Assembly (NCBI GenBank): GCA_043771335.1
Contig: JAYVHM010000007.1
Span: forward strand, 3,625 to 67,624
Origin: a bacterium
GTDB lineage: Bacteria; Patescibacteriota; Minisyncoccia; Phycocordibacterales; UBA5272
Length of the DNA stretch: 64,000 nt
Direction: 5' to 3'
The notes beneath the pieces were generated by a model. It made no database searches. It was given only the letters and a program-made list of their open reading frames with translations, and had not been told where the DNA came from. This document shows positions 1 to 64,000 of this stretch, one piece after another. The translations under genes were made by a program, and so were the position numbers. The number at the start of each line of letters is the position of its first letter. Positions within the stretch are counted from its first letter, which is position 1.

Positions 1-1
1 A

Positions 2-1174
2 GATCAAAAAAAGTCCAATGTTCCACAGGATGTAGACAAGATAGTTTATACCGTAGCTATTAGTAGTGACAATGAAGAGTTGATGGCTGCTCATCATATC
101 GCAAACAATTCTCCTAAAAAAGTTAAAATATTAACCTATGCCGAGGCACTGGGTGAGATGAGTAATACAAAAAAAGTAATAGCCATTTCTGGTAGTCATG
201 GTAAAACTACAACCACTGCCATGACTTATTTTGCCCTAAAAGAAGCAGGGTTAGATCCAAGTGTGATAATAGGCTCACTTATAAATATAAATGGTTGTAA
301 AACTAATTATGTGCCAAGCAATAGCAAAGATAGTGAGTGGTTAATAATAGAAGCTTGTGAATATAAGAGAAGCTTCATGAACTATAATCCAGAGATTATA
401 TTAGTTACAAATATTGACAATGATCATCTGGATTATTTTAAGGATTTAGATGAGATAAAAACTACTTTCCAAGATTTTGTAAACAAATTAAACATTAACT
501 TAAGTCAAAAATCAGGATCAAAAAAATTAATTACTCATGATTCCGAAAATTATTTACATCTCGAGAATGAGGAAAATGTTATACATTGTAATCAAATAGA
601 ATTGAGCACCATAGAATTATCTGTTCCTGGCTTACATAATAGGAAAAATGCACAACTGGTACTGGCCCTATCAAATGTCTTAGGATTAGAAAATCAAAAA
701 GTAAGACAAGGTCTTAAGAATTTCGTCGGTACATGGAGAAGACAAGAGTATAAGGGTAAGTATTTTGATATGGATTTCTACGATGATTATGCTCATCATC
801 CCAGTGAGATAAAAGCAACTCTACAAGCTTTTAGAGAAAAGTGTGTAGGCAAAAAACTAGTAACCATCTTTCAGCCACATCTCTACAGCAGAACTAAGAT
901 CCTTTTTGATGATTTTTCAAAAGCTTTTACCGATGCAGATGAAGTTATAATTTTGCCTATTTACGCAGCTAGAGAAAAATTTGACGAGACCATTAGCAGT
1001 GACATGTTAGCTCAGGCCCTAAATAATAATGAAGTAAAGGCGACTTTAATAAAAGTGGGAGAAACAAATTATTGGCAGACATTAAAAGATTATATAGAGA
1101 TAAAGGCAGAAAAGGATACTGTTTTTATTACCATGGGTGCTGGTGATGTGTATCATATTTATGATATAATGTAA
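2..1174 (+). CDS. murC: UDP-N-acetylmuramate--L-alanine ligase MurC, 5' partial (frame open to window edge)
   Basis: Mur ligase ATP-binding motif ISGSHGKTTTTAM, NIDNDHLDYF, Mur ligase C-terminal domain; upstream frame has no stop back to position 2. Confidence 0.8.
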   Translation, partial: DQKKSNVPQDVDKIVYTVAISSDNEELMAAHHIANNSPKKVKILTYAEALGEMSNTKKVIAISGSHGKTTTTAMTYFALKEAGLDPSVIIGSLININGCKTNYVPSNSKDSEWLIIEACEYKRSFMNYNPEIILVTNIDNDHLDYFKDLDEIKTTFQDFVNKLNINLSQKSGSKKLITHDSENYLHLENEENVIHCNQIELSTIELSVPGLHNRKNAQLVLALSNVLGLENQKVRQGLKNFVGTWRRQEYKGKYFDMDFYDDYAHHPSEIKATLQAFREKCVGKKLVTIFQPHLYSRTKILFDDFSKAFTDADEVIILPIYAAREKFDETISSDMLAQALNNNEVKATLIKVGETNYWQTLKDYIEIKAEKDTVFITMGAGDVYHIYDIM

Positions 1175-1180
1175 TCAATT

Positions 1181-2452
1181 ATGAAATTATCACAATCTTT
1201 TTCCAAAACCAGTAAGAATATCCCAGCAGATGAGTCTAGCAAAAACGCTCAGCTACTAATACGCGCAGGTTATATACACAAGGAGCTTGCTGGAGTTTAT
1301 TCTTTTACTCCACTCGGATTTAAGACATTGCAAAATGTAATTAGAATTATAAGAGAAGAGATGAATAAAACTGGAGCAGAAGAGATGTTCATGAGCACAT
1401 TACAAGATCCTGAGTTATACAAAAAAACAAATAGATGGGATGATGAAGTTGTTGATGTCTGGTTTAGAACAAAACTTAAAAATGATACAGAGCTCGGTAT
1501 GGGTTTTACTCACGAAGAAGACATAACTAATATCGCCTCTAAATATATTAGTAGTTACAAGGATTTGCCAAAAATGGCTTATCAATTTCAAAATAAATTT
1601 AGAAATGAAACCAGGGCAAAAAGTGGAATAATGAGAACCAGAGAGTTCATAATGAAGGATTTATACACTTTTTCAAAAAGCGAAAAAGAGCATTTGGAAA
1701 TATACGAAGAAATAAAAAAAGCATATATAAATATTTTTAAAAGATTAGGTATGGGTAAGGAGACATTTGTAACCTTTGCCTCTGGAGGAGTATTTTCAAA
1801 ATATTCACATGAATTTCAAACCGTATGTTCTGCTGGTGAGGATGAGATATACATATGTGATAGATTAGGTATGGCCATCAACAAAGAAGTTTTTAATGAT
1901 GAAGTTTTAAATGATTTGGGTATAAAAAAAGATGAATGTAGAATAGAGTTATCGAGTGAGGTTGGTAACATATTTTCACTTGGCACAAAGTTTTCTTCTA
2001 CGCTTGATTTAAGATTTAAGGACGAGCTTGGCGAATCTCATGATGTTATTATGGGTTCATATGGCATAGGTCCAGCGCGCGTTATGGGTGTTATGTGTGA
2101 GCTTATGAGTGATGAAAATGGCCTAGTCTGGCCCCACACTGTGGCACCATACGCGTTACACTTAGTGTCACTGCATAAGGAAGATGGCGACGAAGTTTAC
2201 AATTATGCAAAAGATATATATCAGAAACTTTTAGAAAGTAATGTAGAGGTGATTTGGGATGACAGGAGCGGGGTTGGTACAGGGGAAAAATTGGGAGATG
2301 CTGACTTACTCGGTATTCCTATGCGAGTGCTTGTATCAGCAAAGACAATCTTAGAAGATAGTGTAGAAATAAAAGAAAGAGTTGCTAAAAAAGAAGAAAG
2401 TGAAATAGTAAAAACTACTGCCTTCTTAGAAAGTTACACAAAGAGCTGTTAA
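1181..2452 (+). CDS. proS: Prolyl-tRNA synthetase, bacterial-type N-terminus but lacking the INS editing domain
   Basis: N-terminus MKLSQSF..NIPADE..LLIRAGYI..GVYSFTPLG aligns to bacterial ProRS; class II motifs; 423 aa. Confidence 0.9.
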   Translation: MKLSQSFSKTSKNIPADESSKNAQLLIRAGYIHKELAGVYSFTPLGFKTLQNVIRIIREEMNKTGAEEMFMSTLQDPELYKKTNRWDDEVVDVWFRTKLKNDTELGMGFTHEEDITNIASKYISSYKDLPKMAYQFQNKFRNETRAKSGIMRTREFIMKDLYTFSKSEKEHLEIYEEIKKAYINIFKRLGMGKETFVTFASGGVFSKYSHEFQTVCSAGEDEIYICDRLGMAINKEVFNDEVLNDLGIKKDECRIELSSEVGNIFSLGTKFSSTLDLRFKDELGESHDVIMGSYGIGPARVMGVMCELMSDENGLVWPHTVAPYALHLVSLHKEDGDEVYNYAKDIYQKLLESNVEVIWDDRSGVGTGEKLGDADLLGIPMRVLVSAKTILEDSVEIKERVAKKEESEIVKTTAFLESYTKSC

Positions 2453-2461
2453 TCTATAGTT

Positions 2462-3595
2462 GTGATGTCAATTCAAAACATAGCTTTTCTTTTAATATTA
2501 ATAAAAATAATATTTGTGTATTTTTTATATACAGAAAAAAGTTTTTATAAGTTATTTTTTGCTTCTATAGTTTATGGTTATGCTATGTTTTTCTTTTTGT
2601 ATGGCAGAATACCAAATGACATAACTGGGAATTACAGCCTATTCTCAAATATTTTAATTATATCTTTTCTGATTTTGATACAGGCTATTTTTCATCTATC
2701 TTATCTATTTACCAACTTTGCAAAGAAGATGAAAAAAACTTATATAAAAATATTTTCATTTTCAATACTACTTGTCATCTCTGAACTGTTAATATCTTAT
2801 GGCATGTCTATTGTATTTGCTAAGAGGCTTGCCCTCGATTTTGTTTTTTCAAATACTGGTTTTGCACTTTCTTTTACTCCATTTGTTTATTTTGCAAAAT
2901 ATACACATGTATTTATTCTAACTTTTATATTTGGATTACTTATTGGCTCTTTTTTAGAATCAAAAATACAAAAAAAGTTTCTAATATTAATTACTTTTTG
3001 TTTCTTTTCTATTACTTATTTTAATATGAGTAATTTTCTAAAAAGAGAAGAGAGTAAAAGTTATGCAGAGTTAGAAAAAGTTTTAATAAAAAAAGAAGGA
3101 GCTAGGTGGATAAGGAATGATTTTACAAAATTATATGAAAAAAAATACGATCTCATAATTGACGGTGACATAATAAAAGAAGAAGGGAAAACCTATAACA
3201 CTTCTATTTTTTATGATATTAAAAATGATAAAAAAGTCATAAATTACAAATCTTTTTTGGTGCCATTTGGAGAGTATTTGCCGAGCACTTTTAGCTGGAT
3301 AAAATATATTTATCCAGATGTTTATGAGAAAATGAAAACAGAGCATACATATACAGCAAAAGAAAAAAATGAAGTATTTGTGTATAATGACAAAAAAATA
3401 ATCACCCTCATCTGTTCTGATGCTTGGTCGCCAGCTTCTACCTTAAAAGTAAAAATACAACAACCAGACTTTGTAATATTACAGAGAAGTGACACGGCTT
3501 TTAATTACAGTGATGTTTATGATGCTAACATATTACTCTGGAAGCCAGTAGCTTACAACTTCTTAGAGACAAATGTTTTAGATGTTAACAGATAG
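2462..3595 (+). CDS. Putative apolipoprotein N-acyltransferase (Lnt-like), short form
   Basis: Polytopic N-terminal membrane domain; C-terminal CN-hydrolase-like motifs KSFLVPFGEYLP (Lnt Lys motif) and TLICSDAW (Lnt ICYE Cys motif). Confidence 0.5.
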   Translation: MMSIQNIAFLLILIKIIFVYFLYTEKSFYKLFFASIVYGYAMFFFLYGRIPNDITGNYSLFSNILIISFLILIQAIFHLSYLFTNFAKKMKKTYIKIFSFSILLVISELLISYGMSIVFAKRLALDFVFSNTGFALSFTPFVYFAKYTHVFILTFIFGLLIGSFLESKIQKKFLILITFCFFSITYFNMSNFLKREESKSYAELEKVLIKKEGARWIRNDFTKLYEKKYDLIIDGDIIKEEGKTYNTSIFYDIKNDKKVINYKSFLVPFGEYLPSTFSWIKYIYPDVYEKMKTEHTYTAKEKNEVFVYNDKKIITLICSDAWSPASTLKVKIQQPDFVILQRSDTAFNYSDVYDANILLWKPVAYNFLETNVLDVNR

Positions 3596-3622
3596 TATTT
3601 TATGTTATACTAATAATTAATC

Positions 3623-4027
3623 ATGGAAGATAATATAAATTACGAGATATATACTGAAAATATCTTAGAAAAAGCAAAAGATAAAAGTTTTGATTTACAG
3701 GATTCAGATGATATAGAAAAATATATTTTTGGAAAAGGCGTGAACCCTTCTTGTGGAGACATGGGTCATATGTATGTATTATTAGAAAAGAATGAGCATG
3801 GAGATAGTATAATAAAAAATATAAAACTAAAAAAAGAAGGCTGTGCTATCTCCGTCGCTGGTATGAATATGCTAAGTGAAAAATTAATAGGTCAAAATCT
3901 AGATAATTTTAAAAATATAGTTCCCGGTGACATATACAGTATGCTAGGAATAAGAATATCCCCAAGTAGGGCAGGCTGCGCACTTTTGTGTTATAATGCT
4001 TTTGAGGATTTTCTAAAGAAAATATAA
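3623..4027 (+). CDS. sufU: Fe-S cluster assembly scaffold, SufU/IscU (NifU-like N-terminal domain) family
   Basis: Three conserved Cys in the motifs NPSCGD, GCAIS and the C-terminal CALL; size 134 aa. Confidence 0.75.
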   Translation: MEDNINYEIYTENILEKAKDKSFDLQDSDDIEKYIFGKGVNPSCGDMGHMYVLLEKNEHGDSIIKNIKLKKEGCAISVAGMNMLSEKLIGQNLDNFKNIVPGDIYSMLGIRISPSRAGCALLCYNAFEDFLKKI

Positions 4028-4030
4028 AAT

Positions 4031-4708
4031 ATGTTACAAATTAAAAATCTAAAAGTAGAGAATAATACAGGAATGACTTTGATAGAAGAAGCTTCTTTTA
4101 TTATGAATTTAGGGGAAATAGTGAAGCTAGAAGGTATGAATGGTAGTGGTAAGACGACACTTTTAAATGCTATTTTTAAAAATCCAGACTACAGAATAGT
4201 GAGTGGAGACATTATTTTAAATGAGAAAAGTGTTTTAGGTTTTGAGACTTTTGAGATGGTGAGAGCTGGTATGTATTTAGGTTTACAGTTTTCTCCAGAG
4301 ATACAGGGTGTTAGCACTATAAAGTTTTTATACAAAGCTTTTCAAAACATATACAAAGAAAACAAAAAAAGTATTTTAGACTTTAAAAAAGAATTAGAAG
4401 AAAAATGCGATATGTTTTATTTAGATAAAAGCTTTTTAAGTAAAGATTTGAATTTGGATTATTCTGGAGGACAGAAAAAACAAGCCAGCTTAATATATGC
4501 TCTTGCTCTAATGCCAAAGTATTTATTTTTAGATGAACCAGACAGTGGAGTAGATACTGAGTCTCTTGCTATGGTTTACAAAGTTGTAAATTATATGAAG
4601 GAAAATGGTTCGGCCATATTACTCACCAGCCATAATACTGAAACTGATAATAATTTGAGTTTCGATAGGGTGTATAGAATAGAAAATAAAAAACTAAGTA
4701 TAAAATAA
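4031..4708 (+). CDS. sufC: Fe-S cluster assembly ATPase SufC
   Basis: Walker A GMNGSGKTTL, signature YSGGQKKQ, Walker B LFLDEPDSGVD, H-loop TSHN; overall alignment to SufC. Confidence 0.8.
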   Translation: MLQIKNLKVENNTGMTLIEEASFIMNLGEIVKLEGMNGSGKTTLLNAIFKNPDYRIVSGDIILNEKSVLGFETFEMVRAGMYLGLQFSPEIQGVSTIKFLYKAFQNIYKENKKSILDFKKELEEKCDMFYLDKSFLSKDLNLDYSGGQKKQASLIYALALMPKYLFLDEPDSGVDTESLAMVYKVVNYMKENGSAILLTSHNTETDNNLSFDRVYRIENKKLSIK

Positions 4709-4714
4709 AATTAT

Positions 4715-5035
4715 ATGCAAAAAAATGAATTAAATAAAGAGTTAATTTTAGAGAAATTAAAAAATGTTTTAGATCCTGAGTTAAATATAGACATAGTAAG
4801 ACTAGGACTAATAAGAGACGTATTGGTTGGGGAATATTTTGAAGAGATAAACCAACATGAATTTGTAAAAATTTTAATAACCTTAACTAGTCCCATGTGT
4901 CCATTTTCTGATTATATTATCTCTGAAATAGAAAATAATATATTAGAGATGGGTTGTGGTGACGTGATTGTAGATATAACTTTTGATCCACCATGGCAAT
5001 GCCCAGATGATTTAAAATTAGAAATGGGTTTATAA
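4715..5035 (+). CDS. sufT: DUF59/MIP18-family Fe-S assembly protein (SufT-like)
   Basis: DPEL.IDIV.LGLI ... TLTSPMCP ... FDPPW motifs typical of DUF59. Confidence 0.7.
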   Translation: MQKNELNKELILEKLKNVLDPELNIDIVRLGLIRDVLVGEYFEEINQHEFVKILITLTSPMCPFSDYIISEIENNILEMGCGDVIVDITFDPPWQCPDDLKLEMGL

Positions 5036-5043
5036 AATAAAAA

Positions 5044-5781
5044 CTATTTTATTTTTAATGCTTGGTCTATTACTTTAGAGACATACTTCTCATCACGAGC
5101 GCCATTGATTACTGTTAGTATTCTGTATTCTCTGCCTTCATTAATCAGGACAAAAGTGTTTGGTGTGCCCTGAACACCAACCTCTAATCCATCAGACAAA
5201 TCTTCTTGTACTGCAGCAGCGTAAGTGCTACTTGCCATACAATTATTCCATTTGTTTCTATCTACACCCAAATCCTTTGCCATCTGTTCTAAGCTACTGA
5301 GTTCCAGACTGTCATTGCCATTCGTTGTTTCAAATATTTTTGTTATGTATGCTTTATAAGCATCATTACCACCTATAGATCTGACACAAAGAGTCGCCTC
5401 AGATTCTTTTGGTGCTTTTTTATGTATAGAGAGTGGGAAGTGTCTGTAGGCTATTCCTATACTATCTTTGTATTTAGAATAAATATTTTCCATAGTCTCA
5501 ACATGAAACTTTTTACAAAAAGGACATTCTAGATCTGAGTATTCTACCAGAATCACTTTTCTATTCTTGTTACCGATCATGAATTCTTCTTGTTTTAATT
5601 CTCTCCCAGAAAATATTGTATCAGGGTCTATAAAGTTAGTGTTTTTAACATAATTATTACCAGCAAAAGAATATATAATTGCTATTGCTATTATAATAGC
5701 ACCTGTAGTTATTGCTAAAAAATTATTATTAACTTTCTTTGTTTTTGAGTGTGCCTCACTTTGTGATGTTGTGTGTTCCAT
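5044..5781 (-). CDS. Membrane-anchored DsbA-family thiol:disulfide oxidoreductase
   Basis: N-terminal TM segment, thioredoxin-fold CPFC active site. Confidence 0.7.
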   Translation of the reverse strand: MEHTTSQSEAHSKTKKVNNNFLAITTGAIIIAIAIIYSFAGNNYVKNTNFIDPDTIFSGRELKQEEFMIGNKNRKVILVEYSDLECPFCKKFHVETMENIYSKYKDSIGIAYRHFPLSIHKKAPKESEATLCVRSIGGNDAYKAYITKIFETTNGNDSLELSSLEQMAKDLGVDRNKWNNCMASSTYAAAVQEDLSDGLEVGVQGTPNTFVLINEGREYRILTVINGARDEKYVSKVIDQALKIK

Positions 5782-5814
5782 ATTTTTGTATTATACTTAT
5801 TATACTACATACAT

Positions 5815-6405
5815 ATGAATACTGCTATAAATTTTAAGTCTCTTATCCACTATATAAAAATAATAGTAAAATCTTTATTAGAATTCTTGCCAATATTAAG
5901 TTTTTTTATCATATATGAAGTAACCCATAGAAACTTTTTTGCAGCAACATTTTTCATGATGCTAATGACTATACTTTACACTTTTTACACTTTCCATAGA
6001 GAGAAGCGTTTGCCTTACTTAGCTCTTTTTATATCTTTGGAGACTACAGTTTTTGGTAGCCTAACTTTACTTTTAAGAGACCCTGTCTACATACAGATAC
6101 GTGACACTTCTTATGATCTTGTTTTAGGAACATTAATATTAATAACTGGATATATGAAAACCCCAATAATCAAAAAGTTCTTTGGTCATATTTTTAATTT
6201 AGATATTAATACTTGGGTAAAACTTTCTTATCAATGGGCATTTTTCCTTATTAGTTTCGGACTTACAAATGAAATAGTTAGGAGACACTTTACTGAACCT
6301 TTTTGGGTTAATTATAAATTTTGTGTATTTTCTACTACGATAATATTTGGATTGTATTTATTTTGGAAGTATAGAAAATTAGTTAACAATGTAGATATAA
6401 TATAG
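5815..6405 (+). CDS. yciB: Intracellular septation protein A (YciB/IspZ family) membrane protein
   Basis: Aligns to E. coli YciB (FLPILSFFIIYEV.., VNYKF.. ); start placed at internal ATG 5815 to avoid overlap with the divergent upstream gene. Confidence 0.65.
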   Translation: MNTAINFKSLIHYIKIIVKSLLEFLPILSFFIIYEVTHRNFFAATFFMMLMTILYTFYTFHREKRLPYLALFISLETTVFGSLTLLLRDPVYIQIRDTSYDLVLGTLILITGYMKTPIIKKFFGHIFNLDINTWVKLSYQWAFFLISFGLTNEIVRRHFTEPFWVNYKFCVFSTTIIFGLYLFWKYRKLVNNVDII

Positions 6406-6492
6406 TCAGAAAAAGTTAGTAGCTATACTTTTCCACAGCTAAGATTAGGGTATGGCTATTTTTATCTTTGTGTGTTATACTTTAAATACATT

Positions 6493-6867
6493 ATGAAAAA
6501 ATTGTATGTTGGCGGTCTGCCATTTCGTTTCGAAGATCAGGACCTTGTAGAGCTTTTTGCGCCTTTTGGAAAAGCATCATCTGCAACTATTATTAGAGAC
6601 AGGGCTTTTAACAATAGATCAAAGGGATTTGGTTTTGTTGAGATGGACGGTGCTGAGGCTGATGCAGCTATTGCTGCACTTGACCAAAGTGAACTAGACG
6701 GCAGAAGCCTTACAGTTAACGAAGCTCGCCCAATGGAAGCTAGACCACCTAGAACAGGAGGTTTCAGCCGTGATGGTGGATCTCGCGATTCAGGCTCACG
6801 TGGTGGATTCGGTGGAGGTTCTCGCGGAGGTGACTCACGTGGTGGACGCGACCGTGATTCTTACTAA
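6493..6867 (+). CDS. RRM-type RNA-binding protein with Gly/Arg-rich (RGG) C-terminal tail
   Basis: RNP-2 LYVGGL and RNP-1 KGFGFVEM motifs; C-terminal GGFSRDGGSRDSGSRGGFGGGSRGG repeats. Confidence 0.8.
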   Translation: MKKLYVGGLPFRFEDQDLVELFAPFGKASSATIIRDRAFNNRSKGFGFVEMDGAEADAAIAALDQSELDGRSLTVNEARPMEARPPRTGGFSRDGGSRDSGSRGGFGGGSRGGDSRGGRDRDSY

Positions 6868-6928
6868 TCAGTCTTACTAAAACAATCTTCTTTAATTCTA
6901 ATTTTTGAATTTAAGATAAAAATAAAAA

Positions 6929-6958
6929 GTGACGAACTAAGTTCGTCACTTTTTATTT
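6929..6958 (+). terminator. Rho-independent terminator
   Basis: gtgacgaac-taa-gttcgtcac hairpin followed by T tract. Confidence 0.7.
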
Positions 6959-7026
6959 TACCAATTCACAACTACATTTCTTTTTCTATGCTATAATTAT
7001 TAGTAACAAAAATAAAAATACTAAAC

Positions 7027-7911
7027 ATGAAAAATACAAACAATTCTTTTACTAATTTGTTCGTCTTACCATTTGATCACAGAGCAGGGTTTGCACAGAA
7101 GATGTTAGGTTTCGGAGAGATACTAACTCTAGATGAAAAGAGAATAGTAACTAGTTACAAGCAGATTATATACGAGGCGATATTCAAAGCCATAGACATG
7201 GGCATAGCAAAAGAGCACAGCGCAGTCTTAGTAGATGAAGTGTACGGGTTAGACATTTTAAAAGACGCGAAAGAAAAAGGGTTAATTACAATGCAAACCA
7301 TAGAGAGATCAGGTCAGGACTTTTTTGATTTTGAATATGAAGACTGGAAGGATCATTTGACAAACATAATGCCAAGCTTTGCAAAAGCATTGGTAAGATA
7401 CGATGTCAGTGCTGATAATTCTGAGCAACTTGGTAGATTAAAAAAACTTAGTGATTTTTGTATAGAAAAGAAAATAGGACTACTGATTGAACCATTAATG
7501 CAAAATAAGAATTATGAAAAAGAGGTTTATGATAATGAATATAGGTGTTTGGATTTGAATAAAATGATATTAGAAATGCAAGATTTTGGCATAGAGGCGA
7601 ATATTTGGAAAATAGAAGGTCTCTACAAAAAAGAACAATACGTTGAAGTTGTAAAAACTGCAAGAAACACCAAAGAGAGGAATGATGTGGGTATTATAAT
7701 ACTTGGCAGAAATGAAAGTAAAGAACATGTAAATCAGTGGATAGTCGCTGGACGTGATGTAGATGGAGTCGTAGGATTTGCAGTAGGTAGAACTATTTTT
7801 TGGGAGCCGCTAATGAAATACAAAAATGCAGAGATTAGTCGTGGCATGGCAGTAGAAGCTATAGCTAGTGACTATTTTGAATATTATAAATTATTTAAAC
7901 ACTTAGAATAA
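7027..7911 (+). CDS. Class I aldolase, tagatose-1,6-bisphosphate aldolase (LacD)/DUF2090-like family
   Basis: LFVLPFDHRAGF and SAVLVDEVYGL align to LacD ISALAFDQRGAL / SSILLDPEYGL; C-terminal GFAVGRTIFW like LacD GVLCGRATW. Confidence 0.6.
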   Translation: MKNTNNSFTNLFVLPFDHRAGFAQKMLGFGEILTLDEKRIVTSYKQIIYEAIFKAIDMGIAKEHSAVLVDEVYGLDILKDAKEKGLITMQTIERSGQDFFDFEYEDWKDHLTNIMPSFAKALVRYDVSADNSEQLGRLKKLSDFCIEKKIGLLIEPLMQNKNYEKEVYDNEYRCLDLNKMILEMQDFGIEANIWKIEGLYKKEQYVEVVKTARNTKERNDVGIIILGRNESKEHVNQWIVAGRDVDGVVGFAVGRTIFWEPLMKYKNAEISRGMAVEAIASDYFEYYKLFKHLE

Positions 7912-7915
7912 GTCT

Positions 7916-8410
7916 TTATATTAATTTAGATATATATTCCCCAACAAAATAAGCGACAGATGCAGAGACAGAGCATATGATAACTGATTGCAGTATGGTT
8001 ACTAATTTGTTCCTGTTCAAGATTCTCCCACGCAAATAACCAATCAGAACAAAAGTTGATATAGTTAAGAGCGTAGACACGAGGAATATATTTTTATTTC
8101 CAATATTTTTCAGTGAATACAAAAAAGGGATTAGTGGTATTGAACCTATTAAAACAAAAGATAAGAATGTGCTAATTGCATTTTTAAAACTCTCCATTTT
8201 TTTATTATGCACTTTTGAATCTTCTGACAAGTAGTCAGCCGAGGCCATAGAAAATCCATCTGAGAATAAGTTAGCTAGTCCAAGTATAATTACTATGCGA
8301 GGAGGTAAGCCAGCACCGAGGGCTCCAGCCATAACAGAAAATGTAGTTACTGCCCCGTCACTACCTCCGTACACCATACTTGGTAAGTATTTTTTTATAT
8401 TGTTTTGCAT
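7916..8410 (-). CDS. VIT1/CCC1-family Fe/Mn transporter
   Basis: YGGSDGAVTTFSVMAG motif and multi-TM topology. Confidence 0.7.
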   Translation of the reverse strand: MQNNIKKYLPSMVYGGSDGAVTTFSVMAGALGAGLPPRIVIILGLANLFSDGFSMASADYLSEDSKVHNKKMESFKNAISTFLSFVLIGSIPLIPFLYSLKNIGNKNIFLVSTLLTISTFVLIGYLRGRILNRNKLVTILQSVIICSVSASVAYFVGEYISKLI

Positions 8411-8572
8411 GATTTATTTATTACATATAATTATAACATAGACACAAAGCATTTCTTACTACTTTACTTTTATGCACCATGATAGTGTTATAAGTGGGGG
8501 TAAGTTCCTTGCAGGGGATAGTAAATTTTTTGTATAATTAACTTATTATAAGTAATTAATATAGACAAAAAT

Positions 8573-9379
8573 ATGAATCCAGAAAATCAAGCACCAAAGC
8601 CAGAATTATCAGCAAAACATAAAAGTAACATAAAGAATTCTCTCTATACAAAAAAGACAGAACTTGAAAAATTAGAAAAAGACCTGAAATACGTAACAGG
8701 AAAAGCCAATAAAGCTGAATTAGAAGACAAAATAATTAAGCTTGAAGGAGAGATAAGGATAAATGAGGAAGAAGGAAAAATTACAAGAGCAAACGATAGA
8801 AATTTTGAAGCTCGCATGAGTTTTGATCAGGCTCAGATTAGCGCATTAGATGATTTTGTTAAATACGCCAAATCAGAAAAAGGGTCAGACCAGCTAAAGG
8901 CCATGGGAGTTATCTACAGATCAATAGATGATGGGAAAAATGATCTTATGGCTAAAAATTCTTTTGATAGTTTTATAAAAGCGTACAGAGCTGAGAGGAA
9001 AAAAATAATAATAAAACAAGATGTCACTGATTTAGATAATTATGTCCTAAGATATGAAAAAGCTTTTGGATTAGAGAGTAAGCCTTTTATAAGTGAGCAA
9101 GAAAAGAAAGAGAGTTCACAGAGAGAGGCCAGTCTAAGCCATAAAGATTCTCAAGAATTTGTTAAAAACACCCTTGTCACCATAAGAAACATGGAACAGA
9201 ACCTTTTAGAGGCTAAAGCTAGGGCGCCAAGAAAGATATTAGGAGGATTAGATACAAAAGAAACACAGCCAATAGAGGACGAGATTGCATCATTAAAAAG
9301 AAAACTTGCCATTGCCGTATCTTCCGCAGCTAGTGATTATTTAGGTGTGCATATAAATTATTCAGACATAGGAGCGTAA
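8573..9379 (+). CDS. Hypothetical coiled-coil protein
   Basis: Long ORF, K/E-rich predicted coiled coils, no recognised motif. Confidence 0.5.
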   Translation: MNPENQAPKPELSAKHKSNIKNSLYTKKTELEKLEKDLKYVTGKANKAELEDKIIKLEGEIRINEEEGKITRANDRNFEARMSFDQAQISALDDFVKYAKSEKGSDQLKAMGVIYRSIDDGKNDLMAKNSFDSFIKAYRAERKKIIIKQDVTDLDNYVLRYEKAFGLESKPFISEQEKKESSQREASLSHKDSQEFVKNTLVTIRNMEQNLLEAKARAPRKILGGLDTKETQPIEDEIASLKRKLAIAVSSAASDYLGVHINYSDIGA

Positions 9380-9409
9380 ATATTCCCTATTAAAAAACTT
9401 ATATAAGAT

Positions 9410-9435
9410 AGCACATTCTACTCGTGGAATGTGCT
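9410..9435 (+). terminator. Hairpin (putative terminator of upstream gene), weak T tract
   Basis: agcacattc / gaatgtgct 9-bp stem, 8-nt loop. Confidence 0.35.
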
Positions 9436-9447
9436 ATAATTATTTGT

Positions 9448-10683
9448 ATGCAAAATCATGATTACAATCAAGAAGCTCTAGATCTTCATAAAAAGTTTGG
9501 AGGTAAATTAGAAACAGTAAGTAAAGTAAAATTAGAATCTAGAGAAGATTTGTCACGTGCTTACACTCCCGGCGTAGCTGAAGTCTGTAAAGTAATACAT
9601 GAATCTGGTGTAAAATCTCAAAATGAAAATGGAAACAAAATACAAGGGTTAGATACTTCAAGTAGAGAATATACATTAAAAAGAAATACTGTGGCTATCA
9701 TTTCTGATGGGTCAGCAATACTTGGTATTGGTAATCTCGGCGCACATGCTAGCATACCAGTGATGGAGGGTAAGGCAGCTATACTCAAAGAATTTGCAGA
9801 CGTAGATGCATTTCCAATATGTCTAGATACACAAGATACGGAAGAAATAATAAGTATTATAAAAAATATCTCTCCTGTGTTTGGGGGTATTAATCTAGAA
9901 GACATAGCTGCTCCAAAATGTTTTGAAATAGAAGAGAGACTAAGACGAGAATTGACCATACCAGTAATGCATGATGATCAGTGGGGGGCTGCAACTGTTG
10001 CTCTCACTGCTTTAATTAATTCCCTCAAGATAGTAAGTAAAAATAAAGAAGATATAAGAGTGGTACTTAGTGGCGTGGGCGCAGCAGGAGTGGCAACTGC
10101 ACGCCTTCTAATTTCTTACGGTATTAAAAATATTATTTTTATAGATAGTGTAGGGGTAGTTAATAAGCAAAGAAAAGAAGAAGGGGAGATGTTAGGGAAG
10201 AAATTAAACAAAGAAAAATTAGAATTATTAGCACTTACAAATGAACATGATTTAGGCGGTGGCTTGGCTGAAGCTATTAAAAATAGTGATGTGTTCATCG
10301 GCCTCTCAAAGCCAAATGTGTTAACTGTTGATATGATAAAAAGCATGAATGTTAATCCTGTTATTTTTGCATTAGCGAATCCAAATCCGGAGATAAGTGT
10401 AGATGACGCACGCACCGCAGGTGCTCGCGTCATAGCCACTGGCCGCAGCGACTATCCTAATCAAATAAATAATTCATTAGTTTTTCCAGGATTTTGGCGT
10501 GGAGTATTAGACTCACAGTATGTAGGTAATTATAAGGGGATAGACAATAGTATTTTTATAAAAATAGCAAAAGATTTGGCTGAATATACAGAAAATAGTG
10601 AGAGTGGTATAAATGAGAACAGGATACTTCCAGATATGTTCGACAAAAAGGTCGTAGAGATTGTGACTGGTAGTTTTAAATAA
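9448..10683 (+). CDS. NAD(P)-dependent malic enzyme (malate dehydrogenase, oxaloacetate-decarboxylating), short form
   Basis: DLSRAYTPGVA, AIISDGSAILGIGNLG, GVGAAG Rossmann motif. Confidence 0.85.
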   Translation: MQNHDYNQEALDLHKKFGGKLETVSKVKLESREDLSRAYTPGVAEVCKVIHESGVKSQNENGNKIQGLDTSSREYTLKRNTVAIISDGSAILGIGNLGAHASIPVMEGKAAILKEFADVDAFPICLDTQDTEEIISIIKNISPVFGGINLEDIAAPKCFEIEERLRRELTIPVMHDDQWGAATVALTALINSLKIVSKNKEDIRVVLSGVGAAGVATARLLISYGIKNIIFIDSVGVVNKQRKEEGEMLGKKLNKEKLELLALTNEHDLGGGLAEAIKNSDVFIGLSKPNVLTVDMIKSMNVNPVIFALANPNPEISVDDARTAGARVIATGRSDYPNQINNSLVFPGFWRGVLDSQYVGNYKGIDNSIFIKIAKDLAEYTENSESGINENRILPDMFDKKVVEIVTGSFK

Positions 10684-10684
10684 A

Positions 10685-11353
10685 ATGAAAATAATTAGTT
10701 TTAACATCGGAAGTTTTGTCTGGGTTAAATACTTTTTTAAAAGTAAGCAAAATTATTTTCAGATAGAGAATTTAACCCCAGTCTCTAATCTTATTAGTAA
10801 GGAGGATCCAGATCTTATTCTGCTTTTTGAAATATGGGAACAGGAACATTTGGAAAAAATAAAAAATAAATTCTCAACATATAAGTATTCTTACATCTTG
10901 AACACTTGGTACAAAAGTAGTTCGGCTATTATTTTGAGCAAAAATCACATAGATAAAAAGAGTAAAAATATTTTCTATTCTAATGGTTTTTATTTTGTAC
11001 CAACACATCTTTTTTCTTTTTCAGCCACAGAAAGACTCAATCAAGTGCTTAATATAAAAGAAGAGATAAAAGAAATATTACCTATATTAAAAAATTTTAT
11101 AATAATAGGAGATACTAATTTCTGGTCTTTTGGGAGATTCATTTTTTTTAGAAATGACAGATTGGCCATAAGTGACCTATTAGAAAGTTTTTCTTTAGCA
11201 AGTAAAAGTATTTTATATTTTTCAAAAATGTTCTTGAATTTAGATAAAGTTTTCCTTTCTAATGATATTGAAAAATTTAATACAAAAATAATAAAACATA
11301 ATATAAGTTATATGGATCATTATGCTTTAATGTGTGATATCAACAAGAGATAA
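10685..11353 (+). CDS. Endonuclease/exonuclease/phosphatase (EEP) family protein
   Basis: MKIISFNI N-terminus, GDTNF and DHYAL motifs. Confidence 0.6.
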   Translation: MKIISFNIGSFVWVKYFFKSKQNYFQIENLTPVSNLISKEDPDLILLFEIWEQEHLEKIKNKFSTYKYSYILNTWYKSSSAIILSKNHIDKKSKNIFYSNGFYFVPTHLFSFSATERLNQVLNIKEEIKEILPILKNFIIIGDTNFWSFGRFIFFRNDRLAISDLLESFSLASKSILYFSKMFLNLDKVFLSNDIEKFNTKIIKHNISYMDHYALMCDINKR

Positions 11354-11394
11354 AACTCCTATTTAAAATAAAAGGTGAAAAGATTATAAAAATA

Positions 11395-11403
11395 TGTTAT
11401 AAT
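11395..11403 (+). promoter_or_regulatory. Extended -10 promoter element TGTTATAAT upstream of tRNA-Cys
   Basis: tgttataat 10 nt upstream of tRNA 5' end; same 9-mer recurs at many other promoters in the window. Confidence 0.55.
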
Positions 11404-11413
11404 CTTATCTATT

Positions 11414-11488
11414 GATGCAGTGGCGAAGTGGTAACGCTGCGGTCTGCAAAACCGCCATGCGCGAGTTCGATTCTCGCCTGCATCTCCA
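11414..11488 (+). tRNA. tRNA-Cys (GCA), CCA encoded, U73 discriminator
   Basis: Manual cloverleaf: acceptor gatgcag/ctgcatc, anticodon loop ctGCAaa, T-loop ttcgatt. Confidence 0.85.
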
Positions 11489-11523
11489 AAAAAACTATAA
11501 TGCAGGAGTTCGTCAACAATTTT

Positions 11524-11592
11524 TTGCGCCTGCATATCCAATAACAACCGCCATGCGCGAGTTAGTCTGTTAATTTTGCGCCCTCATCCCCA
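11524..11592 (+). repeat. Degenerate partial copies of the tRNA-Cys 3' half (three fragments)
   Basis: ttgcgcctgcatatcca, caaccgccatgcgcgagtt and ttgcgccctcatcccca repeat segments of the tRNA-Cys just upstream. Confidence 0.7.
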
Positions 11593-11701
11593 AAGAGACA
11601 GCATTTGACATCTCTTATAAAAAAGTGTATTATAGAAAAGTATTTAATAAAGGGTAGCAGTATCATTATTATTCATTTAGTTATTTAAAAGGAGAGAAAA
11701 T

Positions 11702-12175
11702 ATGAAAGTTTTAACTTATCTAGAAGATAAGCTGATTATGTGGTTAACTGCAATATGTTGGTGGTTTGACTTGCATTTTGATTTAAAATCAAAAGACTTA
11801 GCAAATCCATTTATGGTTTTAGTTGGATTTTTGTTTTTTTGTATAGACTCTCTAAACTTTTTTGGGAATATTTATGTGTTTACAGGTATTTCATTTTTTT
11901 TCATTATAAATAATCTTTTAATAGGTAAAATAATCTATAAAAGATCATCTCAGTCACCTAATCCAAATAAGCACGACTGGTTCTTTAAAATAGTAATATT
12001 TGTCTCATCATTGGTTTCATTTGTCATGGTTAGATCGTTCATCTCTTTTGTATTCTTATTAATGTTAGTTTCTTGGTTCTATGTATTATGTACTGAGCCG
12101 ATGCCGCCAGCAGAAAAAGAGAAAAGAAAAAATAAAAAAAGTCTAAAAAATCTAGAGCTAAGTAGTCAGCTTTAA
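11702..12175 (+). CDS. Hypothetical membrane protein
   Basis: Good SD aaaggagag before ATG; 4 predicted TM helices; K-rich C-terminus. Confidence 0.5.
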   Translation: MKVLTYLEDKLIMWLTAICWWFDLHFDLKSKDLANPFMVLVGFLFFCIDSLNFFGNIYVFTGISFFFIINNLLIGKIIYKRSSQSPNPNKHDWFFKIVIFVSSLVSFVMVRSFISFVFLLMLVSWFYVLCTEPMPPAEKEKRKNKKSLKNLELSSQL

Positions 12176-12186
12176 TTATTTTTAAC

Positions 12187-12211
12187 AACAGGTCCACATG
12201 GCCTGTTTTTT
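12187..12211 (+). terminator. Rho-independent terminator
   Basis: acaggtcca..tggcctgt hairpin followed by tttttt. Confidence 0.6.
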
Positions 12212-12247
12212 GTATTTTATCAAAAAATATGTTATTATGTATGCCAT

Positions 12248-12332
12248 GCCCGGGTGGCGGAATGGTAGACGCAAAAGACTTAAAATCTTTCGAGGTTACC
12301 TCGTGCGGGTTCGAGTCCCGCCCCGGGCACCA
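12248..12332 (+). tRNA. tRNA-Leu (TAA), type II, CCA encoded
   Basis: Acceptor gcccggg/cccgggc, anticodon loop ctTAAaa, long variable arm. Confidence 0.85.
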
Positions 12333-12334
12333 GC

Positions 12335-12407
12335 GCCTCTATAGCTCAGTTGGTAGAGCAACTCCCTCTTAAGGAGATGGTCGTAGGTTCGAATCCTACT
12401 GGGGGCA
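12335..12407 (+). tRNA. tRNA-Lys (CTT)
   Basis: Acceptor gcctcta/tgggggc (two G-U), D-arm gctcagttggtagagc, anticodon loop ctCTTaa; starts 2 nt after tRNA-Leu. Confidence 0.75.
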
Positions 12408-12434
12408 CAAAAATTTAAAAAGTAAAATAGTAAT

Positions 12435-12776
12435 ATGTTTAGATCATTCTTATTTCCAAAAAAATCTAATTTACCACTACATCCTACTGCTGCAGATAAG
12501 ATGGCTCTAATGGAGAGTATGATTTTTTTAAAGGGATCTAAAAATGTTTCAGATTTTATGGGCTACCTTATGGATCACAGATTTGAAATACCAACAGGAA
12601 AAGGAAATGAAAAAGTCACCTCTAGATTTCTAGTTATGCAGTTAAATGACTTGATAAAGAAAAATAAAATTACATCTGTTACAGATACTGATTTGCTTAT
12701 TTTACCAGAACATGGAGGCTTTAGAGATAAAGTAAAAGATCTTCTTATCTTAGACAGGCAGGCTAGGGTGGTGTAA
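12435..12776 (+). CDS. Hypothetical protein
   Basis: ORF only; no SD; no recognisable motif. Confidence 0.3.
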   Translation: MFRSFLFPKKSNLPLHPTAADKMALMESMIFLKGSKNVSDFMGYLMDHRFEIPTGKGNEKVTSRFLVMQLNDLIKKNKITSVTDTDLLILPEHGGFRDKVKDLLILDRQARVV

Positions 12777-12804
12777 TTTTTAGTTTTGATATTGAGGGTT
12801 TTTA

Positions 12805-12813
12805 TGTTATAAT
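12805..12813 (+). promoter_or_regulatory. TGTTATAAT extended -10 element upstream of tRNA-Leu(TAG) pseudo-copy
   Basis: tgttataat consensus. Confidence 0.5.
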
Positions 12814-12830
12814 AAAAAAGTTGAATAAGA

Positions 12831-12878
12831 AGCCCATGTGTGTGCAGATTTCAGTAGGGGTCGACACGCTTGCGTAAA
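12831..12878 (+). repeat. Degenerate copy of the 5' half of tRNA-Leu(TAG)
   Basis: agcccatgtg..gtcgacacgcttgc resembles gcccaggtgg..gtagacacgcttgc of the intact tRNA immediately downstream. Confidence 0.6.
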
Positions 12879-12884
12879 ATAGAA

Positions 12885-12969
12885 GCCCAGGTGGTGAAAT
12901 TGGTAGACACGCTTGCCTTAGGAGCATGTGGAGCAATCCGTGGAGGTTCAAGTCCTCTCCTGGGCACCA
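12885..12969 (+). tRNA. tRNA-Leu (TAG), type II, CCA encoded
   Basis: Acceptor gcccagg/cctgggc, anticodon loop ctTAGga, long variable arm, T-loop ttcaagt. Confidence 0.8.
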
Positions 12970-13030
12970 TAATATTATGTTATAATATTAGTAGTTCTAA
13001 TTATAAAAGTAATTAGAAAAAATAAAAAAC

Positions 13031-13117
13031 GCGTCGGTGGTAGAGTGGTCTATTACAACAGACTGTAAATCTGTCGCCCTTCGGGCTCCGATGGTTCGAA
13101 TCCATCCCGACGCACCA
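13031..13117 (+). tRNA. tRNA-Tyr (GTA), type II, CCA encoded
   Basis: Acceptor gcgtcgg/ccgacgc, anticodon loop ctGTAaa, long variable arm, A73. Confidence 0.85.
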
Positions 13118-13118
13118 A

Positions 13119-13156
13119 AAACAAAAACCTTTCCTTATGGAAAGGTTTTTGTTTTA
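13119..13156 (+). terminator. Strong rho-independent terminator after tRNA cluster
   Basis: acaaaaacctttcc-ttat-ggaaaggtttttgt perfect 14-bp stem, then tttt. Confidence 0.8.
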
Positions 13157-13333
13157 TGTAAAGTAAAATTAAATATTTTTGACTTTACTTTATATATTTT
13201 TTGTGTTATATTAAAAAAGCGTTAAATATTTTATATTTTCCTATAAAAAAAGGAGAGTTTACATGGGGTCAGAAATAATTGTTTTATGGGTGATAGTTTT
13301 TATTATAATTTTTGTTCTTTAAAGGAGTTGTCA

Positions 13334-13707
13334 TGGATCTTTTTATTCAATTTTTTATTATGTTACTGTGCCTCTTTATGGCAGAGTTAACGTGTAGACA
13401 AATAGTGATTTATCACAGCATAAATCCAGAGTCAGATGATTTTATTGCCAGCATATTACTGGCATTCACTTCTGTGGCTTTGTTTGCGCTTTTTAATTAC
13501 TTACTTTTTTCACATTTTTTAAATGTCTATGTATTTGATTTTAGTAAATACTTAAACTTTGGATATTTCACATTACTAGCTTTTCTGACTTTTATAGGAA
13601 GAAGCATAATTTTGCAATGGAAATATCATTTTAGCCATATCTTTAAAATCAACAAGCATTATGATAAGATGGAGAAAATAATGAACTCACCAGCTTTCAA
13701 GGGTTGA
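13334..13707 (+). CDS. Hypothetical small membrane protein
   Basis: SD taaaggag 8 nt upstream of ATG 13334; 3-4 TM helices. Confidence 0.4.
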
Positions 13708-13722
13708 GTCATAAAGAAAAAT

Positions 13723-13762
13723 AAATAACATCAAAACCCTATATCACATGCGTGGTGTAGGG
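13723..13762 (+). terminator. Rho-independent terminator
   Basis: ccctatatcac..gtggtgtaggg imperfect hairpin followed by tttttt. Confidence 0.5.
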
Positions 13763-13772
13763 TTTTTTATTT

Positions 13773-13781
13773 TTATGCAAT
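13773..13781 (+). promoter_or_regulatory. TGTTATAAT extended -10 element upstream of tyrS
   Basis: tgttataat consensus. Confidence 0.5.
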
Positions 13782-13847
13782 ATGTTATAATGTATTTAAG
13801 AAAAGTAAATAAGTTTTTAATGTAAAATATTAGAAATAAATAAATAT

Positions 13848-15032
13848 ATGGCAGTAATAACAGATGAAGTAAAAATAAATAATTTATTAACTCGTGGAGT
13901 AGAGGAGGTCTATGTAAAAGATGATTTGGAAAAAGACTTAAAGTCTGGTAATGTTTTACGCATAAAGCTAGGCATTGACCCTACAGGAGCTAAGATACAC
14001 TTGGGGCGCGCTGTGGTTATTCGTAAATTACGTGAATTCCAAAAGCTTGGACATCAAATAGTTTTAATCATCGGTGACTTTACAGCACAAGTGGGTGATG
14101 CGAGCGATAAGACTGAAAAGCGTCCAATGCTAAATAGAATGCAAATAGACGAGAACTTAAAAGACTATAAAAGTCAGCTCGGTAAAATAATCGATTTAGA
14201 CAAAACAGAAATAGTTTATAATAATGACTGGCTTAGTAAATTAACTTTCGGTGAGCTTACAAAATTAGCTGAAGTGTTCACAGTGCAGCAGATGTTAGCT
14301 AGACGTAATTTTAAGGACAGATATGAAAAAGAAGTGGAGATATCTTTGCGTGAGTTTTTATACCCGATAATGCAGGGTTATGACAGCGTGGCAGTAAAAG
14401 CTGATGTTGAGCTTGGTGGTTTTGACCAACTGTTCAATTTAAAAGCAGGACGCGACATACAAAATTTTTATGGCATGAAAAAACAAAATATCATGCTCGG
14501 CAAAATGTTAGATGGCACAGATGGTAGAAAAATGTCTACGAGCTGGGGCAACATGATAACTATTGTAGATGAGCCAAATGAAATGTATAACAAAGTCATG
14601 GAAGTAAAAGACGAAGTTATAATACAGTATTTTACACTTTGTACAGACAGAGAATTAGAAGAGGTGACTGATTTTGAAAAGAGATTAAAGGGTGGAGAGA
14701 ATCCAAGAGACATTAAAATGATATTAGCGGGGGATATTGTAACTCTGTATCATAATGAAAAGTTAGCAGCTCAATCAAAACAAAACTTTATAGAAGTATT
14801 TCAAAATGGAGGAGTCCCAGATGATGTGGGTGAAGTGACTGGTGCTGAGGGAGACTTTGCGTCTGATTTAGTTTTAAAGTCAGGGCTAATAACCAGTAAA
14901 GCAGAATGGAAAAGATTAGTAGAGCAAAAGGGTGTCACTGTTGATGATGAGGTGGTTACAGATTATAAAGCATTAGCTATAAATGGAGTATATAAAATAG
15001 GCAAGAAAAAGTTCATACGCGTAAGGGTTTAG
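13848..15032 (+). CDS. tyrS: Tyrosyl-tRNA synthetase
   Basis: Class I HIGH-like GIDPTGAKIHLG, KMSTS (KMSKS) motif, C-terminal S4-like domain. Confidence 0.85.
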   Translation: MAVITDEVKINNLLTRGVEEVYVKDDLEKDLKSGNVLRIKLGIDPTGAKIHLGRAVVIRKLREFQKLGHQIVLIIGDFTAQVGDASDKTEKRPMLNRMQIDENLKDYKSQLGKIIDLDKTEIVYNNDWLSKLTFGELTKLAEVFTVQQMLARRNFKDRYEKEVEISLREFLYPIMQGYDSVAVKADVELGGFDQLFNLKAGRDIQNFYGMKKQNIMLGKMLDGTDGRKMSTSWGNMITIVDEPNEMYNKVMEVKDEVIIQYFTLCTDRELEEVTDFEKRLKGGENPRDIKMILAGDIVTLYHNEKLAAQSKQNFIEVFQNGGVPDDVGEVTGAEGDFASDLVLKSGLITSKAEWKRLVEQKGVTVDDEVVTDYKALAINGVYKIGKKKFIRVRV

Positions 15033-15034
15033 TT

Positions 15035-15880
15035 TTATTTCTGACAAAAATCACAAAATACTGTGGCTCGGCCGGAGATAATTATTTTCTCTAGATTATT
15101 TTTACATATGACACACGGTGTATTGTTTTTTCCATACACTTTGTGATTATTTGCGTATTTGCCACTATCACCGTTAACTAATTTGTAATCTGATATTGAT
15201 GACCCGCCCATTCTGATGGCTATACTTAATATTTTTATTATGTTTTTATATAGATCCCCTAACTCTAATTCATTTAAAGTTCTACAATTTCTACTAGGCA
15301 GAACTTTTGAAGCAAAGCATATCTCATCACAATATATATTACCGCAGCCAACTACAACAGATTGTTCCAGCAGGGCCGACTTTATGCTTTTATTTTTCTT
15401 TACTATATTTTCTTTAAAATATTTAAGAGTAAAGTTCTTATCAAAAGGCTCTAGGCCTAATTTTTGGAAGTGGCCGACCCTTTCGGCGTCAGCCACGCTT
15501 TTATAATACAAAACATAACCAAATTTCCTTACATCATTGTAAAGTAAATTAGATCCATTTTTTAATTTGAATATTATGTGAGTATGCTTACTTACTTCTT
15601 TATTTATAATTAACTGTCCAGTCATTTTCAAATGAATTATTATGAGACTGCTATCTTTGAAATTAATCATTATATTTTTTGCACGCCTAGTAATAGAAAT
15701 TATTTTTTTATTAACCACCCCTTCTATAAATATTTTTTCTTTCCCAGTATCTCTTTCTCTTTTTGTGCCATTGCCTGAGATTATTTTATTTTCTTTTATA
15801 TATACAGATGAAAAAGAATTATTTACTAATTCTTTTTCAAGACCAATTCTAACGTTTTCTACTTCTGGTAATTCTGGCAT
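15035..15880 (-). CDS. mutM: Formamidopyrimidine-DNA glycosylase (Fpg/MutM; Fpg/Nei family)
   Basis: Canonical N-terminus MPELPEVE, C-terminal zinc finger CVICKN..CDFCQK. Confidence 0.85.
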   Translation of the reverse strand: MPELPEVENVRIGLEKELVNNSFSSVYIKENKIISGNGTKRERDTGKEKIFIEGVVNKKIISITRRAKNIMINFKDSSLIIIHLKMTGQLIINKEVSKHTHIIFKLKNGSNLLYNDVRKFGYVLYYKSVADAERVGHFQKLGLEPFDKNFTLKYFKENIVKKNKSIKSALLEQSVVVGCGNIYCDEICFASKVLPSRNCRTLNELELGDLYKNIIKILSIAIRMGGSSISDYKLVNGDSGKYANNHKVYGKNNTPCVICKNNLEKIIISGRATVFCDFCQK

Positions 15881-17214
15881 ATTTTTTCTAATTCTTCTCT
15901 TGCTACTTTTGCATCAGACCATTTTTCTTTTACTCCATTTGCACGCATGATATATGGGTCTGTACCTTTGCCGCTGATTATGACTATTGGTTTTTTTGGT
16001 ATTATATTCGAAGCTTTTATTATATCCGCAGGTAGTGCATTTATGTAGTTTCTGGCACGCATTATGGCATGATGTATAGCTTCACGTCTGTCTTCTATTA
16101 TTTTATATTTCTCATCTAATTCTGTTTTGTTTTTTCTAGTATCAGAATTATTTATTTTTTCAAGCACACCAGCCATAACATCATTCATAATCTCCCTCGG
16201 GTCATCATCATAAGGGTCCTCATCGGTCACTATCACTTCATTACAATACTCATAAGCTGTGGCACCCAGTTCAGGTCTCTTTTTTTTATCACGCCCACCA
16301 CCACACGATCCTGTTACGGCTATGACGTAACTCTCAGAATATGTGTTGTAGAGCTTTGTTAGACTGTCTACAGTGTGAGCATAATCTACTATGACTTCAA
16401 AATCTTGTTTACCTTCCGAGTGTATATGTTGCACTCTGCCTGGTATTTCTTTTAAGTTATAGAGCGCTTTGTCTATTACATCTTCTCTGATGTCAATGGA
16501 CAATGCAAATTTTTTACAAGCTAATGCATTTAATTTGTTAAAATCCCCATCAACACCTAATCTAACATCTTTACTTTCTGCTTCTGTGTATTCTATTTTC
16601 CTGTCAACATTAAAATTTAAAAATTCATTACCGTATTTGTCGCTAGTATTAGCTACTATTGTTGTGATTATTTTCTTGCTTTGTTCTACAGCTTTTGCTA
16701 ATTGTAATTTACAGGCTTTATAAGCATTAAAACTGCCATGACTCTCTATGTGCTCAGGACTTAGATTCGTAAATATTAAAGTATTAGGGTAAGTGAACAT
16801 GTGTCTATAGAATCTAGCACCTTCACTAGTCATTTCGATGATTGCGTATTTACAGTTTTCATCAACTGCTTTTCTCAAAAATTGCTGCACGAAAAATCTT
16901 CCCGGCATTGTCATCTTATACATATTTGGATGACTTTCACCACCAATTTTAAATCTGATGGTAGAGAGTAGGGCAGACTTATTTTTATTGTTAGCATTTT
17001 CTTTCTCAGTCTCCTCTAGTATAGCACTTAAGAATTCGCAAGTAGAACTTTTACCTTTTGTTCCAGTTACGGCTATTACATGTATTTTCTTTCCTGGGAA
17101 TTTGTAAATCATGGCCCCGAGAAGAGCGAGGGTAAAGTGATAGGCAGGCTGGAAGAATCTATAGATATTTTTCGGGACTATTTTTTGTATTGATCTTAGT
17201 ATTTTTTCTAGCAT
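15859..17214 (-). CDS. Mur ligase family protein, MurE-like (UDP-MurNAc-peptide ligase), lacking N-terminal domain
   Basis: ATP site AVTGTKGKSST, EMTSEG, FTNLSPEHIESHG (cf. MurE FTNLSRDHLDYHG), C-terminal GKGTDPY; overlaps fpg start by 22 nt. Confidence 0.65.
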   Translation of the reverse strand: MLEKILRSIQKIVPKNIYRFFQPAYHFTLALLGAMIYKFPGKKIHVIAVTGTKGKSSTCEFLSAILEETEKENANNKNKSALLSTIRFKIGGESHPNMYKMTMPGRFFVQQFLRKAVDENCKYAIIEMTSEGARFYRHMFTYPNTLIFTNLSPEHIESHGSFNAYKACKLQLAKAVEQSKKIITTIVANTSDKYGNEFLNFNVDRKIEYTEAESKDVRLGVDGDFNKLNALACKKFALSIDIREDVIDKALYNLKEIPGRVQHIHSEGKQDFEVIVDYAHTVDSLTKLYNTYSESYVIAVTGSCGGGRDKKKRPELGATAYEYCNEVIVTDEDPYDDDPREIMNDVMAGVLEKINNSDTRKNKTELDEKYKIIEDRREAIHHAIMRARNYINALPADIIKASNIIPKKPIVIISGKGTDPYIMRANGVKEKWSDAKVAREELEKICQNYQK

Positions 17215-17265
17215 ATAATTAAGGTTTTGTTTTCCTAATTATACTATAAATGCTATAATAAAGAA

Positions 17266-18549
17266 ATGAAAAATAAGATAAAAGAGAGGGTGAAAGATAT
17301 ACTTAGTCGCTCTTTTGTGCGTGAATTTTCTTGGCATACTTTTGCCAACCTGTCAGTACAGATGTTTTCTTTTTTGTCTATTATTTTTGTTTCTCGTTAT
17401 TTGGGACCGACCAATCTTGGACTTATGAGTTTTGTTCAAAATTATTTGACTGTGTTCATCAGTACAGTATCAGGTATGGATTTTTATTTTACTTGGCATA
17501 TAGTTAAAAGTGAAAATAAAATCCTAGAAACTTTTAGATTTGCAATACAGAAAACTTATGTAACTCTTTTTATTTTTATTTTTGGGTTATCATTTGCTTA
17601 TTTTTCTTTTCCACATGATGTATTTATATTGTCTTTATTTTTATTTATTCCATTTTTGTTTAGTGGCTTATCTTCTTTTTGGCTTTATGCATTATCAGAA
17701 AAGAGGGCAAGGTTATTGGGATTAATACAAATCTCAACAGCCTTTTCTTCTTTCCTTTTAAAATTTTCTTTCGTTCAGATGGCTTTACCACTAAAAGCTT
17801 TTGTATTTATTTCTGGATTAGAGTTAGTAGTTAGCTCAGTATTTATAACTTTATTCTTTTTCTATAAAAATAATTTCTTAAAAGAATTATTAAAAATAAA
17901 AATACCAAGCTTAATAGAAACTTTTAAGTTAATGTTAGAAATTAGATATAATCTTCTTTTAACTATTTTTTGGCAAGCAGTAATGCGAGCTGATCAGTTG
18001 CTACTCGCTAAGATGACTAGCGCATACACAGTTGGTATATATGCTGCTGCAGTAAAAATTACCGAGGCTCCAAATGTTTTCGTTACTGTGCTGGCCCTTG
18101 TCACTTATCCACGTGTGGCAGAGTACATAAAACATATTAAAGAAAAAAATAGCATCTCTTTGTATAAAGAAAAATTAAATAAAATATTTAAAATGTATTT
18201 AATTTCTGGACTAGTTATAACCTTTTGTTTGGTTGCCTTGGCTCCACTCGGTGTAAAGATAATGTATGGAGACAGATTTTCAGATAGTATAAATATACTT
18301 CGCATTTACGCATTTTCAGTACCTGGTCTCTTTGTATCTTATTATTACATGGCGCTATTTGGAGCATATGAAGAAAGAAAAATACCAGCCTTTGCGGCAG
18401 TTTTTGTCTCCATTTTAAATATAATATTGGTCTACACCCTTACTTTAAAATACGGAGTTTATGGAACAGCTTTTGCAAGTGCTTTAGCTTACAGTGTTTC
18501 TGGTTTTGTATTTTATTTATATCACAGAAAGTACAAACTCTATCAGTAG
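17266..18549 (+). CDS. MOP-superfamily oligosaccharide flippase (Wzx-like)
   Basis: 427 aa, about 12 TM helices, polysaccharide-biosynthesis-protein architecture. Confidence 0.6.
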   Translation: MKNKIKERVKDILSRSFVREFSWHTFANLSVQMFSFLSIIFVSRYLGPTNLGLMSFVQNYLTVFISTVSGMDFYFTWHIVKSENKILETFRFAIQKTYVTLFIFIFGLSFAYFSFPHDVFILSLFLFIPFLFSGLSSFWLYALSEKRARLLGLIQISTAFSSFLLKFSFVQMALPLKAFVFISGLELVVSSVFITLFFFYKNNFLKELLKIKIPSLIETFKLMLEIRYNLLLTIFWQAVMRADQLLLAKMTSAYTVGIYAAAVKITEAPNVFVTVLALVTYPRVAEYIKHIKEKNSISLYKEKLNKIFKMYLISGLVITFCLVALAPLGVKIMYGDRFSDSINILRIYAFSVPGLFVSYYYMALFGAYEERKIPAFAAVFVSILNIILVYTLTLKYGVYGTAFASALAYSVSGFVFYLYHRKYKLYQ

Positions 18550-18605
18550 CTTAACTATACTTTATTTGAATATAGTAAAAAATACTGGAAATATTAGCTT
18601 GATTT

Positions 18606-18614
18606 TGTTATAAT
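18606..18614 (+). promoter_or_regulatory. TGTTATAAT extended -10 element positioned for a leaderless transcript
   Basis: -10 hexamer ends 6 nt before the ATG at 18621; no SD. Confidence 0.5.
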
Positions 18615-18620
18615 TCAGTA

Positions 18621-20420
18621 ATGAATAAAGATAAAAAAATAGTATTAGCCATTCATTATGAGCATGATGCAACTGTGGTTTTACTTAGAGATGGAGAAAT
18701 ATTAGAGTCAATGGGAGAAGAGAGATTAAGTAGACAAAAAAAACATGCAGGATTCCCACATTTAGCTTTAGATTATATTAAAACTAAATACAACATCTTT
18801 ACTTTTGATAAAGTTATTATAGTAGGTAACCCTAATTTTTCTTTCGGCACCATAAGCTTAACAAAAGAAGATAATGAGAAGATGAGACAGAATAAATCAA
18901 TACCAAAAAGATATTTGAGGTCGCTCGGCTTTAGATTTCCTACACTCGGAAAAATCTTCTCTATTCGAGATTTTGTGCTAGTCAAGTTGAGAACTCTAAA
19001 TAAGAAAAGTAGTACTGATAGTTATTTAAGAAATATTTTTCCAGAAAGTGAGATAGAGTACATAGACCATCATTTGGCGCATGCATATGCTGCGATACCT
19101 TTTATGAGTAATCACGAAAAGAGAGTGGTTCTTACTTGTGATGGAGCTGGGGATGGATTGTGCGCTACTGTGAATATTTATGAAAATGGAAAAATGGAAA
19201 CGTTATCTAAGACAAGTTTTGATAATTCTCTGGGGTTACTTTACTGTGCAGTTGTGGATTTGTTAGGTATGAGTCGGAATGAGCATGAATTTAAAGTTAT
19301 GGGTTTGGCGCCGTATGCAAAAGTTTCTAGTGGTGAAAAAGTGTATGATAAGTTAAAAGAATTAGTTTTCTATGATGAAGAGAGCATGACCTTAAAATCA
19401 AGATTCCCATTGCAGAGGGCTACAGAGTATTTGATAGCTAATGAGTATTTTAATTACAGGTTCGATTCTCTGGCATACGGAATACAAAAGTTAACAGAAA
19501 ATATTTTAACAGAAATGTCAAGACATGTATTAAATAAGTTTCAAGTTAGTAACTTGGCAATAGGTGGCGGGGTGTTCATGAACGTAAAAGCAAATCAAAA
19601 AATATTAGCACTAGATGAAGTTAAAGACTTCACTGTGTCACCTAGTTCCGGTGATGAATCGCTCGCTATCGGTGCTGCTGTATATGGATATATTAAATAT
19701 TACGGTTATAAAGACATAAAACAAGTTAAAAATATTTACTGGGGTAGTGAATATACAGATATGCAAATAAAAAAAGCAATAGATGATTATAAGTATGAAG
19801 GAAAATACGAAGATGGAACTACGATATCAGCTAGCAGTATAAAAGTAGAATATTTTGACGAAATGAATAAAATTAAAATAGAGAAAAAAGTAGCTGAAAT
19901 ACTCGCAGGCAATAATGTGATAGGTAGATTTTCTGGTAGAGCAGAATGGGGAGCTAGGGCACTGGGCAATAGAAGTATACTTGCCAACCCCTCAAGTATG
20001 AATAATGTAAAACTTATAAATGAGATGATCAAAAATCGTGACTTTTGGATGCCATTTGCAACTTCAATTATGTATGAGGAGGGAGAAAAATATTTACATA
20101 ATGAAAAAATGAAGTTATCTCCATACATGGCAATAACTTTTGAGACAAAACCACTTGCTGAAAAAAATATTATTGCTGCACTGCATCCGTATGATTTAAC
20201 TTCTCGTCCTCAGACAGTGACAAAAGAAGCAAATGAAAAGTACTGGAATATTATAAATGAATTTAAAAATATAACAGACATTGGAGGTATATTAAATACG
20301 AGCTTTAATCTTCATGGAGAACCAAATGTAGAAAATCCATATGATGCTATACGAACTTTTGATTTATCGGGCATGAAGTATTTGGCTATTGGGAATTATT
20401 TACTTTCTAAAGAAAAATAG
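18621..20420 (+). CDS. NodU/CmcH-family carbamoyltransferase
   Basis: IDHHLAHAYAA motif, N- and C-terminal carbamoyltransferase domains, about 600 aa. Confidence 0.8.
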   Translation: MNKDKKIVLAIHYEHDATVVLLRDGEILESMGEERLSRQKKHAGFPHLALDYIKTKYNIFTFDKVIIVGNPNFSFGTISLTKEDNEKMRQNKSIPKRYLRSLGFRFPTLGKIFSIRDFVLVKLRTLNKKSSTDSYLRNIFPESEIEYIDHHLAHAYAAIPFMSNHEKRVVLTCDGAGDGLCATVNIYENGKMETLSKTSFDNSLGLLYCAVVDLLGMSRNEHEFKVMGLAPYAKVSSGEKVYDKLKELVFYDEESMTLKSRFPLQRATEYLIANEYFNYRFDSLAYGIQKLTENILTEMSRHVLNKFQVSNLAIGGGVFMNVKANQKILALDEVKDFTVSPSSGDESLAIGAAVYGYIKYYGYKDIKQVKNIYWGSEYTDMQIKKAIDDYKYEGKYEDGTTISASSIKVEYFDEMNKIKIEKKVAEILAGNNVIGRFSGRAEWGARALGNRSILANPSSMNNVKLINEMIKNRDFWMPFATSIMYEEGEKYLHNEKMKLSPYMAITFETKPLAEKNIIAALHPYDLTSRPQTVTKEANEKYWNIINEFKNITDIGGILNTSFNLHGEPNVENPYDAIRTFDLSGMKYLAIGNYLLSKEK

Positions 20421-20437
20421 AAAATTTTGTGTAAAAA

Positions 20438-21247
20438 TTATTTTTTTATACCTATAATGTTATCTACGCTAATTACATGCTTTGAAAGGTCTGATAATTC
20501 GCAAGTAAAGCCATTTTTTTCTAGAATACTTTTAATCTCCTCTCTGTCATATCCAAACATTTTCGTATTTGCTTGATAATATTCAGCATATACGACCTTT
20601 GTTTTTTTTAATGTCTCTGTAGCGTTTTCTAAAATAAATTTCTCATAGCCCTCTACATCTATTTTAAGCACATCTATTTTTTCCACATCAGCCAGTAAGT
20701 CATCCAGTCTCATCATGGGCACTAGTATATTTCTAGAATATTCCTGTACACTTTCTTTATTATTTTTTTGCACAGTGTTTATGTCATCTAGCTCAGTACT
20801 TGAAAAAGTAACCAATCCATTTTTCTCCCCTATGGCTATATTAAAACTAGTTATGTTTTTTAATTTATTTAATTTTATATTTTCTTGTAAATATGAAAAT
20901 GTTGTAGGGTGAGCCTCTATGGCATACACTTTTCCATGTTCACCAACATGCTTAGCGATTGGCAGGCATACTGTTCCTATGTTTGCACCTATGTCCACCA
21001 CAATATCTCCTGCTTTTGAAAATCTTTTTATTTCATTAACATCTCCCTCATGGATATTTGGCAATTCATATATAACACGACTAACATTTGATTTAAAGTA
21101 TTTATATTTTATACCTTTAATTTTTATAGTGACGTATTTATGTAGTTCTGTTTTCCAGAGTAATATATTTGAGTATCTTACATATCCTTGCTTTATCGCA
21201 CCAAAAAAACCATATTTTTTTATCTTATTTGCTATAAATTTTACCAT
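20438..21247 (-). CDS. FkbM-family SAM-dependent methyltransferase
   Basis: VVDIGANIGT, KIDVEGYE motifs. Confidence 0.75.
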   Translation of the reverse strand: MVKFIANKIKKYGFFGAIKQGYVRYSNILLWKTELHKYVTIKIKGIKYKYFKSNVSRVIYELPNIHEGDVNEIKRFSKAGDIVVDIGANIGTVCLPIAKHVGEHGKVYAIEAHPTTFSYLQENIKLNKLKNITSFNIAIGEKNGLVTFSSTELDDINTVQKNNKESVQEYSRNILVPMMRLDDLLADVEKIDVLKIDVEGYEKFILENATETLKKTKVVYAEYYQANTKMFGYDREEIKSILEKNGFTCELSDLSKHVISVDNIIGIKK

Positions 21248-21293
21248 ACTTAAAATTATAGCATAGACACAGTATTTTTGATATAATATAAAT

Positions 21294-22121
21294 ATGCATA
21301 AGAAATCTTTAATTTTTATTAGTAAAATTTTAAAATTCTTTAAAAATTATTTTTTAAAAGATCCTGTTTTTGTAGTAAAATATATTTTTGCTTATTTACA
21401 AAAAGATTATAAGCCTAGTGCAAAGTTCTACACTGATGAAGAATTCATCTCAGGACTTAAAACTGGAAAGTCTTTTATAAGAATAGGTGACGGAGAGATA
21501 GGTCTCATACATCACAGGGATGTATCCTATCAAAAAGCAGAGAAGTTATTAATATGTAAATTAGTAGAGATTATAGAAAATTATAATCAAGGCTCTAATT
21601 ATATTTTAAGTATACCTATTTTTGTAAATATGACCAATGTTGAACTAAGTGAGACAAAAGGAAAATTATCTTGCTGGTTACCACTTAAAATAGAATTCTT
21701 TAGGAGATTTAACAGTAAAGTTAAATATTTTGATGCGCATACATTTTATAAGAAAAATTTTTTTGAAAAGAACATATATGATTATTTGAAAGATAAAAGT
21801 TTAATTATAAATACAGCAGAAAAAAATATTATCTCTCAGAAAGATAACATAGAAAATAAATTTAAGGTAATAGAATGGATAGAAGCAAAATCTCCAAATC
21901 CCTTTGATTTATATATTGAGACTACGGAAAAAATAGAAAACATTTTAAAAAAAGAAATAGATTCTGGTAAAAATCTAGAGGATATAGTTTTAATACTTGG
22001 TTCAGGTCCAATGAGTAAGGTACTTGCTTATGATTTTTCTAAAAAAGATGTTCAATGTATTGATATAGGTAAGGGTTTTGAGCAGCTGTATAATGATAAA
22101 AATTATGAAGACGAGATATAA
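21294..22121 (+). CDS. Hypothetical protein, possible GT-D (DUF1792-like) glycosyltransferase
   Basis: RIGDGE (DxE) motif reminiscent of DUF1792; location inside glycan locus. Confidence 0.3.
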   Translation: MHKKSLIFISKILKFFKNYFLKDPVFVVKYIFAYLQKDYKPSAKFYTDEEFISGLKTGKSFIRIGDGEIGLIHHRDVSYQKAEKLLICKLVEIIENYNQGSNYILSIPIFVNMTNVELSETKGKLSCWLPLKIEFFRRFNSKVKYFDAHTFYKKNFFEKNIYDYLKDKSLIINTAEKNIISQKDNIENKFKVIEWIEAKSPNPFDLYIETTEKIENILKKEIDSGKNLEDIVLILGSGPMSKVLAYDFSKKDVQCIDIGKGFEQLYNDKNYEDEI

Positions 22122-22161
22122 TATTCTAAGACACTTTGTGATATAATGTAAGTACAAAAAT

Positions 22162-22914
22162 ATGTGGACAAAAACATCACAACAAGCAAATAGTCTCACT
22201 AAAGATGAAAATAATTATAACTTTAATGGTGTAAATATTTACTGTACGCGTGGTGTGCATGAAAAAACTTTTGAAATGTTTTTAGATAGCATTCCAAGTA
22301 AAGATGGAAATTATCTTGTGTTGGGTAGTGGTGAGGGAGCATTTGATGAAAGGTTAATACAAAATAGTTATAAAAATGTAACGAGCGTAGAATTTTGTGA
22401 AGGTGTATACAAATCCTCTGGAAATATTTTGATTCGTGACCTAAATCAAGATTTTTCTGATATCAGAGGCTTGAACGGAAAAAAGTTTGATGCCATATTT
22501 GCAATAGAGGTGATAGAACATTTAGAAAATCATCATCACTTTATCCGTAATATAAATAATTTATTAGATAAAGAAAATAAAAATTCTAGTATTTTTGTCA
22601 CCAGTCCAAATGCAGAAAGTACGGTGTCACGTATAAAATATTTCCTTCGAGGAACTCTTAATTACTTCTCTGTAGGGGAAATGATAGGAACAGGACATAT
22701 TAATCCTGTATTTATGCATATATTTAAATACTCGCTACTTAATAATTCTAATTTGGAAGTTAGAAGAATAGAGACTAATACAAGTGTGTGGAAAATGAGT
22801 CAATATCCAACATACAAGCAAAAAATATTAACCATATTATTATTTCCATTAAGTATGATTATGAAGAATAAAGATGGCAAACAGATAAATATTATAGAGA
22901 TAAAAATTAAATAG
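22162..22914 (+). CDS. Class I SAM-dependent methyltransferase
   Basis: Motif I LVLGSGEG, FDAIFAIEVIEHL. Confidence 0.65.
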   Translation: MWTKTSQQANSLTKDENNYNFNGVNIYCTRGVHEKTFEMFLDSIPSKDGNYLVLGSGEGAFDERLIQNSYKNVTSVEFCEGVYKSSGNILIRDLNQDFSDIRGLNGKKFDAIFAIEVIEHLENHHHFIRNINNLLDKENKNSSIFVTSPNAESTVSRIKYFLRGTLNYFSVGEMIGTGHINPVFMHIFKYSLLNNSNLEVRRIETNTSVWKMSQYPTYKQKILTILLFPLSMIMKNKDGKQINIIEIKIK

Positions 22915-22926
22915 TATATATTATTT

Positions 22927-23844
22927 ATGCAAAAAATAAAAACACAATTAAGAAATATTGCCAGAGAAAATCTGCCAAGTCCGGCCTATGCTTTTCTGTA
23001 CAAAAGCTTTAAAAATATTTCTAATCTAAAAGATGTGTATGGTGGTGGGCTAGAGATGGATAGAAACAGATTGGAAAAAGATATTAGTTTTACTAGTGCA
23101 GGCTTTTATGATTTTGTATTAGACGATACCAGATTTAAGATTTTTCTAGACCCGAAAAATGGTGGAGTAGATTATGAAATATATGCTAATAAAAATTTTG
23201 AACCAGGTATATTAAATATTTTTAAAAAAGAATTAAAAAGTACTGATATATTTTTAGATGTTGGCGCTAACATTGGCCAGCATTCACTTTATGCATCACG
23301 TTTTTGTGAAAGAGTTATTTCTTTTGAGCCCATAAAAAGATTATATGATCAGTTTAATAAATCAGTAGTAGAAAATAACATTTTAAACATACAGGCTTTT
23401 AATTATGCGCTAGGAAATAAAAAAGAAGAACTTCCAATATATTCCAGTGATGTAAATATGGGAGCCTCATCAATCATGGTTAGCGAAAATAGAAAAGTAG
23501 AGCAAGTTATAAAAGTGTTAAGGTTAGACGATGAGTATGAGAAAATGAATATAAGTAAAATAGATTTTGTAAAAATAGATGTAGAGGGCTATGAGCTTAA
23601 TGTTCTCCTTGGCATGAGAGATATAATACAAGAACATAAGCCAAAAATATTAGTAGAATATACTCCATTTTTCTATAATAAAATAGATAAGAGTATTGGT
23701 AAAAATCTCTATGATTTTCTCGTGGATAATAAATATGAGATATGGGACGTAGGTAATCTTGGAGAAAAGTATGTAAAGGTGGAAAGTTTTGATGATATAA
23801 AAGACATGGATCAGACTAATTTATTTTGTAAAATTATAAATTAA
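22927..23844 (+). CDS. FkbM-family methyltransferase
   Basis: FLDVGANIGQ, KIDVEGYE. Confidence 0.75.
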   Translation: MQKIKTQLRNIARENLPSPAYAFLYKSFKNISNLKDVYGGGLEMDRNRLEKDISFTSAGFYDFVLDDTRFKIFLDPKNGGVDYEIYANKNFEPGILNIFKKELKSTDIFLDVGANIGQHSLYASRFCERVISFEPIKRLYDQFNKSVVENNILNIQAFNYALGNKKEELPIYSSDVNMGASSIMVSENRKVEQVIKVLRLDDEYEKMNISKIDFVKIDVEGYELNVLLGMRDIIQEHKPKILVEYTPFFYNKIDKSIGKNLYDFLVDNKYEIWDVGNLGEKYVKVESFDDIKDMDQTNLFCKIIN

Positions 23845-23848
23845 AACT

Positions 23849-24565
23849 ATGATATCAAAAAGAATACATTTTATCTGGCTTAGTAAAAAGAATAAACCAA
23901 AGTCTTTTGAATTAGCGTATTCAGGAGTAAAGAAATATGCAAATGACTATGAAGTAAAAATCTGGGATGAAGAAAATATAAAAGAAGAAAGTTTTTATAA
24001 AAACTTACCAAAATATTATTTTGTTTTGATGAGTAAGAAAAGATTTGCATTTGCGTCTGACATACTCCGCTTTTTCATCTTAGAAAAGTATGGGGGTATA
24101 TACTTTGATATAGATCAAGTGTTAATAAAAAACATTGATGACCTGTTAGATAACAAAATGTTCATATCCAAGTACCATGAAGTGGATAATTACTATGGTT
24201 TTGGACTGCTTGGAGTGACTCAGGATCATAACTTTATAAAAAGTATTACAGATTTTTATAAAAATTATAATAAAAAAGAATTCATAATAGTAAATAAAAT
24301 AGGCTCAGAAATTATTAATAATATTCTAGAAAAAAATAAAGAAGATAAAAGTATAAATATCCTATCTCAAGATTATTTTTATCCACTCACTGAGAGTCAT
24401 TATACAGAAAATACCAGAAGCTATCACATTGCTAATACTTCATGGATACCACTTTACAAAAAAATACTTTTTAAAATTCCTTTTTATTTACAAATAAAAA
24501 GTATTATAAAAAATCTTTTACCAAAAAATATAAAGAGTAAAATATTTAAGACAGACTACTTATAA
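23849..24565 (+). CDS. GT32-like glycosyltransferase (DXD sugar-binding region family)
   Basis: IHFIW.., FAFASDILRFFILEKYGGIYFDID. Confidence 0.6.
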   Translation: MISKRIHFIWLSKKNKPKSFELAYSGVKKYANDYEVKIWDEENIKEESFYKNLPKYYFVLMSKKRFAFASDILRFFILEKYGGIYFDIDQVLIKNIDDLLDNKMFISKYHEVDNYYGFGLLGVTQDHNFIKSITDFYKNYNKKEFIIVNKIGSEIINNILEKNKEDKSINILSQDYFYPLTESHYTENTRSYHIANTSWIPLYKKILFKIPFYLQIKSIIKNLLPKNIKSKIFKTDYL

Positions 24566-24575
24566 AAGTTATTAT

Positions 24576-25379
24576 TTATTTTTTATAAGCAGAATCATTG
24601 TGTATACCAGAGATAAAAGCACTTCTTTTTTGGAAAACTGAAATAGGTGAGTACCCATAAAATTTTAGATTAGTCTTATTTTTTGCAATATTTGGTAATT
24701 TATCAGCTGGGTAAACTAATTTTTTGTTTACGTCTAATAATTTTCTAGCACCTTCTTTTGAGATTAAGTATGCTCCTGCAAAATATAGCGGTCTTAAAAA
24801 CTTTACCGGACCCCCTATTTTAAATGTTTTATACATGTAATTCCTAGCTCCCTCTAGGAGAGACAGTGGTATTATATAAAAAGATTTTAATATAGAATAA
24901 GAAATAAAATTAAAAGACTTAACTATAGAAAAATTATTTTTTCTATAGTTAAGAATTATTGTACTTACCCAGTGTTTTATAAAGTAGACTCCAGGTTCTG
25001 GGTAGTCAAATAATAAATAATCCCATTTCTTATTTTTCTTATTTTTTTCTATTTCTTTTTCTATTACTTCTTTGAAGTTTTCTGGCATTTGCACATCATC
25101 CTCAAGTATCAGTCCATAGTTTTCTTTGCCATTTAGTATCTTTTCTATGCATATTTTATGTGATAAGGCACAGCCTTGTTCTCCTTTGTTCATGGACCTA
25201 CCGTTAACCTTTTTTGATAACTCGTCATCATAGATACCAGTAAAATCATGTTCTACACCATATATTCCATAAAATGTCTCAAAGCTAATTTTTAAATTAT
25301 CTAATTGCCCAGTCATGAATTCTAGCCTGTCTGTATTAATTTTAACGTTTATAACGTAGGTATTAAAGTTTTTATTCAT
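24576..25379 (-). CDS. Glycosyltransferase family 25 (LPS/oligosaccharide biosynthesis)
   Basis: YVINVKINTDRLEFM..QL, GEQGCALSH, LILEDDV. Confidence 0.65.
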   Translation of the reverse strand: MNKNFNTYVINVKINTDRLEFMTGQLDNLKISFETFYGIYGVEHDFTGIYDDELSKKVNGRSMNKGEQGCALSHKICIEKILNGKENYGLILEDDVQMPENFKEVIEKEIEKNKKNKKWDYLLFDYPEPGVYFIKHWVSTIILNYRKNNFSIVKSFNFISYSILKSFYIIPLSLLEGARNYMYKTFKIGGPVKFLRPLYFAGAYLISKEGARKLLDVNKKLVYPADKLPNIAKNKTNLKFYGYSPISVFQKRSAFISGIHNDSAYKK

Positions 25380-25566
25380 GGTTTAATTTTAACACACACG
25401 ATACTTTTTTAAAAGCATAGTATTACAAGTGCTGTCACTTTATAAAAATATATTTTAACATTTTTATGTGATAGATTTTACTTTGTATTTTCAAAGATGA
25501 GCTAAGTGTGAAGTTGTGAATTTAAATAATACCCATCCTTCTGAGAGTAATTTTTCTTTTGCACAT

Positions 25567-26670
25567 TTAGTTTGTAATATGATTTTTAATTTTTCTCCTT
25601 AAAACTTTCTCATACTTTGCAACTATCGCTGAGATAATTATAATGCTAAGAGCGACAGATATGGAGACAAAAGAAATTCTCCCATAAGCTAATGCCTCAT
25701 TACCACTTGCAAAAAAGTTAATAAGTAATGAGCCGACCTTTTGATGTAATAAGTAGAGTGGGTAAGTGATGACACCAAGAAGCATAAATATATTCAAAGA
25801 TTTTCTATGTGTTATGTGTTTTGAAAATATAACAGCCAAAATAGAAAGAGGAAATATTAGTAATATTATTATAGTGCCATAAAAATCAAAGCTCCCAAAG
25901 CTGTTACTCGGTGTCGGATGTTCATGTAATTTTAAATTGATATAATGTGGCATTACAAATGCTGACATTAGTAGTATGTAAGATTTTATTTTTGCTAAAC
26001 TATCTTCTTCCTTGTCTACTTGTGGCCCTTGTTCCGTTTTTTCTTTTTTATTATTATAATTCTGATAAAGAAAACCTAATACACCACCAAAAACAAAGTA
26101 AGGTGAGTATCTGACTAGTATTAATTTTGAGATGAATAATTCTTGCATATTAAAAGTAAATATAAGAAATGTTGCAGTCAGCCAGAGAAAATAAAAATTA
26201 AGAAGATTTTTCTTTTTGAAGAAAAATACAAAGAGTCCAATGTATATATAAAAAAGTATCTCTATTGTCAGTGTCCAGTATGATCCATCTATCATGTTTA
26301 CTGTTTTTCCATTGTTAACTATCAGTAAATTAAATAAATATTTTGGAAAAGATAAGGCATCTGATGTGTTATTGTACTTATCAAAAATCAAAGTCATTAA
26401 ATATGTAAAAGTGGCTATAATCCAAAAAAGGGGATACAGACGCAGGAATCTACCTAGAAAGTAATCCTTAATATTAGTTTGAAGCGAGAAGAAAATTACA
26501 AATCCAGAAATAATGAAAAATAACTCAACCCCAAGATATCCATATTTGAGCCAAATAGACCATATATTTTCAGGTTTTAAATAAGTAGAAAAATAATGAA
26601 AACCAACAACAGATAATGCGGCAAAAAAGCGAAGAAAGTCTATGAGAGGGAAATAAGTTTTGTTTTGCAT
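25567..26670 (-). CDS. Acyltransferase family 3 membrane O-acyltransferase
   Basis: DFLRFFAALSVVGFHYF N-terminal motif, about 10 TM helices. Confidence 0.75.
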   Translation of the reverse strand: MQNKTYFPLIDFLRFFAALSVVGFHYFSTYLKPENIWSIWLKYGYLGVELFFIISGFVIFFSLQTNIKDYFLGRFLRLYPLFWIIATFTYLMTLIFDKYNNTSDALSFPKYLFNLLIVNNGKTVNMIDGSYWTLTIEILFYIYIGLFVFFFKKKNLLNFYFLWLTATFLIFTFNMQELFISKLILVRYSPYFVFGGVLGFLYQNYNNKKEKTEQGPQVDKEEDSLAKIKSYILLMSAFVMPHYINLKLHEHPTPSNSFGSFDFYGTIIILLIFPLSILAVIFSKHITHRKSLNIFMLLGVITYPLYLLHQKVGSLLINFFASGNEALAYGRISFVSISVALSIIIISAIVAKYEKVLRRKIKNHITN

Positions 26671-26686
26671 AATTGATTTAGGATAA

Positions 26687-27514
26687 TTATTTACTGGGTG
26701 CTTTTTTAAAAGCCTTTGACATAGAATACAGGGTTCTTATTTTTAAATAAAAAATAATTTTTAAAATAGAAAATATACTTAACTTTTGTATATTTTTAAA
26801 GCTTAGTATTTCTTTCCAGATTAGCCAAGTGTTTTCCGTATATTTATTTTTGATTAGGGCAGTCACTCCAGTCTTCAAATACCCCAGACTACTAGTTGTA
26901 TTTATGTCAAAATAAGAAAAGTTATTTTGTAATTGAATAAAATAATACCATTCCTCCCCATTTTTAATATTTTTAGAAAAGACTGCTTTTTTTGCCAGGC
27001 TTGTTTTGATTGTGTGCGTAGCATCACCTGAAAACTTTTTTAATATTAAGTAATCCCAAAAGTAATTAATGGTATTTTTATTTGTATTATTTTTTGTTAA
27101 GCTTTTACCTTGAACGCTTCTGTTCGTTACTAGCCACTGTATCACTTTTGTTTCTTTTTTTATCTTATCTTCCCCTGCTAGTATTTTATTTATTTCCTCC
27201 AAAGCATTAGGGTATAGCCAGTCATCATGATCAAGGAAAATAATGTATTCAGAATCAGATGAAACTTTTGTAAAAGCAAATTCTTTGGATGCATTATTAC
27301 CAATATTTTTTTTGTTTACAAAATATTTTACTTTTAACTTCTCTGGCTCACTTAATGTATTTTGATAATTATCAAAACTTGAATAATCATAATCTGGAGA
27401 GTCATTTATTATTATATGCTCAAAGTTATCATAACTTTGAGCAAGGACGCTTTTCATACACTTTTTTAATAGAGCAGGTTCATTATATCCAGAAGTTATA
27501 ATTGAGTATTTCAT
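26687..27514 (-). CDS. Glycosyltransferase family 2
   Basis: SIITSGYNE..INDSPD, FLDHDD (DXD). Confidence 0.7.
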   Translation of the reverse strand: MKYSIITSGYNEPALLKKCMKSVLAQSYDNFEHIIINDSPDYDYSSFDNYQNTLSEPEKLKVKYFVNKKNIGNNASKEFAFTKVSSDSEYIIFLDHDDWLYPNALEEINKILAGEDKIKKETKVIQWLVTNRSVQGKSLTKNNTNKNTINYFWDYLILKKFSGDATHTIKTSLAKKAVFSKNIKNGEEWYYFIQLQNNFSYFDINTTSSLGYLKTGVTALIKNKYTENTWLIWKEILSFKNIQKLSIFSILKIIFYLKIRTLYSMSKAFKKAPSK

Positions 27515-27518
27515 ATTT

Positions 27519-28289
27519 TTATGCAGATTTTAAAAGTTTTTTTAATAAAGATTTTATTTTTAATATATCTAATATTTTTATTAATATTTTATGCATACCA
27601 ATTTTTTTTACAAGCTTTACCAGTGGATGTCCCCAAGAATAATTCCACATATGCACGGCATAGCTTTCTGCTGGAGCAGTAGAGGTGTTTTTTATAAAAT
27701 CAAATTCAAAGTTTTTTATATTATGCGCATCAAATGGATAGAAGTAATTAGGTTCAAATATTTTAACATTATTTATATTCCCATTATTTTTATATTCTTC
27801 AAAAATATTAGTTAGAACCCTTGGTATAGTTATCATCTCTTCTGTATTGTTATCATAAAAATCTAAGCATTTTTTTATAAAGTCATTTTTAGGTGTGCAG
27901 GCTATCATGCCAGCGCTAATATGCACGTCATCTTCTTTTCCCAATATCAAATCAAAATCAGCATCTATAAAATCATTAAAACTTTTGAGTATAAACATAT
28001 CAGAGTCAAGATATATACCACCTTCTTCATGTAATATTTTTAATCTAGCATAATCAGAAACAAAAGCCCATTTTTTATTTTCGTACATTTTTTTTGTAAA
28101 GCTAGAATCATTTATGTCAAAATTTTCTTCAGACCAATTTTTTAATTCATAATCAGAAATATCATTTTGTAAAACTCTTTTTATGCTTTTTTCACAATTT
28201 AAAATGACTTCATTTTTCTGATTATTTCCAAACCAAATCGTGTGTATTATTTTTGGTATTCTATTTTCTTTACTTAGAATATTTTGCAT
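27519..28289 (-). CDS. GT32-like glycosyltransferase (DXD sugar-binding region family)
   Basis: IIHTIWFG, WAFVSDYARLKIL.EEGGIYLDSD. Confidence 0.6.
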   Translation of the reverse strand: MQNILSKENRIPKIIHTIWFGNNQKNEVILNCEKSIKRVLQNDISDYELKNWSEENFDINDSSFTKKMYENKKWAFVSDYARLKILHEEGGIYLDSDMFILKSFNDFIDADFDLILGKEDDVHISAGMIACTPKNDFIKKCLDFYDNNTEEMITIPRVLTNIFEEYKNNGNINNVKIFEPNYFYPFDAHNIKNFEFDFIKNTSTAPAESYAVHMWNYSWGHPLVKLVKKIGMHKILIKILDILKIKSLLKKLLKSA

Positions 28290-28293
28290 TTTT

Positions 28294-29364
28294 TTATTGA
28301 TTAGTGAGAGTTAAATACATATTCTTAGTCTCGCTTATCATGTTTTCTAATTTGAACTTTTCTGATATATTTTTATCTGTTTTTTTGTTGTGAGTATTTA
28401 ATATATTTATGAGCTCACTGTCATGTGTGTATAGAGTGGAACCTTTTATTCCTTCTAGAACTTCCGGAATACCACCAACATTACGAGCGACTACGGGTAG
28501 TCCTGCCATAGCAGCCTCTAGTAACACATAGCCCAGAGCCTCAGTGTCAGAGGGGAGTAAGAATATATCAAATTGCGGTAATATATTATGTGCTGATTTT
28601 ACATGGCCATGCAGAGTTACTTTATTTTCTACACCCTGAGTTTTGATTTCTTTTTCTATTTTTGATCTCAATTCTCCGTCACCTATGATGTGATAGTGTA
28701 TATTTTTCATAAACTTTAAAAGTCTTATAACGCTAATGTGATTTTTACTTGTATGTAATTCACCGATGGAGACAACGTGTTTTACACGGCTACCACTGGA
28801 GAGCTTTAGCAGGTCTTTGTATTCTGTTTCTGATACACCATTGTATATAACTTGGATTTTATTTAGTAAGTATTTTGAGAATTTAAAAGCAGAGCGGACA
28901 TTTTTTGAGACGGCTATTGTTTTATGTGACATGACAATAGTCACAGCACATAATATTTTAAAGATTGTTCTAGGTATAAAAGATCTGTTCTCATTGAAGG
29001 GCCAACCATGAGCCGTAAAAACAATCCTATTTATTTTAAGCATGCGAGAGACAATAGATCCAGTAAAAGCCATCTTAGAACTATTGAGATGTATGATGTC
29101 CGGGTTGATTTCTTTTATGATTTTGTATAATTCTAAAAAACCAAGCAAGTCAGAAAATATATTTATATTCCTTTTTATATTTTTAAGAGTATATACTTTT
29201 ATATTTTCTTCTCTTAATCTTTTAGTTAATTCCCCATCATTACCAATTAGTACAGACAGGTCAAATCTATTCCTTATCTCTGAGTTAGTTGCAATGTCAA
29301 AAACATATTTTTGTGCCCCACCCCAACGTGCTTTTGTTATGGCTATTAATAGTTTTTGCTTCAT
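28294..29364 (-). CDS. Glycosyltransferase family 4
   Basis: C-terminal EALGYVLLEAAMAGLPVVARNVGGIPEV motif. Confidence 0.75.
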   Translation of the reverse strand: MKQKLLIAITKARWGGAQKYVFDIATNSEIRNRFDLSVLIGNDGELTKRLREENIKVYTLKNIKRNINIFSDLLGFLELYKIIKEINPDIIHLNSSKMAFTGSIVSRMLKINRIVFTAHGWPFNENRSFIPRTIFKILCAVTIVMSHKTIAVSKNVRSAFKFSKYLLNKIQVIYNGVSETEYKDLLKLSSGSRVKHVVSIGELHTSKNHISVIRLLKFMKNIHYHIIGDGELRSKIEKEIKTQGVENKVTLHGHVKSAHNILPQFDIFLLPSDTEALGYVLLEAAMAGLPVVARNVGGIPEVLEGIKGSTLYTHDSELINILNTHNKKTDKNISEKFKLENMISETKNMYLTLTNQ

Positions 29365-29386
29365 ATTCTTCTTATGATTATAACAT

Positions 29387-29426
29387 AAAAATCCCCCCAG
29401 CCGAAGGCTGGGGGGATTTTTATTTT
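29387..29426 (-). terminator. Rho-independent terminator of efp (palindromic, works on both strands)
   Basis: atccccccagcc-gaag-ggctggggggat hairpin flanked by A and T tracts. Confidence 0.8.
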
Positions 29427-29443
29427 CTAGTTCTTAACCCAAA

Positions 29444-30022
29444 CTAAGCCCTTTCTACGTATTCACTGGTCTCAGTGTTTACGATTATCTTGTCACCAAC
29501 TTCTATAAATAGTGGTGTAGTTACTTTTCCTCCAGTTTCAAGAGTTACGAGCTTGTCGCCACCGCTTGCGGTGTTACCTTTTATTGCTGGCGGAGCATCC
29601 TTAACTTCTAGAGTCATCTTAACTGGTAATTTTATACCGATTATTTTTTCCTCCTCGTCTTCACCCCAAGTTTTTATATCTACTATAGTATTTTCTTTTA
29701 GCCATTTTTCTTGATCACCTATAAGTGTTGCTTCGACGATGTATCTATCTTTTGGATCCTTTGGACTGCAGAACCAAAAACCTTCTTTTGCTTTATATAA
29801 AAACTTACCTTCTTTTCTATATATTTCAGCCTCTTCTACAGTGTCAGACGCATGGAAAGACATAGGGATAACGCGACCGTTAATAAGATTACGTAGCTTT
29901 ACTGCATTTTGAGGTTTTCTTTTTTGTGTGCGAGCCACATGTGATTCTAGAACCTCATAAGGCTCCTCATTATGTATTATAAATTTTTTTGGTTTTACTT
30001 CTGAATAGTCTAATATTGCCAT
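29444..30022 (-). CDS. efp: Elongation factor P
   Basis: Aligns across all three EF-P domains, C-terminal KGNTASGG..GGKV..PLFIEVGD..V.T..EY. Confidence 0.85.
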   Translation of the reverse strand: MAILDYSEVKPKKFIIHNEEPYEVLESHVARTQKRKPQNAVKLRNLINGRVIPMSFHASDTVEEAEIYRKEGKFLYKAKEGFWFCSPKDPKDRYIVEATLIGDQEKWLKENTIVDIKTWGEDEEEKIIGIKLPVKMTLEVKDAPPAIKGNTASGGDKLVTLETGGKVTTPLFIEVGDKIIVNTETSEYVERA

Positions 30023-30286
30023 ATGTTTATTTTTTATTATGTGAATATTATATCACAAAAGTTATTTTTATGGTAATATAAAAAGAAATATGGAAATTTT
30101 ACAAAATCCTACTTTACAAATACCGATATTTGTAATCAGCTTACCTAAAAGCTTAAAAAAAGAAAGTATGGAAAAGTAATTTTCTTTAACTTCTCTTAAT
30201 TTTGAATATTCCAAAATCACAGAAATCAGAGACTTGTAAAAATAAAATAATCAAAAAAAGAAATGGTGTTACACTTAATATTTATA

Positions 30287-30295
30287 TGTTATAAT
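30287..30295 (+). promoter_or_regulatory. TGTTATAAT extended -10 element upstream of pheT
   Basis: tgttataat, 36 nt upstream of ATG. Confidence 0.5.
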
Positions 30296-30330
30296 GCAGA
30301 GTAATATATAAAATAAATTAACAAAATAGT

Positions 30331-32805
30331 ATGAAATATTCAAAAAAATGGCTACAAGAATATATAGAAGAAACATTGCCAACAGATGAGGATGTGGAAA
30401 AAGCTTTGAATGCAAAAGCTTTTGAAGTAGAGGGAGTAGAGCATGTCGAGAGTGATAGTATTTTTGATATAAAAGTTCTGCCAAATAGAGCTCATGATGC
30501 GCTCGGTCACATAGGCATGGCACGTGAATTATCTGCTTGCCTTAATTTTACTTTTAACAATAAAATAGAAAAAGAAATAGAAGGAATAAAAAATAAAATC
30601 CTCGATAAGGAAAATGCTTTTGAAATAGCAGGCAAGAGAATAAATAAGACAGATAAAAAAATATCAGTAGACGTTGCAGATGAAAAAGCTTGCAGTAGAT
30701 TCATTACCATTAGAATAGATGGAGTAAAAGTTGGTGCTACTCCAGACTTTATAAAAACAGCCCTGAATAATATAGGTCAAAAAAGCATAAATAATATTGT
30801 CGACATTACTAATTATGTGCAATTCGTCCTGAATAAGCCAATGCATGCTTATGACGCTAATAATATTGAGAGTGGAATAATAGTTAGATACGCAGAAGAT
30901 GGAGAAAAGTTAGTAACGCTAGATGATAAGGAATTAATTCTAGATGAGAAAACTTTGGTAATAGCAGATCATAAAAAAGTCTTGGGACTCGCTGGTATAA
31001 AAGGTGGTAAATACTCTGGAGTGAGCGCAGATACTACGAGTATAATAATAGAAAGTGCGAATTTTGAACCGGTACTAATAAGAAAAACTAGTCAAAAATA
31101 TAATCTTAAAACAGATGCCAGTAAAAGATTTGAGAATGGTATATCAGATCAATTAATAGAAGATGGATTATATTACACATTAAAGTTAATTTTAGAAAAT
31201 TGTGCCAACGGTGAAGATGTTAAAGTCTCAGAAGTTACAGATGTTTTTAACAATAAAAAGAAAAATAAATATTTTATAGGTGTAACTCAAAATGAAATCA
31301 ATACTGTTCTGGGTAGTAATTTTGATAAAGCAGAAATAGAAAATACTTTTAAAAGATTAGGTTTTGAATATGAAGAGATAAATACTTTAGATTTTATTAA
31401 AAACAATATAGAAAAAGTAATGAGTGCAGAGTATAAAAATCCTTCTAATGTACAAAATGATGCACCAGAGTATTTCTCTTGTTCCTCACTTGTTTCTTAT
31501 TTATTTAGGGGTATCTGGTTACCTTCATTATCAATAGATAAATATGTTTTTTGTAAAAAAATAAGTGAGAGTGAAAATATTGAGGATTTAGAAAAAGATA
31601 ATATATTAAAATATGGTGACCTGATATTCGCAAATACTGGTGAAGGAAAAATAAGATATGAGAGTGTAGAATATATGCGTGGTACAAAAGTAGAAGCAGG
31701 CGCAGACCATGTTGGTATTTATATTGGTGAAGGAAAAGTATTACATGCTACAAAAGTTAAGGGTAGAGTAGCGATAGAAAGTATTGCTGATTTTAAAAAT
31801 GGTAGAAAGATTGTAGGTGTAGGTAGAGTGTCTGAAAACCTCGAAGAGAAAAGGTATATAGTGTATGTTCCGCATGAGAGACTGGATCTTAAAATAAAAG
31901 AAAATATAATAGAGGAGGTGGGGAGGATAATAGGCTATGATAAATTAATACCAACACTGCCAAAACTCATAAATGAAATAGGAGAGCAAAAAACAGGAAT
32001 CATAAACAAAGAATTATATTATCAAAATGTAATTAAAAATATCTTATTTAAAAATAATTATTCAGAAGTGATGGGTTATTCTTTTGTAGAAAAGGGTGAA
32101 GTGTCACTGTTAAAAGCAGCCAGTACCAAAAATAAACTTCGCACAAATATAAGTAATGGCATGATTGAGAGTGTGCAGAAAAATATAAATAATATGCCAC
32201 TGCTACAGATAGATACTGTAAAGGTATTTGAATTTGGAAAAGTTTTTGATAATGAAGGTGAACATTTTAATCTTTGCATTGCTTGTGATGATGGGAAAAA
32301 GAAAAGTAATTTTGCTGAAAATGTAGATCTTGTGCTTGGTGAAATAAAAAGTAATTTAAAGCTTGAGAAAATAGAATATGAAGTAAAAAATGTAAAGCCT
32401 TATATAATAGAAATTGATTTTGATAATATGTTAAGTAGTCTTAATGCAGAAACCGAAAATATCTTTTTATCAGGTGAATACACAAATAAAAATATTAAGT
32501 ATAAATCATTTAGCCAAATGCCATTTATTATTCGTGACGTAGCTTTTTGGATTGAGGAGAGTAATGAATTATTAAAAAACAAAGATAGTATTTCAGAAAT
32601 GATAAAAGAGAATGCAGGAGACCTGTGTATGGAAGTGGTAAAATTTGATGAATTCAAAAAAGAAATAGATGGAGTACAAAAAATATCTTTAGGATACAGA
32701 TTAATATACCAGTCTTTTGAAAAGACGTTAACTGACGAAGAGGTGAATGTTCAAAGTGATAAAGTTTATGAAAAGCTAAAAGAAATCGGCTTGGAAATAA
32801 GATAG
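30331..32805 (+). CDS. pheT: Phenylalanyl-tRNA synthetase beta subunit, lacking N-terminal OB tRNA-binding domain, with NlpC/P60-like domain inserted in B5
   Basis: N-terminus MKYSKKWLQEYIE, B3/4, B5 (LGF..VYVPHERLDL..IEEVGRIIGYD), catalytic-like and C-terminal FDX-ACB-like regions; residues about 351-508 match NlpC/P60 motifs. Confidence 0.9.
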   Translation: MKYSKKWLQEYIEETLPTDEDVEKALNAKAFEVEGVEHVESDSIFDIKVLPNRAHDALGHIGMARELSACLNFTFNNKIEKEIEGIKNKILDKENAFEIAGKRINKTDKKISVDVADEKACSRFITIRIDGVKVGATPDFIKTALNNIGQKSINNIVDITNYVQFVLNKPMHAYDANNIESGIIVRYAEDGEKLVTLDDKELILDEKTLVIADHKKVLGLAGIKGGKYSGVSADTTSIIIESANFEPVLIRKTSQKYNLKTDASKRFENGISDQLIEDGLYYTLKLILENCANGEDVKVSEVTDVFNNKKKNKYFIGVTQNEINTVLGSNFDKAEIENTFKRLGFEYEEINTLDFIKNNIEKVMSAEYKNPSNVQNDAPEYFSCSSLVSYLFRGIWLPSLSIDKYVFCKKISESENIEDLEKDNILKYGDLIFANTGEGKIRYESVEYMRGTKVEAGADHVGIYIGEGKVLHATKVKGRVAIESIADFKNGRKIVGVGRVSENLEEKRYIVYVPHERLDLKIKENIIEEVGRIIGYDKLIPTLPKLINEIGEQKTGIINKELYYQNVIKNILFKNNYSEVMGYSFVEKGEVSLLKAASTKNKLRTNISNGMIESVQKNINNMPLLQIDTVKVFEFGKVFDNEGEHFNLCIACDDGKKKSNFAENVDLVLGEIKSNLKLEKIEYEVKNVKPYIIEIDFDNMLSSLNAETENIFLSGEYTNKNIKYKSFSQMPFIIRDVAFWIEESNELLKNKDSISEMIKENAGDLCMEVVKFDEFKKEIDGVQKISLGYRLIYQSFEKTLTDEEVNVQSDKVYEKLKEIGLEIR

Positions 32806-32811
32806 AAAATG

Positions 32812-32820
32812 TGTTATAAT
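32812..32820 (+). promoter_or_regulatory. TGTTATAAT extended -10 element upstream of tRNA-Ser fragment
   Basis: tgttataat. Confidence 0.45.
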
Positions 32821-32849
32821 AGATTAAATTAAAAAATATTTTTTAATTT

Positions 32850-32898
32850 GGAGACATGGCTGAGTGGCAACTAAAAGTAGCGGCACCTCAGTGGTGAG
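32850..32898 (+). repeat. Truncated duplicate of the 5' half of tRNA-Ser(GCT)
   Basis: ggagacatggctgagtgg..ggcacctca matches ggagacgtggctgagtgg..ggcacctca of the intact gene 56 nt downstream; no T-arm or 3' acceptor. Confidence 0.7.
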
Positions 32899-32905
32899 TA
32901 TAATA

Positions 32906-32991
32906 GGAGACGTGGCTGAGTGGTCTAAGGCACCTCACTGCTAACGAGGCGACCCGTCAACGGTCCGAGGGTTCGACTCCCTCCGTCTCCG
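32906..32991 (+). tRNA. tRNA-Ser (GCT), type II
   Basis: Acceptor ggagacg/cgtctcc, anticodon loop ctGCTaa, long variable arm, T-loop ttcgact; -10 tataat 7 nt upstream. Confidence 0.85.
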
Positions 32992-33006
32992 CTGAAAACA
33001 AATTTC

Positions 33007-33774
33007 ATGAACCTAATTTTAAATAAAGATTTGGCTAAGGACTACAGTAATCTTTCTCAAAAAGCTAGAGTAATGACAGAAGACTGGGTTTTGAACGAAA
33101 TATATTGCCCAAGTTGTGGCACTGTTATTTATAGTTATATAAATAACAAACCAGTCGCAGACTTCTATTGTAAAAAATGTTTAGAGGATTTTGAGTTAAA
33201 ATCTAAACAAGATAAAATTGGGTCTAAGGTTTCCGCAGGAGCTTATTCAAAAATGATTGAGAGAATTAATTCCAAAGAAAAACCAAATTTTTTCTTTATG
33301 AGTTATTTATTAAAAGTTTCAAGTGTTAATGATTTTTTTATTGTCCCGAAACATTTTTTTATACCTGAGATAATTGAGCAAAGAAAGCCACTAGCAGAAA
33401 GTGCTAGGCGAGCTGGTTGGATAGGTTCAAATATTTTATTCTCAAAAATACCGAAAGCTGGGCAAATTTTTTATGTAGAAAATGGTAAAATTTTTGATAA
33501 AAAAGAGGTTTTAGAAAAATGGCAAAAAACATTGTTTTTGAAAGAAGTAAAGAAGCCTGAAGCTAGAGGATGGATTTTAGATGTTATGAACTGTATAGAC
33601 TCTCTAAACAAGAAAGAGTTTACGTTGAAAGAAATTTATGAATTTGAAAAAGATTTATTAAATATACACCCTAAAAATAAAAATATTAAACCAAAAATTA
33701 GACAGCAGTTACAATTTTTAAGAGATAAAGGTTATTTAGAGTTTTTAGAGCCAGGTAAATATAAATTAAAATAG
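33007..33774 (+). CDS. DpnI-like methyl-directed (Type IIM) restriction endonuclease
   Basis: Near full-length similarity to R.DpnI: SQKARILTEDWV..YCP.CG, RPVADFYC..C.EEFELKSK, NPNFFF, RKPLA..ARRAGWIG.NI, KIRQQLQ.LRDK. Confidence 0.85.
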   Translation: MNLILNKDLAKDYSNLSQKARVMTEDWVLNEIYCPSCGTVIYSYINNKPVADFYCKKCLEDFELKSKQDKIGSKVSAGAYSKMIERINSKEKPNFFFMSYLLKVSSVNDFFIVPKHFFIPEIIEQRKPLAESARRAGWIGSNILFSKIPKAGQIFYVENGKIFDKKEVLEKWQKTLFLKEVKKPEARGWILDVMNCIDSLNKKEFTLKEIYEFEKDLLNIHPKNKNIKPKIRQQLQFLRDKGYLEFLEPGKYKLK

Positions 33775-33798
33775 TAAAAACCATGTTAAAATAGATGT

Positions 33799-34263
33799 AT
33801 GAAAATACACGAATTGGGGCATGTTGTTTTTTATGTTAGTAATTTAAAAACCTTAGCAGATTTTTATAAAAATACTTTAGGATTTAATGAGATACACAGA
33901 GACACGCATACTGCGTTATTTTCTTCTGGACGCACTCATCATGAATTACTACTAATTGAAATTGGCGGTGTCACAAAAAATATTAATAATCTGGGGGAAG
34001 GTACACATAAAATACCAGAGACAGGCCTGTATCATATTGGTTTTAAAATAGGGGATACTGATGAAGAGTTAAAAGATGCAATAAAAGAGTTAGCAGAAAA
34101 AGGCGTAAAGATAACTGGCTCAGCTAATCATCACGTCACTCATAGTCTGTATATAATGGATCCAGATGGTAATGAGCTCGAGCTGTATGTTGATGTCGAT
34201 GAATCATGGAAAAATGATAAATCTAAGATAGTAAAAAGGGCAGAAAGATTAGTTTTGGATTAA
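33799..34263 (+). CDS. VOC (glyoxalase/bleomycin-resistance/dioxygenase) family protein
   Basis: HVVFYV..L..FY...LGF, Y..DPDGNELEL motifs. Confidence 0.7.
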   Translation: MKIHELGHVVFYVSNLKTLADFYKNTLGFNEIHRDTHTALFSSGRTHHELLLIEIGGVTKNINNLGEGTHKIPETGLYHIGFKIGDTDEELKDAIKELAEKGVKITGSANHHVTHSLYIMDPDGNELELYVDVDESWKNDKSKIVKRAERLVLD

Positions 34264-34302
34264 AGGGGCTGCGGACTAGTATTTCCCATATTCTCTTGTT
34301 TA

Positions 34303-34311
34303 TGTTATAAT
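34303..34311 (+). promoter_or_regulatory. TGTTATAAT extended -10 element upstream of tRNA-Ile/murB/murA
   Basis: tgttataat 40 nt upstream of tRNA-Ile. Confidence 0.5.
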
Positions 34312-34350
34312 GTTTCTCATACACATACCTCTGCTGAGGCGTGTGTATAT

Positions 34351-34426
34351 GCGCGAATAGCTCAGCTGGTAGAGCACTCGACTGATACTCGAGCGGTCCT
34401 AAGTTCGAATCTTAGTTCGCGCACCA
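34351..34426 (+). tRNA. tRNA-Ile (GAT), CCA encoded
   Basis: Acceptor gcgcgaa/ttcgcgc, anticodon loop ctGATac, T-loop ttcgaat. Confidence 0.85.
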
Positions 34427-34428
34427 TT

Positions 34429-35511
34429 GTGAAAATTCTAGAAAATATAGAATTAAAAAAATACAGTACATTTTATGTGGGTGGCGTGTGTAAATACTTT
34501 ATAGAAATAAATAACAGAGAAGATATTGTTAATGCTTTTGATTTTATAAAATTAAAAAAAGAAGAAATAGAAATAGATGATTTTTACATATTAGGCATGG
34601 GCTCTAATACTATATTTTCTAATAATTTACACAGAACATGTATTTTAAAAATTAATATAAAAAATGAAAATAGTTTTGAAATAATAAATAATTCAAATCT
34701 CGAAAATAGAAATCTAGATGAAAATGTCTATGTAAAAGCTAATTCTGCTGAAGTTTGGGATGACCTAGTTTTATTTTCTTGTGAGAGTGGTTATTGTGGG
34801 CTAGAAAATCTATCTTATATACCGGGTCATGTCGGCGCTGCGCCAGTGCAGAATATAGGAGCATATGGAGTAGAAGCAAAAGATCTAATCAAGAATGTAG
34901 AAGTTTATAATGTAGAAAAAAACATTTTTGAAATACTAGAAAATAATCTATTAAATAATATAGAAGAAAATAATTTAGAATTTGAATATAGGGATAGTCT
35001 TTTTAAGAAAAATAAAAATAAATATGTGATATTAAGCGTAACTTTTCTTTTAAATAAAAATAAAAATAATCCTGATTCTAAATACGAAGGCTTAGATATT
35101 TTAGAATCAGATAGTCTGTTAGAGATTAGGAATAAAATAATAAATATTCGAAAAAGTAAATTACCAGAATGGAAAGATGTACCTAATTGTGGATCATTTT
35201 TCAAAAACCCTATAATTACAAAAGAGGAATTAGATTTTATTTTAAGTAAAAATAAAAGTATAAAATATTTTGAAGTTATATGTAAACAAGAAATAAAATA
35301 CAAGCTGTCAGCAGCCCAAATAATAGATTCCCTCAATATAAAAGGCTTAGAAATCGGCGGGGCAAAAGTGAGTCCTCGTCATGCATTAATAATTATAAAT
35401 GAAAACAAGGAAGCAACTTTTCAAGATGTTTATGATTTAAGTGAAGACATCTTAAGTAAAGTAACTAGCTTTTATAATATAATTTTAGAGAGAGAAGTTA
35501 ATATGTTATAA
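34429..35511 (+). CDS. murB: UDP-N-acetylenolpyruvoylglucosamine reductase MurB (GTG start 2 nt after tRNA-Ile)
   Basis: L..YSTF.VGG N-terminus (FAD-binding), IPGHVGAAPVQNIGAYG, C-terminal MurB domain. Confidence 0.85.
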   Translation: MKILENIELKKYSTFYVGGVCKYFIEINNREDIVNAFDFIKLKKEEIEIDDFYILGMGSNTIFSNNLHRTCILKINIKNENSFEIINNSNLENRNLDENVYVKANSAEVWDDLVLFSCESGYCGLENLSYIPGHVGAAPVQNIGAYGVEAKDLIKNVEVYNVEKNIFEILENNLLNNIEENNLEFEYRDSLFKKNKNKYVILSVTFLLNKNKNNPDSKYEGLDILESDSLLEIRNKIINIRKSKLPEWKDVPNCGSFFKNPIITKEELDFILSKNKSIKYFEVICKQEIKYKLSAAQIIDSLNIKGLEIGGAKVSPRHALIIINENKEATFQDVYDLSEDILSKVTSFYNIILEREVNML

Positions 35512-35526
35512 TGGTTTTAATAAAAC

Positions 35527-36873
35527 ATGCAAAAATTTAGAGTAACAGGGGGCAAAGAATTAAGTGGTATTATAGAGCCACAGGGGTCTAAAAATGAAGC
35601 TTTGCAAATAGTTGCCAGTAGTATAATAGTGCAAAAATTAAAAATAATAAATTGCCCAAATATTTTAGACATTAGGAATCTTTTAATCATTTTAGAAAAT
35701 GCAGGCTCAAAAATAAAATGGGAAAAACAAAATAATAAAAATATTTTATATATAGACACCACAAAAATAGATTTTGAATATTTTAAAAGTGATGAATATT
35801 TGAAATTATCAGAAAAACTTCGTGGGTCATTAATGCTTATCGGTCCATTGCTATCCCGCTTTGGAAAAGCCTACATTCCAAGTGTTGGTGGCGATAAGAT
35901 AGGTAAGAGACCGATTGACACACACATTAACGGATTCTTAAAAGTAGGAGCCAGTATACAAAAAGACGAAAGAGGTTTTGAGTATTTGGAACTTTTAGAA
36001 AATAATATAAAAAAAGACAGACAGATAATCTTAGAAGAGCCATCAGTAACAGGCACGGCAAATATTATTTTTGCTTTAACTAAGAAAATAAATAAAGTAG
36101 ATGGACTTGTAAAAAACATCTCTTTGTATAATGCTGCTTGCGAGACATACGTGTCACAATTAGTCTCTCTTTTAAATAAATCAGGAATGAATATACTGGG
36201 TATCGGTTCTAATCTTTTAAATATAAATGGAGACATGCAAAATATTTTTGAGACAGAAATAGAGCATACAGTGCTTCCTGATTTTATAGAAGTAGCTAGC
36301 TTTATCTCTCTTGCTATGGCGACCAAAAGTGAAATCACGATAAAGAATGCTGGAGTTGCTAATCTCGACATGACTATTAAAATGTTTGAAAAGTTAGGTT
36401 GTAGATTTGAGATTATAGGTGATGATATAAAAGTTCTGAAACAAGAAAGTTACACAATACAAAAGATGCATGACGGTAGCATGATGACAATATACAGTGC
36501 ACCATGGCCTATGGTAAGTCCAGACATATTAAGTGTGGGAATAGTGGCTGCATTACAGTCAGAGGGGTCAGTGCTTTTTCATGAGAAGATGTATGAAGCT
36601 AGGATGTTTTTTGTAGACAAGTTAGTGGCTATGAATGGTAGTATAGTCCTGTGTGACCCACATCGAGTAGTGGTGAATGGTAATAACTGGAAAGAAAGAT
36701 TGTTGGCTCGGAACATGACGAGCCCTGACATACGTGCGGGTATCGCCCTACTCATCGCCGCCCTCGGCGCTGGTGGGATCAGTGTAATAGATAATGTAGA
36801 TCAGATAGATAGAGGATATGAGAACATAGAAATGCGCCTCGCTGCGCTCGGCGCAGATATTGTGAGGGTATAA
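35527..36873 (+). CDS. murA: UDP-N-acetylglucosamine 1-carboxyvinyltransferase MurA
   Basis: RVTGGKELSG.I...GSKNEALQI N-terminus, EPT-fold repeats, 448 aa. Confidence 0.9.
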   Translation: MQKFRVTGGKELSGIIEPQGSKNEALQIVASSIIVQKLKIINCPNILDIRNLLIILENAGSKIKWEKQNNKNILYIDTTKIDFEYFKSDEYLKLSEKLRGSLMLIGPLLSRFGKAYIPSVGGDKIGKRPIDTHINGFLKVGASIQKDERGFEYLELLENNIKKDRQIILEEPSVTGTANIIFALTKKINKVDGLVKNISLYNAACETYVSQLVSLLNKSGMNILGIGSNLLNINGDMQNIFETEIEHTVLPDFIEVASFISLAMATKSEITIKNAGVANLDMTIKMFEKLGCRFEIIGDDIKVLKQESYTIQKMHDGSMMTIYSAPWPMVSPDILSVGIVAALQSEGSVLFHEKMYEARMFFVDKLVAMNGSIVLCDPHRVVVNGNNWKERLLARNMTSPDIRAGIALLIAALGAGGISVIDNVDQIDRGYENIEMRLAALGADIVRV

Positions 36874-36895
36874 TCTTATATTTATAAACGAAAAC

Positions 36896-36921
36896 AAAAA
36901 CACGCAATCATGCGTGTTTTT
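36896..36921 (+). terminator. Bidirectional rho-independent terminator between murA and tRNA-Arg
   Basis: aaaaacacgca-atca-tgcgtgttttt. Confidence 0.75.
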
Positions 36922-36924
36922 CTA

Positions 36925-36999
36925 TGGTGTCCCCGCTAGGAATCGGACCTAGATCTAGAGCTTAGAAGGCTCTCGTTCTATCCATTGAACTACGGGGAC
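36925..36999 (-). tRNA. tRNA-Arg (TCT), CCA encoded
   Basis: Reverse complement folds: acceptor gtccccg/cggggac, anticodon loop ctTCTaa. Confidence 0.8.
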
Positions 37000-37091
37000 A
37001 AATGGATAAGATACATAATAACATAAAACTCGGAATAAATAAAGAGCAAAAACAACATAACTTAGTTATTTTTATGTGATATAATTTATCT

Positions 37092-37913
37092 ATGATAAAT
37101 CCAAGTGTTAAGAAAAGTGAACCAAGAGAAAGTGTGCAGCTGTCTTTAGGTAATGACTTTGATGTTCTACATAAAGTAAATCGTGGTCATGTCGAGTCTA
37201 TGCATCCTGTATATCAGGCGGCACACGCAAAGGCTGTGTCTATTGTAGGAGGGAATAGGATACATTTAGATGATTTTCATTATGTTGATACAGAAAGAGA
37301 TAAGCAGGCTGTAATAGATAGATATAAAGAAATAAATTCTAAAACTTTATTTAAAGAGGGCGAAGTTGAGGCGTTAGTTCAGGCAGAAATTTTAGAGGCA
37401 ATGATTTATGATTTAGTTAAAAATTATGGATGGTTTGGGAAGAACACTAGTGCAATATTACCATCATCTTATGATGATCTGTTTTTAGGTAATGATATGA
37501 TTTTAGAGCATAGTAGCGGAGACTTTACTTCTTATTCTGGAGTAGGGATAGATATAACAATAGGTGAAAGTTCTTTTATGAAAAAAATAGAAGATACTAA
37601 AAGAAGGATTTCAAAAGGTCAATTAGGAAAAGTTAAGTATTTCAAATCAAGAGACGCTAATTATTCAGGTGAACTTAATAATATACCACACTTTGTAATA
37701 GGCGTAGACAGGGACCATATGTTTAGCCTTGCAAGATCTTGGGCTGAAGGCAGAGAAGATTCAATAAAAAAATCACCAGCAAGAAAAAATATTATTTTAA
37801 TGATGATTGCAGAGTGTGATGAATTTTCAAAAAATGCAAATCAAAATATAAAAGATGCTTATGCAAGAGAAAAAAGAATTTTAGAAAAAGTACTCTTAGA
37901 TATAAGTAAATAG
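37092..37913 (+). CDS. Hypothetical protein
   Basis: 273-aa ORF with typical codon usage; no recognised motif. Confidence 0.5.
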   Translation: MINPSVKKSEPRESVQLSLGNDFDVLHKVNRGHVESMHPVYQAAHAKAVSIVGGNRIHLDDFHYVDTERDKQAVIDRYKEINSKTLFKEGEVEALVQAEILEAMIYDLVKNYGWFGKNTSAILPSSYDDLFLGNDMILEHSSGDFTSYSGVGIDITIGESSFMKKIEDTKRRISKGQLGKVKYFKSRDANYSGELNNIPHFVIGVDRDHMFSLARSWAEGREDSIKKSPARKNIILMMIAECDEFSKNANQNIKDAYAREKRILEKVLLDISK

Positions 37914-37964
37914 TTTAATTGGTATTGTTTTATCTAAATAATTTTTATGCTATAATATAAGCAT

Positions 37965-38507
37965 ATGATAAAAGAAAATTTGATAGGAACAAAAGTTCCA
38001 AATGTTACATTTAAAACACGTGTTCGTAATGATACTCTTGGTGGCGAGAATCCATTTGAATGGAAAGACATTACAACCTCTGAGATATTTGATAATAAAA
38101 AAGTTGTAGTGTTTTCTCTTCCTGGAGCATTCACTCCAACATGTTCTACAACTCATGCTCCTGGTTACGATGCAAGATTCGAAGAGTTCAAAGCTCTTGG
38201 TGTTGATACTGTAATCTGCGTGTCTGTTAATGATGCATTCGTTATGTTCCAATGGGCTAAAAATCTAGGACTTAAAAATGTGTTTATGTTACCAGATGGT
38301 AATGGAGAATTTACAAAAGCTATGGGCGCACTCGTAGCTAAAAATAATTTAGGCTTTGGTGATAGATCATGGAGATATAGTATGTTCGTAGATAATGCAG
38401 AAATTAAGAATGTATTTATCGAAGCTGGATTCGGAGATTTATGTGAGACAGATCCATTTGAGGTTTCTGATGCTGACACTATGCTTGCTTATCTTAAGGG
38501 TATTTAA
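37965..38507 (+). CDS. Peroxiredoxin, Prx5-like subfamily
   Basis: PGAFTPTCS peroxidatic-Cys motif, thioredoxin fold. Confidence 0.85.
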
Positions 38508-38534
38508 TTTTTTTAAAAAATATAAAGTAAAAAT

Positions 38535-38566
38535 AAAAACTACACAACAGTGTAGTTTTTATTTTC
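38535..38566 (+). terminator. Rho-independent terminator
   Basis: aaaaactacac-aaca-gtgtagttttt. Confidence 0.8.
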
Positions 38567-38609
38567 ATATGAATAGATTTTTATTTCTTAAAGAAGAAAT
38601 TATTTTCTG

Positions 38610-38682
38610 TGGGCGATGAGGGATTCGAACCCCCGACCTTCGCAGTGTAAATGCGCTGCTCTACCAACTGAGCTAATCGCCC
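38610..38682 (-). tRNA. tRNA-Val (TAC)
   Basis: Reverse complement: acceptor gggcgat/atcgccc, D-arm gctcagttggtagagc, anticodon loop ttTACac. Confidence 0.8.
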
Positions 38683-38768
38683 TTTTGGGCTTTCTTTACA
38701 AATAACAAGTAATAATGTATAATATAACTTATATTTTGTATTAACATTATAATACATTTTCACTATCT

Positions 38769-39851
38769 ATGCAAGCAAAAATAAAAAGAACCAATTTGAA
38801 TAAAAAAGACCAAGCAAGGAATATGCGTGGAGTTAGAAAGTATAATGACAAGATTAATTTTATTGTTGCTAATAATATAAAGATAGACGCAGTAGACAAC
38901 AAGAAAACATTAAAAGACATAAAAGGTGACAAAGAGTTTAAGTCTCAAATAGAAGAGAGGAAGAAGAGGGATTTTACTCACACAGAAGATGTTGAAAATA
39001 ATAAAGAGTCTGGTGCAGAGAACCTCGAAGAAAAAGAAAGCAATAATCTAGATGAAAGTCTTTTTGACGATGAGAATGAAGTAAAAATAGAAGTTGATAA
39101 GCCTCCGTATAAGCCAGCATTACCGATGGGAGATTATAAAGATTTTAAATTTGAAATACTTTTTGAAAATGAGAGAATAATGATAATAAACAAATGGCCG
39201 GGCATCATGGTGCATCCAGATGACAGAAATGTAGAAGTTACCTTGTCAGATATAATACATGAAAAATATCCAGAGATAAGAGAAGTGGGTGAATGGGGTA
39301 GACCAGGTATAGTGCACAGATTAGACAGGAACACTACTGGAGTGTTGATAATATGTAAGACGGCAGATAGTTACAAGGATATGAAGAATATTTTCCGTGA
39401 GCACAAAATCAGAAAAGTTTATAGAGCAATAGTGGAAGGGAATGTTCGTGATGACATGGGAATAATAGATAAGCCAATGGCGAGATCGAGAAGTGATTTT
39501 AGAAAAAAGTCTGTGCTTGATATGTATAGTAAAGATTTTCGTGGTGAAGAGAGAAGTGCGATAACAAGATACAAAGTATTAGCCAGAAGCGCTGATAAAA
39601 AGTTTACTTACGTTGAACTGTATCCATTAACAGGACGCACTCATCAATTACGTGTGCATATGCGTGCTATCAGACACCCCATAGTTGGTGATGATTTGTA
39701 TGGATCAGTAAAAGGAGCTAGCCTGGCCCCAAGGAGTATGTTACATGCTTACAAAATAGAGTTTACTCTCAGAAAACAAGAAATAAAAGTAGAAAGTAAA
39801 ATACCAGAAGACATGAAAACAGAAGTTGATAAATATTTCAAAATATGTTAA
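38769..39851 (+). CDS. RluA-family pseudouridine synthase with about 125-aa K/E-rich N-terminal extension
   Basis: HRLDRNTTGVL and THQLRVH catalytic motifs. Confidence 0.8.
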   Translation: MQAKIKRTNLNKKDQARNMRGVRKYNDKINFIVANNIKIDAVDNKKTLKDIKGDKEFKSQIEERKKRDFTHTEDVENNKESGAENLEEKESNNLDESLFDDENEVKIEVDKPPYKPALPMGDYKDFKFEILFENERIMIINKWPGIMVHPDDRNVEVTLSDIIHEKYPEIREVGEWGRPGIVHRLDRNTTGVLIICKTADSYKDMKNIFREHKIRKVYRAIVEGNVRDDMGIIDKPMARSRSDFRKKSVLDMYSKDFRGEERSAITRYKVLARSADKKFTYVELYPLTGRTHQLRVHMRAIRHPIVGDDLYGSVKGASLAPRSMLHAYKIEFTLRKQEIKVESKIPEDMKTEVDKYFKIC

Positions 39852-39899
39852 TATGTAGGAACTAATTAAATCTTAATTAACAGTAATCAAAATATCACT

Positions 39900-40331
39900 A
39901 TGTCAGAAGAAATCTTAAATACAGAAGTAAAAGTAAATACAACAGTACCAACAAATATACCAGAAGCCTTAAAAGGAAGAGCTGATATAGAGTTTGGTAG
40001 TGGTGACACTATAAAAGTAACTAGCAAAATCAAAGAAGCTAACGGTAAGACTCGTCTTCAAGCTTTTGAAGGACTTTGCCTTGCCAGAAAGCACGGTAAT
40101 GAAGTTGGTGGAACTTTTACAATTAGAAAAGTTGCTAGTGGTGTAGGAGTAGAGAGAATATTTCCACTTTACAGCGCTAACATAGATAAGATAGAAGTGA
40201 TAAGACATGCTAAGACTCGTAAATCAAAATTATACTATGTTCGTGACAAAGCTATGCGTGATGTTCGTAGAAAATTAAAAGCAGATGACTTCAAAGGTGA
40301 AGAGAGAACAGAAGAGGCTCCAGACGCATAA
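39900..40331 (+). CDS. rplS: 50S ribosomal protein L19 (with N- and C-terminal extensions)
   Basis: GDTIKV..FEG..TFT.RK...GVGVERIFPL.S..I..IEV.R, AKLYYVR-like KSKLYYVR. Confidence 0.85.
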   Translation: MSEEILNTEVKVNTTVPTNIPEALKGRADIEFGSGDTIKVTSKIKEANGKTRLQAFEGLCLARKHGNEVGGTFTIRKVASGVGVERIFPLYSANIDKIEVIRHAKTRKSKLYYVRDKAMRDVRRKLKADDFKGEERTEEAPDA

Positions 40332-40346
40332 TTTAAAATAATAAAA

Positions 40347-40378
40347 TAAAAACTCTAATTTAAAAATTAGAGTTTTTA
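40347..40378 (+). terminator. Rho-independent terminator
   Basis: aactctaat-ttaaaa-attagagtt then ttttt. Confidence 0.7.
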
Positions 40379-40386
40379 TTTTCTTG

Positions 40387-40468
40387 TGCCCAAGAGAGGA
40401 TTTGAACCTCCATGAGTTGCCTCGCTACCACCTCAAGGTAGTGCGTCTACCAATTTCGCCACCTGGGC
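40387..40468 (-). tRNA. tRNA-Leu (GAG), type II
   Basis: Reverse complement: acceptor gcccagg/cttgggc, anticodon loop ttGAGgt, long variable arm. Confidence 0.8.
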
Positions 40469-40498
40469 ATATTTTAAACTTTGTCTTTACAAAATTTT

Positions 40499-40545
40499 AG
40501 TGCGTCTACCGCTACTAATTTTTTTGCGCCACCTGGGCATATTTT
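40499..40545 (-). repeat. Degenerate duplicate of promoter-proximal 5' portion of tRNA-Leu(GAG)
   Basis: agtgcgtctacc...gcgccacctgggcatatttt repeats gtagtgcgtctacc..cgccacctgggcatatttt of the adjacent tRNA, with an insertion. Confidence 0.65.
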
Positions 40546-40577
40546 CTACTTGAACCTTCTAATTATATCACAAATTA

Positions 40578-40586
40578 TGTTATAAT
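40578..40586 (+). promoter_or_regulatory. TGTTATAAT extended -10 element positioned for leaderless transcript of the hypothetical-rodA operon
   Basis: -10 ends 6 nt before ATG 40593. Confidence 0.5.
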
Positions 40587-40592
40587 TAAAAT

Positions 40593-41435
40593 ATGGAAAC
40601 AGAAATTAATAATGTTGAAAATAACATAAATCTAGAAAAAGAAAATGACTGGAACAGTAAGAGAAGAATATATTATGTTTCTGGTATTTTGTTTTTATTA
40701 GCTTCTTTTATTTTTTATAAATCTTATGATTACATATTCCCAGCACCAACATGTTTTGATAAAAAACAAAATAGCACAGAAGTAGGCATAGATTGCGGAG
40801 GGTCTTGTGAATTAATGTGTAAGGACACTTATGTTCCGCTAGAGATTAAGCTCGCCAAAGCCTTCAGAGCTGGATTATCAGAAAAAGATAATAAGCAAGC
40901 TTATGATTTTCTGATATTATTAGATAATAAAAATATAAAGTTATCACCAAAAAAGCTAACAGTTAATATAGATATATATGGTAGTGATGGAAATAAATTA
41001 GACACTATAAAAAAAGAGTTAACACCAAGCACCTTTAAGCAAATACCAGTGTTAATAAATAATTATACTTTGCCAGACAGTATAGAAAAAAATATTTATA
41101 TCACTAAGTTATTTATATCATTAGATAATTATGACATGTACCACACTGTTGGCGCTTATGATGTCAGATTATTAGATTACAAATTTGAAGACAGTAATAC
41201 CCCAAAATTAAATCTAGCTTACACCTCACCATACAAAGAAATAGTAAAAGACAATATAACACTCTTAGTACTTTTAAAAGACGCGCTGGATAATGTAATT
41301 GGTTACAATAAAAAAGATATAAATGCTTTGTATCCAGAAAAGAAAATAGAGTTAGACCTCTCTTGGAAAGAGAGTGTTGGTATTCCGGTTAAGAATATAG
41401 AGATGATACCAATGTCTTATCTTTTCTATAAATAA
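40593..41435 (+). CDS. Hypothetical membrane-anchored protein (co-operonic with rodA/ftsW)
   Basis: N-terminal TM helix, 4-Cys cluster CFDKK..CGGSCELMC; stop 1 nt before next start. Confidence 0.5.
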   Translation: METEINNVENNINLEKENDWNSKRRIYYVSGILFLLASFIFYKSYDYIFPAPTCFDKKQNSTEVGIDCGGSCELMCKDTYVPLEIKLAKAFRAGLSEKDNKQAYDFLILLDNKNIKLSPKKLTVNIDIYGSDGNKLDTIKKELTPSTFKQIPVLINNYTLPDSIEKNIYITKLFISLDNYDMYHTVGAYDVRLLDYKFEDSNTPKLNLAYTSPYKEIVKDNITLLVLLKDALDNVIGYNKKDINALYPEKKIELDLSWKESVGIPVKNIEMIPMSYLFYK

Positions 41436-41436
41436 C

Positions 41437-42561
41437 ATGAAATCTCTTTATTTTTTTAAAAAAGTAGATTTTATACTTTTATTTTCTTTTTTATTTATAG
41501 CATTATTTGGACTTGCCACTATGTCTAGTTTTGATTCGGGTAATAATTTCTTTTATAGACAGATGACTTGGATTGGACTTGGAACTTTTTTATTTCTATT
41601 TTTATCTAGGTTAGATTTTTCTTTTTTAAAAAATACGAGAAGTGTAGTATTTTTATATCTTATAACTAACACATTACTTATTGCTACTTTATTTTTTGGG
41701 TCTACTATTAATGGTTCAAAGGCCTGGATTAACTTTGGAGGATTTTCTCTTCAGGCTGCGGACTTTGCAAAGCTGTCGCTCATTATATTATTGGCCAAAT
41801 ACTTTTCAAAGAGGCATATAGAAATAAAATACATAAGGCATATCGTAGTATCTTTTATTTACACTGCTATACCTGTTGGTGTGACTTTACTGCAGCCAGA
41901 CTTTGGATCTGCCATGGTAATGCTCTTAATCTGGTTTATTATGGTTTTTATGTCTGGCCTTTCAAAAACTCACTTTTTTTCTATGTGTGCTATTGGGATT
42001 TTTACTTTGGCCATACTTTGGACTAGTGTTTTCAAAGATTATCAAAAAGAGAGATTACTTAATTTTGTGGATCCACTGCGTGACATACGTGGCAGTGGTT
42101 ATAATGTATTTCAGTCGGAGATAGCAGTAGGTTCGGGTGGCTTGTATGGAAAAGGTGTAGGGTATGGCACTCAATCACGTCTTAACTTTTTACCTGAGCA
42201 TGAGACAGATTTTATATTTGCAGCTTTTGCTGAGGAGTGGGGATTCATAGGGTCTCTTATTTTGATGGGATTATTTTTGGCTATACTACTAAGAACGCTC
42301 TTTATAGCCAGCAGTCAGAATGATAACTTTTTTGCTTTGATTAGTATTGGGGTTTTTGCTTGGATATTCATACATAGCGTTATTAACATCGGAATGAATA
42401 TAGGATCGCTGCCTGTTACTGGTATACCATTACCATTTATGTCATATGGTGGTTCACACTTTTTGGCTGAGTGTATGGCACTTGGTATTATTGCTTCTTT
42501 CAATTTAAATAAGTTTAATATTAAAAAGAATTATAAAAATGAGTTTTTAGGGTTAGAATAA
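41437..42561 (+). CDS. SEDS-family peptidoglycan glycosyltransferase (RodA/FtsW)
   Basis: QPDFGSA, DFIFAAF, LP.TG.PLPFMSYGGS motifs, 10 TM helices. Confidence 0.85.
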   Translation: MKSLYFFKKVDFILLFSFLFIALFGLATMSSFDSGNNFFYRQMTWIGLGTFLFLFLSRLDFSFLKNTRSVVFLYLITNTLLIATLFFGSTINGSKAWINFGGFSLQAADFAKLSLIILLAKYFSKRHIEIKYIRHIVVSFIYTAIPVGVTLLQPDFGSAMVMLLIWFIMVFMSGLSKTHFFSMCAIGIFTLAILWTSVFKDYQKERLLNFVDPLRDIRGSGYNVFQSEIAVGSGGLYGKGVGYGTQSRLNFLPEHETDFIFAAFAEEWGFIGSLILMGLFLAILLRTLFIASSQNDNFFALISIGVFAWIFIHSVINIGMNIGSLPVTGIPLPFMSYGGSHFLAECMALGIIASFNLNKFNIKKNYKNEFLGLE

Positions 42562-42604
42562 TTACTCTTTTAAATTAGCAAAAACTTTCTATTTTAATTC
42601 TTTA

Positions 42605-42636
42605 AATAAGCTTTATTTTTAAAGCTTATTTTTCAA
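42605..42636 (+). terminator. AT-rich rho-independent terminator
   Basis: aaataagcttt-attttt-aaagcttattt 11-bp perfect stem then tttt. Confidence 0.6.
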
Positions 42637-42665
42637 CAGTTTTGAAAGTCTCTAAAAGTCGTCTA

Positions 42666-42693
42666 TTGACAAAAGATATAATTAGTATATAAT
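42666..42693 (+). promoter_or_regulatory. Canonical sigma70-type promoter (TTGACA-16 nt-TATAAT) for the GC-rich lipoprotein gene
   Basis: ttgaca aaagatataattagta tataat. Confidence 0.5.
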
Positions 42694-42784
42694 ATATACA
42701 TAGTCAAAACAAGATAATCCTATCAAGTTTTGATCCCATTTCATTCACTTAACTTTAGGAAGCTTAGCTTCCAGAAAGACAATC

Positions 42785-43375
42785 ATGATCCGCTCATTTA
42801 TTTCTGCTTCTATTATTGCCGTTTCTGTTTTTGTTACTGGCTGCGCCGGAACACAACAGTATCAACTTCCTGGCGCTGTTGCAAATGCGGTGAACAATCG
42901 CATCGCTCGCGCCATCGATCCACAATATCAACCAGAAGCTCAAGTTAGCTCACAGTCACAAGGTAGTAACCCTTGTCCTCGTGGCGTATTAACTGGCTGG
43001 CAAGGTAGTCGTCCCATTTGTGCTTTAGGTCAACAAGCTAGTTCCCAAAACCAAACACAGCAGCAACCTCAACAGCAAAGCAACAACCCTTGTCCACAAG
43101 GTAAACTCACTGGCTGGCAAGGTAATCGCCCCGTCTGTCAGTTATCTGGCAGTCAGCAGGGAGGCACATTGTATCAGCCTCAACAGCAGCAGCAATATCA
43201 AGCACCAAAGCCAGTGGGTTACGCTCCTGCAAATAATTTATTTGCAGGTTGCGCTCCTGGTCAGTATAACTACAACGGTGCGTGTTATGCCAGCCAGCAG
43301 ACACAGGCTCCATCAATAGCTGGTTCTGCTTGCAGAACAGTTAATACTGTTTACGGTCCACGTCAGCAATGCTGA
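42785..43375 (+). CDS. Q-rich lipoprotein with internal repeat; compositionally foreign (about 50% GC)
   Basis: Signal peptide plus lipobox VTGC; tandem motif NPCP(R/Q)G.LTGWQG.RP.C.L twice; TGA stop; GC far above window background. Confidence 0.6.
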   Translation: MIRSFISASIIAVSVFVTGCAGTQQYQLPGAVANAVNNRIARAIDPQYQPEAQVSSQSQGSNPCPRGVLTGWQGSRPICALGQQASSQNQTQQQPQQQSNNPCPQGKLTGWQGNRPVCQLSGSQQGGTLYQPQQQQQYQAPKPVGYAPANNLFAGCAPGQYNYNGACYASQQTQAPSIAGSACRTVNTVYGPRQQC

Positions 43376-43476
43376 TGTAAACTTCCAAGATTTTATAAAT
43401 TAATTTTTATAAACTTGGGAGTTTTTTTTATTTATATATTTTAAATAAAAAATAATTTAAGTAGTTTACAAATATA

Positions 43477-44052
43477 TTATTTGCCACTTAAAATCTTGAG
43501 TCCTTCTTTTATAAAATCATTCATAGATAATTCAGGATGCAGATTAGAAAGAGCCGAAGATATATCTCTGGTATTATAACCAAGAGTTTCAAGTGCCAGC
43601 TTAGCGTTCTTCATCTCATCTGTATCATTTTCAAAAGCAACATGGTCAAACTTTCCACGCAGGTCTAGTATCATTTTCTCTAAAGTTTTTTTACCTATGC
43701 CGGGAGTCTTTGGAAAATTATCAGCTGAACCACTTTCAATAGCACGTATTATAGTGTTAGGAGTAGCGATGGAAAGCATGGTGAGGGCAGATTTTGGTCC
43801 TACGCCACTGACACTGGTTAATTTTTTAAAGAGGTCCTTTTCGTTATTATTTTCAAAACCAAAAAGAGTTATCTGGTCTTCGCGAACATGAGTATGCACT
43901 GGTATACTTATAATGTCTTCTAATTTTAATTTTAGGAGAAAAGAAAGAGGTAATAGTAATTCATAACCAACACCAGATTGGCTATCCCCAACTTCTATTA
44001 TAATGCTTTTATCATCTATGTTTATGACTTTTCCTTTTAAATTACCTATCAT
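43477..44052 (-). CDS. ruvA: Holliday junction DNA helicase RuvA
   Basis: MIGNLKGKV N-terminus, OB and HhH domains, C-terminal domain III. Confidence 0.85.
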   Translation of the reverse strand: MIGNLKGKVINIDDKSIIIEVGDSQSGVGYELLLPLSFLLKLKLEDIISIPVHTHVREDQITLFGFENNNEKDLFKKLTSVSGVGPKSALTMLSIATPNTIIRAIESGSADNFPKTPGIGKKTLEKMILDLRGKFDHVAFENDTDEMKNAKLALETLGYNTRDISSALSNLHPELSMNDFIKEGLKILSGK

Positions 44053-44221
44053 TTTTTTATTTTTATTATATAAATTATAGCATAAAAATTACTTTTTATT
44101 TTAATTTATATAGTTTTCTTAGTAAGTTTTAGACTTGCATAATCATAATTTTTAATGTAGTATAAGGAGCATACTAGATGATTTTGTCTAGGTATATTCT
44201 TTTACTTAACAGGAGTAGATC

Positions 44222-44740
44222 ATGGAAATCTTAACGCCTTGTCGATATTTGGCCGATATGCCAGGGAAGCTGGCTGTATTTTTACATATGGATATGTTGT
44301 CAGCCACAGAAAAAGATGCAATATTGCAAGCACTCATCACTAACAAAGATAATATCTTTCCTACGGATAGTGTCTGGAAAAGATTACAAAAAGACTTGAT
44401 CTTTAAAATTGATTACACTAATATCGAAAATAAAGATGTGATTAACAATGTTGCTGTGGGACAATATGACAATAGAGAAAATCTCTCAGTTCATGAGAAA
44501 AATCATCAGTGGAGGTTACACCATATGTATAGCTCTCATCTCAATATCTTTATTTCTGGAGGTGGAAATGGGGAAAGAGGAAGTCAAAATCTTTATGATT
44601 TTGGTCTATATTCTGGTTATGCTCAAGCTGATTTAGATATGAGAGATAGGCTGGTCTTTGGAAAAATGGAAGAGACTGACAATCCGTTAGGTGTAGCGAA
44701 AGAAATAGCTAAGTTTCTTTCTGATTTAGAATCTGAGTAA
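44222..44740 (+). CDS. Hypothetical protein
   Basis: 172-aa ORF; slightly elevated GC; no motif recognised. Confidence 0.45.
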   Translation: MEILTPCRYLADMPGKLAVFLHMDMLSATEKDAILQALITNKDNIFPTDSVWKRLQKDLIFKIDYTNIENKDVINNVAVGQYDNRENLSVHEKNHQWRLHHMYSSHLNIFISGGGNGERGSQNLYDFGLYSGYAQADLDMRDRLVFGKMEETDNPLGVAKEIAKFLSDLESE

Positions 44741-44891
44741 GAGTAAGTGTGATATAAATATATAATACTCGTAGTGATTACGGGTATTTTTTATGAGAGG
44801 AATCTTTGCAAAAATATGAAAAATGTGTTAATATGTGTATATCAATAAAGTGTCTAGGTGAGTATTAAAAAAATAACAAAATATAAAAAAT

Positions 44892-45155
44892 ATGGCAATA
44901 ACAAAATCAGCTAAAAAAGCATTACGTGTATCAGATAGAAAACGCGTAGTAAATGACAGACTTAAAAAGACAATGAAGGCAGAAGTAAAATCTGTTCGTA
45001 CTAAAGTATCTAAAAAAGTAGCTGTAACTGTAGCTGACCTTGGTCTTGCTTTTAAAGCATTAGATAAAGCAGCAAAAAGAGGCACTATCAAAAAAGGACA
45101 AGCTGACAGAAAGAAAAGCAGATTAGCAAAAGCTGTCGCAAAGGTTTCAAAATAA
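44892..45155 (+). CDS. rpsT: 30S ribosomal protein S20
   Basis: MAITKSAKKALRVSDRKR N-terminus, K/A/R-rich 87 aa. Confidence 0.85.
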   Translation: MAITKSAKKALRVSDRKRVVNDRLKKTMKAEVKSVRTKVSKKVAVTVADLGLAFKALDKAAKRGTIKKGQADRKKSRLAKAVAKVSK

Positions 45156-45159
45156 AGAT

Positions 45160-45184
45160 AAGGCGAGGCTTTGCCTCGCCTTTA
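45160..45184 (+). terminator. Rho-independent terminator after rpsT
   Basis: aaggcgaggc-tttg-cctcgcctt. Confidence 0.5.
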
Positions 45185-45187
45185 AAT

Positions 45188-45259
45188 GCTCTCGTAGTTC
45201 AATGGATAGAATATGGGTTTGCGGTACCCACGATGTAGGTTCGATTCCTACCGAGAGCA
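45188..45259 (+). tRNA. tRNA-Arg (GCG as read)
   Basis: Acceptor gctctcg/cgagagc, D-loop aatggata, anticodon stem tgggt/accca with loop ttGCGgt, T-loop ttcgatt. Confidence 0.7.
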
Positions 45260-45267
45260 CAAAATAT

Positions 45268-47160
45268 ATGAGCAATAAAAAAATAGAAAACAAATTAAAA
45301 AATAAAGTTGAGGGTTCAAAGTTTATAAAAAACTTTAAAAACTTTTTTATTAATTGGTGGTTAACTATTATTTTGATATTGGGGCTTTTTGTTTACCCTT
45401 ACTTTTCTAACAAAACAGAAGTTAAGAATAATATAAATATATCAGAGATACCTGTACTCATAAAAGAAAATAAAGTATCAGAGATAAAAGTTTTAGGTGA
45501 CAAATTAGAAATCATCTCAGGCACTACAACATACACTAGTAAAAAAGAAAATGGAGTTAGTGTTGTTGAGACACTGCACGACTTTGGAGTCTCTACTAGT
45601 AGTGTGTCTAATATAAAAATAAATATTTTAGAAGAAGCTTCTTGGAAGGGATACTTAGGGTTATTCGGATTGCTTTTACCTATATTATTTCTAGTACTAA
45701 TGATATTCATGCTCATGCGTAGTGTGAAGGGGGCAAATATGGGAGCTCTTTCTTTTGGGAACACTAGAGCAAAGAAAATAATGCCAGATGATAAAAATGC
45801 ATTGGTGACTTTTGCTGATGTGGCCGGAGCAAAAGTGGCAAAACAAGAATTAGAAGAGATAGTAGAATTTTTAAAGAAGCCAGAAAAGTTTTTAGAAATA
45901 GGAGCCGTAATACCAAAGGGAGTGCTTATGACTGGTGCACCAGGAACTGGTAAGACATTGCTCGCGCGCGCAGTAGCAGGTGAAGCTAAGGTGCCATTCT
46001 TCCACTTGTCTGGGTCAGAATTCGTAGAGATGTTCGTGGGTGTTGGAGCGTCACGCGTGCGTGATCTTTTCAATGAAGCAAAAAAATCAGCACCAGCTAT
46101 TATTTTTATAGACGAGATAGATAGCATTGGTCGCAGTCGTGGAGTGGGTCAAGGCGGAGGTAATGATGAGCGTGAGCAGACATTGAATCAGATATTAGTT
46201 GAGATGGATGGCTTTGAGAAAACTGAAAAAGTTATAGTTATGGCAGCGACTAATAGATCAGATGTATTAGACACAGCATTGCTTCGTCCTGGTAGATTCG
46301 ATAGACACATAATCATAGACTTACCAGACAGGACAGAGAGAAAAGAGATATTAGAAGTTCATATTAAAAATAAAAAATTAGAAAATAATATTAACTTAGA
46401 ATTAGTAGCAACTCGTACGCCAGGATTCTCAGGAGCAGAATTAGCATCACTTATAAATGAATCAGCAATACAAGCAGTAAGAGATAATAGAAAAGAAATC
46501 ACTCAAGCTGATATATTAAAAAGTATAGAAAAAGTTATGCTCGGAGCTGAAAGAAAAAGTCACCTTATGGGAGAAAAAGAAAAAAAATTAGTAGCTTATC
46601 ATGAAGCAGGGCATGCATTAGTTGCTGCAGTATTGCCAAATGCTGACCCCGTGCACAAAATATCAATTATCAGTCGAGGTAGCGCTGGAGGGTATACTTT
46701 AAAATTACCAACAGATGAGAGAAGGTTAACTAATAAGTTAGTATTTGAAGATGATATAGCTATGACTTTTGGTGGCTATGCTGCTGAAGAGTTGATAGAG
46801 GGTGTAACTAGTACTGGTCCATCGTCAGACATAGAGCAAGCCACAGCAATGGCACGCGCCATGGTAACACGTTATGGTATGAGTGAACTTGTAGGTCCTA
46901 TAGCTATAGAGTCAGATAGAAATATATTATCTTATGGAAGAAGTGGAGGAGACAAGATATATAGCGAGGAATTTAATAAAATAGTAGATAGCGAAATAAA
47001 AAGAATAGTAGAAGAAGGGAGAGATAAGGCAAGGGTTGTAGTGCGTGAATACAGAGCAGTGTTAGATGCTATAGTTGCAGAGCTTTTAGAAAAAGAAAAT
47101 CTAGAGCGTGATGACTTTGAGAAGATATTAAAAGATTTTAATATACCCATAAAGAAATAA
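45268..47160 (+). CDS. ftsH: ATP-dependent zinc metalloprotease FtsH
   Basis: TM helices, AAA Walker [18 protein letters not shown] zinc site; start taken as ATG 45268 just after tRNA-Arg. Confidence 0.9.
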
Positions 47161-47189
47161 TTATAAAAAATTAAAAATAAGCAAAAATA

Positions 47190-47218
47190 AAAAGCGTAAT
47201 GATTACGCTTTTTTTTGT
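47190..47218 (+). terminator. Bidirectional rho-independent terminator
   Basis: aaaaagcgtaa-tga-ttacgctttttttt. Confidence 0.8.
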
Positions 47219-47228
47219 TAATTAAAAC

Positions 47229-47564
47229 TTACTGACCTATTGTTTTAATTCTACTCATGTTCGAAGGTGTTACATCACGAGCATGATACTTTGTGTTAGA
47301 GAGGTGTCCAGTGCCATCACTGTAAGCTTGGGGATTTTTCGAGGCTTCTACCTCTAAATCCTTTTTATTCTTTTGTTTTTCTGAGACAGCATTTGCTGTC
47401 GCGTGACCCTTTTTTGTGTCAGTTGCTCCTGAGTGGGTAGAGCAGCAGACGTGTGTCTTACCAGAAGATACAGGACAGCCACCACAACCAGTTGTTATAA
47501 CTCCTTTTTTCATTTGAGCTAGGCAGGTTTCTGAATTTGGTTTTAATGAACATGTATGAGTCAT
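47229..47564 (-). CDS. Hypothetical Cys-rich small protein
   Basis: 111 aa, six Cys (C5, C14, C27, C30, C40, C41), elevated GC, no signal peptide. Confidence 0.4.
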   Translation of the reverse strand: MTHTCSLKPNSETCLAQMKKGVITTGCGGCPVSSGKTHVCCSTHSGATDTKKGHATANAVSEKQKNKKDLEVEASKNPQAYSDGTGHLSNTKYHARDVTPSNMSRIKTIGQ

Positions 47565-47669
47565 CTTTGTCTCTCTTTCGTTGGTTTCTTATGTATTCAC
47601 CGCGAATATACAAGAGATTAATTATATCAGAAATTCTATAACTAATCAATTTGAAATAAGCCAAAAATG

Positions 47670-47678
47670 TGTTATAAT
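47670..47678 (+). promoter_or_regulatory. TGTTATAAT extended -10 element upstream of tRNA-Ile(TAT)
   Basis: tgttataat; second tataat at 47705-47710. Confidence 0.45.
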
Positions 47679-47726
47679 GTTTTTACTAAATGTAAGATTT
47701 TATTTATAATATTTTGCATTTAGTAT

Positions 47727-47800
47727 CCTTCCATAGCTCAGTTGGTTAGAGCACTCGGCTTATATCCGAGTGGTCCCTGGTTCGAGTCCAGGTGGAAGGA
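47727..47800 (+). tRNA. tRNA-Ile (TAT anticodon as read), C1-G72
   Basis: Acceptor ccttcca/tggaagg, D-arm gctcagttggttagagc, anticodon stem ctcgg/ccgag with loop ctTATat, T-loop ttcgagt. Confidence 0.7.
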
Positions 47801-47819
47801 CTAGTTATTCCATATATTA

Positions 47820-50060
47820 CTATTCCATGTGCAAGCCATCTAGACTAGTGATTTTGTTTATTATATTTGGATATTTTTGTAGACCGTCCTCAGCTACCTT
47901 CTTCGCATATTTTTTAGATATTTCTACTAATTTTATATTTTTTAACGCCTCCATGCCTAGGTCACTAACTCCTGATTGATTTTTAGAAATGAGTGACCCT
48001 ATACCACGTGTTTCCATGTCTAACTCTGCTAATTTAAAACCGTCTATAGTCTTTTCAAAATTCTTTAACCTTTGCATGCTAGTATCGCTCTCGCTCTCTG
48101 AAAATATATAACAAGTCGAAGCATGCGCTCCGCGACCGATACGACCACGTAGTTGATGTAATTGTGATAGTCCGAACCTGTCTGCGTTTTCAATTATCAT
48201 TATACTGGCATTTGGTATATTTACTCCCACTTCTACTAGTGATGTGGCAACAAGAATATGTATTTTATTGTCTGCAAAGTTTTGCATTATATTTTCTTTC
48301 TCTTCGCCAGTCATCTTGCTGTGTATACCACTCACATTATATTTTGGGAATATTTTTTGTAATCTTAATAATTCACCTTCTACATTTTTTCTAACCCCAT
48401 CATCATCTTCACTCTCTTTTATTTTTGTACAAATTACAAAAACTTGTTGATTTTGTTTTAACTTTTCTTCTATGTCTTTGTATATCTTATCTCTGTCAGT
48501 TTTATGCACTATTTTTGTGCTTATGGGTTGTCTACCTTTTGGTAATTCATCTATTATAGATAGGTCTAAATCACCAAAAATAGAGAGTGCTAGCGTGCGA
48601 GGTATCGGCGTCGCTGTCATAGATAACAGGTGGGGTATCTCTGGCCTAGAATCTCCTTTCTTGTGAGCTAAGTCAGCACGCGTAGCTACTCCAAATCTGT
48701 GTTGCTCATCTATTATTATTAAGGCCAAGTCTCTGAACTCTACTTTCTTTTTTGTTACGGCATGTGTGCCCACTAATAATGATATTTTACCTTCTTCTAC
48801 CCATTTTATTAGTTGAGGTCTCGAGACTTTTGTATAACTTTCAGGGTCTAATTTTGAAGGGAATTTGTAAGCTGTTTTTCCAGATAGATAACCTATTTCG
48901 ATATTGGTGTGAGCTAACATTTTTATTAATGTTTCGAATTGTTGCAAGGCAAGTATCTCAGTAGGCGCTAAGTATACGGCCTGTAATGGGGTACCTGATC
49001 TTTTTTGTAATCCATTAACATCTACTCGTCTATTTTTGATAGTAGAGTATATGGCACAAGCTGCAACCATTGTTTTCCCTGAGCCCACATCACCCTCAAC
49101 TAATCTTTGCATCGGATTATTTTTATTCATATCAGAGTGTATATCTGCCACTACTTTTTTTTGAGCATTAGTTAATTCTATGTTGTGAGTATTTAAGAAA
49201 TCTTGTACCAGATTTTTCTCATCATTTATATTGTAAGCTGGAGATTTGGCAGATTTTATTTTCTCATCGGCAATTTTTGCTTGTATCAAAAACATCTCTT
49301 CGAACATGAATCTCTTTCTGGCCGTCATAGCCATATTATTATTCTTTGGCATATGCAAATATATAATAGATTCTTTGTAACTCGGTAAGTTGATTTCTTC
49401 TCTTATGTCTTTTGGTAATATATCAAAACTGTTTATATCTTTTTTATTCTCAGCATCTAATGTGTTAAAGTCAGCACTCATTATTATTTTTTTTATTAAT
49501 TCATGAATAAAATTACTGCTCACACCTTTACTCTCAGAATACACAGGTAACATAGGACTATTCTCATTTGATGTATTCCCCCCCTCTGTATTATTTGAAG
49601 AGAAAATAGAGTCTATAGGATTTTTAATGCTTTCATCATTTTTATTTATTTTACTTATGCTTGGATTTGAAAAGTAGAGCTTACCATTTTTTTCTTCTGC
49701 TTTTCCATGCACACTCACCACTGAACCTACTGGATACATTTTCCCTATATATGCCTGATTGAACCAAAATATTTTTATATCATTCACCCCATCTGAAAAA
49801 ACTGCTTCAGTCATTGGTATTTTACTGGTCCAAGCTTTGCGTATTTCTATCTTTTTGATATGTCCATATAGAGTAGCCATGGATCCAGCTTCTATATTCT
49901 GTATGCTAATATTGTCCCCATAAGTTACATAGCGGAGCGGAGCATAGCGAAGTAAATCTTCACAAGTAAAAATGCCAAGTTTATCAAAAGCTGCAGCTTG
50001 AGCTGGAGTTAATCTCTTTATCTCAGTAATTTTTTTGTGTAAAATAGAAAGAGAATTCAT
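47820..50060 (-). CDS. recG: ATP-dependent DNA helicase RecG
   Basis: Wedge domain N-terminus, Walker A GDVGSGKT, DEQH box IIDEQHRFGV, MTATPIPRTL. Confidence 0.9.
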   Translation of the reverse strand: MNSLSILHKKITEIKRLTPAQAAAFDKLGIFTCEDLLRYAPLRYVTYGDNISIQNIEAGSMATLYGHIKKIEIRKAWTSKIPMTEAVFSDGVNDIKIFWFNQAYIGKMYPVGSVVSVHGKAEEKNGKLYFSNPSISKINKNDESIKNPIDSIFSSNNTEGGNTSNENSPMLPVYSESKGVSSNFIHELIKKIIMSADFNTLDAENKKDINSFDILPKDIREEINLPSYKESIIYLHMPKNNNMAMTARKRFMFEEMFLIQAKIADEKIKSAKSPAYNINDEKNLVQDFLNTHNIELTNAQKKVVADIHSDMNKNNPMQRLVEGDVGSGKTMVAACAIYSTIKNRRVDVNGLQKRSGTPLQAVYLAPTEILALQQFETLIKMLAHTNIEIGYLSGKTAYKFPSKLDPESYTKVSRPQLIKWVEEGKISLLVGTHAVTKKKVEFRDLALIIIDEQHRFGVATRADLAHKKGDSRPEIPHLLSMTATPIPRTLALSIFGDLDLSIIDELPKGRQPISTKIVHKTDRDKIYKDIEEKLKQNQQVFVICTKIKESEDDDGVRKNVEGELLRLQKIFPKYNVSGIHSKMTGEEKENIMQNFADNKIHILVATSLVEVGVNIPNASIMIIENADRFGLSQLHQLRGRIGRGAHASTCYIFSESESDTSMQRLKNFEKTIDGFKLAELDMETRGIGSLISKNQSGVSDLGMEALKNIKLVEISKKYAKKVAEDGLQKYPNIINKITSLDGLHME

Positions 50061-50076
50061 TTTTATATTATAACAT

Positions 50077-50111
50077 AAAAATAGCGCGACCGAAGGTCGC
50101 GCTATTTTTAT
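50077..50111 (-). terminator. Rho-independent terminator (GC-rich stem, gaag tetraloop)
   Basis: atagcgcgacc-gaag-ggtcgcgctat flanked by A and T tracts. Confidence 0.8.
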
Positions 50112-50129
50112 AGAAAATTTCTTCTCTGT

Positions 50130-50528
50130 TTAGTATCTATTCTTAGCGTATATAATTATAAGAGCAATATTTACTAATATACATATGAGAGAAAGTAAGT
50201 TAGTAGTGCTGGCAATATTCTTTATATCACTAAAGTTAATATAAGTAGTAGCTATTAGAATAAAGAGAGAGATAGAGAGTGGAGCAACTGGTCTCGGCCA
50301 TAGTATTATTAGTCCAGCTAATAGCACAAAGCCACCATGCCAAATAGTAAAAGCAGCTACAGGAGGAATGTATCCAGTGATACACTCAAACATACTATTG
50401 CCATTTGCAATACTTTTGTATCCTTTTAACAATACAGGAAGATGATCAGAGATGAAGTAAATACCAAGAGCGAGACGAAGTATATAGGGCCAAATATTTG
50501 CTATCATAGATTTAATTTTGTCCCACAC
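50130..50528 (-). CDS. DoxX-family membrane protein
   Basis: 4 TM helices, RLALGIYF.. motif. Confidence 0.55.
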   Translation of the reverse strand: MWDKIKSMIANIWPYILRLALGIYFISDHLPVLLKGYKSIANGNSMFECITGYIPPVAAFTIWHGGFVLLAGLIILWPRPVAPLSISLFILIATTYINFSDIKNIASTTNLLSLICILVNIALIIIYAKNRY

Positions 50529-53127
50529 AAGTAGAGACAGTATTTACTGATTTTGTAGAGTATGTGCTGGCTGTAGGGTTAGAGTAAGATCCTCCTACTG
50601 CATTAGCGTTATCACACTCCATTTTAAAGCGAGTAGAGTAGTTAAAAAGCCTCTTACCATTTGGAAACCTATTTACTTTTTCTAAGATTATTTGCCCAGA
50701 ACTGATTCCATATTGATTAACAGTTGACATTACAGAAGAAAAAGATTGATTTCTATTAGCGCCATATTTTGAAGAAGCTAGTTGTGAATTGAGCTCGGTA
50801 ATTTGTGTTGCTTTGTCAGCTAGGTCCACGGTGACAGAATTTATAGCTGAAGCATTTATCCTACAGACTTTACCAACAGTATTAGACATTACCCACTTTA
50901 AAGTAGCAGCACTGTCACCACCAGGGCAAGTTATCTGATCTGGTGATATTAAGAAGGCTGAGATTATTACAGGGGTTTTTGACACTATGTCATATGCTTT
51001 AGTCGCAGTGTCTGAACCACTAATGCCATTACAGGTTAATTTAAAGGTTGTACTTTTACCTGTAGAGCTAGCTTTTACAGTGACTATTGGTGTGTAATAC
51101 GGGTCAGCATTTGTAGACCCAGAGTCTAAAACTCTATCTATCATGCCATCATTCATAACAAGAGAATAACTAATCGAGTTATCACATCTACCACTAACTG
51201 TAACATTATCAGGATTAGCCACAGTAGAAGCTGAGACTACATTTATTATTGCTTTTGCTGTCGAGACTCTGTTAAGTATTAGCCACATTACTTTTGTAAC
51301 TCCACTTTTAGTAGCTGTCACTCTTACAGATAGGTTAGAAGCATAAACATTTGTATTTTGATTACTGGTTATACTGTTAGATCCAAAAGAGTCTATGGCA
51401 TAGATGCCAAGATTTCCGGCATTTGCAGATGTTCCAGACCTAGTCGGTGCACCAGAAGTAGGTGTATCAGCCCATACATCAACAGTCCAGCTGTCAAAAG
51501 ATGTTACATTATAAGACATGCCACCAAGTCTTCCGTTAGAAGTATCGACTTGTAAAGTAAGAGGTAAAGATAATACTGTTCCATACTGACTGGTGCCATT
51601 ACTAGAAGATATACTTCCACTAAGACTAAGAGTATTTGCTGGGTAAGTGGCAATAGATTTGTAGTTTTTATAAGCACATATTAGCATGTATACAGATCCT
51701 GCATTTGGTTTTATTTTTGTAGAAAAATTACTGCTAGGTGGGTTAGTATATGTTTTCGGATAATTAGGTAATGAGACATTATTTTCTTTTAAGTCTACGC
51801 TGGTATAATCAGGAGTACAGCTAAGGGTTATGTCATTACTCGCATCTGGTCCAGTTATGGTTGCTATCGGTTTTTTATAAACTTCTGCCTTGAACATATC
51901 AGAACCTACACCACGTATCGGCTCTGCAGTGTCAGTACAGTTTATGTTGTAACCAAGAATATTATTACCTGTATGTGAAGCATTTAATTCTGTTCTCCAT
52001 TGTGGTGATCCAGGTAAAAGAGTAAATGAATAATTATAATTAGGTGATGACCCACTACGAGTAGCAGTACCAATCAAAGCATTGCCAACATCATAAACCT
52101 TGCATTCATTACCTGTGCTATTCCAAGTAGCAATAGCAGAAGACCCTATCTCCGAGATACTGTCACTTATATTGTCTATTTTTACTTTTGCTGGAACTGT
52201 AATGTCCGCACTAGCATTCCTAGTTATAGAAGAGTTAACTCCTGAACCGGCACAAGTCACAGCATAGGTGTATGTCTGACTGTTAACAGTAGAGACAACA
52301 GCAGTATCATATCCTCCAGCATTAAGAGTGACCGACACTCCATTACGAGTGAGTGAGGTCTGGGTCAATGGTGTAGGGCAGGTTGTAGTTACTCTCGGAT
52401 TAGCGAGACCACTCCAAACAACATTAATAGTTGCAGGACCAACGACTATACAAGATGTTCCAGTATAAGCGAGTCCTGGAGGACAAGAACAAGTAAAAGT
52501 TTTTGGAGATCCAGAGAGTAATGGATTATTACCGGGCGCACTATTGATAGCAAAAGCTCTTATCGAATGTAAGTTACTATCACAATAAGTAGAATCAGGA
52601 AAAGTGTAAGAAAAAGCATGATTGCCAATACCGGCAGCTGTTAAGTCTGCTCTGTAGAGACCAGCTGAAATGGGTCCTATAGGATTTGGGTTGCTGTCTA
52701 TATAAAGATGTATATCTAGGGCAGTGCTCGGCGTATCGTTATCCTTAGCCCATCCCCATGTGCTAGGTATACCATTTGTGGCACCAGCACCATCATGCGA
52801 TCCCACAGGGTCAGCATTACAAGATGCATCATTAATATTCGTAACGCTGTCAGAGTCTGACACATAAGGCCAGTTAGGACCAACACCCCAACATTCTAGA
52901 AAAGCGTAACATGGCCCTGCTGGCATAGTCACACTAACATCTTCATCCCAGTTATTTGGGTAAAAATAACAAGGAGATTGTAATACGTTGGTGCGACAAA
53001 GCTGTACATTTCTAGTGGACCAGTTCAGAGTGGAAGTTTTTCCAGGGCATACATTTATAGCAGAAGAATAATTTAAAAAAGTTAATAAAAAAGAAAAAGA
53101 GATTAGTAATGCTTTAAAGGTTTTCAT
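50512..53127 (-). CDS. Large secreted Ser/Thr/Asn/Gly-rich, Cys-containing surface protein (putative adhesin)
   Basis: Signal peptide MKTFKALLISFSFLLTFLNYSSA, 871 aa, low-complexity S/T/N-rich with many Cys; GC about 40%. Confidence 0.6.
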   Translation of the reverse strand: MKTFKALLISFSFLLTFLNYSSAINVCPGKTSTLNWSTRNVQLCRTNVLQSPCYFYPNNWDEDVSVTMPAGPCYAFLECWGVGPNWPYVSDSDSVTNINDASCNADPVGSHDGAGATNGIPSTWGWAKDNDTPSTALDIHLYIDSNPNPIGPISAGLYRADLTAAGIGNHAFSYTFPDSTYCDSNLHSIRAFAINSAPGNNPLLSGSPKTFTCSCPPGLAYTGTSCIVVGPATINVVWSGLANPRVTTTCPTPLTQTSLTRNGVSVTLNAGGYDTAVVSTVNSQTYTYAVTCAGSGVNSSITRNASADITVPAKVKIDNISDSISEIGSSAIATWNSTGNECKVYDVGNALIGTATRSGSSPNYNYSFTLLPGSPQWRTELNASHTGNNILGYNINCTDTAEPIRGVGSDMFKAEVYKKPIATITGPDASNDITLSCTPDYTSVDLKENNVSLPNYPKTYTNPPSSNFSTKIKPNAGSVYMLICAYKNYKSIATYPANTLSLSGSISSSNGTSQYGTVLSLPLTLQVDTSNGRLGGMSYNVTSFDSWTVDVWADTPTSGAPTRSGTSANAGNLGIYAIDSFGSNSITSNQNTNVYASNLSVRVTATKSGVTKVMWLILNRVSTAKAIINVVSASTVANPDNVTVSGRCDNSISYSLVMNDGMIDRVLDSGSTNADPYYTPIVTVKASSTGKSTTFKLTCNGISGSDTATKAYDIVSKTPVIISAFLISPDQITCPGGDSAATLKWVMSNTVGKVCRINASAINSVTVDLADKATQITELNSQLASSKYGANRNQSFSSVMSTVNQYGISSGQIILEKVNRFPNGKRLFNYSTRFKMECDNANAVGGSYSNPTASTYSTKSVNTVSTCVGQN

Positions 53128-53207
53128 ATAAATATATTATAACAGTATATCTGTATATATTTACGAAAAGTATTTTTATGTTGTGTATAATTATAAATAA
53201 GATAACA

Positions 53208-53798
53208 TTAGTAATCATTAGGGCAAGGTATGAATACAGAAGATATTAATTTTGCTCCATAGTGCATAAAAAAGTTAATACATCTACTGTCTTCCATTTT
53301 AAAAACGAGACCACCTGTTTTCATTTCATTTAAAGAAGTATAACTTTTTGCACTTACGTAATCTATATAGTCACATGAGTGTGATTCTAAGGTGTTTTTG
53401 CTTGTTAAAAAGACAGCTTCACCAGTATCTTTGTATAATATTTGTATACATTTTGAACTTTCTGATTTTGCTGTCTTGTAATTATACAAAGCCACAACAA
53501 CATCTCTGTTGTTTGCTTTATACACAAAGTCCACAAGCAGAAAATCTTTACCAATAAGAGAGTATATATCTTCTATATTTTTAAAATTTTCTGATATTGT
53601 ATTTTTTGATGGAGTGATTAAAGCGTTGAATCCTTTCGTAGATTCTGCGTTCCATACTTTATTTCCATTTTGTCTTGATATTGCATTTAAAATTATTATT
53701 AATATAAAAATAAAACAAGTTAGAATTATTAAGAGGTTCTTTTTATTTATTTTACTAATTTTATGTGTTATGTGTTTTATTTTAGTTAAGATTTTCAT
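53208..53798 (-). CDS. Hypothetical membrane-anchored protein
   Basis: N-terminal TM helix; no motif. Confidence 0.45.
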   Translation of the reverse strand: MKILTKIKHITHKISKINKKNLLIILTCFIFILIIILNAISRQNGNKVWNAESTKGFNALITPSKNTISENFKNIEDIYSLIGKDFLLVDFVYKANNRDVVVALYNYKTAKSESSKCIQILYKDTGEAVFLTSKNTLESHSCDYIDYVSAKSYTSLNEMKTGGLVFKMEDSRCINFFMHYGAKLISSVFIPCPNDY

Positions 53799-54645
53799 AT
53801 TTTTTATTCCAAGTTATTTGTCTCTTTGCATATTGTATGCTTTTTTGTATTATGTATTCTTTGCACTGCTTTTCTGTTTTTATATCTTCATCTATATACT
53901 TTAGGATAGCTGAGTATTCTAATCCTGATTTTTCTAGCCACTTTTTATCTACTCCTTCTTCTATTAATTTTTTAGTTTCTAGTAACATATTTACCCACCT
54001 CTTTTCACATCTAATTTTTATATTTTCTTTCAAGGTTTCTAGAATTGGTGAAAGTTTTATTAATTTTATGTTGTATTTTAATTTTCTGTCGTGTTTTGTA
54101 TTTATCTCTCCTGTATTCTGTATTAATATTTCTAATTTTCTTATTAACCTTTCTTTATTATTCTTTTCACTATTATTTAGGGCTTCAAAAAACTCTTTAT
54201 TTATTTTTATCACTAAGTTTTGTACTTCTATTAAATCTTTTTCTTTTAATTCCATCTTTATTTTATTATTAGGAGCAGGGTTATCGGTGATACCATAAAG
54301 CAATGCCTCTATATACAGTCCGGTACCACCACAGATTATTATATTTTTATCTTTATTTTCTGAGATTATTTTTTCTGTGTATTTCAACCAGTCATTGACT
54401 GTGAATTTTTCTCCTGGATTTACGATGTCTAATCCAAAATGAGGGACACCTCGCATCTCCTCTTTGTTTATCTTGCCTGATCCGATGTCCAGACCCCTAT
54501 ATACTTGTCTACTGTCAGCGCTAATTATTATGCTTTCTATATTTTCTTCTACTTTCTTTTTTAAGGCTAGAGATACAGCATAGTCTGATTTTCCACTCGC
54601 TGTCGGGCCTACTATTACAGTTATTTTTTGTAACTCATTTTGCAT
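53782..54645 (-). CDS. miaA: tRNA dimethylallyltransferase MiaA
   Basis: P-loop VIVGPTASGKS, ISADSRQVYRGLDIGSGK; start set at internal Met (MQNELQK) rather than the 5'-extended ORF. Confidence 0.85.
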   Translation of the reverse strand: MQNELQKITVIVGPTASGKSDYAVSLALKKKVEENIESIIISADSRQVYRGLDIGSGKINKEEMRGVPHFGLDIVNPGEKFTVNDWLKYTEKIISENKDKNIIICGGTGLYIEALLYGITDNPAPNNKIKMELKEKDLIEVQNLVIKINKEFFEALNNSEKNNKERLIRKLEILIQNTGEINTKHDRKLKYNIKLIKLSPILETLKENIKIRCEKRWVNMLLETKKLIEEGVDKKWLEKSGLEYSAILKYIDEDIKTEKQCKEYIIQKSIQYAKRQITWNKKYENLN

Positions 54646-54696
54646 TTTTTTATTATAGCATGTATAATAAGTATATAATAATAAATTATTATTTCT

Positions 54697-55083
54697 ATGC
54701 ATAATTTTATAAATGCCAGCCCAGCTTCTAACGCACCAGAAGACGGAAAGAAAATAAGAGCAGCACTTAAAAGTGCTGAGAGTTGGGTTCATAAAGAGGA
54801 GATGGACAATCTGGATAAGAAAGAAAAGCTAATAAAAGATATAGAGACAGAACATCAGAGGGTTATAGCTTTTTTTAAGAGAATAAAAGAAGTGAAAGAA
54901 GAGATTGTTAAACTAACAGACAAAGGAGAAATATCAATCAGAGAAAAGCTATTAAATGTCTTAGATTATCAAAAGTTTGTTGCTGTAAAAAAGAGAAATG
55001 AATTAGCAAAAGATTTAAATCCAGAAGAGAGATTAGAATTAGAAAATAAGCTAGTTACTGATTTGTCTAATGAGGCTCACTAA
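54697..55083 (+). CDS. Hypothetical protein
   Basis: ORF only. Confidence 0.4.
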   Translation: MHNFINASPASNAPEDGKKIRAALKSAESWVHKEEMDNLDKKEKLIKDIETEHQRVIAFFKRIKEVKEEIVKLTDKGEISIREKLLNVLDYQKFVAVKKRNELAKDLNPEERLELENKLVTDLSNEAH

Positions 55084-55145
55084 TATACTTATATACTTAA
55101 AATAAAAAAACGCCAAGAAATTATCTTTGCGTCTTTGGGTTTTTA

Positions 55146-55430
55146 TTAGTTCAAACGACGAATGGTCATTGAGTCCAAGTTCACAGTCTCAACACAGCAG
55201 GTTTTATTTACATTAGAACGTATTGCGTTCCATGTAACTTCAATCTTTTGCAGAGTGCTATTTTGCATAGACAGTAGCATTCTTTTTAAATCAACCACTA
55301 ACTTTTCTGCACTGATTTTTGTTTTCTTCACCAAAGCTCTTAGTAACTCATTAAAGGTTGTGTCCTTTTTTAATTCTAGACAGTCAATAATTTGTTCTTC
55401 TTTTATTAAGCTTTTTTTGAATCTTCCCAT
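55146..55430 (-). CDS. Hypothetical protein
   Basis: ORF only. Confidence 0.4.
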   Translation of the reverse strand: MGRFKKSLIKEEQIIDCLELKKDTTFNELLRALVKKTKISAEKLVVDLKRMLLSMQNSTLQKIEVTWNAIRSNVNKTCCVETVNLDSMTIRRLN

Positions 55431-55622
55431 TCTTATCTCCTTAGATTTAGGTTATTTTTCTGCATAAAAACTTATTTACACAGATAAGTATAATACTACA
55501 TTGCTAATAATATAGCAAATGAAGCCTGTGAATAAGAGTTAGCTTTTTAATAACATAAGGAGTATAATTATATTAAGGATATAGTTTAAAAATTATATAA
55601 AATAATTATATCCAAAAAAAAT

Positions 55623-55814
55623 ATGAATTTAAATCACATTGCAAAATGGCTAGTAACAGTCGGTGCTCTTAACTGGGGACTTGTAGGTATTGGTTCTCTT
55701 GCGGGTACTAATCTTAATATTGTCAACCTTATATTAGGTAGCATGCCAATGCTCGAGACTCTTGTGTACATACTAATAGGTGCATCAGCAGTATACTGTC
55801 TATTAAAGAAATAA
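55623..55814 (+). CDS. DUF378-family small membrane protein
   Basis: VGALNWGLVGI motif, two TM helices, 63 aa. Confidence 0.6.
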   Translation: MNLNHIAKWLVTVGALNWGLVGIGSLAGTNLNIVNLILGSMPMLETLVYILIGASAVYCLLKK

Positions 55815-55905
55815 TAAGATAGTTTTAAGGTACAGGATTTTTAATTAGAAAGTTTTTGGTGGATTAATAGTTTTATAAAACGATTAAAAAGTCAGGTAAA
55901 ATAAT

Positions 55906-55938
55906 CAAAAAGCAAGTATAAGAAATACTTGCTTTTTG
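55906..55938 (-). terminator. Bidirectional rho-independent terminator
   Basis: aaaaagcaagta-taagaaa-tacttgcttttt. Confidence 0.75.
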
Positions 55939-55956
55939 ATTGGTTTAGGAGTAGTG

Positions 55957-57105
55957 TTAAACATTGTTAACCTCTTCAAAACTCTCGTAGGATCCTATCT
56001 GTGCAAAGTCTATCTCATACTCTGTATCACTTATTTTATATATAATAACACTGTCTAAGCCAATATCTTCTAATTTTTTATAAGTTAAAAGCTCCCCTTC
56101 TTTCAAATTTAAAACATCTCTTAATATCCATTCTCCTAAAGCTTTGTTAGGATTACTCATCAAAGCTTTGCTCCCTTCTTGGCAGACTTTAACTTCTATA
56201 ATTTTTTTATTTGGTAGTTTTAGACTAAAAGGAGTATCTCTTTTTGGAAAAAAACCTTCATTTATTCTGTGTATCCAAGCTGGAATAGGGATATAAACTT
56301 CATCATAATTTCTTTCTCTTCCTGCAGCGTTCCACTGATTCAGTCCACTTTTTTCAGGAACTTCTTTTTGATCTTGTCCTGATCTTGTGGAATACAATGG
56401 TAAAAATATATGTTCATGAACTTTAATAGGTGAAAATAATAAAGTCTTTATCTCTGTTGGAGTGTCTTCAAATAATTTTTCTAAGACAGTGAATGGATCT
56501 TCTACAATCTCAACAGGTATTCTCATTAAAACATTTTCTGATTTAAAACGTTTTGACAAAGTACTCTTTGAAATATTAAAAGAATACTCTTCCTTATCAT
56601 CAGTAAAAGATATAGACTTATCTGAAAATGTTTTTATCTTTAAATTCGCCTTATCGATAGTATTCATTGGTGATTCAAAAACTTCCATAACGCCAGAGGA
56701 TCTTGTGACACAATGATAAATTATTTCTTCTAGACCATAGATTCTTTTTGTGGTTTCAATCCTTTCATTTCTTAGGCGAGAGATTTCTTGTACTTGCTCA
56801 TCTATAGGTAGGTTTCTAAACTTCGAGCTACTGGTGTTAAATTCAGCGACTTTCTCCATACCTCTTCCATTTCTTTTCAGAAAAGTTTTTAGACCAAATC
56901 CGACATTTCCGATAGAAGCATCAGCAGACGTATCTGACCGCGAAAGGTTTTCAGCATTAAAACTCTTACAAAATAAGTTTTCGGCAACTCTGTAATAAAG
57001 AAAAGGTTCCTGACTGTCAGAAGATAATTTTGAAAGACTGCCTATTATTTTAAGCATTTTTTCATAGTACTGAACCTGTATTTTGTTTTGTTGATTTATA
57101 AACAT
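55957..57105 (-). CDS. Putative Type II restriction endonuclease (cognate of adjacent C5-MTase)
   Basis: 382-aa ORF 4 nt downstream of and co-directional with a C5-cytosine methyltransferase; no general housekeeping motif; assignment by synteny. Confidence 0.5.
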   Translation of the reverse strand: MFINQQNKIQVQYYEKMLKIIGSLSKLSSDSQEPFLYYRVAENLFCKSFNAENLSRSDTSADASIGNVGFGLKTFLKRNGRGMEKVAEFNTSSSKFRNLPIDEQVQEISRLRNERIETTKRIYGLEEIIYHCVTRSSGVMEVFESPMNTIDKANLKIKTFSDKSISFTDDKEEYSFNISKSTLSKRFKSENVLMRIPVEIVEDPFTVLEKLFEDTPTEIKTLLFSPIKVHEHIFLPLYSTRSGQDQKEVPEKSGLNQWNAAGRERNYDEVYIPIPAWIHRINEGFFPKRDTPFSLKLPNKKIIEVKVCQEGSKALMSNPNKALGEWILRDVLNLKEGELLTYKKLEDIGLDSVIIYKISDTEYEIDFAQIGSYESFEEVNNV

Positions 57106-57109
57106 ATAT

Positions 57110-58090
57110 TTAACTTATTGCTTTGGCGATATTTTTTGCAACTTTTTCAATTACTGTGACAGTAACAGAGTTACCTGCTTGTTTATATATTTTACTATCC
57201 GATAGGTCCTTTGGAATCTTGTAACTCTTTGGAAAACCTTGAGCATTCAAACATTCCTTTGGAGTAAGTTTCCTTATACCTTTTTCATCAAGTATAAGAG
57301 GAACATTATGTCCACCTGTTCCCATGTTTGCAGTTAGTGTTGGGACGACCCCTTTTTTATTTTCACGAACGTACTGCCTGCGCCACTGGTAGGCGGTATT
57401 TTTTTTAATTATCTCATATTTTAATTTTGGGTATAGGGTAGAGTCTTTTTTATAGTAATATTTTTCTGGTATATCTTTCTCTAAAATATCTGCAATACTA
57501 ACTTTGAGAGTTGTTGGTTTTGGAAATTCAAATTTATCTATAGACTTTTTGTCTTTAAATCCAACAATGTATATACGTTCACGATTCTGTGGAACATTTC
57601 CGTATTCCATACTATTCATAACCTGAACTTTTATGTGATATCCATTAGCATTCAAAACATCTTCAATAATTTTAAATGTTTTTCCTCCATCATGACCTTT
57701 CAGATTTTTTACATTTTCAAGTAAAAATCCCATTGGTTTTTTAGTTTTAAGTATTTCTACTATATTCAAAAATTGATTACCTCTTTCAGTATCTTCAAAT
57801 CCTTTTCTGTACCCAGCTATAGAAAAAGGCTGACAGGGAAATCCTGCTAGCAGAAAATCAAAGTCTGGTAGAGTAGATGGTTTTATTTCTCCTATATCAG
57901 CGACTGTTAGTTGTGATGTTTTAAAATTTAAATCAAAAGTTATTTTACATGCTTTTTCTATATCATTTGAGAAAACAGTTTCAAATCCAGCATGTTCAAA
58001 ACCTAATCTTATACCTCCGATTCCAGCATAAAGATCTATGGTTTTAAATATTTTAGACTTTTTCATATGTATAATAATTTTAGCATACAA
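57110..58090 (-). CDS. DNA (cytosine-5)-methyltransferase, short HaeIII-like architecture
   Basis: Motif I LYAGIGG, IV GFPCQPFS, VI LLENVKNL, VIII QNRERIYIVG, X QAGNSVTV; start may be the internal Met at 58066. Confidence 0.85.
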   Translation of the reverse strand: MYAKIIIHMKKSKIFKTIDLYAGIGGIRLGFEHAGFETVFSNDIEKACKITFDLNFKTSQLTVADIGEIKPSTLPDFDFLLAGFPCQPFSIAGYRKGFEDTERGNQFLNIVEILKTKKPMGFLLENVKNLKGHDGGKTFKIIEDVLNANGYHIKVQVMNSMEYGNVPQNRERIYIVGFKDKKSIDKFEFPKPTTLKVSIADILEKDIPEKYYYKKDSTLYPKLKYEIIKKNTAYQWRRQYVRENKKGVVPTLTANMGTGGHNVPLILDEKGIRKLTPKECLNAQGFPKSYKIPKDLSDSKIYKQAGNSVTVTVIEKVAKNIAKAIS

Positions 58091-58130
58091 TTTATTTATT
58101 GCCTATATTATTTTTAGGTAAGTTACCTTG

Positions 58131-58211
58131 TGCCGAAGGAGGGACTCGAACCCTCACATCTTTCAATATTCGATTTTGAGTCGAACGCGTCTACCATTCC
58201 GCCACTCCGGC
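58131..58211 (-). tRNA. tRNA-Leu (CAA), type II
   Basis: Reverse complement: acceptor gccggag/cttcggc, anticodon loop ctCAAaa, long variable arm. Confidence 0.8.
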
Positions 58212-58299
58212 TATTTGTTTTCATTTTTTACTCTAAAAACTTTACTTATTTTAACACATTTTTTCTTTTTATGATATAATATATTTAAATAAAATAATT

Positions 58300-59499
58300 A
58301 TGGCAGCAACAATAGAAAATTCAATATATTGGTTAGAAATAGACAAAGTAGTGCCTAATCCTTATCAGCCAAGAAGAGAATTTGACCCAGTAGCACTGAA
58401 TGAATTAGCTGACAGCATAAGACAATATGGTATATTGCAACCATTAGTTGTTAGTCGCATGGAAGAGCATGGCGAGGATGGATCTATCAATGTTATATAT
58501 CAATTAATAGCAGGAGAAAGAAGGTTGCGCGCGAGTAAGCTCGCTGGCCTTAACTCTGTGCCAAGCATCATCCGTATCGGTGATGACAATAGAGAAAAGC
58601 TAGAACTTGCAATCATAGAAAACGTAGTGCGTGAAGATCTTAACGCTGTGGAGCGTGCTATGGCTTATCAACGCCTAGCCGATGAGTTCAAATTGAACTG
58701 GACCGACATAGGTAAAAAAGTCTCAAAGAGTCGTGAATATGTCTCGAACACAGTGCGTATATTAATGTTGCCAGAGGATATATTAGAAGCACTTTCAAAA
58801 GGCAAGATAACAGAAGGACATACTCGTCCGCTACTAATGTTAATAGATAAGCAAGCTGAGATGATGACACTCTTTAAAGAGATGATGATAAGAAAGATGA
58901 CAGTGCGTGAAGCAGAAAAGATAGCCAGAAAAATCGCCTTTGAAAAAGTTAGAAGGAAATCAACAATGATGACTCCAGAAGTTGTGGACATGGAGGAGAA
59001 CTTAGCTAGTGCCCTTGGAACACGCGTGACCATAGAACCAAAAGAAAAAGGAGGAAAAATTATGATTGATTATTTTTCTCATGATGAATTGATGTCATTA
59101 ACTAGATTATTAAAAGGTGCAGGTGACAACAAGACTCACATGGGTATGATGGATTTTATACGTAAGGAAAATTCTTTTATGCAGCCTAGTGACAGTACGG
59201 CCGGAGCAGTGAGTGAAAGTGTTTTGGAAGATAATATAAGTGTAGAGACTATAAGTACATTACCAACAGATGAGATATTAGAAAATCTACCAGCGGAATA
59301 TTTTGAGAATAATAGTGCTCTTGCTGTGGGAGAAGAAGACTTGCCTATGGTAATGATGAATGACATGCCAAGAGAAGAGGAGAGAACTATCGGTAATGTA
59401 GACCAGACTAATGACGAAAAGATAATAGAAAACAAAGATTATCTTTCTGACAATACAGAGGACGAAGATCTGTATAATATAAATAAGTTTACGGTGTAG
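58300..59499 (+). CDS. parB: ParB/Spo0J-family partition protein with acidic C-terminal extension
   Basis: VPNPYQPR, GERRLRASKLAGL, HTH SREYVSNTVRIL. Confidence 0.8.
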   Translation: MAATIENSIYWLEIDKVVPNPYQPRREFDPVALNELADSIRQYGILQPLVVSRMEEHGEDGSINVIYQLIAGERRLRASKLAGLNSVPSIIRIGDDNREKLELAIIENVVREDLNAVERAMAYQRLADEFKLNWTDIGKKVSKSREYVSNTVRILMLPEDILEALSKGKITEGHTRPLLMLIDKQAEMMTLFKEMMIRKMTVREAEKIARKIAFEKVRRKSTMMTPEVVDMEENLASALGTRVTIEPKEKGGKIMIDYFSHDELMSLTRLLKGAGDNKTHMGMMDFIRKENSFMQPSDSTAGAVSESVLEDNISVETISTLPTDEILENLPAEYFENNSALAVGEEDLPMVMMNDMPREEERTIGNVDQTNDEKIIENKDYLSDNTEDEDLYNINKFTV

Positions 59500-59517
59500 T
59501 TAATAATTTAATATAAA

Positions 59518-59554
59518 ATAAAAAGAGGCGACCGAAGGTCGCCTCTTTTTATTT
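59518..59554 (+). terminator. Bidirectional rho-independent terminator (gaag tetraloop)
   Basis: agaggcgacc-gaag-ggtcgcctct flanked by A and T tracts. Confidence 0.85.
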
Positions 59555-61018
59555 CACAAAAAACTTGTCTACTAATCCACCATTTGTTTTTAGCCATGAT
59601 TTTATATGACGTTTTGCAAATTGAGTTTTACAGTAGTTAATCCATTTTCTATTTGGTTTTGCTTTACCACTGATTTCTATTTTTAGTATGTCTCTATTTT
59701 TTAATATATATTCAAAAGAAACTAACTTATCATTAGCATAAGCACGCAGAGCATGATCACCAATATCAGAATGTATCTGATATGCAAAGTCTAGTGGAGT
59801 AGATCCCTCTGGCAAGTCGAGTACATCACCTTTTGGAGTAAAAATAAAAACACGATGATTGAAAAAATCTTCTTTTAAGTGCTTCATGAACTCGTCATGC
59901 TTACTCACATCTTTTTGCCAGTCAAGTATCTCTTGTGTCCAAGTGGTTTTATTTTTTATACTGTTGGCGTGCACACCATCGCCTAATTCTTTATAATTAA
60001 GATGTGAAGCGATACCATACTCAGCCTCTTCGTGCATGTCTTTTGTTCTGATTTGCACTTCCACACTTTCTCCGTTACCAGTGAATATCGTAGTGTGTAA
60101 TGATTGATAACCATTCGGCTTTGGGACGGCAATATAGTCTTTGAAGCGACTTGGCTTTGGCTTATACAGCCCATGCACAACACCGAGCGCCTGATAACAG
60201 TCAGAGATATTTGGAACTATAATACGAAGGGCGATGATGTCATGGATTTTGTTTATATCATAGTCATATTTTTTTAATTTTTGCCACAGAGAATATAGAT
60301 GTTTTACTCTATGGTCAACACGCTCTATATTCACTTCTAATATTTTTAATTCTTCATCTAGATTATTCGCAACTTTTTCTAAAACTTCCTCATCGCCTGC
60401 TTTTATATTATTCAGTATATCCAAAGTTTTTTTGTATTCCTCTGGATAAACATAAGGGAAACAGCCATCCTCAAGCTCAGCTTTTAATCTTCCCATTCCT
60501 AGTCTGTCAGCTAGGCGAGCATGTATTTCCAAAGTCTCCAAAGCGATTCTTTTTCTCTTTTCTTCATTTACGAATTCAAGGGTGGAAATATTATGTAATC
60601 TATCGCAGAGCTTGACCACTACTACACGTATATCATCGCTAGCAGCTATGAAGAACTTGCGCAGACTTTCAACATGACGCTCTACACCCTGATAGTGCAC
60701 GTGTCCTAGCTTTGTGACACCTTCCACCAAGTTAGTGATTGTGACACCAAAATCTTTTTCCATCTCTTCTTTTTTGTATTCAGTATCTTCTAGCGTATCG
60801 TGTAGTAATCCAGCACAGATAGTCTCATAATCCATTTTTTGTTTTGATATATTTATGGCTGTGGCTATGCAGTGATTAAAATATGGCTCACCACTTTTCC
60901 TTAGTTGACCTTCATGTGCCTCCATTCCTTTTTCATAGGCGAGAGTAATTAGATCAATTTCTTTTTGATTCGTAATATAGTTACATTCTTTTAATATTTC
61001 TTCTAATGATGTATACAT
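59549..61018 (-). CDS. Short RelA/SpoT-family (p)ppGpp hydrolase/synthetase (HD + synthetase domains only)
   Basis: HD motif HDTLED, synthetase RIIV/GYQSLHT motifs; no TGS/ACT C-terminal region. Confidence 0.8.
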   Translation of the reverse strand: MYTSLEEILKECNYITNQKEIDLITLAYEKGMEAHEGQLRKSGEPYFNHCIATAINISKQKMDYETICAGLLHDTLEDTEYKKEEMEKDFGVTITNLVEGVTKLGHVHYQGVERHVESLRKFFIAASDDIRVVVVKLCDRLHNISTLEFVNEEKRKRIALETLEIHARLADRLGMGRLKAELEDGCFPYVYPEEYKKTLDILNNIKAGDEEVLEKVANNLDEELKILEVNIERVDHRVKHLYSLWQKLKKYDYDINKIHDIIALRIIVPNISDCYQALGVVHGLYKPKPSRFKDYIAVPKPNGYQSLHTTIFTGNGESVEVQIRTKDMHEEAEYGIASHLNYKELGDGVHANSIKNKTTWTQEILDWQKDVSKHDEFMKHLKEDFFNHRVFIFTPKGDVLDLPEGSTPLDFAYQIHSDIGDHALRAYANDKLVSFEYILKNRDILKIEISGKAKPNRKWINYCKTQFAKRHIKSWLKTNGGLVDKFFVK

Positions 61019-61100
61019 ATATTATTTATAACATAAATAATATAAATTAAGAAGCATTTATAACATAAATAATTAAAATTAACCCAGTAGGTGATTTTGG

Positions 61101-61153
61101 TAAATCAAAAGCGCGAAAGCAAAGCTTTCGCGCCAGTGTAGAATATCTACACT
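61101..61153 (-). terminator. Tandem hairpin terminator of phoH2-like gene
   Basis: gcgcgaaagc-aaa-gctttcgcgc followed on the minus strand by tttt; second hairpin agtgtag-aatat-ctacact. Confidence 0.65.
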
Positions 61154-61176
61154 ATTTATTATACTAAGAATAATTC

Positions 61177-62574
61177 TTACAAATTATTCGCAGCCCAGTC
61201 ACTCATGATTGATCGGACTCCAAGATCAAGGAAAACTGCTGAGGCCCACGGCTGACCATTTGTTCTGACTGATATATTGGCGAGAGCATTATTGTTTTTG
61301 GACAAGTATGCCGTATCTATCTGAGTCACGTCACCAGTCAAAACAAGTTTTGATCCACTGCCAATACGAGTCATCCAAGTCTTACCAACAGAAGCAGAAA
61401 TATTTTGAGCTTCATCGATAATAACTAGAGTGTTTTCAAAGTTACTGCCACGAATGAACGCACCAGTTTCTATTCTAATCACTCCATCATTTAAAAGCTT
61501 ATCGAAAGGTGTCTGTTCAGATTCTTCCTCTGTTTCAGCTCTTTCTTTTCTTCTTGCAGTCTTTTTCTGATTCCTGGTCATTTCTGATGCTTTGTGCTCA
61601 AAAAAAGTATTAACAGGATCAATAAAAGATCCAAGCCAATTTTTCATCTTCTCATCTTTTGTTCCAGGTAGAAAACCAATATCGTTACCGTCAGCTACCA
61701 CTGGCGGCTTTGTGATGATGACTTGTTTATACAGTCCATCTTTAACCATTTTGATTCCAGTTAATACCGCCATCATGGTCTTGCCTGTACCAGCTTGACC
61801 TATCAGAGACACAAAAGTAATTTCCGGATTAAACAAATCAGATATTGCTTTTTCTTGAGCAAAATTCCTTTTAACTCCTTGATTTTTCCAATATTCAGGA
61901 ATGTAAGGCTTCACATAACCGTTTTCAAAAACAATATGTTTATTAAAAGTAAAATCTTTTACACCTTGTATTTTCTTTTGAAATGCATCTATGTCAACTT
62001 CGTTAGTCTTATAGCTTTCTGTTTTTAGGCCAAGGGCACGTGCTTTTAATGCAGCAGCACGGTCATTGGTTACAAAAACCACTTCACCTAGATGTTTGTG
62101 TTTATCTTGGTAATTTTGGGCTACAGATATAATTACATCATCGTTGAGTTGTATTGTATTTTCCGGCACCATTTCAATTTTTATTTCACCACCACCAACC
62201 AACTTTTTAAAGTCATTAGTGACGGATGAGTCGTGTAAAACTTTTAATGCAAGGCGGGCCATGAATAATTTTGTTTTATTTTTGTCCAGCTCACGCACTA
62301 CAGTGATAGGTATCACAACATAATTGTCATCAAAGTGATGTATGGCCTGAGGGTCATCAATCAAGACATTCGTATCTAATACAAAAACTTTTTTGATTTT
62401 GCTTTTTTTAGAAATGATTTTGATAGGCTTTATTTCCTTTACCGCTTTTTGATTGCCTCCAATATTTAGCTTTGTCCATTTAGCAGGTAGGCCCTTTCCG
62501 CTCAGATTGCTTTTTGCTTCTGCGTGTTCTAGGGGTTTGACTTTGGTTCTGATAACTTTCCGTTTTGTAGCCAT
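61177..62574 (-). CDS. PhoH-like ATPase with N-terminal PIN domain (YlaK/PhoH2 family)
   Basis: PIN VLDTNVLIDD, Walker A GQAGTGKT, Walker B IIDEAQN. Confidence 0.8.
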   Translation of the reverse strand: MATKRKVIRTKVKPLEHAEAKSNLSGKGLPAKWTKLNIGGNQKAVKEIKPIKIISKKSKIKKVFVLDTNVLIDDPQAIHHFDDNYVVIPITVVRELDKNKTKLFMARLALKVLHDSSVTNDFKKLVGGGEIKIEMVPENTIQLNDDVIISVAQNYQDKHKHLGEVVFVTNDRAAALKARALGLKTESYKTNEVDIDAFQKKIQGVKDFTFNKHIVFENGYVKPYIPEYWKNQGVKRNFAQEKAISDLFNPEITFVSLIGQAGTGKTMMAVLTGIKMVKDGLYKQVIITKPPVVADGNDIGFLPGTKDEKMKNWLGSFIDPVNTFFEHKASEMTRNQKKTARRKERAETEEESEQTPFDKLLNDGVIRIETGAFIRGSNFENTLVIIDEAQNISASVGKTWMTRIGSGSKLVLTGDVTQIDTAYLSKNNNALANISVRTNGQPWASAVFLDLGVRSIMSDWAANNL

Positions 62575-62657
62575 TTCAGTTTTCCTTTTTAAAAAGAACG
62601 ACTAGCCGTTCCAGGTATACTATACAACATTTTTTCAGCTTTTCCTAATCTTACAAT

Positions 62658-64000
62658 TTATGTGGCAATCTTATCTGGTCTGTGCATCGGGCAGGATTTG
62701 TTACTGCATCTTGTTGGTATTGTTTTTGTTCCTTCTATCATGAGTTCATTACACATTTTACACAGTTCTCCTGTTGGTTTTGTTTTTACTATCAACTTGC
62801 AGTCAGGATAATTATTACAAGAGAAGAATGGTCCAAAGCGTCCACGACGTTCCTCGATATATCCGTCCGCACATTTGTTGCACTTGACTCCAGTGTTGCT
62901 CTTTGCTTTTTCTTCTTCTGATTTTTCTATGTATTTACATTTTGGATAATTAGCACAGGCTACGAACTTACCAAATTTTCCATCACGTTCAACTAGGTTG
63001 CCATCATTACACTTCGGACATACTTTACCTAGGTCCTTTGGTGGCTCCATTACTGTGCCATCTATTTTCCTTGCTCCCATACAATTAGGGAAATCAATAC
63101 AAGAATAAAAAGTTCCATTTCTAGCCAGCTTTTCCATCATGCTTTTATTACAAGTAGGGCAAAGTATATTTTCGGGTGCTGCATTCATATTCGTCGCCCT
63201 GTCTATATCTTGCTTACTTTCTACATCAGAGTGAAATGGTGTGTAGAATTCGCGCAGCATCTCTGCGTATTTTTCCTCACCACTTGCTATGTTATCTAAT
63301 TTGTCTTCCATTTCTTTTGTAAAGTCATCGCTGGTGTATTTTTGAAAATGTAAAGTTAGAAAATCACTCACTACTATTCCTGTTGAAGTTGGTATTAATG
63401 ATTTATTTATCTTGTCTACATAGCCACGGTCCTCAATAGTAGAGATAATAGACGCAAAAGTAGAAGGGCGACCTATGCCTCTCTTTTCTAATTCTTTCAC
63501 TAGTCCTGCCTCAGTATATCTGTTCGGCGGTGTTGTTGCTTTTTCTTCGACATTTATTTTCTCTAATTTTATATCATCACCTGCTGTGACTTTTGGTAAA
63601 TCATTTTCATCACCACGACTGAGCGGATCAGCGATTAGCCAGCCATCAAAAACTACAATAGATCCATTGATAGAAAAAGGCGGAACATGAGCGTCGACGC
63701 TAGTTGCTATTATTTTTGTGCGAAGCATTTTTACAGCTTTCATTTGACTGGCTACTGTTCTGGCCCAAATCATATTGTATAATTTATTTTCCTCCTCTGT
63801 ACTTCCGCCTGTTTTGTTTTCTGGATGAGTAGGGCGAACTGCTTCATGGGCTTCCTGAGCATTTTTGTTTTTAGTTTTGTATTCACGAGTTTCTAGATAG
63901 GTCTCTCCGTAATTTTTGCTTACCACTTTTGCTATTTCAGCAGTTGCATCCTTACCTAGTGATGTCGAGTCAGTACGCATGTAGGTAATTAGTCCCTTTT
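62658..64000 (-). CDS. topA: DNA topoisomerase I, C-terminal part (5' end beyond window)
   Basis: GLITYMRTDS active-site Tyr motif at window edge, multiple C4 zinc-ribbon repeats (C..C...C..C) in C-terminus. Confidence 0.85.
   Translation of the reverse strand, partial: KGLITYMRTDSTSLGKDATAEIAKVVSKNYGETYLETREYKTKNKNAQEAHEAVRPTHPENKTGGSTEEENKLYNMIWARTVASQMKAVKMLRTKIIATSVDAHVPPFSINGSIVVFDGWLIADPLSRGDENDLPKVTAGDDIKLEKINVEEKATTPPNRYTEAGLVKELEKRGIGRPSTFASIISTIEDRGYVDKINKSLIPTSTGIVVSDFLTLHFQKYTSDDFTKEMEDKLDNIASGEEKYAEMLREFYTPFHSDVESKQDIDRATNMNAAPENILCPTCNKSMMEKLARNGTFYSCIDFPNCMGARKIDGTVMEPPKDLGKVCPKCNDGNLVERDGKFGKFVACANYPKCKYIEKSEEEKAKSNTGVKCNKCADGYIEERRGRFGPFFSCNNYPDCKLIVKTKPTGELCKMCNELMIEGTKTIPTRCSNKSCPMHRPDKIAT

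Follow-up and report, generated by a model that had tools for sequence, protein, structure and literature searches.

The pheT gene in the window, that is, the whole stretch of 64,000 nucleotides analysed here, encodes a β subunit of phenylalanyl-tRNA synthetase (PheRS) that contains a genuine NlpC/P60 (MEROPS C40) cysteine peptidase domain nested in the tip of the B5 β-hairpin. The B5 and NlpC/P60 domains form one compact two-domain unit, which is found both embedded in PheT and as a free-standing gene (described below). The gene is one uninterrupted frame, as the initial annotation of this DNA had stated, and its features are as follows:

30331..32805, + strand: pheT ORF, 824 aa plus stop, one open frame; PheRS β without the B2 OB-fold and with an NlpC/P60 insertion
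30688..31203, + strand: B3/B4 editing domain, residues 120–291 (PF03483, 192 bits)
31270..31371, + strand: B5 N-terminal half, residues 314–347 (strand, two helices, strand; from the 2rhs_B alignment and the secondary structure of the model)
31372..31851, + strand: NlpC/P60 (C40) papain-like cysteine peptidase domain, residues 348–507, at the tip of the B5 β-hairpin
31432..31434, + strand: Tyr368 codon (TAT), invariant or near-invariant depending on the comparison; probably corresponds to Tyr226 of YkfC, which stabilises the transition state
31480..31482, + strand: catalytic Cys384 codon (TGT); Cys in 232/234 embedded and 22/22 free-standing modules
31708..31710, + strand: catalytic His460 codon (CAT); His in 231/234 embedded and 22/22 free-standing modules
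31744..31746, + strand: third triad residue His472 codon (CAT); His in 228/234 embedded and 18/22 free-standing modules
31852..31938, + strand: B5 C-terminal half, residues 508–536, with the R517-x-D519 ... E528-E529 motif (B5 profile positions 34–67)
31999..32313, + strand: catalytic-like module (B6/B7), residues 557–661 (PF17759 tRNA_synthFbeta, 32.4 bits)
32512..32802, + strand: FDX-ACB anticodon-binding domain (B8), residues 728–824 (PF03147, 56.5 bits)

According to Pfam, the B3/B4, B5, catalytic-like, and FDX-ACB domains follow one another in the canonical order of PheRS β, and the B5 domain is split into two stretches, the C-terminal of which (residues 503–536) covers profile positions 34–67 of 67. 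The best Foldseek matches of the full-length AF2 model (pLDDT 83.5) were bacterial PheT chains (E ~1e-44). Comparison between the window PheT and canonical PheTs (Thermus thermophilus 1PYS/2IY5, Escherichia coli 3PCO, and Staphylococcus haemolyticus 2RHS) revealed that the key residues of B3/B4, the R-x-D...EE motif of B5 (whose R517 and D519 are present in 234/234 embedded PheTs), the catalytic-like module, and the FDX-ACB domain are alike. The differences are that (i) the window PheT does not have the B2 OB-fold, as had been noted earlier: no Pfam match to tRNA_bind (PF01588) was found in it, PF01588 is likewise missing from the Pfam lists of the best 120 PheT homologues, and residue 42 pairs with residue 155 of E. 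coli PheT in the alignment; (ii) a 160-residue peptidase domain occupies the place of a hairpin of ~5 residues; (iii) the score against TIGR00472 pheT_bact (376.2 bits) lies under the equivalog cut-off of 402.65; and (iv) pheT does not adjoin pheS, which was not found within the window, whereas most relatives retain the pheS-pheT operon.

The editing site of B3/B4 in E. coli PheT is formed by R244, N254, Y255, H265, F267, A312, G318, and E334 (PMC12449066). The aligned residues of the window PheT are K, N, Y, H, Y, G, G, and E, that is, 5/8 identical and 3/8 conservatively changed, and the canonical editing site therefore looks intact. A replacement of a decayed editing domain by the inserted module is thus rejected for the window protein.

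In the alignment with S. haemolyticus PheT (2rhs_B), residues 314–347 of the window protein correspond to chain residues 411–444, and the correspondence resumes at residue 508 with chain residue 450, which confirms that the insert lies inside B5. The initial annotation had placed it at 31381–31854, within 3 codons of the boundaries given above, as ~155 aa in place of ~10 residues; the insertion between the two B5 halves stands, and its size is revised to ~160 residues (348–507) in place of a hairpin turn of ~5. Pfam NLPC_P60 (PF00877) matched residues 379–487 with 34.5 bits in the whole protein and with 40.5 bits (E 2.8e-10) when the insert was searched alone, against a gathering cut-off of 23 bits, and the motifs quoted earlier for this family (YFSCSSLVSYLF, GIWLPSLS, GDLIF, and HVGIYIGEGKVLHA) are all present in the ORF. 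In the AF2 model of the B5-NlpC module (pLDDT 86.6, pTM 0.83), the insert has the papain-like α+β fold of NlpC/P60, and the two B5 halves, both in frame, fold together. Neither by profile nor by fold did the insert match the known aminoacyl-tRNA editing or deacylase folds (B3/B4, YbaK/INS, AlaX, DTD, and CP1).

An artefact or a mobile insertion, be it a chimeric assembly, two genes fused by a frameshift, an intein, or an element that arrived recently, has next to no chance of explaining this architecture, and no point in its favour was found. The junctions read ...GFEY|EEINT... and ...LEEK|RYIVY...; no match of PheT to Hint/intein families was obtained at E<=1, the insert has neither direct nor inverted repeats at its flanks, and its GC content (0.304) equals that of the remaining pheT (0.297). 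An intein or mobile element is therefore rejected, as the earlier reading had held from the base composition and the absence of Hint motifs. An assembly chimera is rejected as well, since independent runs yielded 5 contigs that encode the identical 824-aa protein among the same neighbouring genes, and >230 orthologues from many projects have the same architecture.

The PF00877-bearing architecture is present in 120/120 of the best PheT homologues (47–100% identity, Paceibacterota MAGs), so that the insertion is lineage-wide and not recent. The 166 clusters (50% identity) obtained at E<=1e-30 are, for most of those listed, PheTs of ~780 aa with the module at approximately residues 295–510, and the conservation of the insert exceeds that of three native PheT regions. 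Judged from these sequences, the insert is an ancient trait of a clade of ultra-small Paceibacteria/Parcubacteria (CPR) bacteria, one that purifying selection has maintained. No account of the architecture was found in the literature searched on NlpC with PheRS, tRNA synthetases or CPR, on Parcubacteria PheT, on CPR aminoacyl-tRNA synthetase architecture, or on B5. The earlier statement that it is not a described PheT architecture holds in this sense, but the architecture is undescribed rather than unseen, since precomputed annotation in the databases already shows it.

Few enzymes are as conserved as the aminoacyl-tRNA synthetases, and they have rarely gained, across a whole lineage, a complete catalytic domain that belongs to an unrelated class of enzymes; the known cases marked a new activity (editing or signalling). 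In the present case, PheRS β has retained an intact cysteine peptidase throughout a large clade of CPR bacteria. The editing insertions of other synthetases (CP1 of Leu/Ile/ValRS, INS of ProRS, and N2 of ThrRS) are likewise lineage-conserved hydrolase-fold domains in a synthetase loop. However, the module differs from them in having an unrelated fold and chemistry, that of a papain-like thiol enzyme, and in that its host keeps its own editing domain.

Cys384, at the N-terminus of a helix, His460, and His472 follow one another in the NlpC/P60 order of Cys, His, and a third polar residue (His, Asn, or Gln), and the earlier report of an intact Cys-His-His triad is borne out across the family: each residue is kept in ~97–99% of the 234 embedded modules, and the third position is Gln in the remaining 4/22 free-standing ones. 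The DAP and GD motifs are, together with Tyr368, invariant among modules. These data bear on whether the domain might be catalytically silent, with a structural, oligomerisation, or ligand-sensing role such as muropeptide sensing that couples translation to the state of the cell wall. Inactive NlpC/P60 binding proteins do exist; the NCBIfam entry RipD describes a peptidoglycan-binding NlpC/P60 member, which one free-standing protein (P0008) matches weakly, and the pTM of the B5-NlpC model suggests a rigid unit. The nucleophile is normally lost in pseudo-enzymes, whereas here the triad is retained in both forms of the module and Tyr368 and the DAP and GD motifs are conserved too, which makes a silent domain highly improbable.

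The triad order and the upstream Tyr are shared with the γ-D-glutamyl-diamino-acid endopeptidases of the NlpC/P60 (C40) family (MepS/Spr, LytE, CwlO, Clostridioides difficile Acd24020, and YkfC). In these known enzymes the domain is joined to SH3b, to LysM, or to a signal peptide, whereas the module is nested in an aminoacyl-tRNA synthetase domain and its sequences do not have a signal peptide; in addition, ~20 further residues form a conserved hairpin between its GDLIF and DHVG motifs. The markers of γ-D-Glu-specific NlpC/P60 enzymes are, in YkfC numbering, Tyr226, Trp228, Asp237, Ser239, and a small residue at 257 (Xu et al. 2010, PMC2954226). Based on motif spacing and this study, Tyr368 is the probable equivalent of Tyr226. 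The corresponding pocket residues of the window module, assigned by motif alignment rather than structural superposition, are Tyr368, Asn370, Ser383, Ser385, and Ser401 (subtype Y-N-S-S-S-S-K). Two of the four γ-D-Glu markers are changed (Trp228 to Asn370 and Asp237 to Ser383), the equivalent of YkfC Arg255 is Ser399, and the window module does not have the residue set that defines γ-D-Glu specificity (PMC2954226). Therefore, the papain-like fold named in the initial annotation is retained, but the label of a cell-wall amidase should not be assumed for the window protein.

By contrast, roughly 40% of the family sequences have the S1 pattern Y-[YLFW]-D-S-R-[STA]-Q, which matches the γ-D-Glu site of YkfC (PMC2954226), an enzyme that is cytoplasmic like the module (PMC9928106). 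Relative to this pattern, the window subtype shows coordinated D->S, R->S, and Q->K changes, and its specificity is thus probably altered.

We infer the activity, the substrate class, and the tRNA independence of the module, which may be an autonomous, active cytoplasmic Cys-His-His amidase carried by PheRS, a reading that we consider to have an even chance of being correct. Its substrate is probably a γ-D-Glu-type or related small peptide. His460 would activate and His472 orient Cys384 for an attack on the amide carbonyl of a small cytoplasmic substrate; water would then resolve the resulting acyl-thioester, and Tyr368 would stabilise the transition state. For the ancestral substrate, a γ-D-glutamyl-containing (murein-peptide-like) peptide would be most likely. 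The Asp/Ser/Arg/small-residue S1 pocket is present in ~40% of the family; in the window subtype the specificity would have shifted. PheRS would be the carrier and expression partner, and the NlpC domain would stand outside the chemistry of aminoacylation and editing. Cytoplasmic NlpC/P60 recycling peptidases provide a precedent (PMC9928106).

A gene for a Peptidase_C39_2 protein lies directly downstream of the module gene at 7 embedded loci and ~1.5 kb away at an eighth, and directly downstream at 4 free-standing loci too; no C39-like gene was found within the window. This frequently adjacent cysteine peptidase probably acts in the same pathway as the module. None of the proteins searched with PADLOC (the module, its free-standing form, and the neighbouring C39-like peptidase) gave a match, and an anti-phage defence module is thus rejected.

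The free-standing B5::NlpC/P60 gene encodes ~220 aa and adjoins, at 10/10 loci examined, the gene of a mitochondrial-type single-chain PheRS composed of a PheS core and an anticodon-binding domain. The pairs occur in two gene orders, and in one pair the genes overlap by 4 nt; this locus was read as a translationally coupled operon. The partner scores 249–251 bits against TIGR00469 pheS_mito, just under the equivalog cut-offs of TIGR00469 and NF051887 (“PheS-related mystery ligase SrmL”), and the literature on bacterial monomeric PheRS and SrmL yielded nothing relevant. As in the mitochondrial-type PheRS (human FARS2, 3CMQ/3TUP), its class II PheS core is followed by FDX-ACB, but it is bacterial (Parcubacteria) and, in some lineages, has the B5::NlpC gene beside it. 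These architectures offer a natural series for tracing how a heterotetrameric PheRS can shrink to a mitochondrial-like monomer in bacteria.

In a neighbour-joining tree, at least 3 clades of embedded modules also contain free-standing ones; since the tree has no support values, it tells no more than that the free-standing forms do not branch outside the embedded ones, and the number of independent origins is uncertain. The R-x-D...EE motif, invariant in PheT, is degenerate or lost in the free-standing B5. It appears that the B5::NlpC unit can work without the remaining PheT and has been kept as a ~220-aa gene in several single-chain-PheRS sublineages. The unit would then have persisted while PheRS turned into a single chain and the remainder of the β subunit was lost, which speaks for an independent function under selection. 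Beyond what the first reading had noticed, this free-standing form beside single-chain PheRS and the linked C39-like gene are the most informative facts.

The persistence of the module next to PheRS also bears on whether the target of the NlpC/P60 Cys is (mis)charged tRNAPhe, at its aminoacyl ester, or Phe-AMP, with either hydrolysis (a second, thiol-based editing or quality-control activity) or LRAT-type acyl transfer to an acceptor as the outcome; the free-standing B5::NlpC would then act in trans where the single-chain PheRS has no B3/B4. The association of the module with PheRS spans two unrelated architectures and two gene orders, and in one case includes the 4-nt overlap. This linkage, including the coupled operon, exceeds what a carrier role predicts, and a function on Phe-tRNA fits just as well. 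To our knowledge, every hydrolytic domain known inside an aminoacyl-tRNA synthetase is an editing domain, which counts against the carrier reading.

Such a tRNA-directed role draws further on the E. coli PheRS, in which B5 touches the B3/B4 insert helices and the α subunit (PMC12449066), which would bring the insert close to the catalytic machinery. In the free-standing B5, however, the α-interface motif is lost, and close relatives with a single-chain PheRS (73% identical, same synteny) have no module gene at the syntenic site, so that a trans-editing partner would not be required. CtdA, a canavanyl-tRNAArg deacylase of the B3/B4 fold, is a precedent for a PheT domain turned free-standing deacylase (PMC12449066). 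Like CtdA, the free-standing B5::NlpC is a piece of PheT found as an independent small protein in some genomes, but it combines B5 with a foreign peptidase instead of an editing domain and stays beside the PheRS gene.

The chemistry can likewise be read in both directions. Acyltransferases exist in the NlpC/P60 superfamily, the insert weakly matched LRAT in the profile search (E 0.005), and the S1 pocket of the window module is remodelled away from γ-D-Glu recognition with the gain of a Lys; yet the complete γ-D-Glu S1 signature in ~40% of the family and the conserved C39-like neighbour point toward peptide chemistry, and the canonical B3/B4 editing site of the window PheT is intact. With median pI values of 5.5 (embedded) and 6.2 (free-standing), the module is acidic to neutral, which gives no support to a nucleic-acid-binding character. 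We regard an attack on charged tRNAPhe or Phe-AMP as unlikely. Slightly less likely still, in our estimate, is that B5::NlpC/P60 is a new thiol-based PheRS accessory with Phe-AMP or the aminoacyl ester of tRNAPhe as its substrate, which it would either use in a second proofreading step or from which it would pass Phe on to an acceptor outside the ribosome (a cell-wall peptide, for instance), with the C39-like neighbour completing the pathway and the unit serving as a trans-acting partner after PheRS shrank to a single chain. What Cys384 cleaves, and whether Phe-tRNA is involved, is a tractable biochemical question.

The C39-like peptidase is cytoplasmic and often directly follows the module gene in both architectures. 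NCBI names some orthologues of the window protein “C40 family peptidase” or “PheT-related”; some essential PheT genes thus currently carry the name of a peptidase.

The initial annotation had read pheT, the gene of the PheRS beta subunit, as one uninterrupted frame with an NlpC/P60 domain inside B5. It forms a single ORF (30331–32805, + strand) of 824 aa, in which all the NlpC/P60 motifs quoted there are present. B5 is matched in two stretches, and the Pfam domains of PheT include:

residues 120–291, B3_4
residues 379–487, NLPC_P60
residues 503–536, C-terminal stretch of B5 (profile positions 34–67 of 67)
residues 557–661, tRNA_synthFbeta
residues 728–824, FDX-ACB

The NlpC/P60 identity is upheld by the Pfam profile, which scores 34.5 bits with the whole protein and 40.5 bits (E 2.8e-10) with the insert alone (gathering score 23); the RipB, p60 and RipC endopeptidases are weak NCBIfam matches. 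The whole protein scores 376 bits with TIGR00472 (pheT_bact), just below the 402.65-bit equivalog cut-off of NCBIfam. Alignment with the solved S. haemolyticus PheT, in which residues 314–347 correspond to chain residues 411–444 and residues 508 onward to 450 onward, delimits an insert of 160 residues (348–507; nt 31372–31851) where the reference has ~5. Further properties noted from the sequence also held: (i) the base composition of the insert is like that of its host gene (GC 0.304 versus 0.297 for the rest of pheT); (ii) the Pfam search of PheT gave no Hint or intein match; and (iii) the B2 OB-fold is absent, with residue 42 aligned to E. coli residue 155 and no PF01588 match. No repeats were found flanking the insert. 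An artefact is excluded with near certainty, the identical protein being encoded on five contigs that come from independent assemblies and show the same neighbours each time. The nesting of an NlpC/P60 domain in the B5 domain of PheT is confirmed.

The structure of the B5-peptidase region (residues 314–545) was predicted with AlphaFold2 from an alignment of free-standing homologues (described below), with a mean pLDDT of 86.6 and a pTM of 0.83. According to the secondary structure of the model, the peptidase exits and re-enters B5 between two neighbouring strands, that is to say, at the tip of a β-hairpin. For a model of two domains this pTM is high, suggesting a single rigid unit made up of B5 and the peptidase. 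For full-length PheT, the model had a pLDDT of 83.5 and a pTM of 0.61, and a structure search with it retrieved bacterial PheT chains at E ~1e-44 and, separately, an NlpC/P60 structure. We designate the unit of B5 N-half, NlpC/P60 domain and B5 C-half the module.

The insertion proved to be shared by orthologues. PF00877 lies between the B5 halves in all of the best 120 full-protein homologues (47–100% identity; Paceibacterota/Parcubacteria MAGs from NCBI, JGI, ENA and Logan), all of which lack tRNA_bind; in NCBI, some are annotated as “C40 family peptidase” or “PheT-related protein”. A module profile searched against 1.84 billion cluster representatives matched 166 clusters at E<=1e-30. Among the matches listed, the majority are PheTs of ~780 aa in which the module occupies roughly residues 295–510, and about a dozen are proteins of 195–235 aa. 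A few proteins matched the NlpC part of the profile in 4–10 tandem stretches (P0135, 1183 aa; P0267, 666 aa; P0263, 398 aa) and appear to be multi-repeat NlpC/P60 proteins unrelated to PheT. In 234 embedded modules, Cys384 is kept in 232, His460 in 231, His472 in 228 and Asp430 in all, and the DAP motif and Phe382 are almost invariant. The insert has a mean pairwise identity of 0.64 among the 120 orthologues (its core, 0.69), compared with 0.75 for B3/B4, 0.60 for the N-terminal region, 0.58 for FDX-ACB and 0.56 for the catalytic-like module. The lineage-wide distribution, the triad conservation and these identities point to an old domain, under strong purifying selection and with its active site intact. 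The domain in the B5 hairpin is thus real, ancient and conserved; that it is a pseudo-enzyme is unlikely given the conserved triad.

The same B5::NlpC unit also exists as an independent gene. A search with the insert alone retrieved nine proteins of 212–237 aa consisting of the B5 N-half, NlpC/P60 and the B5 C-half. In all ten loci examined that carry a free-standing module (L001, L004, L017, L018, L019, L026, L027, L090, L092 and L094), it adjoins a single-chain PheRS of ~372–382 aa, in which the PheS catalytic core is fused to FDX-ACB, the same architecture as that of mitochondrial PheRS. Examples of this gene (~380 aa, PheS core then FDX-ACB) are:

L001:8845–9963, − strand, single-chain PheRS gene
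L004:8814–9962, − strand, single-chain PheRS gene
L090:2684–3832, + strand, single-chain PheRS gene
L092:2847–3995, + strand, single-chain PheRS gene

The two genes are divergent, or in tandem with the module directly downstream, and in L090 they overlap by 4 nt. The single-chain PheRS scores 249–251 bits with TIGR00469 (pheS_mito) and 249–261 bits with NF051887 (“PheS-related mystery ligase SrmL”), both just below cut-off. In the seven of these loci whose 6–10 kb flanks were searched for it, there was no coding sequence for B3/B4 or the catalytic-like module. Single-chain PheRS genes occur widely among Parcubacteria (Zambryski-, Harrison-, Colwell-, Lipton- and Nomurabacteria), and the loci L086–L089 also have one; a bacterial monomeric PheRS was not the subject of any paper in the literature searched. 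Besides the ten loci above, four have a single-chain PheRS gene with no adjoining module gene. Two module-less loci share with L001 the gyrB-PheRS adjacency, and one of them (L089) also retains the downstream GT2 gene; since just 45–96 bp occupy the expected module position, these close relatives can dispense with the module there.

When 151 modules were placed in a neighbour-joining tree, computed with no support values, the 22 free-standing modules fell into at least 3 clades nested among embedded ones; the tree indicates only that free-standing modules do not form an outgroup but are derived from or interleaved with embedded ones. The invariant B5 motif of PheT, which we take to form a Mg2+ site together with the alpha subunit (UniProt annotation, E. 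coli PheT), has been lost from the B5 of free-standing modules (of the 22, R517 is kept in 9, D519 in 11 and E528 in 2). In most embedded loci, a canonical pheS lies immediately upstream of pheT. Since it is only ~30% identical to the single-chain core, the single-chain PheRS is not a recent local derivative. In most relatives (for example, L007, L008, L010–L015, L020–L023 and L028) pheS ends at the start of pheT, as an operon; in the window, L006 and L016, pheT stands alone and is preceded, across a gap of 300 bp, by an efp of divergent orientation, and the 64-kb window contains no pheS.

Both forms of the module are genetically linked to PheRS and often also to a C39-like peptidase. This Peptidase_C39_2 gene (PF13529; ~170–206 aa) immediately follows the NlpC-bearing gene in seven embedded loci (L007–L010, L013, L023 and L024) and four free-standing loci (L026, L090, L092 and L094); in L016 it is ~1.5 kb away. 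Examples (PF13529) are:

L010:7472–7984, + strand, C39-like gene
L023:6231–6764, + strand, C39-like gene
L026:6575–7120, + strand, C39-like gene
L090:4483–5103, + strand, C39-like gene
L092:4765–5343, + strand, C39-like gene

PF13529 was above threshold in all 4 proteins tested. Cys and His are conserved and a signal peptide is absent, and the protein is predicted to be cytoplasmic. It gave no PDB sequence relative and no PADLOC match.

In NlpC/P60 enzymes, the S1 pocket for γ-D-Glu is made up of Tyr226, Trp228 (a position that is usually hydrophobic), Asp237, Ser239 and, at position 257, a small residue, with Arg255 in its hydrogen-bond network (Xu et al., PMC2954226). The equivalent columns split the module family into two co-varying subtypes: a canonical one, Y-[Y/L/F/W]-D-S-R-[S/T/A]-Q, in roughly 40% of sampled sequences, and that of the window, Y-N-S-S-S-S-K, which is over-sampled, the window having been the starting point of the search. 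Each subtype is found in embedded as well as free-standing modules, and the C39-like linkage is seen with both. The frequency of the canonical pattern and its presence in both architectures make the ancestral enzyme look like a γ-D-Glu-specific amidase; the joint change of three or four pocket residues suggests an altered specificity in the window's subtype.

The E. coli B3/B4 editing residues are R244, N254, Y255, H265, F267, A312, G318 and E334 (PMC12449066), at which the window PheT aligns K, N, Y, H, Y, G, G and E. With these residues retained, the native editing site looks functional and the peptidase is an addition; a role as substitute for the editing domain was rejected for this protein on the same ground. 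B5 touches the B3/B4 insert helices and the alpha subunit (PMC12449066), which would place the insert near the catalytic machinery. The main rival reading, favoured by the tight operon linkage to PheRS, is that the substrate of the module is aminoacyl-tRNAPhe or Phe-AMP, its role being proofreading or aminoacyl transfer. We consider this rather improbable, given that the B3/B4 site is intact, that many family members have the canonical S1 pocket, that close relatives have lost the module and that its surface is acidic; the median pI is acidic to neutral (5.5 embedded, 6.2 free-standing), with no sign of tRNA binding. Our preferred reading, to which we would give an even chance, is that the module is a thiol amidase that works autonomously in the cytoplasm on a small γ-D-Glu-type peptide or derivative, with PheRS as carrier or expression partner; some other function takes the probability left over. 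Cytoplasmic NlpC/P60 enzymes of murein-peptide recycling are known (YkfC in Bacillus and in Chlamydia; PMC9928106).

None of the domain families is new, and the PheT::NlpC/P60 architecture is visible in automated annotation; no paper on a PheRS or PheT with an NlpC/P60 insert was found in the literature searched, outside which most subscription journals lie. A synthetase with an acquired accessory domain is a known frame. It is unusual that the accessory domain of PheRS is a papain-like peptidase, that the B5::NlpC unit outlasts an otherwise lost beta subunit, and that its conserved neighbour is a second peptidase.

Downstream of pheT, the window encodes tRNA-Ser, a DpnI-family gene, a glyoxalase gene, tRNA-Ile, murB and murA, and the 64 kb contain no C39-like gene. 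The complete DpnI-family gene (33007–33774, + strand; methyl-directed restriction endonuclease, “Dam-replacing”; matching PF06044 with 249 bits, and also DpnI_C) separates tRNA-Ser from the glyoxalase gene, just past pheT, where related genomes have the C39-like gene. murB and a murA-type enolpyruvyl transferase (34429–36873, + strand) follow ~1.6 kb after pheT. With these genes the organism makes peptidoglycan precursors, a point that bears on a murein-peptide substrate for the NlpC/P60 domain. ARAGORN also identified tRNA-Ile with anticodon UAU (47727–47801, + strand) and tRNA-Arg with anticodon GCG (45188–45260, + strand). In bacteria, AUA is usually decoded by a CAU tRNA carrying lysidine, and CGN by a tRNA whose ACG anticodon is modified to ICG; both tRNAs of the window are, to our knowledge, unusual for bacteria and may reflect loss of TilS and TadA in the lineage.

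Follow-up and report, generated by a model that had tools for sequence, protein, structure and literature searches.

A DpnI-family nuclease gene in a tRNA-flanked variable slot, and partial tRNA copies in the tRNA leaders, of a Patescibacteria genome

The pneumococcal DpnI and DpnII systems are alternative cassettes that occupy one site, and the drp gene of Neisseria meningitidis is a "dam-replacing" gene; PF06044 is the "Dam-replacing family" of Pfam. For the DpnI enzyme itself, R.DpnI, we take D53, E64 and K66 to be the PD-(D/E)XK triad and C34, C37, C56 and C59 to be the zinc cysteines. Residues Q18, N48, R126 and R135 of R.DpnI read the bases, while L129, R135, W138 and G140 form the methyl pocket and K229 and R231 belong to the winged-helix (wH) domain (PMC4117772). 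A second kind of described system is met in the islands and tycheposons of Prochlorococcus, where variable, defence-rich content lies beside a tRNA gene in a small genome; partial tRNA copies are classic integration scars (PMC9897764; tycheposon preprint 10.1101/2020.12.28.424599).

The window, by which we mean the whole 64-kb stretch of DNA analysed here, contains a locus that recalls both kinds of system. Its dpnI homologue shares the two-domain architecture of R.DpnI of Streptococcus pneumoniae (Type IIM, PDB 4ESJ/4KYW) over the whole length, at 48% identity; it differs in lying between two tRNA genes of a Patescibacteria-type host, and its activity is predicted. Comparison loci from other genomes are designated by L and a number. 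The features of the locus are these:

32791..32820, + strand: sigma-70-type promoter-like site TTGGAA-18-TATAAT with a TG extension, 10/12 matches, before the tRNA-Ser leader
32826..32849, + strand: perfect A/T palindrome (12+12 nt) that opens the leader, seen in the fold and kept in L082 and L111
32850..32905, + strand: mimic of the 5' half of tRNA-Ser in the leader (z=14.5), with type A or type B versions in L111, L112 and L119
32906..32992 (3' end at 32991/2), + strand: tRNA-Ser(GCU), left border of the slot (ARAGORN; Rfam tRNA, 52.1 bits)
33007-33774, + strand: dpnI homologue, 255 aa, ATG start; predicted Gm6ATC-dependent Type IIM restriction endonuclease
33799..34263, + strand: VOC protein (glyoxalase/bleomycin-resistance/dioxygenase fold), 154 aa (Glyoxalase PF00903, 1.5e-16)
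34283..34311, + strand: promoter-like site TTCCCA-17-TATAAT with TG, for tRNA-Ile and murB, kept in L082, L111 and L112
34319..34348, + strand: leader hairpin of tRNA-Ile with an invariant UGCU loop (z=-4.3; in L082, z=-7.0)
34351..34426, + strand: tRNA-Ile(GAU), right border of the slot (ARAGORN, Rfam)

Identity of the DpnI-family protein

A sequence-only reading of this DNA had described the 255-aa ORF as related to DpnI along nearly its whole length, and each comparison bears this out. The protein matches Pfam DpnI (PF06044) at 3.6e-74 over profile positions 1-182 of 183 and DpnI_C (PF17726) at 1.3e-33 over positions 1-69 of 70, so that both parts of the DpnI architecture, the N-terminal catalytic domain and the C-terminal winged-helix domain, are present at full length. 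It aligns with R.DpnI (PDB 4esj, residues 2-253, E=1e-79, 48% identity over 252 aa) and is matched by the PADLOC model mREase_II, Type II methyl-directed restriction enzyme, at 2.9e-104. The base-reading, methyl-pocket and wH residues of R.DpnI, together with D53, E64, K66 and the cysteines C34, C37, C56 and C59, are all shared by the window protein and do not vary among 76 homologues. Position D78 of R.DpnI is A in the window protein, and the contact made there is via the main chain. Sequence blocks quoted earlier as shared with R.DpnI are indeed present, but with small differences, KPVADFYCKKCLEDFELKSK standing for RPVAD...EEFELKSK and KPNFFF for NPNFFF.

The earlier assignment to methyl-directed Type IIM nucleases is thus supported, as a prediction, by Pfam, by the 4esj alignment, by the residues and by PADLOC, and the dependence on methylation is itself predicted from homology and conserved residues. 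Comparison with the syntenic copy in L082 gives dN 0.085 and dS 0.875, a dN/dS of about 0.1 that indicates purifying selection on dpnI. Judged by its sequence, the protein is a full-length, ordinary member of a known enzyme family, and, DpnI being a textbook enzyme, the nuclease itself adds little to what is known.

By homology to R.DpnI, fully methylated Gm6ATC would be recognised twice, by the PD-(D/E)XK domain at the N-terminus and by the winged-helix domain at the C-terminus, with cleavage predicted within the site; such cleavage would destroy incoming phage, plasmid or other bacterial DNA that carries Dam-type methylation. The host's own GATC sites, 108 in 64 kb, would have to remain unmethylated. 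No D12 or N6_N4 methylase was found in the 64-kb window, and no (D/N/S)PP(Y/F/W) motif in its ORFs of at least 150 aa; the sole methylase seen there is an m5C enzyme (57110-58090). The 108 GATC sites observed compare with 151 expected under a Markov model, an observed-to-expected ratio of 0.71 that is uninformative on methylation, with GTAC lower at 0.52.

Elsewhere in Patescibacteria, truncated D12 or N6_N4 methylase genes adjoin dpnI (L008, L011, L038, L026, L039 and L041). Such abutment on truncated genes of the Dam class is the trace expected from a "Dam-replacing" event, and is a point of likeness to drp and to DpnI/DpnII. At Bacteroidota loci such as L070, a DpnI-family gene with the same conserved residues lies between DpnM-like and N6_N4 methylase genes whose domains look complete, in the order dpnM-like, dpnI-like, dpnD-like, N6_N4; so either co-occurrence with such methylases need not be ruled out, or the methylases there are inactive.

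A variable slot between tRNA-Ser and tRNA-Ile

The slot (32993-34350), downstream of pheT, holds dpnI and the VOC gene alone. Its synteny was compared in six relatives, the close ones supplied by a larger protein database; the relatives from a metagenome scan with PheT were all at 54% identity or less and differed in synteny. L082 has dpnI between tRNA-Ser and tRNA-Ile, without VOC. The nearest relative, L110/L111 (PheT identity to the window 74% by BLASTP and 78% in the codon alignment), has PDC-S14 (GIY-YIG/DUF4357) and VOC between tRNA-Ser and tRNA-Ile, with murB beyond. In L112/L113, the same borders enclose an EcoRI-like MTase, an AAA ATPase, Bro-N and GmrSD/HNH, and L118 and L119 have other contents again. 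The locus is a tRNA-flanked defence hotspot, in which the slot genes of related Paceibacteria-type genomes differ and are mostly defence-related. An earlier expectation that the dpnI segment differs between related genomes is upheld by this synteny, with PDC-S14 or the MTase/AAA/GmrSD genes found instead. Of 80 other genomes that encode a DpnI homologue, not one has the slot context of the window; homologues elsewhere lie in defence islands, as in L083 with AbiEii and an OLD-like gene. Across the 80 loci, no conserved partner emerged for the window gene, and the NTP-transferase-like c101, the DpnD-like c127 and c162 are absent here.

A single site with conserved flanks, filled in related genomes by alternative restriction or defence genes, is a likeness to pneumococcal DpnI/DpnII and to drp. 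The alternatives themselves are different, however, being a candidate defence gene (PDC-S14) or an MTase/AAA/GmrSD island, with no DpnII-type cassette seen, and the flanks are tRNA genes. The window locus also lacks the dpnD-like partner (DpnD-PcfM) of the R.DpnI locus, the VOC gene following instead; DpnD-like genes follow homologues only at other loci. The simplest explanation for turnover of the slot would be that its conserved tRNA flanks recombine, as in the exchange of pneumococcal DpnI and DpnII, with transformation a putative route. GC content is 28% for dpnI, 33.5% for VOC, 32% for the window and 25% for murB, and by this measure a compositional anomaly of dpnI gives no signal. Values of dS are saturated (0.6-1.7), those between the window and L082 being 0.88 for dpnI and 1.32 for pheT, and cannot date a transfer.

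The VOC gene had been thought a possible passenger of dpnI. It is preceded by a -10-like box of its own, TGTTAAAAT, and its product is 89% identical to the VOC of L111, where the gene follows PDC-S14, while beside dpnI in L082 it is missing; VOC is a resident neighbour, outside the dpnI cassette. Right of it, the leader hairpin of tRNA-Ile shows compensatory changes in four genomes, and murB begins with GTG 2 nt after tRNA-Ile(GAU).

The ATG of dpnI lies 15 nt past the discriminator base of tRNA-Ser(GCU), which has no encoded CCA. This distance had been reported correctly, but its use as a sign of insertion fails against the 2-nt gap between tRNA-Ile and murB; genes that abut tRNAs are therefore a habit of this genome. 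The locus contains two strong promoter matches, 34283-34311 and 32791-32820, the latter conserved in L082, L111 and L118; no terminator was found between tRNA-Ser and dpnI, and no Shine-Dalgarno sequence is visible ahead of dpnI. For tRNA-Ser and dpnI alike, the site at 32791-32820 is the one good promoter candidate; dpnI has no convincing promoter of its own. Most likely dpnI would be co-transcribed with tRNA-Ser from this site, and 3' processing of the tRNA would then free a dpnI mRNA with a 15-nt leader.

Partial tRNA copies in tRNA leaders

The truncated copy of the tRNA-Ser 5' half upstream of the gene, noticed earlier and given an end at 32898, is real; it is gapped and reaches to about 32905. 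It comprises the acceptor 5' strand, a D-arm with the 14-nt insert CAACTAAAAGTAGC, and the 5' strand of the anticodon stem closed into a small hairpin. Positions 32850-32867 are identical to tRNA-Ser positions 1-18 at 17 of 18 sites, and after the insert the match resumes at GGCACCTCA. Local alignment of the copy to tRNA-Ser scores 38, whereas the best of 200 shuffles reached 18 (z=14.5), so the copy stands far above chance. It is about 85% conserved in L082 despite dS of about 0.9-1.3. Rfam at E<=1 over 32500-34600 returned the two tRNAs only, and the copy therefore falls outside the known RNA families; the RNAalifold consensus of five leader copies was weak (-6.3 kcal/mol) and lacked compensatory pairs, and we make no structural claim.

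Two further copies of the same kind lie elsewhere in the window:

40498..40538, - strand: copy of the 5' half of tRNA-Leu(GAG), second mimic, insert CAAAAAAATTAGTAGC (z=12.1)
12832..12873, + strand: copy of the 5' half of tRNA-Leu(UAG), third mimic, insert CAGATTTCAGTAGG (z=6.0)

A CAA...AGTAG insert is common to the leader copies of tRNA-Ser, tRNA-Leu(GAG) and tRNA-Leu(UAG), and the two tRNA-Leu genes are not beside defence genes. The tRNA-Leu(GAG) copy is kept in L115, where it mirrors the acceptor change CA>TG of its tRNA; acceptor or D-stem changes mirrored in the leader copy number two cases so far. Partial tRNA copies lie upstream when 5' and downstream when 3' in 19 of 19 instances. Nested insertion was considered as the source of this polarity, but any local tandem duplication overlapping a gene edge gives the same result, and the pattern does not discriminate.

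The sequence-only reading took the truncated tRNA for an att site or for a duplication made on insertion, which would make dpnI, with VOC, the cargo of an integrase-mobilised island in tRNA-Ser. That dpnI adjoins a tRNA gene with a partial copy nearby, of the sort counted among classic integration scars (PMC9897764; tycheposon preprint), and that slot content varies among relatives would agree with such an origin. The copy, however, is a 5' fragment in the 0-56 nt that precede the intact tRNA, whereas dpnI is on the tRNA's other side; the two copies therefore have nothing between them and do not enclose dpnI. The 3' end of tRNA-Ser is not copied anywhere in the window (up to 3 mismatches), no repeat derived from tRNA-Ser or tRNA-Ile occurs inside the slot of the window, L082, L111 or L112, and the slot, made up of dpnI and VOC, has no integrase or recombinase. 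The same leader copy is kept in genomes with other cargo (L111, L112 and L119), analogous copies precede the two tRNA-Leu genes away from defence genes, and VOC is common to the PDC-S14 genome. Compared with tycheposons, the slot is tiny (1-5 kb) and bears no element hallmark, and the partial tRNA copies are outside it and conserved across relatives. An integrase origin is largely refuted by these observations and is very unlikely. The partial copy of tRNA-Ser is a long-standing, conserved part of the tRNA leader, unrelated to the arrival of dpnI.

Leader copies persist across genomes with saturated synonymous divergence and change along with their tRNA. It is possible, though we propose it only tentatively, that they form a class of tRNA-leader elements in Patescibacteria, so far undescribed, that act in cis to control tRNA maturation and downstream gene expression. 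Such an element would consist of the tRNA's own 5' half, bear a conserved CAA...AGUAG insert where the tRNA has its D-loop, and be part of the transcript upstream of class-II tRNAs (Ser-GCU, Leu-GAG and Leu-UAG). The copy could compete for the 3' acceptor strand of the tRNA or bind a processing factor, and might in this way control both tRNA maturation and the expression of a gene riding behind, here dpnI. We found no paper on pre-tRNA leaders in Patescibacteria. These mimics are more unusual than the nuclease.

Roles and abundance of DpnI-family nucleases in Patescibacteria

We consider it likely, on homology and synteny, that dpnI encodes a functional DpnI-family Type IIM endonuclease in a tRNA-flanked variable slot of a non-integrase kind, with the leader copy unrelated to its arrival. 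The protein might instead belong to the DpnI family and serve here in some other way than methyl-directed defence, through altered specificity or as a housekeeping enzyme, for example one that degrades foreign DNA for nucleotide salvage. Patescibacteria depend on imported nucleotides, their DpnI homologues are unusually well conserved (70-78%) across many classes, and some family members are flanked by DpnM-like and N6_N4 methylase genes that appear intact, all of which would suit such a role. Yet the R.DpnI residues that recognise GATC and both its methyl groups are invariant without exception, the contexts are defence islands and variable slots, and patchy presence among close relatives is typical of defence rather than housekeeping genes; we judge a role outside defence unlikely. 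Hardly credible is a decaying remnant without present function: although dpnI is solitary, lacking the small partners (DpnD-like, c101, c162) that stand beside many homologues, the ORF is unbroken, has its full length and keeps every key residue, dN/dS against L082 is about 0.1, and compact genomes lose useless DNA.

Enzymes of this type had been described as not commonly reported in reduced-genome lineages, but rarity is not borne out: hundreds of DpnI homologues, at 70-84% identity, come from Patescibacteria MAGs. Public annotation already names many of them, and what is useful here is the context. No paper on DpnI in Patescibacteria was found, and the phage collection contained no full-length DpnI homologue.

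Among the defence genes of the tiny, CRISPR-poor genomes of Patescibacteria, those for DpnI-type methyl-directed nucleases rank with the commoner and the better conserved, and their abundance implies that the hosts regularly face Dam-methylated invaders and themselves avoid GATC methylation. A slot of 1-5 kb that turns over defence cargo without an integrase hints at a way in which immunity genes are reshuffled in streamlined bacteria that are probably transformable. The leader copies, if functional, would be a new regulatory feature of tRNA operons.

A DpnI homologue behind tRNA-Ser

The sequence-only reading had described a 255-aa ORF that is DpnI-like along nearly its whole length, and the database searches bear this out: both Pfam DpnI domains are matched end to end, R.DpnI, the Type IIM enzyme of Streptococcus pneumoniae (PDB 4esj), aligns over 252 residues with 48% identity (E=1e-79), and the PADLOC "Type II methyl-directed restriction enzyme" model scores 2.9e-104. 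The gene lies in the following local order.

directly before pheT in the local order, -: efp
30331-32805, +: pheT
32791-32820, +: promoter-like site ahead of the tRNA-Ser leader
32826-32849, +: A/T palindrome
32850-32905, +: 56-nt leader imitating the tRNA-Ser 5' half (leader copy)
32906-32991/2, +: tRNA-Ser(GCU), then a 15-nt spacer
33007-33774, +: dpnI homologue, 255 aa, then a 24-nt spacer
33799-34263, +: VOC protein (glyoxalase/bleomycin-resistance/dioxygenase fold), 154 aa
34283-34311, +: promoter-like site ahead of tRNA-Ile
34319-34348, +: tRNA-Ile leader hairpin
34351-34426, +: tRNA-Ile(GAU), then murB and murA

In the R.DpnI-DNA structure, Q18, N48, R126 and R135 read the GATC bases, L129, R135 and W138 form the cleft for the two N6-methyl groups, with G140 packed against W138, and the functional residues of the winged-helix domain are K229 and R231 (PMC4117772). 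We aligned 76 homologues, with 4esj numbering set to agree with this residue list; the window protein has every one of these residues, and none varies across the alignment. The same holds for D53, E64 and K66 and for four cysteines, which we take to be the PD-(D/E)XK triad and the zinc ligands of R.DpnI. Between the window gene and its syntenic copy in L082, a contig of a related genome, dN is 0.085 and dS 0.875, and the window dpnI is therefore under purifying selection. The ORF looks functional, the best-supported prediction for its product is that it cuts Gm6ATC in a methyl-dependent manner, and, as judged from its sequence, the gene adds a member to the known DpnI family and carries all of the defining features testable at that level.

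The window is AT-rich (32% GC), and its gene content is typical of Patescibacteria (CPR) of the Paceibacteria/Parcubacteria type; the closest PheT and DpnI homologues that have a name bear those labels. PheT (30331-32805, +) has an NlpC/P60 (C40 peptidase) domain inserted at residues ~350-500, present in 120 of the 120 best homologues, some annotated "C40 family peptidase", and missing from more distant relatives (L104-L108). About half of the window's 13 tRNA genes encode CCA (Cys, Leu-UAA, Leu-UAG, Tyr, Ile-GAU, Arg-UCU); Ser-GCU (3' end, 32992-32994), Lys, Val, Leu-GAG, Arg-GCG, Ile-UAU and Leu-CAA do not.

Family distribution and neighboring methylase genes

Of the candidates scored in a protein search, more than 7,000 belong to the DpnI family. 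Among the best matches, about 120 are 71-84% identical, and the few of these with taxonomic names bear Patescibacteria labels; DpnI homologues, which the sequence-only reading had described as not commonly reported in reduced-genome lineages, are common in this lineage, not rare. With each species represented by a single genome, 80 loci were obtained, and the top ~50 belong to Moranii-, Nomura-, Kaiser-, Staskawicz-, Taylor-, Campbell-, Woese-, Magasanikbacteria and the like. None of the 80 has pheT, VOC or murB near the DpnI homologue, and no specific tRNA lies consistently beside it, positions being variable. One homologue (78% identical; L083:8084-14065) lies in a defense island of AbiEii, DpnI, a 108-aa gene, an OLD-family AAA/TOPRIM protein and DUF4365, with a large serine recombinase nearby. 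We found no discussion of DpnI in Patescibacteria in the searchable literature.

Because the window contains 108 GATC sites, Dam methylation would be self-destructive for a dpnI host. Within the 64-kb window there is no Dam-class (D12) or N6_N4 adenine methylase, and no long ORF carries a DPPY-type motif. Supporting evidence on methylation conflict comes from truncated methylase genes beside dpnI in related Patescibacteria. In three loci, L008 (5254-5997), L011 (5260-5997) and L038 (5314-5982), a D12 methylase ORF directly precedes the dpnI start codon and ends at profile position 198 of 253 (covering 1-198), and three others (L026, L039, L041) have N6_N4 methylase fragments upstream of dpnI. 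These remnants look like dam-type genes overwritten by the dpnI cassette; the Pfam name "Dam-replacing" for the DpnI family refers to replacement of a dam-type gene.

A different arrangement occurs in Bacteroidota/Chlorobiota MAGs. At L070:1160-3917, a DpnI-family gene lies between a DpnM-like D12 methylase (PDB 2dpm, 4.4e-49) and an N6_N4 methylase; L061, L071, L073, L076, L080 and L081 are similar, often with a DpnD-like gene, in the order dpnM-like, dpnI-like, dpnD-like, dpnA-like. All methyl-pocket residues of these DpnI-family proteins are intact, the D12 ORF lacks about its last 15 residues at a common junction, and methylase or nuclease ORFs are broken at several of these loci. The arrangement resembles an epigenetic conflict, or a cassette in the middle of being replaced.

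Leaders and genes adjoining tRNAs

Strong promoter matches precede only the tRNA-Ser leader and tRNA-Ile, and no terminator separates tRNA-Ser from dpnI. The GTG start of murB lies 2 nt past tRNA-Ile(GAU), with ATG at the equivalent position in the relative L111; thus it is normal in this genome for a gene to follow a tRNA directly. A Type II restriction-modification pair (55957-58090, -), comprising an NgoFVII-like endonuclease (PADLOC REase_II, 1.5e-101) and an m5C methylase (PF00145, 1.5e-85), lies directly downstream of, and co-oriented with, tRNA-Leu(CAA) (58130-58211, -), and is a second defense cassette riding behind a tRNA. The dpnI gene is probably co-transcribed with tRNA-Ser, its mRNA then being freed by tRNA 3' processing. 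The tRNA-Ile(GAU) leader forms a stable hairpin (window 34319-34348, +; L111:5014-5043; L112:13999-14028; L082:3396-3425); its UGCU loop is invariant, and its stems vary yet stay paired (CCUC/GAGG, CUUC/GAAG, all-A/U in L082).

Leader copies extend beyond tRNA-Ser, as follows.

40498-40538, -: tRNA-Leu(GAG) 5'-half copy, between promoter and mature tRNA
12832-12873, +: tRNA-Leu(UAG) 5'-half copy, between promoter and mature tRNA
in relatives, copies of this design: L115:5243-5283, L119:8526-8570, L111:3461-3521, L112:8976-9097

All three tRNAs so preceded in the window are class II, and both Leu copies contain a 14-16 nt D-loop insert ending AGTAG(C/G/T), positioned as in the tRNA-Ser copy. 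The Leu(GAG) copy is kept in L115, where tRNA and copy both read GCCTGGG, not GCCCAGG (CA>TG); in L119, the tRNA-Ser change GGCA>AGTA is also found in the copy. Across all loci fetched, significant copies of tRNA 5' parts occur in 13 of 64 upstream flanks and of 3' parts in 6 of 67 downstream flanks. The polarity (5' parts upstream, 3' parts downstream, 19/19 significant cases) shows only local origin, because any local duplication overlapping a gene edge yields it. Downstream 3'-half copies include those of the window tRNA-Cys (11546-11593, +; 7-nt T-loop insert) and L111 tRNA-Ile (5131-5186, 10 nt past the gene), with others in L012, L022 and L025; tRNA-Glu of L045 has exact copies of positions 1-37 upstream (5305-5341) and 38-75 downstream (5560-5597).

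Persistence in deletion-prone genomes, the common insert motif and co-variation with the tRNA suggest function, or continual gene conversion. No covariation support for a specific fold, no Rfam match and no literature on such leaders was found; that they constitute a functional, undescribed tRNA-leader element strikes us as possible but rather doubtful.

Turnover of the slot behind tRNA-Ser

With PheT as query, contigs of the closest relatives were retrieved, and their content downstream of pheT was compared (PheT identities by BLASTP).

L110/L111, GCA_043718735.1, 74%: promoter, leader copy, tRNA-Ser, PDC-S14, VOC, promoter, hairpin, tRNA-Ile, murB
L112/L113, 67%: tRNA-Ser, EcoRI-like methylase, AAA ATPase, Bro-N protein, GmrSD/HNH Type IV-like nuclease, tRNA-Ile
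L082, GCA_043773045.1, ~60%: relB-like gene and toxin remnant, tRNA-Ser, dpnI, 170 nt, tRNA-Ile, without VOC
L118, 68%: tRNA-Ser, terminator, OmdA-domain gene in opposite orientation
L119, 62%: tRNA-Ser, infC-rpmI-rplT

A variable segment here had been suspected, and slot contents do differ among relatives; the stretch directly after tRNA-Ser is therefore a turnover site, with defense cargo in three of six observed slot states. The L111 gene encodes a 283-aa GIY-YIG/DUF4357 protein, the PADLOC candidate PDC-S14 (1.3e-91). VOC, earlier considered a possible passenger of dpnI, travels with the locus instead: it lies beside PDC-S14 in L111 (89% identical to the window protein), is missing beside dpnI in L082, and has its own TGTTAAAAT box, common to window and L111. 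The dpnI genes of window and L082 are 84% identical, and PheT-based grouping places the two genomes on separate sides; repeated overwriting of the slot, or else an exchange of dpnI, would account for this, at dS values too saturated to favor one of the two. Between pheT and the tRNA-Ser promoter, L082 (1798-2290) has a RelB-like antitoxin gene and then a 42-aa remnant similar to the C-terminal end of a RelE/YafQ-type toxin, a segment absent from the window.

The truncated tRNA-Ser copy that the sequence-only reading took for an att-site or insertion footprint does exist (a 14-nt insert separates 17/18 matches from a further 9/9; z=14.5), and it is the footprint interpretation that fails. The copy lies upstream of the intact tRNA, ~7 nt away, so dpnI is not bracketed. 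It is kept at ~85% in L082, along with the non-tRNA insert, promoter and palindrome, although synonymous sites in neighboring genes are close to saturation, and it persists whatever the cargo: a type A copy (insert CAACTAAAAGTAG) occurs in window, L082 and L112, type B (insert CAAAGTTTTGCAG) in L111 and L112, which has both in tandem, and a further variant in L119, L118 being the sole relative without a copy. An equal design precedes tRNA-Leu(GAG) and tRNA-Leu(UAG) in the window. Known partial tRNA copies have been ascribed to element integration (PMC9897764; preprint 10.1101/2020.12.28.424599), an origin that does not fit the geometry here. Both features that define an integrase/att island were sought, an integrase and a tRNA repeat bracketing the cargo; the slot has no integrase, none of four slots examined contains a tRNA-derived repeat, and the tRNA-Ser 3' end does not recur in the window, so the locus does not belong to that island class.

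The simplest mechanism of slot turnover would be recombination in the tRNA flanks, which are highly conserved. Pneumococcal DpnI and DpnII cassettes are exchanged through recombination in conserved flanks, and the locus here works like an alternative-cassette site.
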